DNA of 33,328 bases, filler included, from Heteronotia binoei (lineage: Eukaryota), in NCBI RefSeq assembly GCF_032191835.1. It is 3 parts of 3 records of this genome, joined end to end, with 100 filler letters (N's around TTAATTAATTAA, not from the genome) between each part and the next. Parts side by side here need not be neighbours in the genome. Positions count along the whole stretch, not along the records: positions 1 to 7,568 come from NC_083232.1; 2 more parts are not named here. One strand, 5' to 3'. Shown piece after piece: positions 1-33,328 of this stretch. Made by a program: the position numbers and the translations under genes. The notes below the pieces were generated by a model. The model was not told the origin of the DNA. It did not search any database and saw only the letters and a program-made list of their open reading frames with translations. Each line of letters starts with the position of its first letter. Positions within the stretch are counted from its first letter, which is position 1.

Positions 1-136
1 AGTAGACAATACTGACTTTGGTGGACCCAAGCACTGATTCAGTGTAAAGAAGCTTTGTGTTTGTGACTGGACTAGACAATACTGACTTTGGTGGACCCAA
101 GCACTGATTCAGTGTAAGGGAGCTTTGTGTTTGTGT
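1..136 (+). repeat. Two tandem copies (70-bp period) of a Squam2-like SINE 3' tail
   Basis: tagacaatactgactttggtggacccaagcactgattcagtgtaa...gctttgtgtttgtg at 1-65 and 71-136, similar to the tails of the SINEs at 10389-10832. Confidence 0.7.
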
Positions 137-632
137 CTTCTGGTGCAATTTTGTTCTCAGATCCTGTATTTACTTCATCAGTATATGGGATAAGGCACTT
201 TCTCAACTGTGCTGCATAATGCAGCCTATTTATTTTGTCCTGTTTTCTCTGTTGGCTCTATCTGCGCCGCCTTCATCACTTTCGGGGTGTGGATCCCCCA
301 GTGGGGTGGTCTCCCGACACCCTCTGCCAGCTGTTTCTGATAGCCCTGTGCCCCCTCTTTCATTTGATATGTGTCCCGTGCGGGTGCCACCCTCCCGCCG
401 GGAGATGCCGCAAAATGAGCCCCCTTGAGGCTTATGGCGGCAGGGCTCGGGGGAAGCGAGCTAGACTGCTGTTCTTTTGAGGGGTTATAGAGTGTTTCGA
501 GCCTGTCCCTGTGGCATCGGTCCCATCGTTGTGGGGCCCAGGGGGCCGGTGCAGCTGCATGCTGAAGCAGCCTGTCGGTCACTTCTGGGTTCCTGTCCTG
601 CATCTCGACCTGTGTTATTAGTGCCAGGCTGC

Positions 633-1580
633 TTCGGCGGTGGCATGACATCACCGGAGGTGCCGTCACTTCCTGTTTCCGGCAGGTGGCGCGGGGGGGG
701 GGGGGGTGATGTCACAGGAAGTGATGTCACTTCCTGTTTCCGGCGGTGGCATGCCGTCGCCGGAAGTGACGTCGCCGGAAGTGACGTCACTTCCTGTTTT
801 TGGCAGGTGGCGCGGGGAAATGATGTCACAGGAAGTGATGCCACTTCCTGTTTCCGGCGGTGGCATGACATCACCGGAAGTGACGTCACTTCCTGTTTCC
901 GGCAGGTGGCGCGGGGAAATGATGTCACAGGAAGTGATGTCACTTCCTGTTTCCGGCGGTCGCATGACATTGCCAGAAGTGACGTCACTTCATGTTTCCG
1001 GCAGGTGGCGTGGGGGGAATGATGTCACAGGAAGTGATGTCACTTCCTGTTTCCGGCGGTGGCATGACATCACCGGAAGTGCCGTCGCCGGAAGTGACGT
1101 CACTTCCTGCTTCCGGCAGGCGCTGTGGGAGGGGGGGGTGATGTCACAGGAAGTGATGTCACTTCCTGTTTCCGGCGGTGGCATGACATCACCGGAAGTG
1201 CCGTCGCCAGAAGTGACGTCACTTCCTGTTTTCGGCAGGTGGCACAGGGGAAATGTTGTCACAGGAAGTGATGCCACTTCCTGTTTCCGGCGGTGGCATG
1301 ACATCACCGGAAGTCCTGTCACCGGAAGTGACGTCACTTCCTGTTTCCGGCAGGTGGCGGGGGTGAATGGTGTCACGGGAAGTGATGTCACTTCTTGTTT
1401 CCGGCGGTGGCATGACATCACTGGAAGTGACGTCACCGGAAGTGACGTCACTTCTTGTTTCCGTCAGGTGGCGCGGGGGAAATGGTGTCACAGGAAGTGA
1501 CGTAACTTCCTGTTTCCGGCGGTGGCATGACATCACCGGAAGTGACGGCACTGGAAGTGACGGCACTTCCTGTTTCCGGT
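633..1580. repeat. Higher-order tandem array of ETS-CRE-like palindromes
   Basis: About 17 alternating A/B monomers with core (a/c)(c/a)ggaagtga(c/t)gtcacttcctgtttccggc. The dimer period is roughly 93-115 bp. Confidence 0.95.
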
Positions 1581-1619
1581 GACGCGCGCGCACCCCTGCC
1601 TTCCCCCCCCCCCCCCAAA

Positions 1620-1658
1620 GGTGTCCCTGGCTGGCCTTCAGACATTATGGCCACCCTA
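1620..1658 (-). mobile_element. Putative hAT-like terminal inverted repeat closing the element that carries the array
   Basis: Reverse complement tagggtggccataatgtctgaaggccagccagggacac resembles the element start at 29011 (tggggtggccagaccgtcccggg). The partner end was not found in the window. Confidence 0.45.
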
Positions 1659-1810
1659 ATTGCTGCAGTTAGGTAGGTTAGAGTGAACACACAGGAAGCG
1701 ACCTTATTTTGAATCAAAACCTTAGCGCGTCAAGGTCCATGTTATCTACTCAGGCAGGCGTCGGCTCTCTAGGTGTAGAGGTATTTCATACCACCTAGTG
1801 CTTGGCGCTT

Positions 1811-1893
1811 TTTAACTGGAGAAGTGGGGGGTTGAACCTGGGACCTTCTGCACAGCAAGCAGACGCTCTACCGCTGAGCCACAGCCCCTCCCC
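1811..1893 (-). mobile_element. tRNA-derived SINE head (Squam2-like)
   Basis: Reverse complement ggggaggggctgtggctcagcggtagagcgtctgcttgctgtgcagaaggtcccaggttcaacccc has Pol III A and B boxes and matches the 10.2-10.8 kb SINE heads. Confidence 0.75.
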
Positions 1894-2044
1894 AAGCATG
1901 ATCCACTAGAATTCTTCTGCACAAGCCCCACTCAAATTCACGAGGGCGCTACTGTCCTCTCATACATCTAAGTGGGATTTGCGGAAGAGCATGGGTGGAA
2001 ATGTACTCTTTTTGTTTGGGAATACATGCTGTGAATGTACAGGA

Positions 2045-2237
2045 ACACATGAAGCAGCCTTAGACTGAACCAAACCCAAGTGTATCAAGCTCAGTGTTGT
2101 CTTCAGAGATTGGCAGTGACTCTCTAGGGCCTCTTGCAGAGGTCTCTCCCATCACCTACTGCCTGACCCTTTTCAGTGGTGGTACCAGGGGACTGAACCC
2201 AGGGCCTTCTGCATGCGAAGCAGAGAGTCTTCCGCTG
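2045..2237 (-). mobile_element. Diverged Squam2-like SINE
   Basis: Reverse complement follows the same head-body-tail layout (gcagaaggccctgggttcagtccc ... gagagtcactgccaatctctgaagacaacactgagcttgat ... aaggctgcttcatgtgt). Confidence 0.7.
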
Positions 2238-2589
2238 TTTAAGTTTATTCTGTAAAATTTGGTGCTTTAGTAGATTTCAAAAGTTGCTGAGACAGATGTA
2301 TTTCCTGGAGTTCTCTTTTGCCTCAGCAGAGTTGTCCCCAAAGGAGGGGATTTGGTGGAAGCAGCTGCAGTAGCTCTTTGGTTCCAGCAGTGGCTTAAAA
2401 GGCACAGGGGGCTCTCTCTGTTGGATTATATGCCATTTCACTATGTAGACCTTCCTAACCTCCTCTGAGCTCTGACAGCAGAGCCTGTTTGTGCAAGGCA
2501 TGATGCATGGATCAAAAATCTGCGCTGTCTTGTTTTTTTCTCAGGCTCTCTTCTTTTCCTGTATTTGGCAGGCTTCTTTCAGAAGGTGA

Positions 2590-3057
<468 letters not shown>

Positions 3058-4340
3058 TAGAATTGCACAGCAAGATACATATAGATTTTTTCCTCCGCCT
3101 CTGTTTCAATTTGCCATTCAGGTTACTCTTTGTATTTATTTTAAGGATATCTAAAACTGCTTTTTTTTGCCAATTCGTCATTAGCATTAATATTAATGCT
3201 GATAATGACACACAGAGGATTGCTGTGCCAGGTTAAGGTTGGCGCTTGAGAAATTCTGCCTTCAGGAAGTGAAATGTTATTCTTATTGATTTTCGAAGAT
3301 GCGATAAGATGTAATGATATTGAAACCAATCAGTTCTTAATGAAGGTAGAATTTCATAGGCCTGAAATTCTGTAACCTAGAAATTCTGCAGGAGGTGTCA
3401 AGTTAAAAACCAAGAAAGATGTGAAGTTTCTGCATTTTAGCTTTTCTCGACAGTAAGATTTTTAGATATACCTTATTTTGCTTAAATGTCTTTTATAAAT
3501 GTTATTCCAGCATTTGCATTAGATAGTGCTTGAAGTGCAGAGATAAAATCAGCAAGATATTTTCTGCCTGTTCTTAAAGGTTCAGAAGGTCCAGTGGGTT
3601 CCCAAATAAATAAAAGGACAAGGATTGCCATTCAGAATCACAGCAACAGCCTCCCTGGTTACTTCTCCATTCAAGCATACTTATAATTTGCACAGTATCC
3701 CAATAGGTAGATGAGGGCTATAGTTGCCGTCTGAAGCTTTCTGCCTCAGTTGAATGGCAGTTCAGAATTCTTTCTGATTCTTCCCTTCCCTTAAATTGGC
3801 TTTCAGTGCATTCATCCTAGTGTTTCTCTCTTTCTTCTTGCTATTCTGCTAACTCAACAGCTTGCTTACATTGGAACTGGACACAAAGCGGTTTCCCTCC
3901 CTTGTCTTTTCTTAATGGAAATTTCCTCACTGACTTTCTCGGTGTTCCTCCAAAAAGTTAGAATATGCTGCTTGGTTGATGCTGAGTGCATTCCTTTCTG
4001 AGTGGCCTCTGATATCTCTGTTTGCCCCTCATGCTCACCCCCTCCCTCCATTCTTCTCCATGTACACCTTTGTGGTCCCTTGCCACTTAACACCCTCCAT
4101 CTGGAGACAGTTCAAAGTGAAACCGGTATTCACACTTGCTTTCCTGTCTTCTCTCTCGCTGTGCCCTTGCTCTTGACACAGCGAGGTCATTTCTGCAGCA
4201 GTGGTCTCAGGCCTGGAGCCTTCAGTGGATGCTGCTGCAGCTTCTTCAGCTTAGGCTAACTGTCGAAGCATGCCCTAAAATTGTGATTTCTCTCTGTGCT
4301 GCTGAAAGGTCGACGTGAGGTTTTTGTTTCCCCTCTGCAG

Positions 4341-4489
4341 TCTCTTAGATATGATACTAGCTACTTCGTGGAATATTTTGCCTTGGACCTCCTTATGGAA
4401 AACGGAGCATGCCATGGTGTTGTTGCCCTTTGCATAGAAGACGGCACCATACATCGTTTGAGGGCAAAGAATACAGTCCTCGCCACGGG
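4341..4489 (+). CDS. SDHA: SDHA internal coding exon (149 nt)
   Basis: [50 protein letters not shown]. Acceptor ccctctgcag, donor gtaaag at 4490, phase 0/2, in frame with flanking exons. Confidence 0.97.
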
Positions 4490-5586
4490 GTAAAGCGCTA
4501 ACAGTTGTATTGGAGGAGTGTAAAAGTATCTCTTCACCTTGTCCTTACTCTGCCCTGAGACTCAAAGGGAGGAGTGGCTGATATCATTCACGGAGTGCAT
4601 TCTTTTCCTCCTCTGGGCAGAGAGGGAGAGCAGCGGGCTCCTCCTTTAGGGTTGTCCTCAAGTCAGATGACTCCCACCCTGTATATTGGGAAGCCTTGTC
4701 CCCAGCTCCCGAGCGCTGGGGGAGTGCCATCCTCCCCCCTGCTTGCCCACCAGACTCCCTGGCCACCCTGCTCTCACAGAGTGCCACCGTCACCTCAGCC
4801 ACCTAATCAGTGCCGTGTGTGTGGGGGGGGGGGGTCAGTTCCTGCTGCTCTTCCCCTGCCTGCTCACCCACAGGGGAGGGGTGGTGGGGGCTGGAGGCGG
4901 TGAGCAGCGGCTGCTCCTCCCCCCCCACCTTAGCAGTGGGGGGAGTGATAGGGGGAGAGGCAGCTCCTGTTTAACCTCCCCTCACCTGTGGAGAAGCATC
5001 AGTGTTGTGGGGCTGGAATTGATGGCCTTGGTAGCGGCGGTGGTGGGGCAGCGGCAGCGCACACCCCATCTCTGCCTGGGAGTGTCGGCAGGGCTGAGGT
5101 CAGCGGTGTGCTCTTCCTTCTTTCCCACTGTATTTTTTTTGGGGGGGGGGTATTTAACTCCACCTCAACTGAGAAGGTTACATTTTTCTGTTTTCAGAAA
5201 AATACCCCGCTCTGAACCTGGCCCCAGTTTTTGGGTTTGTCAATCCACATGGGGGCCAAGTTGTGCCCATGCAAATGTCTGTGGGTTTTTTTTTTTAAAT
5301 GTGAATTTTCAAATAAATCCTTGTAGTTTGGGGGATGGGGCTGGTATTCAGCTTTATCCATGATGAGAGAGCCTTCTGGGGAAGTAGCCTTCCAGGTGCT
5401 TAACTAGTGTGGCTGTAACTGCATCTGGACATAAAGCCCAGTCTATATTATGATGTCTGTCAGAGCACCCATTCAGATGGCTGGCAACACCTGTTTGATG
5501 GAGCTGCTCCCTTCTGCAATAGTTTCTCATGAAGTTATTAAGTAGGAAACACAGTGGGCAGTTATTAACTGCGAACTGTTTTCCAG

Positions 5587-5711
5587 AGGCTACGGGCGCA
5601 CATACTTCAGCTGCACATCTGCTCACACTACCACTGGAGATGGCACAGCGATGGTCACTCGGGCCGGCCTTCCCTGCCAGGACTTGGAGTTTGTGCAGTT
5701 CCATCCAACAG
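5587..5711 (+). CDS. SDHA: SDHA internal coding exon (125 nt)
   Basis: [41 protein letters not shown], containing the QFHPT active-site motif. Acceptor ttccag, donor gtaaaa at 5712, phase 2/1. Confidence 0.97.
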
Positions 5712-5999
5712 GTAAAAGTTATCTGTTGGATTGTAGGTAATTAAGGCTGATGAAAAGCAACAGATCATCCAGTCTATACAGGAACAAAAGTGGGCATTTT
5801 CAGTGCCTCTCACAAAGATATAAGATAGGCAATATTATCCCGCTGGAGAATTTTATGGGCTATTTAAATAAATATTGTGTATGGAATTTAGTCGTGGCTT
5901 ATTTAGTGAATGATGATCAAGCCAAGGTTTCAGATTTATTCCCCTCACTTGTAGCTCGCGTACTTCTTGTGCTGAACCACCTCGTGAGATGTCATCTAA

Positions 6000-6221
<222 letters not shown>

Positions 6222-6352
6222 TGAATTTGGTTTGGAGTTAGGATGGCCCATTTGTAATCTCCTCTGAAATCAGCACGCCTGCTGTATATCCTAAATAATA
6301 AGAATAAAAAATAGTCATAGACAGGACTTGATTAATTGAATAATTTGTAGAC

Positions 6353-6866
6353 CAAGGGTATCAAACATGTGGCCCAAGGGCTGGATCAGGCCCTTGAGCA
6401 GCTCACTGTCCTCTGCTTCCTTCTCTCTCTCTTGCTCCTTTCTGCATTATAGCTGGTTTTGCCAGGCTTCCTCAGTCACACAGGAGCTACAGAGCAAAGC
6501 CTCCATTTTCTCCATTGGGTGACCAGCACATGAAGCAACTTATGTACAAAAGCTCACAGTGTCCAGCCATCTCATGTTTTCCCCTGGGTCTTAGGCTCAA
6601 AGCATTAACCATGAGATTTCTGTAATGAATGTCAGTGAACCAGAAGTAGGTTTGCAGCTTAACAGATACCTACCTGAACAACACCTGAACAGCCTGCTAA
6701 TCTTTTAAACATGTTTTGAGTCTTTAAAAAATCTTTAATTGTGTTTGTGTCCTTTATAAAGTGTGTCCCTACTTGGCATTACATTTTATGACACACATGG
6801 CCTGACCTGACAAGGTCTCCTTTATGTCAGATCCGGCCCTCATAACCAGTGATTTCAACACCCCTG
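6353..6866 (+). mobile_element. Non-autonomous hAT (Charlie-like) MITE
   Basis: TIRs caagggtatcaaac / tttcaacacccctg and a near-perfect 8-bp TSD ttgtagac / ctgtagac. Its interior is homologous to 15119-16014 in reverse. Confidence 0.8.
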
Positions 6867-6989
6867 CTGTAGACTACGTGCAGTGGAAAGTTGACTTTCT
6901 TGACAGACCCTTGCCACTTGACTGGATGTATGGATTCTTACATATTTACTCCATGGATTGTGTGGGGATAAATGTATTCAATGCCTACA

Positions 6990-7185
6990 TAGCCCTGACC
7001 GGGTTAGCTCAGGCTAGTCTGATCTCGGAGGCTAAGCAGGGTCATCCCTGGTTAGTTTGTGGATGGGAGACCTCCCAGGAGGTCCTGGGTTTGCTACACA
7101 GAGGCAGGCAATGGCAAACCACCTCTGTGTTCCATATGGGGTCACAATAAGTTGGTTGCGACTTGACAACACTTCCCATCACCAC
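6990..7185 (+). mobile_element. 5S rRNA-derived SINE with Sauria/BovB-type tail
   Basis: gtctgatctcggaggctaagcagggtcatccctggttagtttgtggatgggagacc matches the 5S rRNA internal promoter region, followed by ggcaatggcaaaccacctctg...ggggtcacaataagttggttgcgacttgac. Confidence 0.75.
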
Positions 7186-7197
7186 AAGGCTTGTCTC

Positions 7198-7405
7198 TGA
7201 CCTGGACGGCCCAGGTTAGCCCGATCTCACCAGATCTCAGAAGCTAAGCAGAGTCAGCCCTGGTAAGTACTTGGATGGGAGACCACCAAGAAAGTTCAGA
7301 GTTGCTACGGAGAGGCAGACAATGGCAAGGCACCTCTGTACGCCTCTTGCCTAGAAAAGCCTACAGAGTCACCATAAGTTGGCTACAACTGGACTGTGCT
7401 TTCCA
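7198..7405 (+). mobile_element. Second 5S-derived SINE, head-to-tail with the first
   Basis: gcccgatctcaccagatctcagaagctaagcagagtcagccctggtaagtacttggatgggagacc plus the same tail type. Confidence 0.75.
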
Positions 7406-7556
7406 ACAAAGACGGGCAGATGGTCAATTCTGGATGCTATGATAGCTGTTGTTTTAATCTCCCAGATGGTAAATGATGATGTGCCGCTTGAAATGTTTGA
7501 TAAAACCGTGCAGTGGTTTACGTCTAAATGTTGGCCCTTATTTCTTCTACTAACAG

Positions 7557-7568
7557 AGGCTGTGGGCC
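7557..7568 (+). CDS. SDHA: First 12 nt of the next SDHA exon, truncated by assembly gap
   Basis: Acceptor tttcttctactaacag followed by a ggc tgt ggg cc. This completes AG+A=Arg and reads R-G-C-G-P, the expected continuation of IREG-R-GCGP, then runs into Ns. Confidence 0.85.
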
Positions 7569-7668
7569 NNNNNNNNNNNNNNNNNNNNNNNNNNNNNNNN
7601 NNNNNNNNNNNNTTAATTAATTAANNNNNNNNNNNNNNNNNNNNNNNNNNNNNNNNNNNNNNNNNNNN
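7569..7668. other. Assembly gap spacer (N44-TTAATTAATTAA-N44)
   Basis: Exactly 100 bp. The central palindrome has stop codons in all six frames, and an identical spacer is at 21490-21589. Confidence 0.95.
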
Positions 7669-8916
7669 CCAGGCGTGGCCGAAGTGAGCCCTGGCCCCGG
7701 AGGCGGCTGGTCTGCTCTCTCCTCCCGCTGGGCTCTGTGGCAAGAGGCTTGGGCCGAAGCGCCGGGGAAGCCCACTGGCGCAGCCCACCCGCAAAGCCCC
7801 AGCGGAAGACCGACGGGCTCGGCCAGGCGGCGGCCTTCAAGCAGGCCGGGGAGCGGTGCAAACGCGGGCGCCGGATTCGCATTCTCCAAGGCCCGCGGCG
7901 CCATTCCCTGCCCTCGGGGAGCTGCGGCCACGCCGGGATCTCCCTCCCTCCCTCCCTCCCTCCGGCGGGAGCTTCCCGGGGCCGGGCGGGGGGGCTGTCG
8001 AGCTCCGCTCTGGGGCGCCGAGGGGGCAGCGGCAGGCAGCCCCCCCCCCGCCCCTGGCCTCCTTCCCCGAGGGGGCTCCAGGCAGGCTCTGGGGGGTCGA
8101 TGGGGCTGCCTCTCCGCCCTCCCCGCGGCCAGCTGAAGGGAGTGGGGGGGCGGGGGGGGGCGCCACTCCTTTCCACCCCCAGGGCCTGGCGGGGGCGGGC
8201 GGGGGGGGCGCCCAGAAGGAGCCTCGGGGCGAGCAGGTGCGGGGGGAGGGGGCTGGGAGGCCCCCCAAGCTGCCTTTGAGCCCCCTCGGCGGTGCCGGCC
8301 CCCAGCCCAGCTCCGGGGGGGGGAGGGAAGGGGGCAGATTCCCGCGCGGCCCTTTCACCAGGCGCCGACTAGACGGGAGGAGGCAAGCCTTCGCCCCGCA
8401 CCGACGAACCCAGGGCCGCCCGGCGTTAAAGGGCCCGGGGTGGAGAGGAGGGGGGGGGGGGCAGGGCCGATGAAGGCCGGGCGTCTGAGCAGCAGCGCAG
8501 AGGAAGGGTTTCTGAGCGTGTGCAGAGAGCGGCGTGGCCCCGCCCGGGGCAGCCCAGGCTTGCCTTTGACTTGCGGCCGGACCAGAGGGCCGGCCTGGCT
8601 GTGCTGGGGATGAGGAGCCCCCCCCCCCCGTCCCAGGCAGCCGCCGAGCGGGACCCGCCTCCTGCTCACAAGCCCCCCCCCCCCGCTGCCCTCCTGGGGG
8701 CCAGCGCAGAGAAGGCCGCGAGGGAGGGCGCTGGGGCCACGAGGCCTCCGAGGCAGCCGCTGCCATTCCACAGGCTCTACCAGCCGGGCAGGCCGCTGCC
8801 TCGCTCGCTCTCTCCTCCTGGGGCCACTGCCGCCGGGGACGAAGCGCCAAGCAGAAAGGGCCACGGGCAGCAAAGGCTCAGGCCGAAAGACTGAGCTGGC
8901 CGTGAAAACGAAAGGA
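7669..8916. other. CpG-island-like GC-rich contig between two gaps
   Basis: Very high GC and CpG density with G/C homopolymer runs. The ORFs are low-complexity and have no recognisable domain. Confidence 0.6.
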
Positions 8917-9143
8917 NNNNNNNNNNNNNNNNNNNNNNNNNNNNNNNNNNNNNNNNNNNNNNNNNNNNNNNNNNNNNNNNNNNNNNNNNNNNNNNNNNNN
9001 NNNNNNNNNNNNNNNNNNNNNNNNNNNNNNNNNNNNNNNNNNNNNNNNNNNNNNNNNNNNNNNNNNNNNNNNNNNNNNNNNNNNNNNNNNNNNNNNNNNN
9101 NNNNNNNNNNNNNNNNNNNNNNNNNNNNNNNNNNNNNNNNNNN
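8917..9143. other. Assembly gap (227 N)
   Basis: Run of N. Confidence 0.99.
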
Positions 9144-9240
9144 GCTTAGAAAGCCCTGGGGGCATTAGCTGGGACAGAGCCCCCCCCCCCCCCCAAGGCC
9201 GGGCCTTTCTCACCCTCAGGGAAGCTGGGAGACGGGGCAG

Positions 9241-9409
9241 AGGGCTGCCAGTTCTCAGGAAGTCCCTGGGGCTTGGGGAGGGATGAGATGCCCCACAGCT
9301 TGTCCTCCAAAGCAGTCCTTTTCTCCCGGGGGACAGATCTCTGTCCTTTATTGCAGCTGAGTTGTACTTCTAGGAGATCTCCAGGTCTCGCCTGGAGACT
9401 GGCAACTGC
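9241..9409 (+). mobile_element. Short hAT-like MITE (agggttgcca-type termini)
   Basis: agggctgccag...ctccaaagcagtccttttctcccgggggacagatctctg...ggagatctccaggtctcgcctggagactggcaac, homologous to 11046-11194. Confidence 0.6.
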
Positions 9410-9533
9410 TTGCTGGGGACTCCTGCACCCGGCTGGCTTCCTCTTCTGCATCGGAGCCACAAGCCTGGACGGCGAAAGGAAGGGCTCCTGTCCTAGCTAT
9501 GTGGAGACTATTTGGGTTCGGTTTCCCTTTTGA

Positions 9534-9800
9534 AAGAGCCAGTTTGGTGTGGTGGTTAGGCGCCGACTCTGATCTGGGAGAACCGGGTTTGATTCCCCAC
9601 TCCTGCACTTGCAGCTGCTGGAATGGCCTTGGGTCAGCCAGAGCTCTGGCAGGGGTTGTCCTTGAAAGGGCAGCTGCTGTGAGAGCCCTCTCAGCCCCAC
9701 CCACCTCACAGGGTGTCTGTTGTGGGGGAGGAAGGGAAAGGAGATGGTGAGCCGCTCTCTGAGACTGAGATTCAGAGTGGAGGGCGGCGTATAAATCCAA
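9534..9800 (+). mobile_element. Squam3-like (gecko-type) tRNA SINE
   Basis: gagccagtttggtgtggtggtt A box, gggtttgattccccac B box, body ctctcagccccacccacctcacagggtgtctgttgtggggg, end tataaatcca. A near-identical inverted copy is at 15.4-15.7 kb. Confidence 0.85.
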
Positions 9801-10251
9801 CATTTTCTTCTGATACCGGAGAAATCTCTCACAGGTTTGCCTCTCACCCTAATTTAAGTGAAAAACCTGCACTTGGCTACAAACTACGTACTTCCGATTG
9901 ACCAGCGCTTGGTCCTTCGTTTTTTTCCCCAAATGAAGAGACCTCGTTGGATTTTCACACTTGGAACTTAAACATCCACTTTCATTGCCATCTGCCTGGG
10001 AGCGGATCCTCCACGCCTCGACCGAGGGGGGAATGACAGGGGCCGCTGCACATTTCTACAGGCAGCAAAGGTGAGCCTCCGCCCCTCCAAGGCCTGCCGC
10101 TGGAAGCCTTATTCTGAAGGCCTGCTTGGAGCAGAGGGGCCCGAAGCCCCGCTGGTTTTAGAGGCGCGTCAGTTACTTGTGCCTGCAGAGCCGGTGACAG
10201 GCCCAAATGCAAAGCGGGGTTCTCCGCAAGGGCTCCGGCGGTGGTCAGAAC

Positions 10252-10832
10252 GGAAGAAGGGACGGTGGCTCAGTGGTAGAGCATCAGCTTGGGAAGCAGA
10301 AGGTCCCGGGTTCAATCCCTGGCATCTCCAATTAAAAAGGGTCCAGGCAAACAGGCGTGAAAAACCTCCGCTTGAGACCCTGGAGAGCAGGGGAGGGATA
10401 GTGGCTCAGTGGCAGAGCAAATGCTCGGTAAGCAGAAGGTCCCAGGTTCAATCCCCGGCATCTCCAACTAAAAAGGGTCCAGGCAAATAGGCCGGAAAAA
10501 CCTCCGCTTGAGACCCTGGAGGGCCGCTGCCAGTCTGAGTAGACAAAACTGACTTGGATAGACCGAGGGTCTGATTCAGTATAAGGCAGCTTCATATGTT
10601 CATATGTCTAAGGGGAGGGACGGTGGCTCAGTGGTAGAGCATCTGCTTGGTAAGCAGAAGGTCCCAGGTTCAATTCCCGGCATCTCCAAAAAAGGGTCCA
10701 GGCAAAGAGGCATGAAAAGCCTCAGCTTGAGACCCTGGAGAGCCGCTGCCAGTCTGAGTAGACAATACTGACTTTGATGGACCCAGGAGAGTCTGATTCA
10801 GTAGAAGGCAGCTTCATATGTTCATATATGTG
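10252..10832 (+). mobile_element. Three head-to-tail Squam2-like SINEs (first 3'-truncated)
   Basis: Copies at ~10252-10388, 10389-10607 and 10611-10832, each starting ggga(c/t)(g/a)gtggctcagtgg(t/c)agagc. Copies 2 and 3 end cttcatatgttcatat. Confidence 0.9.
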
Positions 10833-11045
10833 CACAGCAGTCGCAGCCTCCAAGATGTGGCCCTTTGCCGGGACCAAGCTCGCTTCTGGCCTCCGGAGGG
10901 GAGGCAGGAAAAGACGCGCCGGATTTTTGTTTAAGGAACCCAACATCCCCCCATCCCCCCCCCCCCCATCCCACGGCTACTTCACGCTGGGGTTGCCACG
11001 TCCCCCCCCCAACACACACACATAAACACCATTGTGAAGGGCGTG

Positions 11046-11194
11046 TAGGGCTGCCAACTCCTGGCGATGTGGGAGTGCGGTCTGGGGGTCCCCCTCCAAA
11101 GCACCCGTTTCCTCCAGGGGAACCGGCCCCTCTAGTCTGAAGAAGCTCCGTCATCCCGGGGGATCCCCCGCCCCCGCCGGGAGGATGGCACCCG
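11046..11194 (+). mobile_element. Short hAT-like MITE, GC-rich copy
   Basis: tagggctgccaactcc...ccctccaaagcacccgtttcctccaggggaacc...gggaggatggcacccg, same family as 9241-9409. Confidence 0.55.
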
Positions 11195-11199
11195 CTCGC

Positions 11200-12100
11200 C
11201 CTCCGCGGCCCCCGAGCCCTGCGGGGCGGGAGGCGCGAGGCGGGCCACGCGAGAGACACGCGCGCGGGCGGGGAGGGGGGGCGGGGCTGCTCTCCACCTC
11301 CGGGCCGCTTTGTTCTGCCGCATTAGCATAAAGCTGCCGGGGCTGCTGGCTCGAGGCCCCTGCCGAGCCGCACAAAAGAGCCGGGAACAAAAGCCACGCG
11401 CGGCCCAGCCAGCCAGCCAGCCAGAGGCCGCGGCGCCCGCGCAGACCCCCCAGCGCCTCGCCCACGGGGGCCCTGGCTGCTTGCTGGCGCCCCGGCCCGG
11501 CCCGGCCCTCTCGAGCGTGGCCGGCTGCAGCCTTTCCCCCCCAGGCAGCCGCGTCTGCAAAGCGGAAACGAAAATACTCTTCTTGCCCCGGGAGGAAAAG
11601 CCCTTTGGAGGCCGCTCCAGCAGCTTGGCCCTGGAGCAGTTGTGGCCTCGCTTCTCCCGCGCTCATGCAAGCCCCCCGCAGCCGGCCACGGGGGCCCCCC
11701 GGCAAGCCAACTCCGCGAGGGCCGCCCTTGCTGCAGGCCTCGCCGCTCGCTAGGCCCCGCGGCCCTCCCCCTTGGTGCGGGCCTCGGCGGCGGCGGCGTG
11801 TGCGGCGTGCAAAGGGCGCGCGTGGCCCATTTCTGCAGCCGGAACAGCTATTTGCTCAGCATTGTGTGCCTTCCGCGCCCGGCTCCCCGCTTAATGGGGG
11901 AGGCCGCCGTGCCGCAGCCATTAGCATACAGCTGCCAGAGCTGCGCCGCCGCCTCCTCTCCGCTGGGCAAAGCGCACTCGAGCCGGCCCTTATCGTGGCT
12001 TCTCTCAAGCAGAACAACAATCAACAGCTTCTCATACATGACTGAGCCCGCTGGCGGCTCCCCCTCCTGACACACGCCCGCCTGAATATTGATCGCCTGG
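11200..12100. promoter_or_regulatory. CpG-island-like region, possible regulatory element
   Basis: High CpG density, a repeated cattagcata(a/c)agctgcc motif and aacaa(a/t) motifs. No recognisable coding exon. Confidence 0.45.
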
Positions 12101-12420
12101 TTTTACATCGTCTCCTGATCCGTCCTTATTAGCGCAAAGATTACAAAAAAAGAAAGAAAGGGAGAAAGACAGGCAGCTTGATGGGGCTCAAACGCCAGCA
12201 GCTATTCATTGGCCCCGGCAGGAACAAAACAGAGCAGAACAAAACTCCTCCGAGAAGAGCCCCGTTGCCAGGGCCAAGCTGCTGGAGCGGCCTCTAAAGG
12301 GCTTTTCTCTCCACAGCCCCCCCGCCCCGCTTTTCCCCCTGGGGCAAGAAGAGTATTTTCGTTTCCGCTTTGCAGACGCAGCTGCCTGGTGGGAAAAGGC
12401 TGCAGCCATCCAAGCTCGAG
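11510..12420. repeat. Inverted repeat pair (11510-11634 and 12268-12420)
   Basis: gtctgcaaagcggaaacgaaaatactcttcttgcccc and aaaagccctt(t/a)gaggccgctccagcagcttggccctgg occur on + at left and on - at right. Confidence 0.9.
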
Positions 12421-13281
12421 ATGGTACATGAATCGCTCCAGGCTGGCAGGAGCTCTGTTGCACTTCATCCCCGGCTGGCAGCAGGAAGATCGAGAGCAGA
12501 GCCCGGCAAGCTGAGCAGGAGGCCGGCGACGGTGGCTGCCTTTGGAAGCAGGCCCCGGTGCCACCCTGCCTGTGTCTTATCAGGCCCCTCTTCCGCTGGC
12601 TGAGCAGCTGCTGGTGGGCTTCGCCCTGGAAGGGGCAGGCTAGGCTGAAGAGCCCCAGCAGACAGCTTGTACTGCTGGGCCTGGCCCACTGCAGGGCTGC
12701 TTTAGTGGCTTGGCTGCAGAGACCCAATTCTTCCCACCGGGGCAGATGGGGTGGGGGAAACAGCCCTGGGAAAGGACCCCCACTCAGATCTGTCGAGGCC
12801 CTCATCCTGTTGAACCAGGGCCAGTTCTCCAGCCCCCTCTAGGGAGGGTGTTGCTGGTGCTCTGCAGAGGCTCGGTTGACTCCCAGCTCTCAGCAGCTCA
12901 GGATGAGAGAGGCACCCCTTTTGAGGCCTGCAACAGCCCTGGCTGAGTTGAAGCCAAACCTCTGTCACTGCCTGTTGTCACAACGCTTACAATTCACAGT
13001 TTGAGTCCAGTGGCACATGAAAGCTGGGGCCCGGAATGGAACTTCGTTGGTCTTCAGGTGCCCCTGGACTGAAACTTGGTTCTGCTGCTACAGGCCAACA
13101 CAGCTGCCCACCTGGATCTACTTACAATTCAGGAGCAGAAGTGTTTTCCTGGGAAGCGGACGGGACTCTCTTGTAAGCCTGAGCCCATGCAGGTTTCTTT
13201 TTGGAGCATGTTTGAAAGTTATCCCTCCACTGCCTCCCTTGGTAATATGCTAAGTTCATTTTTCAAGTGGTTGACTTAGGG

Positions 13282-13825
13282 CAGGGGTAGGGAACGTCAG
13301 GCCTGAGGGCCGTTTACAGCCCTTAAGATCACTTGGTCTGGCTCTCGGGGATTGCTGGACCAAGCCCCCCCCCCCCCTTCATGGGCATTGTGAAGGACTG
13401 CTGCTGGGGTATGTGGGTGCCTTTAAAAGTCTGCTGGGAGCAGCTGAAGGGAAGAAGGGAGGGCTGGCAGGGGTGGGGAGGCTGGAGCCAACTACCACCA
13501 GTTCAGTTTGCACATGATTATCCCAGATGGTGTGGCCTAATATGTTAACGAGTGTGTGACTTAATACGCTAATATCAGGAGATGTGGTCTAATATGCCTG
13601 GGCCTAGGCATTTGCCTAGGGGGGCAGGCCAGTGTGTGTGTGCCGAATTAGGCTCTCCCCATGTGACTTCAAATAGAAAAACAATTATTTGCATTAATTT
13701 TGCCAGCCTGAATTGTTCTCCCTTGTCGGAGCACTGTTTTTTTAAGTTGATGATTTTGTATGGCCCGCAAATGATGTTATAAATATCCAAATGGCTCTTG
13801 GCAGGAAAAAGGTTCCCCACCCTTG
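13282..13825 (+). mobile_element. Non-autonomous hAT MITE
   Basis: TIRs caggggtagggaac / gttccccacccttg and a perfect 8-bp TSD acttaggg (13274-13281, 13826-13833). Confidence 0.88.
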
Positions 13826-13854
13826 ACTTAGGGTATCATCCTGCACCTGCTCTG

Positions 13855-14038
13855 AAGAGAAGTCCAGCAATGGCTACTGGTCTTGGTGACTAAAGGGAAC
13901 CTCCACATTCAGAAGCAGCGAACCTCTGAATAAGTACATCAAGAGGAAACATCAAGGGAAGGCCTCAGCCTCTGTGCTCTGTTGTTGCCTCCTGTGTGAG
14001 ACAGGATGGTGGACTAACTAGCAGCATTCTTATCATGT
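13855..14038 (+). mobile_element. SINE/CR1-type 3' tail fragment
   Basis: agggaacctccacattcagaagcagcgaacctctgaa...catcaagggaaggcctcagcctctgtgctctgttgttg...tgtgtgagacaggatggtggact resembles a recalled squamate SINE/CR1 tail. Confidence 0.45.
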
Positions 14039-14801
14039 TTTGGCAGGAAGTGGCCCAGATTTCATTCATTCAACATCTCGGTTTACTTTCCCGCCTCCGG
14101 ATCATTTTTTTCCTTCCTTATTGGCTGAAACAGAAATGAAGAGTACTGGGCAGGTTCAGTTGTAATTGGTTGCTAAGATGCCTCTAGCAAGGGAGTTAAC
14201 CCCACAGCTGCTGGGTCACCAGCCAGCACTTTAGAGAATTGACCTCCCCCAGTACAATGTGCCGTCTGTCCAGGAAGACAGAGATTCAAAGTTCACATTT
14301 GGAATGAACAATTTAAAAAGCTAAAATGCAATATGCAAATCTCAGCAGCCATCTGTCGGGTTTCTACTTGGGAGGGAGCCCCTGGTGCAGAAGAGCTGCA
14401 GCGGCCACAGGGCTTAAAGGCAGCGGGGCCCAGAAACCTCTCTGCTGCATTGCTGGAACAGCTCAGAAAGGGGCAGACCGGATCAGCCAGAGAGGCTGCT
14501 GCCCATTTCACAAAGATAGCTTTAATGATTCATTTTGAGGACATTTTGCAATCTGTAGGAATTTGCTGGTTTCATGGCCATGGCTTGGTTCTTTGTTTTG
14601 AACGGTTCTTTGGCTGAATGATAAAACCGGCGCTCTACTCCACCTGCTGGGCTGTGGAAATAAAGATTCCATCTTCTCTCCTTGGACAGCTGTGAAAATT
14701 ACCTCCCCAATGGACTTATTATAATAATAAAGGAGAAAAATTAGTCAAACTCTGCTATAGTTTCAAGGAGCAGAAGGAGAGCGGTATTGAGCCTGCCAAG
14801 G

Positions 14802-15002
14802 CTAAACAATCCCAGGCCAGGCAAACATTGGCAGGTGGTAATTGTTATAGTTCAGATAACTCAAGATGCTTTTCTCTAGCAAATTTTTGTAGACGGTTTG
14901 CTTGTAGAATCGCTTGAGGTATGTCTTTGGCCTCTCGAGCAGAGCCAGCTCACCATCCACTACCTTCCGGACAAGCTCTTGCATCGAAGGGCAGTTTTCC
15001 TC
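14802..15002 (-). CDS. Terminal coding exon of an unidentified gene (66 aa + stop)
   Basis: Minus-strand acceptor gtcttcttttcccttacag, then EENCPSMQELVRKVVDGELALLERPKTYLKRFYKQTVYKNLLEKSILSYLNYNNYHLPMFAWPGIV-TAG, exactly 201 nt in phase 0 with globular-protein composition. Gene not recognised. Confidence 0.7.
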   Translation of the reverse strand, partial: EENCPSMQELVRKVVDGELALLERPKTYLKRFYKQTVYKNLLEKSILSYLNYNNYHLPMFAWPGIV

Positions 15003-15118
15003 CTGTAAGGGAAAAGAAGACATGCCCTGAAGAACATCCAGAGGAGCTGCTGCCCCTTCTTGTCCCCTGCCCCGTGACCCACAAGGGAAATACTTGGCTT
15101 TCTGGGCAGCCTCCACAG

Positions 15119-16014
15119 CAGGGGTGTCAAACTCATTTGTGGTGAGGGCCAGATCGGACATGAGACCTTGTCAGGCCAGGCCATGCGTGTCATAAAAGGT
15201 AATGCCAGGTAGCAGAGAGAGAAACTTTATAAGGGACACAAAAACATGAAATAATTTAAAAGAAAAAGCCTTAAAATTAGACATGCTATTACACTCATTG
15301 GCCTTAAAAGTGTTTTCATTGTATCTTTCCCATGGGATCCAGGGAGCTGGCCAAAGGAAACGCTGGCTTTCCTTTCTTCCCCAGGGGACCAGGAGAGAGA
15401 GGAGCCTCAGCTAATAGAAGAAGAAGAAGAAGATACTGGATTTATATCCTGCCCTCCACTCCGAAGAGTCTCAGAGCGGCTCACAATCTCCTTTACCTTC
15501 CTCCCCCACAACAGACACCCTGTGAGGTGGGTGGGGCTGAGAGGGCTCTCACAGCAGCTGCCCTTTCAAGGACAACCTCTGCCAGAGCTATAGCTGACCC
15601 AAGGCCATTCCAGCAGGTGCAAGTGGAGGAGTGGGGAATCAAACCCGGTTTTCCCAGATAAGAGTCTGCACACTTAGCCACTACACCAAACTGGCCACTA
15701 CACACTTAGCCACTACACCAAACTAGAAGGAAGAGAGGCTTGGCTCAGTAGCTCTGCAGTGTGATTGAGAGAGCCTGGCAAAACAAGCTATCTCCCCCCC
15801 CCCTTCTCCCCAAGGGAGGAGCCTCAGCCAGTAGAGAAAACAGGTTTTGCTCTATAGCTCCTGTGCGATTGAGCAAGCCTTGCAAAGCAAATTGTTATGC
15901 AGAAGGAAGCAAGAGAGAGGGAAAAGGAAGCATCGGACAGCCAGTTGCTCGGTGGCCTGATGGGGCCCTCTGGGGGTCTGATTAGGCCCCTGGGCTGCAT
16001 GTTTGACACCCCTG
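15119..16014 (-). mobile_element. hAT (Charlie-like) MITE with nested SINE
   Basis: Perfect 14-bp TIR caggggtgtcaaac / gtttgacacccctg and a degenerate TSD ctccacag / ctccagat. Same family as 6353-6866. Confidence 0.85.
15415..15724 (-). mobile_element. Squam3-like SINE nested in the hAT MITE
   Basis: Reverse copy of 9534-9800 with a (gaa)n tail at 15415-15432, a duplicated head (acacttagccactacaccaaact twice) and flanking tagaag repeats. Confidence 0.85.
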
Positions 16015-17624
16015 CTCCAGATAAATAGATTCAGTAAAATGAAATTCAAATTTGCACACAGATGGGCAAACCACCACGCTAGAACGAGGAGCCGGATCTA
16101 AGGCAAAAGACAACCTGGGATTTATTGCTTTGTGCCTTTAGCCAGAGGCAGCCTGTAAAGCCTCCCTCCTCCCTCCATGATTCCCCAAAGGCAGAGAGGC
16201 AGCTGTGTTCCCTGGAAGGCAGGCGGGCTGGTCCTCAAGCACTCTGCTGCTGGGATGTGCTGAACTCACTTTGGTGAGCTGCGTCAGAGGCCAAGGAGGT
16301 CTGGTGCCAGCGGAAGGGGGAGATTGATCAGACAAGAGTCCATCACAGCCTCATAGGAAAGGGGAATTTCACTCTCTGGCTGTTTTCACGTGTGAAGCTT
16401 AAATTGGGCCTAAACTGCCAGCGGGATAACCTACCTTTCCCCTTCCTCAGTAGCTCCCTTGGGCTGACATTGCTTTGTAAAGCCCTGTGTAAACCCCATA
16501 ATGGTATGCATTAAAAAAAAAATCAGGTGATGGGGGGGGGAAAGGGTTATTTGTAATTCCAACATTCATATGTTGTAACGGTCAATTGTACAAGAGTCAA
16601 TAAAACATAAAAATATTTATTAAAAAAAAAATCAGGTGTGCATTTATATTCCCTTCCACATGGACCGAATTTGCACTCAGGCCATGGATTACTGACTAAG
16701 AGGCTTATATATCCTGTCAGTATTAAAACAGAGTCAGGCTGCTTTCGAAGAAATGCCCTTTTGCACATGCTTAAAACAACTGTAACTTGGAAGGCTATTC
16801 ACACAATAGCTTGTTGTAGGGGGACATCCCATTTAGCAATTACTGCGGTGTAGCTGAGTTTTCTTCCATGGCAGCTGGCCCGCCTGCTTCCTTTGCCAGT
16901 GAAATCTCCTAAAATCCCCAAGACTGCCCTAAAACTAGGGCAAAAGACAAGGCCCAGAAACAGTCCATCTGGGGCTTTCCAATAGCCCTCTGGGACACAA
17001 CACGAGTATATGGAAATATTGTGCATGGTCAGTCTCGAAGGGAGATGTTGGGTTTTGTTTATTTGTTTGTTCCGGGCTCAAAGTGTATTTCCCAGCCAAT
17101 GAACAGTCAATCTAATAATTCAAATTTTTTATTTAAAAATAATCAACCCACTATGATTAAATAAAACATTATTAAACAGAACATCAACATGCCACATAGA
17201 AATCCAGCCTACATAAGCATACATTTCATTCCTAATCTACCTAACCTGACATTAAGAAGAAGGGTTAAGTTTCAAAGCTTCTTACTCAGAGCTTTGCCAT
17301 AAAAAGGAAAAGCAGATTTCACTGAATTTCAGATCTGAGAGATTTGGGGGTTATAGGGTGTGGCCATCTTAAAAAAAGAAGCTATTACACTGGCCAGCAC
17401 ATGACTTTCCTAAATCTGATCCATGGCATGATGAGCATCCCAAAGAATAATTGTTGCAAACTTGTTTTGGGATTTATTCTGGGCATAAAGCCATTTATTC
17501 ATAAATTTCTTCAAGGCTGAAACCTGTAGATTAGCTATAACAGTGGAAAAAAAATACACATTTGCATATTTGCACAAAAAGCTAAGCACAAACTCTCAGG
17601 CCTGCCGTGTCAGAATATCCTGTG

Positions 17625-17792
17625 TGGTGACTGAAGGTTCAGATCCTCCCATGGAAGCTTTCTAGGGGATGTGGGGCCAGTCACGCCCCCACCAGCCCAG
17701 CCTACCTCACAGAGTTGTTGTGAGGATAAAAAGGAGGAGAGAAGGATGTCAGCTGCTCTTGGGTCCCCACTGGGGAGAAAGGATATAAATGA
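17625..17792 (+). mobile_element. Diverged Squam3-type SINE
   Basis: ggggccagtcac...cagcctacctcacagagttgttgtgaggataaaa...gggtccccactggggagaaaggatataaat. Confidence 0.55.
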
Positions 17793-18671
17793 AGCAAATT
17801 AACTAAATAAATGAAGCCAGAAGTGCTGAATGTCATCTAGAATTAAATCTTCCACAGAATACAAAGACAAATGGTAGGGTGTTTGTTTGTTTTTGTAAAC
17901 TTACCAGAGAACGACACACAGAGAACAAGTGAAGCCACTGACTGAATGCCGAGGGAAGTGATCAAGGGCCGCTGGGCGATGGCGCAAATACAGAGGCAGG
18001 ACGTTACTGACTGACTCTCTAGCCCAGTGACAGGGCACCTTCAAGAGAGCTCTGTCCCCAAGCAAGGCAGCCCCAGTCGCCTCCTGCAGCCAAATCCTCA
18101 TTGGCTGGGGCTGAGCCAAGCCATTGGAGCAAAGCTGCAGGTGCTTGGCTGGATCCCAGGCAGAGATTTGGGAAGCGGTGCCCGCCACCCGTGGCCAAGG
18201 GTCAGGGGAGCCCCAGCAGGGCAGTCGTTGCCGCTCCCTTAAATCTCCACTTGGATGGCTTAGCTAGAGAGCCAGACCTGAATACTGTGCTGACCAGAGT
18301 CTAGAACAAGCAGAGATCAGAAAATAGAAGATCCACCTGAGGATACCCTGAAATCAGAAATAACCGAGTTCGAATCCCTAGTGAATGACAGAAAAGGCTG
18401 GAAAAGACTACCATCTCATATTAATCAGTTGCTACAGACTTAAATGACTGCTGGGTAACAATTATAAAGGGGAGGGGAGTCACACAGCTATTAATTTTCA
18501 TTATCAATCCTTCTCACCTGCATTGACATCAAGGGGAATTATTCTAAAACAGCTTTTGGAAGCTAACTGCCTACTGGCATCTCACAAAGGATGTCTGTAA
18601 GATCCAACCTTAAGTTCAGGGCCTGAGAATTCTGCCTTCTACCCTATTGTCTTTTTTTATTATTATTAACA

Positions 18672-18737
18672 TCCAGCCTGATGAAGAGTTCTGGTGAACT
18701 TGAAAGTTTGTACAATGTTTTGTGCCAATTTAGTTGG
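18672..18737 (+). mobile_element. Possible Penelope-like element 3' end fragment
   Basis: cctgatgaagagttctggtgaacttgaaagtttgtac resembles recalled PLE 3' ends. The match is short. Confidence 0.35.
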
Positions 18738-18981
18738 TTTGCTCGTTCAGGGCTCAAAGTGCATTTCCCAGCCAATGAACAGTCAATCTAATAATTTAAA
18801 AGATATTATTCAGATGTTGTTCTTGTTTTTGATACTTTACAGCTCACTGATCAAGTCAAATACAGAAGAATGGGAATGACAATTGTTAAAAAAAATTACG
18901 TTTTTTTTTTTACAAATGTTATTGAAAAGAAAAAAAGATATTACAGGCTATAAAGATCTGTTCAAAAACACAAAACATTTC

Positions 18982-20016
18982 ATAGGACACTTGCGAAAGC
19001 CTATGAGATGGCAGTGAAGGCCACAAAGAGGGAATACCACTCAGCCTCCATCGCATCCACAGATTCACGCCAAGCTCAATTGTTTAGGGTAATTCGGTCA
19101 TTAACATCCCTCACACCAAGAGGTTCAAATACTGGTAAAAATTCGGCTATTGATTCAGAGGCGTTCATGAGGTTTTTTGCGGATAAAGTCCTGTTGCTCC
19201 GTCACAACTTGCCTGCCAATCTTGATACAGTAAGTGAACTGGAGGCCCCTTCGCCGTCTTTGGGTTCAGTTTTTGACTCTTTCAATCTGCTTTCCTCTTC
19301 TGATGTTGACAGAGTCCTGAGTGCTGTTAGGCCCACCACTTGCCTACTTGACCCGTGTCCCTCGTGGCTGGTTAAGGCTGGTGACGAGAGGATCCGGAGC
19401 CCTATGAAGGAAATCAACCTGTCCTTGGAGACAGGGGTGCTTCCAGAGGGCCTCAAGGAAGCAGTGGTCTTACCACTCTTAAAAAAGTAATCGATGCATA
19501 CTTTAGATCCAGCCAATTACCGCCCAGTTTCAAACTAGCCGTTTCTGGGCAAGGTAATTGAGAAAGTGGTAGCCGAGCAGCTTCAGGGCTTTCTGAAGGA
19601 CACATCGGTGCTAGACCCATTCCATTCTGGTTTCCGCCCTGGTCATGGGACTGAAATTGTCCTGGTCGCTGTAATGGTTGACCTCCGTATGTCGCTGGAT
19701 CAGGGTGGGTCAGCGCTGCTGTTATTGTTAGATCTTACAGCAGTATTCGACATAGTTGACTATGCATTGTTGACACACTGCCTCACCAAAGTGGGAATAT
19801 GCAGGGTGGCCTTGCAATGGCTTTCCTCCTTTCTGCACAGTCGAGGACAGAGGGTGGTGCAAGGTGAGGATGCGTCCACTAGATATCCCCTCTTGTGTGG
19901 GGTTCCACAAGGGGCACTCCTTTCCCCCAATGTTATTCAATGTCTATATGTGCTTCCTTGCCCAGCTGGTAGGGAGCTTTGGGCTGGGATGTCATCAATA
20001 TGCAGATGACACCCAT
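18982..20016 (+). mobile_element. L2-clade LINE ORF2 (RT) fragment, degenerate
   Basis: PTTCLLDPCPSWLVK, LKEAVVLPLLKK, DPANYRPVS, LDPFHSGFRPGHGTE, LLDLTAVFD, GVPQGALLSP and CHQYADDT motifs, with stops and a frameshift. It ends at the Gypsy LTR. Confidence 0.9.
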
Positions 20017-20462
20017 TGTCAGAACTTGAAGAACTTCAAACAAAACTCATTACTTTGTTGCAAAAGTATAAGACGTTTATTGAGAACTGCGTTCAGGGAA
20101 GGCACAAGTTGACTCTGATAACAGGCTCAGCGATTGATACATTTTTAATGCGGTTGTAACAGAAACAATAAAACCATTTCTCACACTCGGGGAGACAGTT
20201 GTCTGTTCCCAGGGTCCCTTATCTCTATGGAGGAGGAAGGAGTCCTGCTGTGATGCTCTGACAGGCTAGCTTCAAAGGACACCTGCAGATGTTTTCCAGA
20301 GGCTATCTGTCACCCTTCAGCGGTTACAGTTTGTTTGAAGTGCAAAGCATTTAGTTAGCAGGCCTAGCTACAAGGACATGGGATTAGTATGCAATTACAA
20401 TATGGAGTCAGTCAGGCTAACATTACCAAGCTCAGTATATATAACAGATACAAGTTCTGACA
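20017..20462 (-). mobile_element. 3' LTR of Gypsy element (446 bp)
   Basis: TG...CA ends with a perfect 12-bp inverted repeat tgtcagaacttg / caagttctgaca. Minus-strand AATAAA at 20076-20081, and a G-rich PPT (ttagggggggcagta) immediately upstream on the minus strand. Confidence 0.85.
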
Positions 20463-20473
20463 TACTGCCCCCC

Positions 20474-21489
20474 CTAAGCTCTCACTCGGGGCTTGTGTGG
20501 GTACAGTAGGTGGAATTTCTTAAGCAGTTGCGGGGCTGACACATCACTAGCTTTGACCCATTCATCACAGCTAGGGGGGAAGTACTTCCACCTTATTAGA
20601 TAGTACAATACCCCCCGCTGGACCCTGGAGTCTAGGATCTCCTGCACCTCATGGTGGCTCTGGCCCTTCACTTGAGTAGGTGGTGGCTCTGGAGGGCGAG
20701 GGTGCCAGGACGTAGCTCCAGGATCTTTGCGAAGAAGGCTGCAATGAAAAACAGGGTGGATCTTACTAAACATTTTGGGTAGCTCCAATTCCACGGTAAC
20801 CTCATTGATCACCCGTTTTATTTTGAAAGGGCCTAGGTACTTGTATGCCAGTTTCCGACATGTCTGATGGAGGGGAAGGTTCTTAGTTGAGAGGAATACG
20901 CTTTCCCCTTCTTTAAAAGTCCACTGGGGGGAGTGTTTTCGATCGAAGTGTTTCTTATAATCCTCTTTTGCACTCTTCAAATTGTCCTGTATCACCTTCC
21001 ATCCCTCCCGAATCCCCTCCCACCATTGTTGGCTTGAGGTTGGTTCCGGGGCTCCAGGCGGCGCCGGCAAGAGGGGGAAGGGTCTCCCCTCGTAGCCGTT
21101 GACGATCTGGAAAGGGGAGGTTTTGGTGGAGCTATGCAGGCTGTTGTTGTATCCATACTCCGCAAAGGGCAGGAGCTCCACCCAGTTAGTTTGTTGGTAG
21201 TTGACATAGCACCTGAGGTACTGCTCCAATAGCCCGTTCACCCGCTCAGTCTGCCCGTCAGTCTGCGGGTGGTAAGCGGAGCTGAGCCCCTGTTCCATGC
21301 CTGTGATTTCACAGAACTCCCGCCAGAAGTTGGCAACGAACTGAGGCCCGCGGTCACTAATCACCTTATCCGGAAATGAGTGAAGGCGGACCACGTGGTG
21401 AAAGAACAAATAGGCCAACTTCTTAGCCGTGGGCAACCTCTTGCATGGAATGAAGTGGGCCTGCTTCGAGAAGGTGTCTACTACCACTA
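20474..21489 (-). mobile_element. Ty3/Gypsy chromovirus pol C-terminus: integrase + chromodomain
   Basis: Open frame with DDE residues (VVDTFSK, ISDRGPQF, DGQTER), GPF motif (YLGPFKI) and chromodomain (HEVQEILDSR...YYLIRWKY...DEWV). Truncated on the 5' side by a gap. Confidence 0.95.
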
Positions 21490-21589
21490 NNNNNNNNNNN
21501 NNNNNNNNNNNNNNNNNNNNNNNNNNNNNNNNNTTAATTAATTAANNNNNNNNNNNNNNNNNNNNNNNNNNNNNNNNNNNNNNNNNNNN
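21490..21589. other. Assembly gap spacer (N44-TTAATTAATTAA-N44)
   Basis: Identical to 7569-7668. Confidence 0.95.
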
Positions 21590-23143
21590 TGTAGTGTAGG
21601 ACGGCATAGCTCTGTATAGCTGGCCAGAAATTGTACTTGTATTGGTATTTCAAGCATGTTAGAAGGAATGGTGGTTAATAAAGAGGAGATTTTTGTAGCT
21701 GCTATCTGTTGATAAAGATCTTTTGCTGCTGTTCCCAGCTGCTAATACCCTGGTGGGAAGAGGTGGCATGATTTGGTGACTCATAAGTGAACCAATGGGG
21801 ATGCAAGACAATAATGGACTTGGTAATTACAGAAAGATTAAGAGTTGATGGACATCGCAAATAATTGTTAATCTTAACATTTATAGTAGTTTCTCATGGA
21901 TATACTGATTTATATAATTGGGGGGGGGGACACTGGAAGGGATGCAGTCTTCAGTGTCTTCGTACCTTATTGTTCTTTTTCATATCCGGAGATTGCATTC
22001 AGAGCTGGATCATCCATGTTGTCATGTGTTAGAGCAGGAAAGATTGACAGATACCAGGGTGGACCATGTGTTTTGTAAAACTTACTCAGGTAACTTGAGT
22101 AAAACCTCCCAGGTCTGCATAATATAGACACTACAAATCTTCTGGGGCTACCCAAGTATGTGACCTGAACAAATATTTCTTCCTGAATCTACTGTATTGT
22201 AACTAAACCTTAAGTAGTGGACAAGGCCTGTCTTAAACCTGTACAAATAATTTCTTAGCTATTCCATTTCAAACCATGGTATCAGAGAAAGCTGTACAAA
22301 AGGTGAGCTGTTTTTTCCTTAAGGAGTCATGATTTGTTGATCCTTTTAAATTGATATTTATTAGTTCTCTCTGGGAGCTTAATTATAACTGCTGTGTTTA
22401 CAGTATGAAAACTGTAGGGATTATTAACTAAGATATCTGATTTCCCTGAAGATATAACTTGCAATGTATATTGTTTGCTCTTTAAGTGATGAGCTGGATA
22501 GTTACATGTTACCAGGTATGGTGAGAAATATCTTCTTTATTATGTTGCTTAAGAATAGTTACTTTGAATGCCAAAATGGAGTCCAGACAGCCAGCTACTT
22601 TCTTTTATCCATTTTTACACACAAGCCTCATACATAACAAAAAGGAAATAGACGAGTTCAAAATATTTTGATTTGTTAAGGTGCCAAGCAGTGCCAGAAC
22701 AGTATCAGTTCTAAAAATAAACCATATCTCAGTAATTTTCTAGAGTTTACAGTACACTATGTATTAGCTGGTAATTAGAAAAATCCTTCTTCAAATGGTA
22801 GTAGTTATTTAAAAATGATATTCTGTATCTAGTTGGATAGATGAAAGCTAGACAAATTAGAAATAGAGATGGCTTTCGTTGTTGCTTTGGAAAGCATTTG
22901 TGAGGGTGGTGTAGTTGAGTGTGCTGGCCTGGGGTGGGAAATGTTGGGATAGTTCACTGAGGCCTGATTTGAATGGGAATAACTGAAGGTGGGAAAGGGG
23001 CTGATATATTATGTGCCTTTTCACACTTACCGGTGGAAACCGGAAGGGAGTCAGTATTGTGCCGCCTTGCAGTAATCTGAGACAGGGATGGAAGTTTTCA
23101 GACACATGTTTTTTTCCCCGGTAGGGTTCCATGATTGAAGCAA

Positions 23144-23639
23144 GCCATTTCACACTGTTCCGCTTTTATCTCGCTTCCACCAGTGCCAGCCGTTTTCGCC
23201 TGCCAGCGCGCGATCTCCGGCTTGGGGGGGGGGGGAAACGTCAGGCAAAGATCGCTATAGTGCTATAGTGACATATCACAACAACATCACCATAGAGATG
23301 GCTAGGCTCCATTGAGATAAGTTACCAAGTTTCAGCGGTGGCGATCTCTGGCATCTTAATGGAACCCAGGCATCCCTATGGTGATGCTGTTGTGATACAC
23401 TATAGCGATCTTAGCCCAACATTTCCCCCCCCCCCCCAAATAAAGCCGGAGATTGTGCACCGGCAGGCAAAAAAGGGCGCGAAAACTGCTCCCGGATTAG
23501 ATACTGGACATTTCACTCAGCGCCCCATACCGATTTCAACCTGGAAGGAGGGGTTGAAAACTGGAAGAAGCTGCTCTTTGTTAGTAACGACTCAGGCATG
23601 CCTCACTACCGGGACAGCCGCGGGACTGTGTGAAAAGGT
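23144..23639. mobile_element. Fold-back non-autonomous DNA transposon (Harbinger-like termini)
   Basis: Termini gccatttcacactg / ctgtgtgaaaaggt and long imperfect internal inverted arms (~23185-23318 vs ~23353-23487). Confidence 0.65.
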
Positions 23640-24498
23640 GACAGTATTCCGGTAGCAGCCAGTTACTAAGTCGAATCTGTCTGAAATGCCAGCAGAAACC
23701 CGTTAATGTTCAGTAACTGACCAGCTTCCATACTGGAATACTTAGGCTGTGTGAAAAAGTTCTATATGATGTTTCTCTTCTGACTCTTGTTCTTGCTAGC
23801 CCCTCCCTTCTGTGAATGAATATTCTTTTCTGTCAGTTGGAAGTAACTGCTGCCTTTTACCACGAAGAATGTGTTTCTCTCTCAGATTAATATCTCCTTC
23901 ACTATAAATAGTTAATAAACAATGTTCATTGTTGTTAAAGCAAATACTTATGCCAAGTAAAATGATTTTATACTGGACTCATCTGTAAACTCTGCTACAG
24001 AAGAAGAGGTGGAATATCCTGCACCGGGTGAGTGAAGGGATATTGCCCCATAAGGAGTATTAGTTGGCACATTTAAAGATATATATATCCATAACAGAAA
24101 AGAGATGGCAAGAAAGATAGAGGAAGGAAAGAAGCAAATTTAGGATATTGCTAGAACACCAGTGTGGGGAAAACACTAGGGGGAGAGTTCAGGTAGTACA
24201 CTGGTGTAGATGATCTAACTTGCAAGGTTTCTGTTTTCATGTTCACTGCCTGGTATGAAAATGATAAGCCTAAGCAAAAAGTGGACGACAGTATGGTAGC
24301 TCTTAAATTTCCTGTCAAACTGTGTCCTTGTACTCACTCTCTGTTATCATCTGGGCGTAATTAGATTAGAGACCTGCTTCCTAGGGCATTACAGTAATAT
24401 GCAGCCTCCTAGTGCCTGATAACATGTGTGTTTGATATGGAAAATTGCTTGTGATAAGATGATGTGCTTAGTTGCACATTGTTATTTTGGCTGCTTAG

Positions 24499-24912
24499 CA
24501 GTGGCGGACTGGTCAGGGTGTCAGCTTGCCCGATGGCAAGTGGGCTCCTGATGAAGTGGGCCCCCTTAAACATTAGGCAATATGTTAAAAATGTTAATGT
24601 CCTTTTAGTAGCTTGAAAATATAATAGACATTCCAATATTATTACTGTAATGCAACTAAAATTTACAGTAGATAATATTTACATTTAATACCTACTGCAT
24701 ACTGCCAGTAAAATGTACAATATATGTACACTGTAATTACTAAAAACACATATTCATTTATTTTGCAAAGGTTTTAATTGTACCTTTTTCCACAGATTTT
24801 TTTTTTGAAAATGTTATTTATTTCTTATAAAAATCAAATGATACCCTTATAGTTGTGGGTGGGCCCCCTTTGTCTCCTGGCAACCAACATTTTTAGACCC
24901 AGTCCGCCACTG
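24499..24912 (+). mobile_element. Non-autonomous hAT MITE
   Basis: Perfect 14-bp TIR cagtggcggactgg / ccagtccgccactg and a perfect 8-bp TSD ctgcttag (24491-24498, 24913-24920). Confidence 0.92.
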
Positions 24913-25505
24913 CTGCTTAGAATGATATTTGGGGGATGTTGCCTAGTGGTAGACTGGAATAGCTAGGATGCAGGGCCAGCCAGAGGATTTCTGGTGATGT
25001 GTGATCTGTGATTTTTGTGCCTCCCCCTTCAGCATGTTTCTGTGATATATAAAGGAATTATTTTAAATTATTTAATGGGAAAAAATTTCCTTATGTGATG
25101 TTGCAATTCAAAGGACTTTTTCTTGGGAATAAGGCCAGGCCCATAGCTACAGTGGGGGCCCTCAAGGTCTAGCCTCTGACTTCCTGCCATGACCCCTGAA
25201 CTTCCCATCCAGCCCTGGCCCCCCACTTCCTATCACGGAGGAAGGAAGACCAGAGGGGTGGCGAAGGTGGAGTGAGGAAGCCTGCAGTGCTCAGTGGGTG
25301 GCTGGGCCAGCCCCCAAACTTGCCTTCACTTGTCAGCAGGTGGGAGGAGTCATTTGGCAGGGCCCCAGAATCAACAGAACCACCAGAGCTGCTGAGCAGG
25401 ATTATAGTCTGGCACTTTTAACACTAGAGAAATCTGAGCAGCCTGTATGCAGGTTTGCAGCTGAGGGGAGGGGAAGGAGAGAGAGTCCAATGGCAGCTTC
25501 AAGAC

Positions 25506-25685
25506 CAGGGCTTTTTTTGTATCAGGAACTCCTTTGCATATTAGGCCACACACCTCTGATGTAGCCAGTTCTCCTGGAGCTTACAGTAGGCCCTGTAATA
25601 AGAGCCCTGTAAGCTCTTGGAGGATTGGCTACATCAGCGGTGTATGACCTAGTATGCAAGGAGTTCCCGCTATAAAAAAACCCTG
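25506..25685 (+). mobile_element. Short palindromic hAT MITE
   Basis: TIRs cagggctttttttgta...ggaactcctttgcata / tatgcaaggagttcc...aaaaaaaccctg and a perfect 8-bp TSD ttcaagac. Confidence 0.9.
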
Positions 25686-26334
25686 TTCAAGACCAACGTT
25701 TTACTCCAGGTATAAACTTTTGCATGCAAGCACACTTCTTTGGGGGGACAGAGGATCTGTGCATGACAAGCACAGTGTACACTGAGGAAATTATTTTTGG
25801 CTTATTCTGAAAAGTTGTTTTAAAAAAGTTTGGATTTCCCTGTTCCTATCTGGTTTTATTTTCTTTCAAAAATACCCTGATTAGGCATTAGAACACTTAG
25901 ATTGGTCCCTGCAGAGTGGAGTGATTTCAGATGCCAAATAATAGGACACTCACAAAAGCCTATTTATTGGCATAAATCAGATTATAACCGATAACAGGAC
26001 ACATTGGTAATGGGACAGGAAAACTGGGTCTCAATTCAGTCCAGGATGATGCATTGTCGTGATCTTCATTTTCAATTGCAATTCAGCAGTCTCTCTTTCT
26101 AATCTCCCTTTGAAATTCTTTTGTAAGAGCATTGCTACTATTAGGTCAACAACTGTATGTTGTGGTTTCTAATGTCAGACTTAAGTCAGTTTATTCTTTG
26201 CATCCTCTTGGACCCTTTGAATCCTCCTGGATGGAATTGAAACCTAGGTTTCCTGTCTCATTACCAACACTAGTATCTCCATACCTGCTATCCCTCTGCA
26301 TGTCACACCCACTCCAATCAAGCCTATTATTATC

Positions 26335-26358
26335 ATTCACCTGCTATTGCCATCTGAA

Positions 26359-26404
<46 letters not shown>

Positions 26405-26428
26405 TTCAGATGGCAATAGCAGGTGAAT
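26335..26428. repeat. Perfect 94-bp palindrome centred on (AT)20
   Basis: attcacctgctattgccatctgaaatc-(at)20-gatttcagatggcaatagcaggtgaat. Confidence 0.92.
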
Positions 26429-26446
26429 ACCATATATATATGGTAC

Positions 26447-26535
26447 CTCGTATTACATTTTATGGCACGCCTGGCCCAGCAAAGTAATATTTATGTCAGA
26501 TCAAACCCTCATAACAAATGAGTTTGACACCTCTG
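26447..26535 (+). mobile_element. Terminal fragment of the Charlie-like hAT MITE family
   Basis: ttacattttatggcac...tttatgtcagatcaaaccctcataacaaatgagtttgacacctctg, homologous to 6780-6866. Confidence 0.7.
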
Positions 26536-27299
26536 ACTTAACTCCTTCTGTGCTGCCTGCCCAGAATTTGCTACCATTTGGGAAGCACAAAGGTAAGGGC
26601 AGCTACAGAGGCCAGGCTGTGCTGAGAAAGGCATGTTGTGTAAAACATTTAGAAGACTTTAGAATATATGATGGTCACGTTTTAAAATGTAGAATACAAA
26701 CTGGTGGTCATATTTTTACAGTCCAAGTTTGTCATTATGATTGTAATTGTATAAGACTGGGTAAGCAGACCATGAAGTATTTATGTAGTTTACTGTTTAC
26801 AGTTACTTACCTAATTCACTAATGACTTGCCCTTTAATATATAGCTGGTAATTAATTTATTGTTCTGAATTATATTGCATCCCTTCATTGGGTGCCTTTG
26901 TAAACACTTCTGCCAGAGCTGTATCTTGTAAAATTTTAATTAACCTTTTCCATGCAGGGAGCCACCTTCTAAAGGAAAACTGACAGTTCCCTTACAAAGA
27001 TGCATTTCAATGTATTATAACTCATGGATAATAATATATTTTATCTCCTCAAATACTTTCGTTTTCATAAAACAATTTGGTTATAAAATGTTGATTAAAA
27101 AACTTTTCATGTATTTACTAAGTTTCACGTAACACACTATTGTTTATAAAAAGGCATGTGCAGATTTTAATTTCATTTCAACATTTATTACAATCAAATA
27201 TAAGCCAAGCAGTTTACCAGCATGGTTTACGTACAAATGTAAAATTAATATACAAGGATTAAAATTCATAACCTTACAGGCATAACTGATTAGGAATAA

Positions 27300-28020
27300 A
27301 AAGTTATTAAAAGGTTTGGAATTTTTTATGGCCAAATTTGGCCATTTTAGAGGTGGTCTTGTTAGATCGGTCACCTAGAAGGAGATACATATAAAATTTA
27401 TCAGATCTTCCTGAGAACTTGGATACAATAGGTGTGAGATGTCCTTGTTCAGTGTCCTTGTAAAATAGACAGTAAAGTAACATGTGTTCCAGTGTTTCGA
27501 CTGTGTTCATCTGGCAGGAACACAGACATTTGGGAGTAGGGATTGTATAAATATCTCCCTTCAGTAGTGCTAAGGGAAGATGATTAAAGCAGGCCAAGGT
27601 GAAACTCTCTGGTGTTTGGGAAATTCTAGAGTGTAAAGATAGTTTGCTGGCTTGAAATTTTGGCTATGATTTCCTACCACTGGATAGAGGTGTGCCTGAG
27701 CTCTATCATCTCCAGGACCCAAGGTGGCATTGCTGAGGGGCGGAAGCTAAGAAGTTGCCATTTATTCTCAACCACATCCACCCAACCTGAGCGATAGCTG
27801 TCTGAAAGAATTAAGGGGATTAATCCAGACAGGTTAAGTTTTAGCTTGAGCGAGAAATATATTACTTTGTATGAACTGCAGGCTTCAAGTGACACCTGCC
27901 CTGATTCTATTCTAAGAATTGTATTCAGTGTGCAACAAAAAACACCAGACGTAATCCTATGGAATTTAGACTGGACTGCTTCGAAGAGATACATGTACAG
28001 ATTTAAAAACTTTAAAATGC
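27300..28020 (-). mobile_element. Degenerate non-LTR retrotransposon ORF2 C-terminal fragment
   Basis: AVQSKF...LRIESGQ..LEA, then a CCHC-like motif CLCSCQMNTVETLEHMLLYCLFY, typical of LINE ORF2 C-termini. The frame is broken. Confidence 0.6.
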
Positions 28021-28740
28021 TAAGTTAAAATGAAGAAGATATATTCAAGTGATGTTGATACCATATGAATATCACTGTTTTTGAGGGATTTTTTTTTTTC
28101 AGCGGGGCTTCTGATTAAGAGTCAAGTACTTCGGTTACATTGACTCAAAGTCATAGCAGTATCATAAAATTGCAACACAAGCAGTTACATTGCCAGGGAT
28201 TTCAGTTACAATTTTTAATGGATTCTCCTTTTTAAGAGAGACATTAGGAAAATTATTCTCACATATGGAATTGAAGAATTTGCTCAAATCTAGAGCTGAG
28301 CTGAAAGAATCAGTTCAGCTTAGTGACTAGTGTTCTGACCAAAAATAAAAATAATTAAGAGATAAAATGTTGAGAGTGCTATTAAAAACTCACAAGAAAA
28401 CAAAATTGCTTTTCAACAGTAACAAAAGTGAAGACTGCACTTGGCTCTTCTTGAAGTAAGTTTTCTACATAATTACTTCGCATACTTAAACAATATACAT
28501 CTATGCAACTAGATCAGATGATACATGTGCTCTAAAATGTTCTTTCCTTTATTAAACTATTCACAGCAACACATTCAAACATTGATCTTTTATCATGCTA
28601 AACTGATGATAAAGTGGAACATGTTAACATGTTCCATATTAAACTGACATAGCAATAAAAAATAGCGAACATCCAAGCCAGTGATGATGCCTTGCAAACA
28701 CTAGCAGTGCTTTACAAATACAAAAATATCTGCTTTATAA

Positions 28741-28882
28741 GAGCTGTTCTCTCAAAAGCAGTTCTCAGAGCTGTTCTCTCAGCCCCACCTACTTCACAGG
28801 GTGTCTGTTGTTGGGAGGAGAAGGGAAAGGAGATTGCAAACTGCTCTGGGACTCTTGAGTGAATGGCAGGATATAAATCCAA
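28741..28882 (+). mobile_element. 5'-truncated Squam3-like SINE
   Basis: ctctcagccccacctacttcacagggtgtctgttgttgggaggagaagggaaaggagattg...gatataaatcca. Confidence 0.75.
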
Positions 28883-29010
28883 TCCAATCTCTTTCTTCTT
28901 CACTTGATCTCTTGGCTCTTCCACAGGTATCTGGCCTACTTAAATGGGAAGTTGGGCTGAAGCATGAGCCTCTGCTTAAACTGAAGGGTTCTTGCCTGTG
29001 GCTTGCAGCC

Positions 29011-29416
29011 TGGGGTGGCCAGACCGTCCCGGGCACCCGGGAATGTCCCGGTTCTGGCCCCCTATTCCCGCCTCCCAGGCTGGCTATACCGGGACCATTA
29101 GAGGTCCCGGTTTAGCCAGCCCCGGAGGCGGTGGGCGCGCACCGGCGGGGAAGGCGGCGAGTGAGGGAGGGAGCATCCCTGCGCGTGCGCAGGGCCGCTC
29201 CCTCCCTCACTCGCCGCCTTCCCCGCCCGCGCGCGGGGCCCGGCGGCGGCGGAGGCCGGGGAGGCAGCGGAGAGGCTGGTGCTGGTCGCTGGAGGCCCTC
29301 CAGAGACTCTGGAGGGCCTCCAGTGACCAGCGCCGACCAGCCGAGGCCGCGGAGAGGCCGGCGCTGGTCCCTGGAGGCCCTCCAGAGACTCTGGAGGGCC
29401 TCCAGCGACCAGCGCC
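29011..29416 (+). mobile_element. GC-rich hAT-like element (left part) with internal hairpin tandem repeat; host of the Copia insertion
   Basis: Starts tggggtggccagaccgtcccggg. It contains 82-bp-period units that resume after 33135. Confidence 0.55.
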
Positions 29417-29814
29417 TGTTGGAGCAAGAATCTACATAAACCCAGTCTGACAGCTACAGTATGACAGCTGGTGATCTAGCTGCCAGGCTAGGTCACAGTG
29501 ACCTGATCAGCAGACCGGCTTGAGCCGGCAGAAGCCAAGTGATGCAATCTGCTGAGTCAGCACGGCCAGGATTGGCTGCTTGGACTATATATGATCTGTG
29601 TGTGCATCACACAGGTCTCTCCCTGTGAGATGGTGGTTAGGCGAAGCACTTTGTCCGTGGAGGTGATATTGTATAGACTGCACAAGAGAGCACTTGTCGT
29701 GTATATATGTTAATACACCTTTTGGCACTAGTTGCACGCGTCTGCCTGATTTTCTTTCCTGAAGCCCTGTGTCGGGCAAGTCATCTCCCTCACTCTGCTA
29801 CTCCCGCTCCGACA
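29417..29814 (+). repeat. Copia 5' LTR (398 bp)
   Basis: tgttggagcaag...cccgctccgaca. No difference from the 3' LTR was found by visual comparison. Confidence 0.97.
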
Positions 29815-29815
29815 G

Positions 29816-29829
29816 GGTTATGGGCCCAG
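29816..29829 (+). promoter_or_regulatory. Primer binding site of the Drosophila-copia half-tRNA(iMet) type
   Basis: ggttatgggcccag starts 1 nt after the 5' LTR and matches the classic copia PBS. Confidence 0.85.
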
Positions 29830-29991
29830 GGCGGTTCCGCTGCGCGGAGGAGAGAGTTGAGAGTTGAGCTGACTGTGAGTTTGGAAAGAGCCGGAGGCGA
29901 GGAACGCCGGTGAAGGACACAGAAGCACCACCGTTCTCTGTTTGAGAGCCAGAGGGACGTCGGCAGCCAGCCGTGAGGAGGAGTCGGCACG

Positions 29992-32652
29992 ATGGCTCAG
30001 CAACAGCTTGGAGTAGCCGTTGAGAAGCTCACCTCAGCCAACTACGCGGTGTGGAGCCTGAGAATGCAACACTACCTCAAGCGTGAAGGGCAATGGCTGT
30101 TCGTGAGTAACCCCCCTGCTGACTTATCTCCTGCCGAGACTGTGTTATCGGATAAGGCACTGGCCAACATAGTGCTATCTATAGGAGATGACCAGCTGGT
30201 TTATGTGCGAGGGAAGGACACTCCCAAGGCTGCCTGGGACGCGTTGAGTGCGGTGCATGTTAGCACCACTGCTGGTTCCCTCATGGCCTTGACAAGGAGG
30301 ATGTTCCGCACCGTTATGCCGGCTGGAGGGTGTGTGAAAGATCACATCAAACGGCTAACGGACTGTTTCGTTGAGCTGGAGGCAAGAGGCAAGACTGTAG
30401 CTCCAGACGACAGAGTGTACATTTTGCTGTCGTCGTTGCCACCTGAGTACACTCCCCTGATAACTTCTCTGGAGACGGTGGACGTAGCGACCCTGACCAT
30501 GGAATACGTCTGTGCCCACCTGCTTGACTTCCAAGAGAGAATTGCGGCCGTGAGCTGTCCGGGGGTGTCGGCCGGGCAGCGTGCTGTTATCGGTGTGTCC
30601 GGGAAGACAGCCAAGAATGAGCCAGCTTCTGCTGCTGGCAGGCGTCCGAAGGTGGAGGAAGTGGAGCCGACTGCGTTTGCAGTCCGTCGCTGCTATGGAT
30701 GCGGGTCGTCGCAGCACCTGCTCCGAGCTTGCCCTGAGAGGGAGAAGAGGCGGGGGCGTGTGCGGCGAGAGCGGAGGACCGCCAGCCCGTGTGAGGAAGC
30801 AACCCGGCTGGTCACGTCTGCAGTAGAGAGCACAGGGTCTGCTTGGATTTTAGACTCCGGGGCAACGAGCCATCTCTGCTGCGAGAAGGAGTTGTTGAAA
30901 AACGTTGACAGTCCTGAGCATAAGTATGTGAGATTGGCTGATGGGACCACTGCCAATTCTGTTTGCTCAGGCAATGTGGAATTTCCTGCACTGAAATGTA
31001 TGTTGCAAAATGTGTTGTATGTACCCTCACTGCAGTCTAACCTGTTGAGTGTTAGCACACTGTTTGACCAGGGATACCAGGTGAGATTTGAGAAAACCTG
31101 CTGCAAAATCCTGGGAGGTGGGGGAAAGTTGCTTGTGACAGGAAAGAGGGAAGGTAAACTGTATGTGGTCCAGAGTGATTGTGCCCAGGTGGCTCAGGTG
31201 TCGAATGAGCCTGTGCACAATAATTGTATACATTTGCTCCATAGGAGACTTGGGCACTGCGGATTTAGGGCGTTAAAGAAAACCCTGGAGCTCGTGCCTA
31301 GTTTGAAAGTAAATCCTTGCAAATGTTACTTGGATTGCCAGGTCTGCAAGAAGACCAAAAGCAAGGCGTGTGCTGTTGCTAAAGAAAGCTCAAGGGAAAG
31401 CACACGAGCCCTGGAACTAGTCCATTTAGACGTTATTGGCCCATTGCCAAAGAGTCTGTCGGGGAGGAGATACTGCTTGGTGGCCACCGACGACCACACG
31501 AGGTACGCGTGGGTTTTCACCATGGTGCATAAGTCTGAGGTGTATAAGACATTCACCAAGTGGGTCAAAGCAGTGGAGAGACAATTAGGGGTTAATCTCC
31601 TAGCTGTACAAACCGACAGAGGGGGGGAATTCTTATCTAACCAGATGAAACGTTGGCTGGAGAACAAGGGCATCGCCCACCGTCTGACGAACCCGGCAAC
31701 GCCCCGAGAAAATGGGCATGGGGCTGTATTGCAGAATGTGATGTATTGCATGTTAGAGGATGCACAACTGCCAATGACCTATTGGGCAGAAACCATACAT
31801 GCAGCTGTTTTTTTGCAAAATAGGGTTTGGTGTAATACTGTGAAAAATGTGCCTTACAGGTTACTGTTGAACAAGACCCCAGATTTGAGTTCTTTAAAAG
31901 TCTTTGGGTCACGGGCTCGGGTTGGCATCCACTCCACGAGTAGCGGGGAGGGGGATGTCCGGGCAGAGAGCCTAATTTTTCTGGGCTACAAGCCAAGGGC
32001 CAGGTGTTATCGTTTCTGCAATAGCAAAAGCAAGATAACACTTAGTAAGAGTGCCCAGTTCAATGAAGAAAGCAGCTGGCCAAGGTTGCACTCCTTGCAG
32101 AAACAATTTGTCCTGCTGCCAAGTAGCGATAACGATGTTGGAGCGCAGCCCAGAACTCCAGCCCAGGAGGTGGCACCCAGTGGGGCTGGAGAAGGTGAGC
32201 CGAATGCTGGCACAGAGCCTGACGAGCAGAGTCAGGAGGCAGAGCCTCAAATGCAGGAACTGGAGGTAAAGTGTGAGAGTCAGGAGGTTCAACACCCAAT
32301 TACAGGGGCAGAGCAACCAGCCCAGGAGGTGGGAACAGAGCAACCCGAAGAAGACAAAGCTGGTCCAAGCACAGGGCCACGGGTGTCTGCCAGGTCCACC
32401 AAAGGCCAACGTCCCGCTAGGTACAAGTGTCCCTATGTCACTCTGACTGTCAATCCAGACCCACCCGGATTTGAGGAAATATTAAAAGAAAAGGCTAAGA
32501 AATGGAAAGCCTGGGTGGCAGAGTGCGAGGCAAGGGAGAAGGAGGCTGAAGCCAAGCGTCTGAAAGAGCTGGCTGAACAGGAACACGATGATGTGTTTTA
32601 CAATCATGATGAGTTCCTGAACGAATTCCGGAAAGGGTTCCGAGCTACGTAA
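29992..32652 (+). CDS. Copia Gag-protease-integrase polyprotein lacking RT/RNase H (886 aa)
   Basis: N-terminal LTSANYAVWSLRM and UBN2-like Gag, CCHC knuckle CYGCGSSQHLLRAC, protease WILDSGATSHL, HHCC (LLHRRLGH...CQVC), integrase VHLDVIGP / QTDRGGEF. No YVDD RT motif and no ADxxTK RNase H motif before the stop. Confidence 0.95.
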   Translation: MAQQQLGVAVEKLTSANYAVWSLRMQHYLKREGQWLFVSNPPADLSPAETVLSDKALANIVLSIGDDQLVYVRGKDTPKAAWDALSAVHVSTTAGSLMALTRRMFRTVMPAGGCVKDHIKRLTDCFVELEARGKTVAPDDRVYILLSSLPPEYTPLITSLETVDVATLTMEYVCAHLLDFQERIAAVSCPGVSAGQRAVIGVSGKTAKNEPASAAGRRPKVEEVEPTAFAVRRCYGCGSSQHLLRACPEREKRRGRVRRERRTASPCEEATRLVTSAVESTGSAWILDSGATSHLCCEKELLKNVDSPEHKYVRLADGTTANSVCSGNVEFPALKCMLQNVLYVPSLQSNLLSVSTLFDQGYQVRFEKTCCKILGGGGKLLVTGKREGKLYVVQSDCAQVAQVSNEPVHNNCIHLLHRRLGHCGFRALKKTLELVPSLKVNPCKCYLDCQVCKKTKSKACAVAKESSRESTRALELVHLDVIGPLPKSLSGRRYCLVATDDHTRYAWVFTMVHKSEVYKTFTKWVKAVERQLGVNLLAVQTDRGGEFLSNQMKRWLENKGIAHRLTNPATPRENGHGAVLQNVMYCMLEDAQLPMTYWAETIHAAVFLQNRVWCNTVKNVPYRLLLNKTPDLSSLKVFGSRARVGIHSTSSGEGDVRAESLIFLGYKPRARCYRFCNSKSKITLSKSAQFNEESSWPRLHSLQKQFVLLPSSDNDVGAQPRTPAQEVAPSGAGEGEPNAGTEPDEQSQEAEPQMQELEVKCESQEVQHPITGAEQPAQEVGTEQPEEDKAGPSTGPRVSARSTKGQRPARYKCPYVTLTVNPDPPGFEEILKEKAKKWKAWVAECEAREKEAEAKRLKELAEQEHDDVFYNHDEFLNEFRKGFRAT

Positions 32653-32727
32653 ATATGAACTGTAATGTTGCTGGTGGACATGTATGTAAACTGTGTAAAG
32701 TGTTTTGGTGCACTGGGTTTAAATAGA

Positions 32728-32737
32728 TTAGGAGGTG
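32728..32737 (+). promoter_or_regulatory. Polypurine tract
   Basis: ttaggaggtg directly before the 3' LTR. Confidence 0.7.
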
Positions 32738-33135
32738 TGTTGGAGCAAGAATCTACATAAACCCAGTCTGACAGCTACAGTATGACAGCTGGTGATCTAG
32801 CTGCCAGGCTAGGTCACAGTGACCTGATCAGCAGACCGGCTTGAGCCGGCAGAAGCCAAGTGATGCAATCTGCTGAGTCAGCACGGCCAGGATTGGCTGC
32901 TTGGACTATATATGATCTGTGTGTGCATCACACAGGTCTCTCCCTGTGAGATGGTGGTTAGGCGAAGCACTTTGTCCGTGGAGGTGATATTGTATAGACT
33001 GCACAAGAGAGCACTTGTCGTGTATATATGTTAATACACCTTTTGGCACTAGTTGCACGCGTCTGCCTGATTTTCTTTCCTGAAGCCCTGTGTCGGGCAA
33101 GTCATCTCCCTCACTCTGCTACTCCCGCTCCGACA
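32738..33135 (+). repeat. Copia 3' LTR (398 bp)
   Basis: Matches 29417-29814 and is followed by the TSD gcgcc. Confidence 0.97.
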
Positions 33136-33328
33136 GCGCCGACCAGCCGAGGCCGCGGAGAGGCCGGCGCTGGTCCCTGGAGGCCCTCCAGAGACCAGCG
33201 GAGGCCCTCCCCAGCCTCTGCAGCCGCCGCCAGCCCCGCCAGCAGCACCAGCCGCCGAGGGAAGAGGCCACCACCCGCCCTGGATGAAGGTAAGCAGGGA
33301 GGGAGGGGGCCGAAAGCGGGGGGGTGGC

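Follow-up and report, generated by a model that had tools for sequence, protein, structure and literature searches.

What we read as a real, motif-dense tandem-repeat CpG island with a putative regulatory role lies within an SDHA intron of Heteronotia binoei. The array, a higher-order minisatellite at positions 635-1579 (+), was found in a 33,328-nucleotide window of assembly GCF_032191835.1, the whole stretch of DNA that was analyzed, of which positions 1 to 7,568 come from NC_083232.1 and form the 7.6-kb piece considered here. On balance we favor the interpretation that this minisatellite was amplified locally and behaves as an orphan intragenic CpG island that is unmethylated in the germline, most simply through occupancy of its ETS and CRE sites. 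The simplest reason for such an unmethylated state would be that roughly 31 strong ETS sites and eight full CREs, including five perfect GABP-alpha/CREB composites, are occupied; an array occupied in this way would constitute both an orphan intragenic CpG island and a factor-binding platform.

SDHA is partly covered by positions 1-7568, on the plus strand. Translation identified four complete exons, of which the first downstream of the array is at 2689-2845 (LENYGMPF...LYGR) and the further ones are at about 4341-4491, 5586-5710, and 6031-6201 (all +); a fifth exon begins at about 7558 (+), with only its start included. The exons have AG/GT borders and give a contiguous SDHA translation. They were searched one by one rather than as a joined spliced model: each matched the Pfam family FAD_binding_2 above the cut-off, at consecutive profile positions 94-310, and the 56-residue exon matched the avian, porcine, and human complex II flavoprotein with an E value of about 1e-31. 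With four intact plus-strand exons and both kinds of match, the gene is SDHA, as an earlier sequence-only reading of this DNA had stated. Since exon 2689-2845 lies downstream on the plus strand, the array is intronic in SDHA, on the sense strand, and directly upstream of the LENYGMPF exon; the intron that bears it is presumably intron 4 by human exon numbering. The same reading had noted that GABP/NRF-2 regulates respiratory-chain genes, and the literature agrees: NRF-2/GABP sites are described in the promoters of cytochrome oxidase, ATP synthase beta, SDHB, SDHC, and SDHD, while SDHA itself is absent from this list (PMC4568969). The association between the array and SDHA is a single-locus coincidence, and its weight depends on the number of such arrays genome-wide.

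The array measures 945 bp and comprises 17 head-to-tail monomers of 45-61 bp, which we defined by cutting at the invariant tail ...CTTCCTGTTTCCGG. Approximately 17 monomers in an A/B dimer had been proposed at 633-1580; the bounds are refined to 635-1579 and the number of units is exactly 17. B units (n = 9) are odd-numbered and have lengths of 45, 48, or 60 bp, A units (n = 8) are even-numbered and span 54-61 bp, and the alternation between them is strict, with a B unit at both ends of the array. Tandem Repeats Finder detected a 99-bp period (3.2 copies, 91% matches), a 115-bp period (5.2 copies, 88%), and a 229-bp period over 767-1579, along with nested 15-bp sub-repeats. The combined B+A unit is 99 bp long in the left part of the array (about 804-1056) and 114/115 bp long in the right part (1057-1579). 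Long B units contain an additional copy of the ETS-CRE 15-mer, which is thus also the smallest repeat unit. Minisatellites have units of roughly 10-100 bp in head-to-tail order and a total length of at least 0.5 kb, and the array is one by this measure.

On the left, the array is preceded by a GC-rich unique flank (241-634) with a GC content of 0.60 and an intermediate CpG observed/expected ratio of 0.51, in which we detected no significant monomer similarity and no protein-family match. On the right, a spacer (1580-1682) comprises a (GC)n stretch, a run of 14 C (1604-1617), and the segment earlier proposed as a 'TIR' (1620-1658); an alignment of three SINE copies, in which the SINE ends near 1683-1690, indicates that this spacer belongs to neither the array nor the SINE. 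Decayed monomers were sought in both flanks by alignment, and the scores fell within the shuffle range; the flanks are therefore unlike decayed monomers and the edges of the array are sharp.

Some further features of the array were recorded. A unit 2 contains a G14 homopolymer (692-705, +) instead of the GGGGAAA spacer, and this run forms a homopolymer inverted pair with the C14 run past the array, bracketing most of it; the pair could be a structural feature or a weak spot of sequencing or assembly. On the SDHA sense strand, the A units start (e.g., at 897-908) with a pyrimidine tract and CAG, then GTGGCG (CTTCCTGTTTCCGGCAG|GTGGCG). CAGGTG occurs seven times, i.e., a 3' splice-site arrangement juxtaposed with a weak 5' one, and these may be putative cryptic or recursive splice sites. 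Rfam matches inside the array (MIR4387, 32 bits against a gathering score of 84; sbcD, 31.5 against 40) were rejected as artefacts of the palindromes.

The motif that the array multiplies corresponds to a known composite site. Published work defines this site by the precise overlap of an ETS site with a CRE, (C/G)CGGAAGTGACGTCAC; GABP-alpha and CREB bind jointly only at the exact overlap, the motif is enriched in promoters, and both factors are inhibited by CpG methylation (PMC3464117, PMC4555227). The array matches that definition exactly, in agreement with the earlier identification of a methylation-sensitive ETS-CRE motif co-bound by GABPA and CREB1 (PMC3464117, PMC4555227). Exact copies of the composite CCGGAAGTGACGTCA are present at 775-789 and at further starts of 874, 1088, 1322, and 1436 (+), all five at the positions previously given, and each is followed by C, so that the full 16-mer is matched five times. 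The 18-bp perfect palindrome GGAAGTGACGTCACTTCC occurs in four exact copies (777-794; further starts 876, 1090, and 1324), as does its TG-decayed form GGAAGTGATGTCACTTCC (starts 717, 930, 1030, and 1149). When up to one mismatch was allowed, the 15-mer had 15 matches, all within the array, compared to 0.00 expected from 200 dinucleotide shuffles. The 945 bp also contain 31 strong ETS sites, C[CA]GGAAGT, with both strands counted, eight full CREs (TGACGTCA), 17 octamers of the form TGATGTCA or TGACATCA, and seven copies of the 11-mer CGGAAGTGACG, for which only 226 occurrences are reported across the entire human genome (PMC3464117). All of the motifs counted (16-mer, 11-mer, CRE, octamers, and ETS) are confined to the array. 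These copies are not independent, as one seed unit was amplified; what is improbable by chance is a seed carrying the exact 15-bp composite. Such a composite is very unlikely in a random 50-bp seed, which points to a regulatory origin of the seed.

The array coincides exactly with a CpG-island-like block, which is new in this analysis. Its GC content is 0.59 and its CpG observed/expected ratio is 0.89, while the ratio in the adjacent intron is 0.00-0.38. Taking as CpG island a length of at least 200 bp, a GC content of at least 0.5, and a CpG observed/expected ratio of at least 0.6, we found that every 200-bp window across about 601-1700 qualifies (GC 0.56-0.61, CpG observed/expected 0.65-1.05) and that the neighboring windows fail. 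A second GC-rich block, in the next-but-one intron (4560-5160; GC 0.60-0.66, with G13, C8, and T8G10 runs), has a CpG observed/expected ratio of 0.23 and no significant similarity to the array region; being GC-rich yet CpG-depleted, it is a useful contrast to the array.

We used the substitutions among repeat copies as an indicator of germline methylation, comparing each monomer to the consensus of its own unit type (A or B). Methylated germline DNA is expected to show a 10-fold excess of transitions at CpG. In the array, transitions were found at 8/144 CpG positions (5.6%) and 27/783 non-CpG positions (3.4%), an odds ratio of 1.6 (P = 0.23), in a test based on roughly 50 substitutions, of which some are common to several units and so not independent. 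A CpG transition excess was rejected at P = 9e-17 if 10-fold, 3e-5 if 5-fold, and 0.03 if 3-fold, on the assumption of point mutation after amplification, with older decay absorbed by the consensus. Non-CpG sites diverge by about 5% from the consensus, which implies that the copies are not very young, and only 8% of CpG positions are lost; the intron around the array is CpG-depleted, which implies that CpG decay operates in this genome. Recent expansion, GC-biased conversion, or homogenization through concerted evolution could mimic such retention of CpGs. The substitution pattern suggests that the CpGs have been retained since amplification and that the array has been hypomethylated in the germline over the long term, and such a state would fit occupied sites. 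GC skew is positive on the sense strand (0.11-0.22). This polarity goes with R-loops at unmethylated islands, and we infer that an R-loop-type polarity may apply to the array. More broadly, the rate of CpG relative to other transitions among repeat copies offers an inexpensive first indicator of germline methylation from a single assembly.

The divergence between the two unit types records an earlier phase. The second CRE site reads GATGTC in 5/8 A units and GACGTC in 7/9 B units, confirming a previously noticed tendency of A units to carry the former and of B units to keep the latter. Four differences separate the A and B cores; three of them are CpG transitions if the ancestral octamer was TGACGTCA, and the fourth, CAGG versus CCGG, is a transversion. 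The first CRE-like octamer is TGATGTCA in A and TGACATCA in B, i.e., mutual reverse complements that are each one deamination step from TGACGTCA, and at the second CRE the A units read TGATGTCA while the B units keep it intact. The old A/B differences amount to CpG decay, so the seed carried methylation at some point, which counts against the reading that we favor. The A/B CpG difference is one old decay event spread by higher-order amplification rather than a site-by-site gate.

From this pattern a stepwise origin can be proposed. Alongside a pair of overlapping ETS-CRE composites, the seed unit of about 50 bp carries a palindromic ETS-CRE-ETS core, and its tail adds two further ETS cores (CACTTCCTGTTTCCGG). 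In the ancestral monomer both ETS-CRE composites would have been full; its duplication would have been followed by divergence of the two copies, mainly through decay at methylated CpGs. The A+B dimer that resulted would first have been amplified with a length of 99 bp; once the ETS-CRE 15-mer itself had been duplicated, adding 15 bp, the amplified unit would have been 114/115 bp long. Unequal exchange together with replication slippage probably drove these steps, aided by hairpin-forming palindromes of 18-24 bp. As single-stranded DNA, one higher-order unit forms a stem of about 20 bp with a minimum free energy of -23 to -30 kcal/mol (z = -4.9 to -5.7; no shuffle was equally stable), which would make slippage and unequal exchange plausible.

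We weighed this local amplification against an origin in mobile DNA, namely that the array represents the internal part of a mobile element (hAT-type MITE, Helitron, LINE 5' promoter monomers, or LTR U3 enhancer repeats) with similar arrays dispersed, a possibility that we regard as unlikely. Tandem housekeeping-promoter motifs are typical of transposon promoters, and the array is made of such motifs; moreover, it is part of a GC-rich block spanning about 1.4 kb (241-1682) whose rather sharp, insertion-like compositional edges set it within an AT-richer intron, between SINEs, and the piece does contain a hAT-like MITE candidate at another place (6353-6866). However, no defining feature of any transposon class was found in the 7.6-kb piece, analyzed without a repeat library. 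The segment at 1620-1658, which the sequence-only reading took for a hAT-like TIR, has no inverted or direct partner of at least 9 nt and is simply spacer beside the SINE tail. Between 100-640 and 1575-1720, inverted or direct repeats of at least 9 nt were absent, the only inverted 8-mer being GGGGGAAG, and the direct 8-mers that might represent the 8-bp TSD of a hAT element were scattered, with none at plausible ends; no TIR and no TSD of at least 9 nt marks the candidate ends. The region 136-1720 had no match to the rest of the piece in blastn (word size 7). Pfam searches of the flank and array ORFs gave sub-threshold noise only, leaving the flanking ORFs without coding remnant or family match, and the translated long open frames of the array and left flank had no match among 5.8 billion predicted proteins. 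Exact-pattern scans for the palindrome in viral contigs and for the 27-nt monomer core in metagenome contigs returned 0 matches, in collections poorly suited to vertebrate repeats. With respect to LINE 5' monomers and LTR U3 repeats, there were no element ORFs beside the array and no terminal repeats, and the flanks do not resemble decayed monomers. A minus-strand LTR picked out by eye (AATAAA near 228-233, 7-nt ends TGCAATT / AATTGC) was at chance level, with no supporting inverted match of at least 8 nt. The earlier proposal of a transposon-borne minisatellite therefore finds no TIR partner, TSD, LTR end, coding remnant, or SINE similarity to stand on, and this absence of transposon hallmarks within the 7.6-kb piece argues for a probable local origin.

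An origin from the neighboring SINE has the geography in its favor. A well-kept tRNA-derived SINE occupies 1683-1895 (-), with a tRNA-like head at 1817-1888 (40 bits; tRNA-Ser-like by ARAGORN), and its 3' tail stops roughly 100 bp short of the array; a second copy of the same family, older and 5'-truncated, is at about 2040-2240 (-), and the tail common to both also matches 3-138. SINE-derived tandem repeats are reported across 56 squamate genomes (PMC10702118), and a 70-bp duplication of a SINE tail is present at 3-135. Nevertheless, it is very improbable that the array is a satellite of this squamate type: its monomers do not detectably resemble any SINE copy in the piece, whether tRNA-derived or 5S-like, and their motifs are absent from the main text of PMC10702118. 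A different objection is that the array is a neutral, silent minisatellite: its motifs would have been present in the seed by accident, it would be methylated as the gene body is, and its CpG content would stem from recent expansion or conversion. In favor of this, no function is known for most minisatellites, CpG decay is recorded in the A/B split, tandem copies provide no independent evidence of selection, and the counts behind the CpG-rate test are small. We nonetheless consider this reading doubtful, given that non-CpG sites have diverged by about 5%, that only 8% of CpG positions are lost, and that a 5-fold CpG excess is rejected; moreover, the exact 15-bp composite is very unlikely in a random 50-bp seed.

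Transcription factor-binding tandem repeats include EWS-FLI GGAA microsatellites, the SVA VNTR, mouse L1 promoter monomers, and CTCF-binding macrosatellites (e.g., DXZ4). Like these, the SDHA array is a homotypic site array arising from repeat amplification, in which the number of sites scales with copy number. It differs in that its unit is a two-monomer higher-order repeat of 99-115 bp with a composite ETS-CRE site, in that its activity is only putative, and in that we found no mobile-element context around it. The array also resembles tandem-repeat orphan intragenic CpG islands, since its length, GC content, and observed/expected ratio are those of a CpG island and it lies in the gene body, away from the exons in the piece; in contrast to them, this island consists of the repeat alone, and its methylation state is deduced from the substitution pattern. 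With respect to the promoter ETS-CRE motif (Chatterjee et al., 2012, PMC3464117; He et al., 2015, PMC4555227), the exact 16-mer is present, five times over, with the two methylatable CpGs and the CpG-island-like context of that motif. Whereas each known ETS-CRE site is a single copy with a fixed position in the proximal promoter of a mammalian gene (PMC3464117, PMC4555227), the copies in the array, known here from sequence, are tandem, extended to an ETS-CRE-ETS palindrome, intronic, and non-mammalian. Finally, the array shares with squamate SINE-derived satellites (PMC10702118) its position as a tandem repeat beside SINEs in a squamate-like genome, but none of the SINE copies in the piece is related to its monomer.

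As for function, a stronger claim can be formulated, in which the array is a copy-number-tunable GABP/CREB enhancer or a cryptic intragenic SDHA promoter that is unmethylated in the germline; we consider it improbable. If it were true, repeat length and methylation would determine how strongly this squamate lineage expresses a complex II subunit, by means of a heritable 'rheostat' made from a promoter motif that is normally single. The alternative suggestion of a transcription factor sponge is implausible on numbers, as about 31 strong ETS sites and eight full CREs compare with very many per vertebrate genome. Should the array prove to be bound and unmethylated, it would represent a natural homotypic array of a composite promoter motif inside a respiratory-chain gene, would allow a direct test of GABP/CREB-dependent output against site number and CpG methylation, and would show how orphan CpG islands arise from tandem repeats outside mammals. 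If silent, it would be an ordinary minisatellite with an unusual seed.

Other repeats were observed in the 7.6-kb piece. The SINE 3' tail at 3-135, on the plus strand, is tandemly duplicated with a 70-bp period (1.9 copies, 96% matches) and can be viewed as the two-copy start of a SINE-derived tandem repeat comparable to those of squamates (PMC10702118). The candidate hAT-type MITE at 6353-6866 starts with CAAGGGTATCAAAC... and ends with ...GATTTCAACACCCCTG, giving an imperfect TIR with about 10/16 matches; it is flanked by TTGTAGAC (6345-6352) and CTGTAGAC (6867-6874), an 8-bp TSD with one mismatch, and was missed by automatic repeat tools because of gaps. The last intron of the piece contains two 5S-rRNA-like repeats, at 6999-7091 and 7206-7302 (+), that are 74% identical; they match the Rfam family 5S_rRNA with 29.8 bits, below the gathering score of 38, and are probably 5S-derived SINEs.
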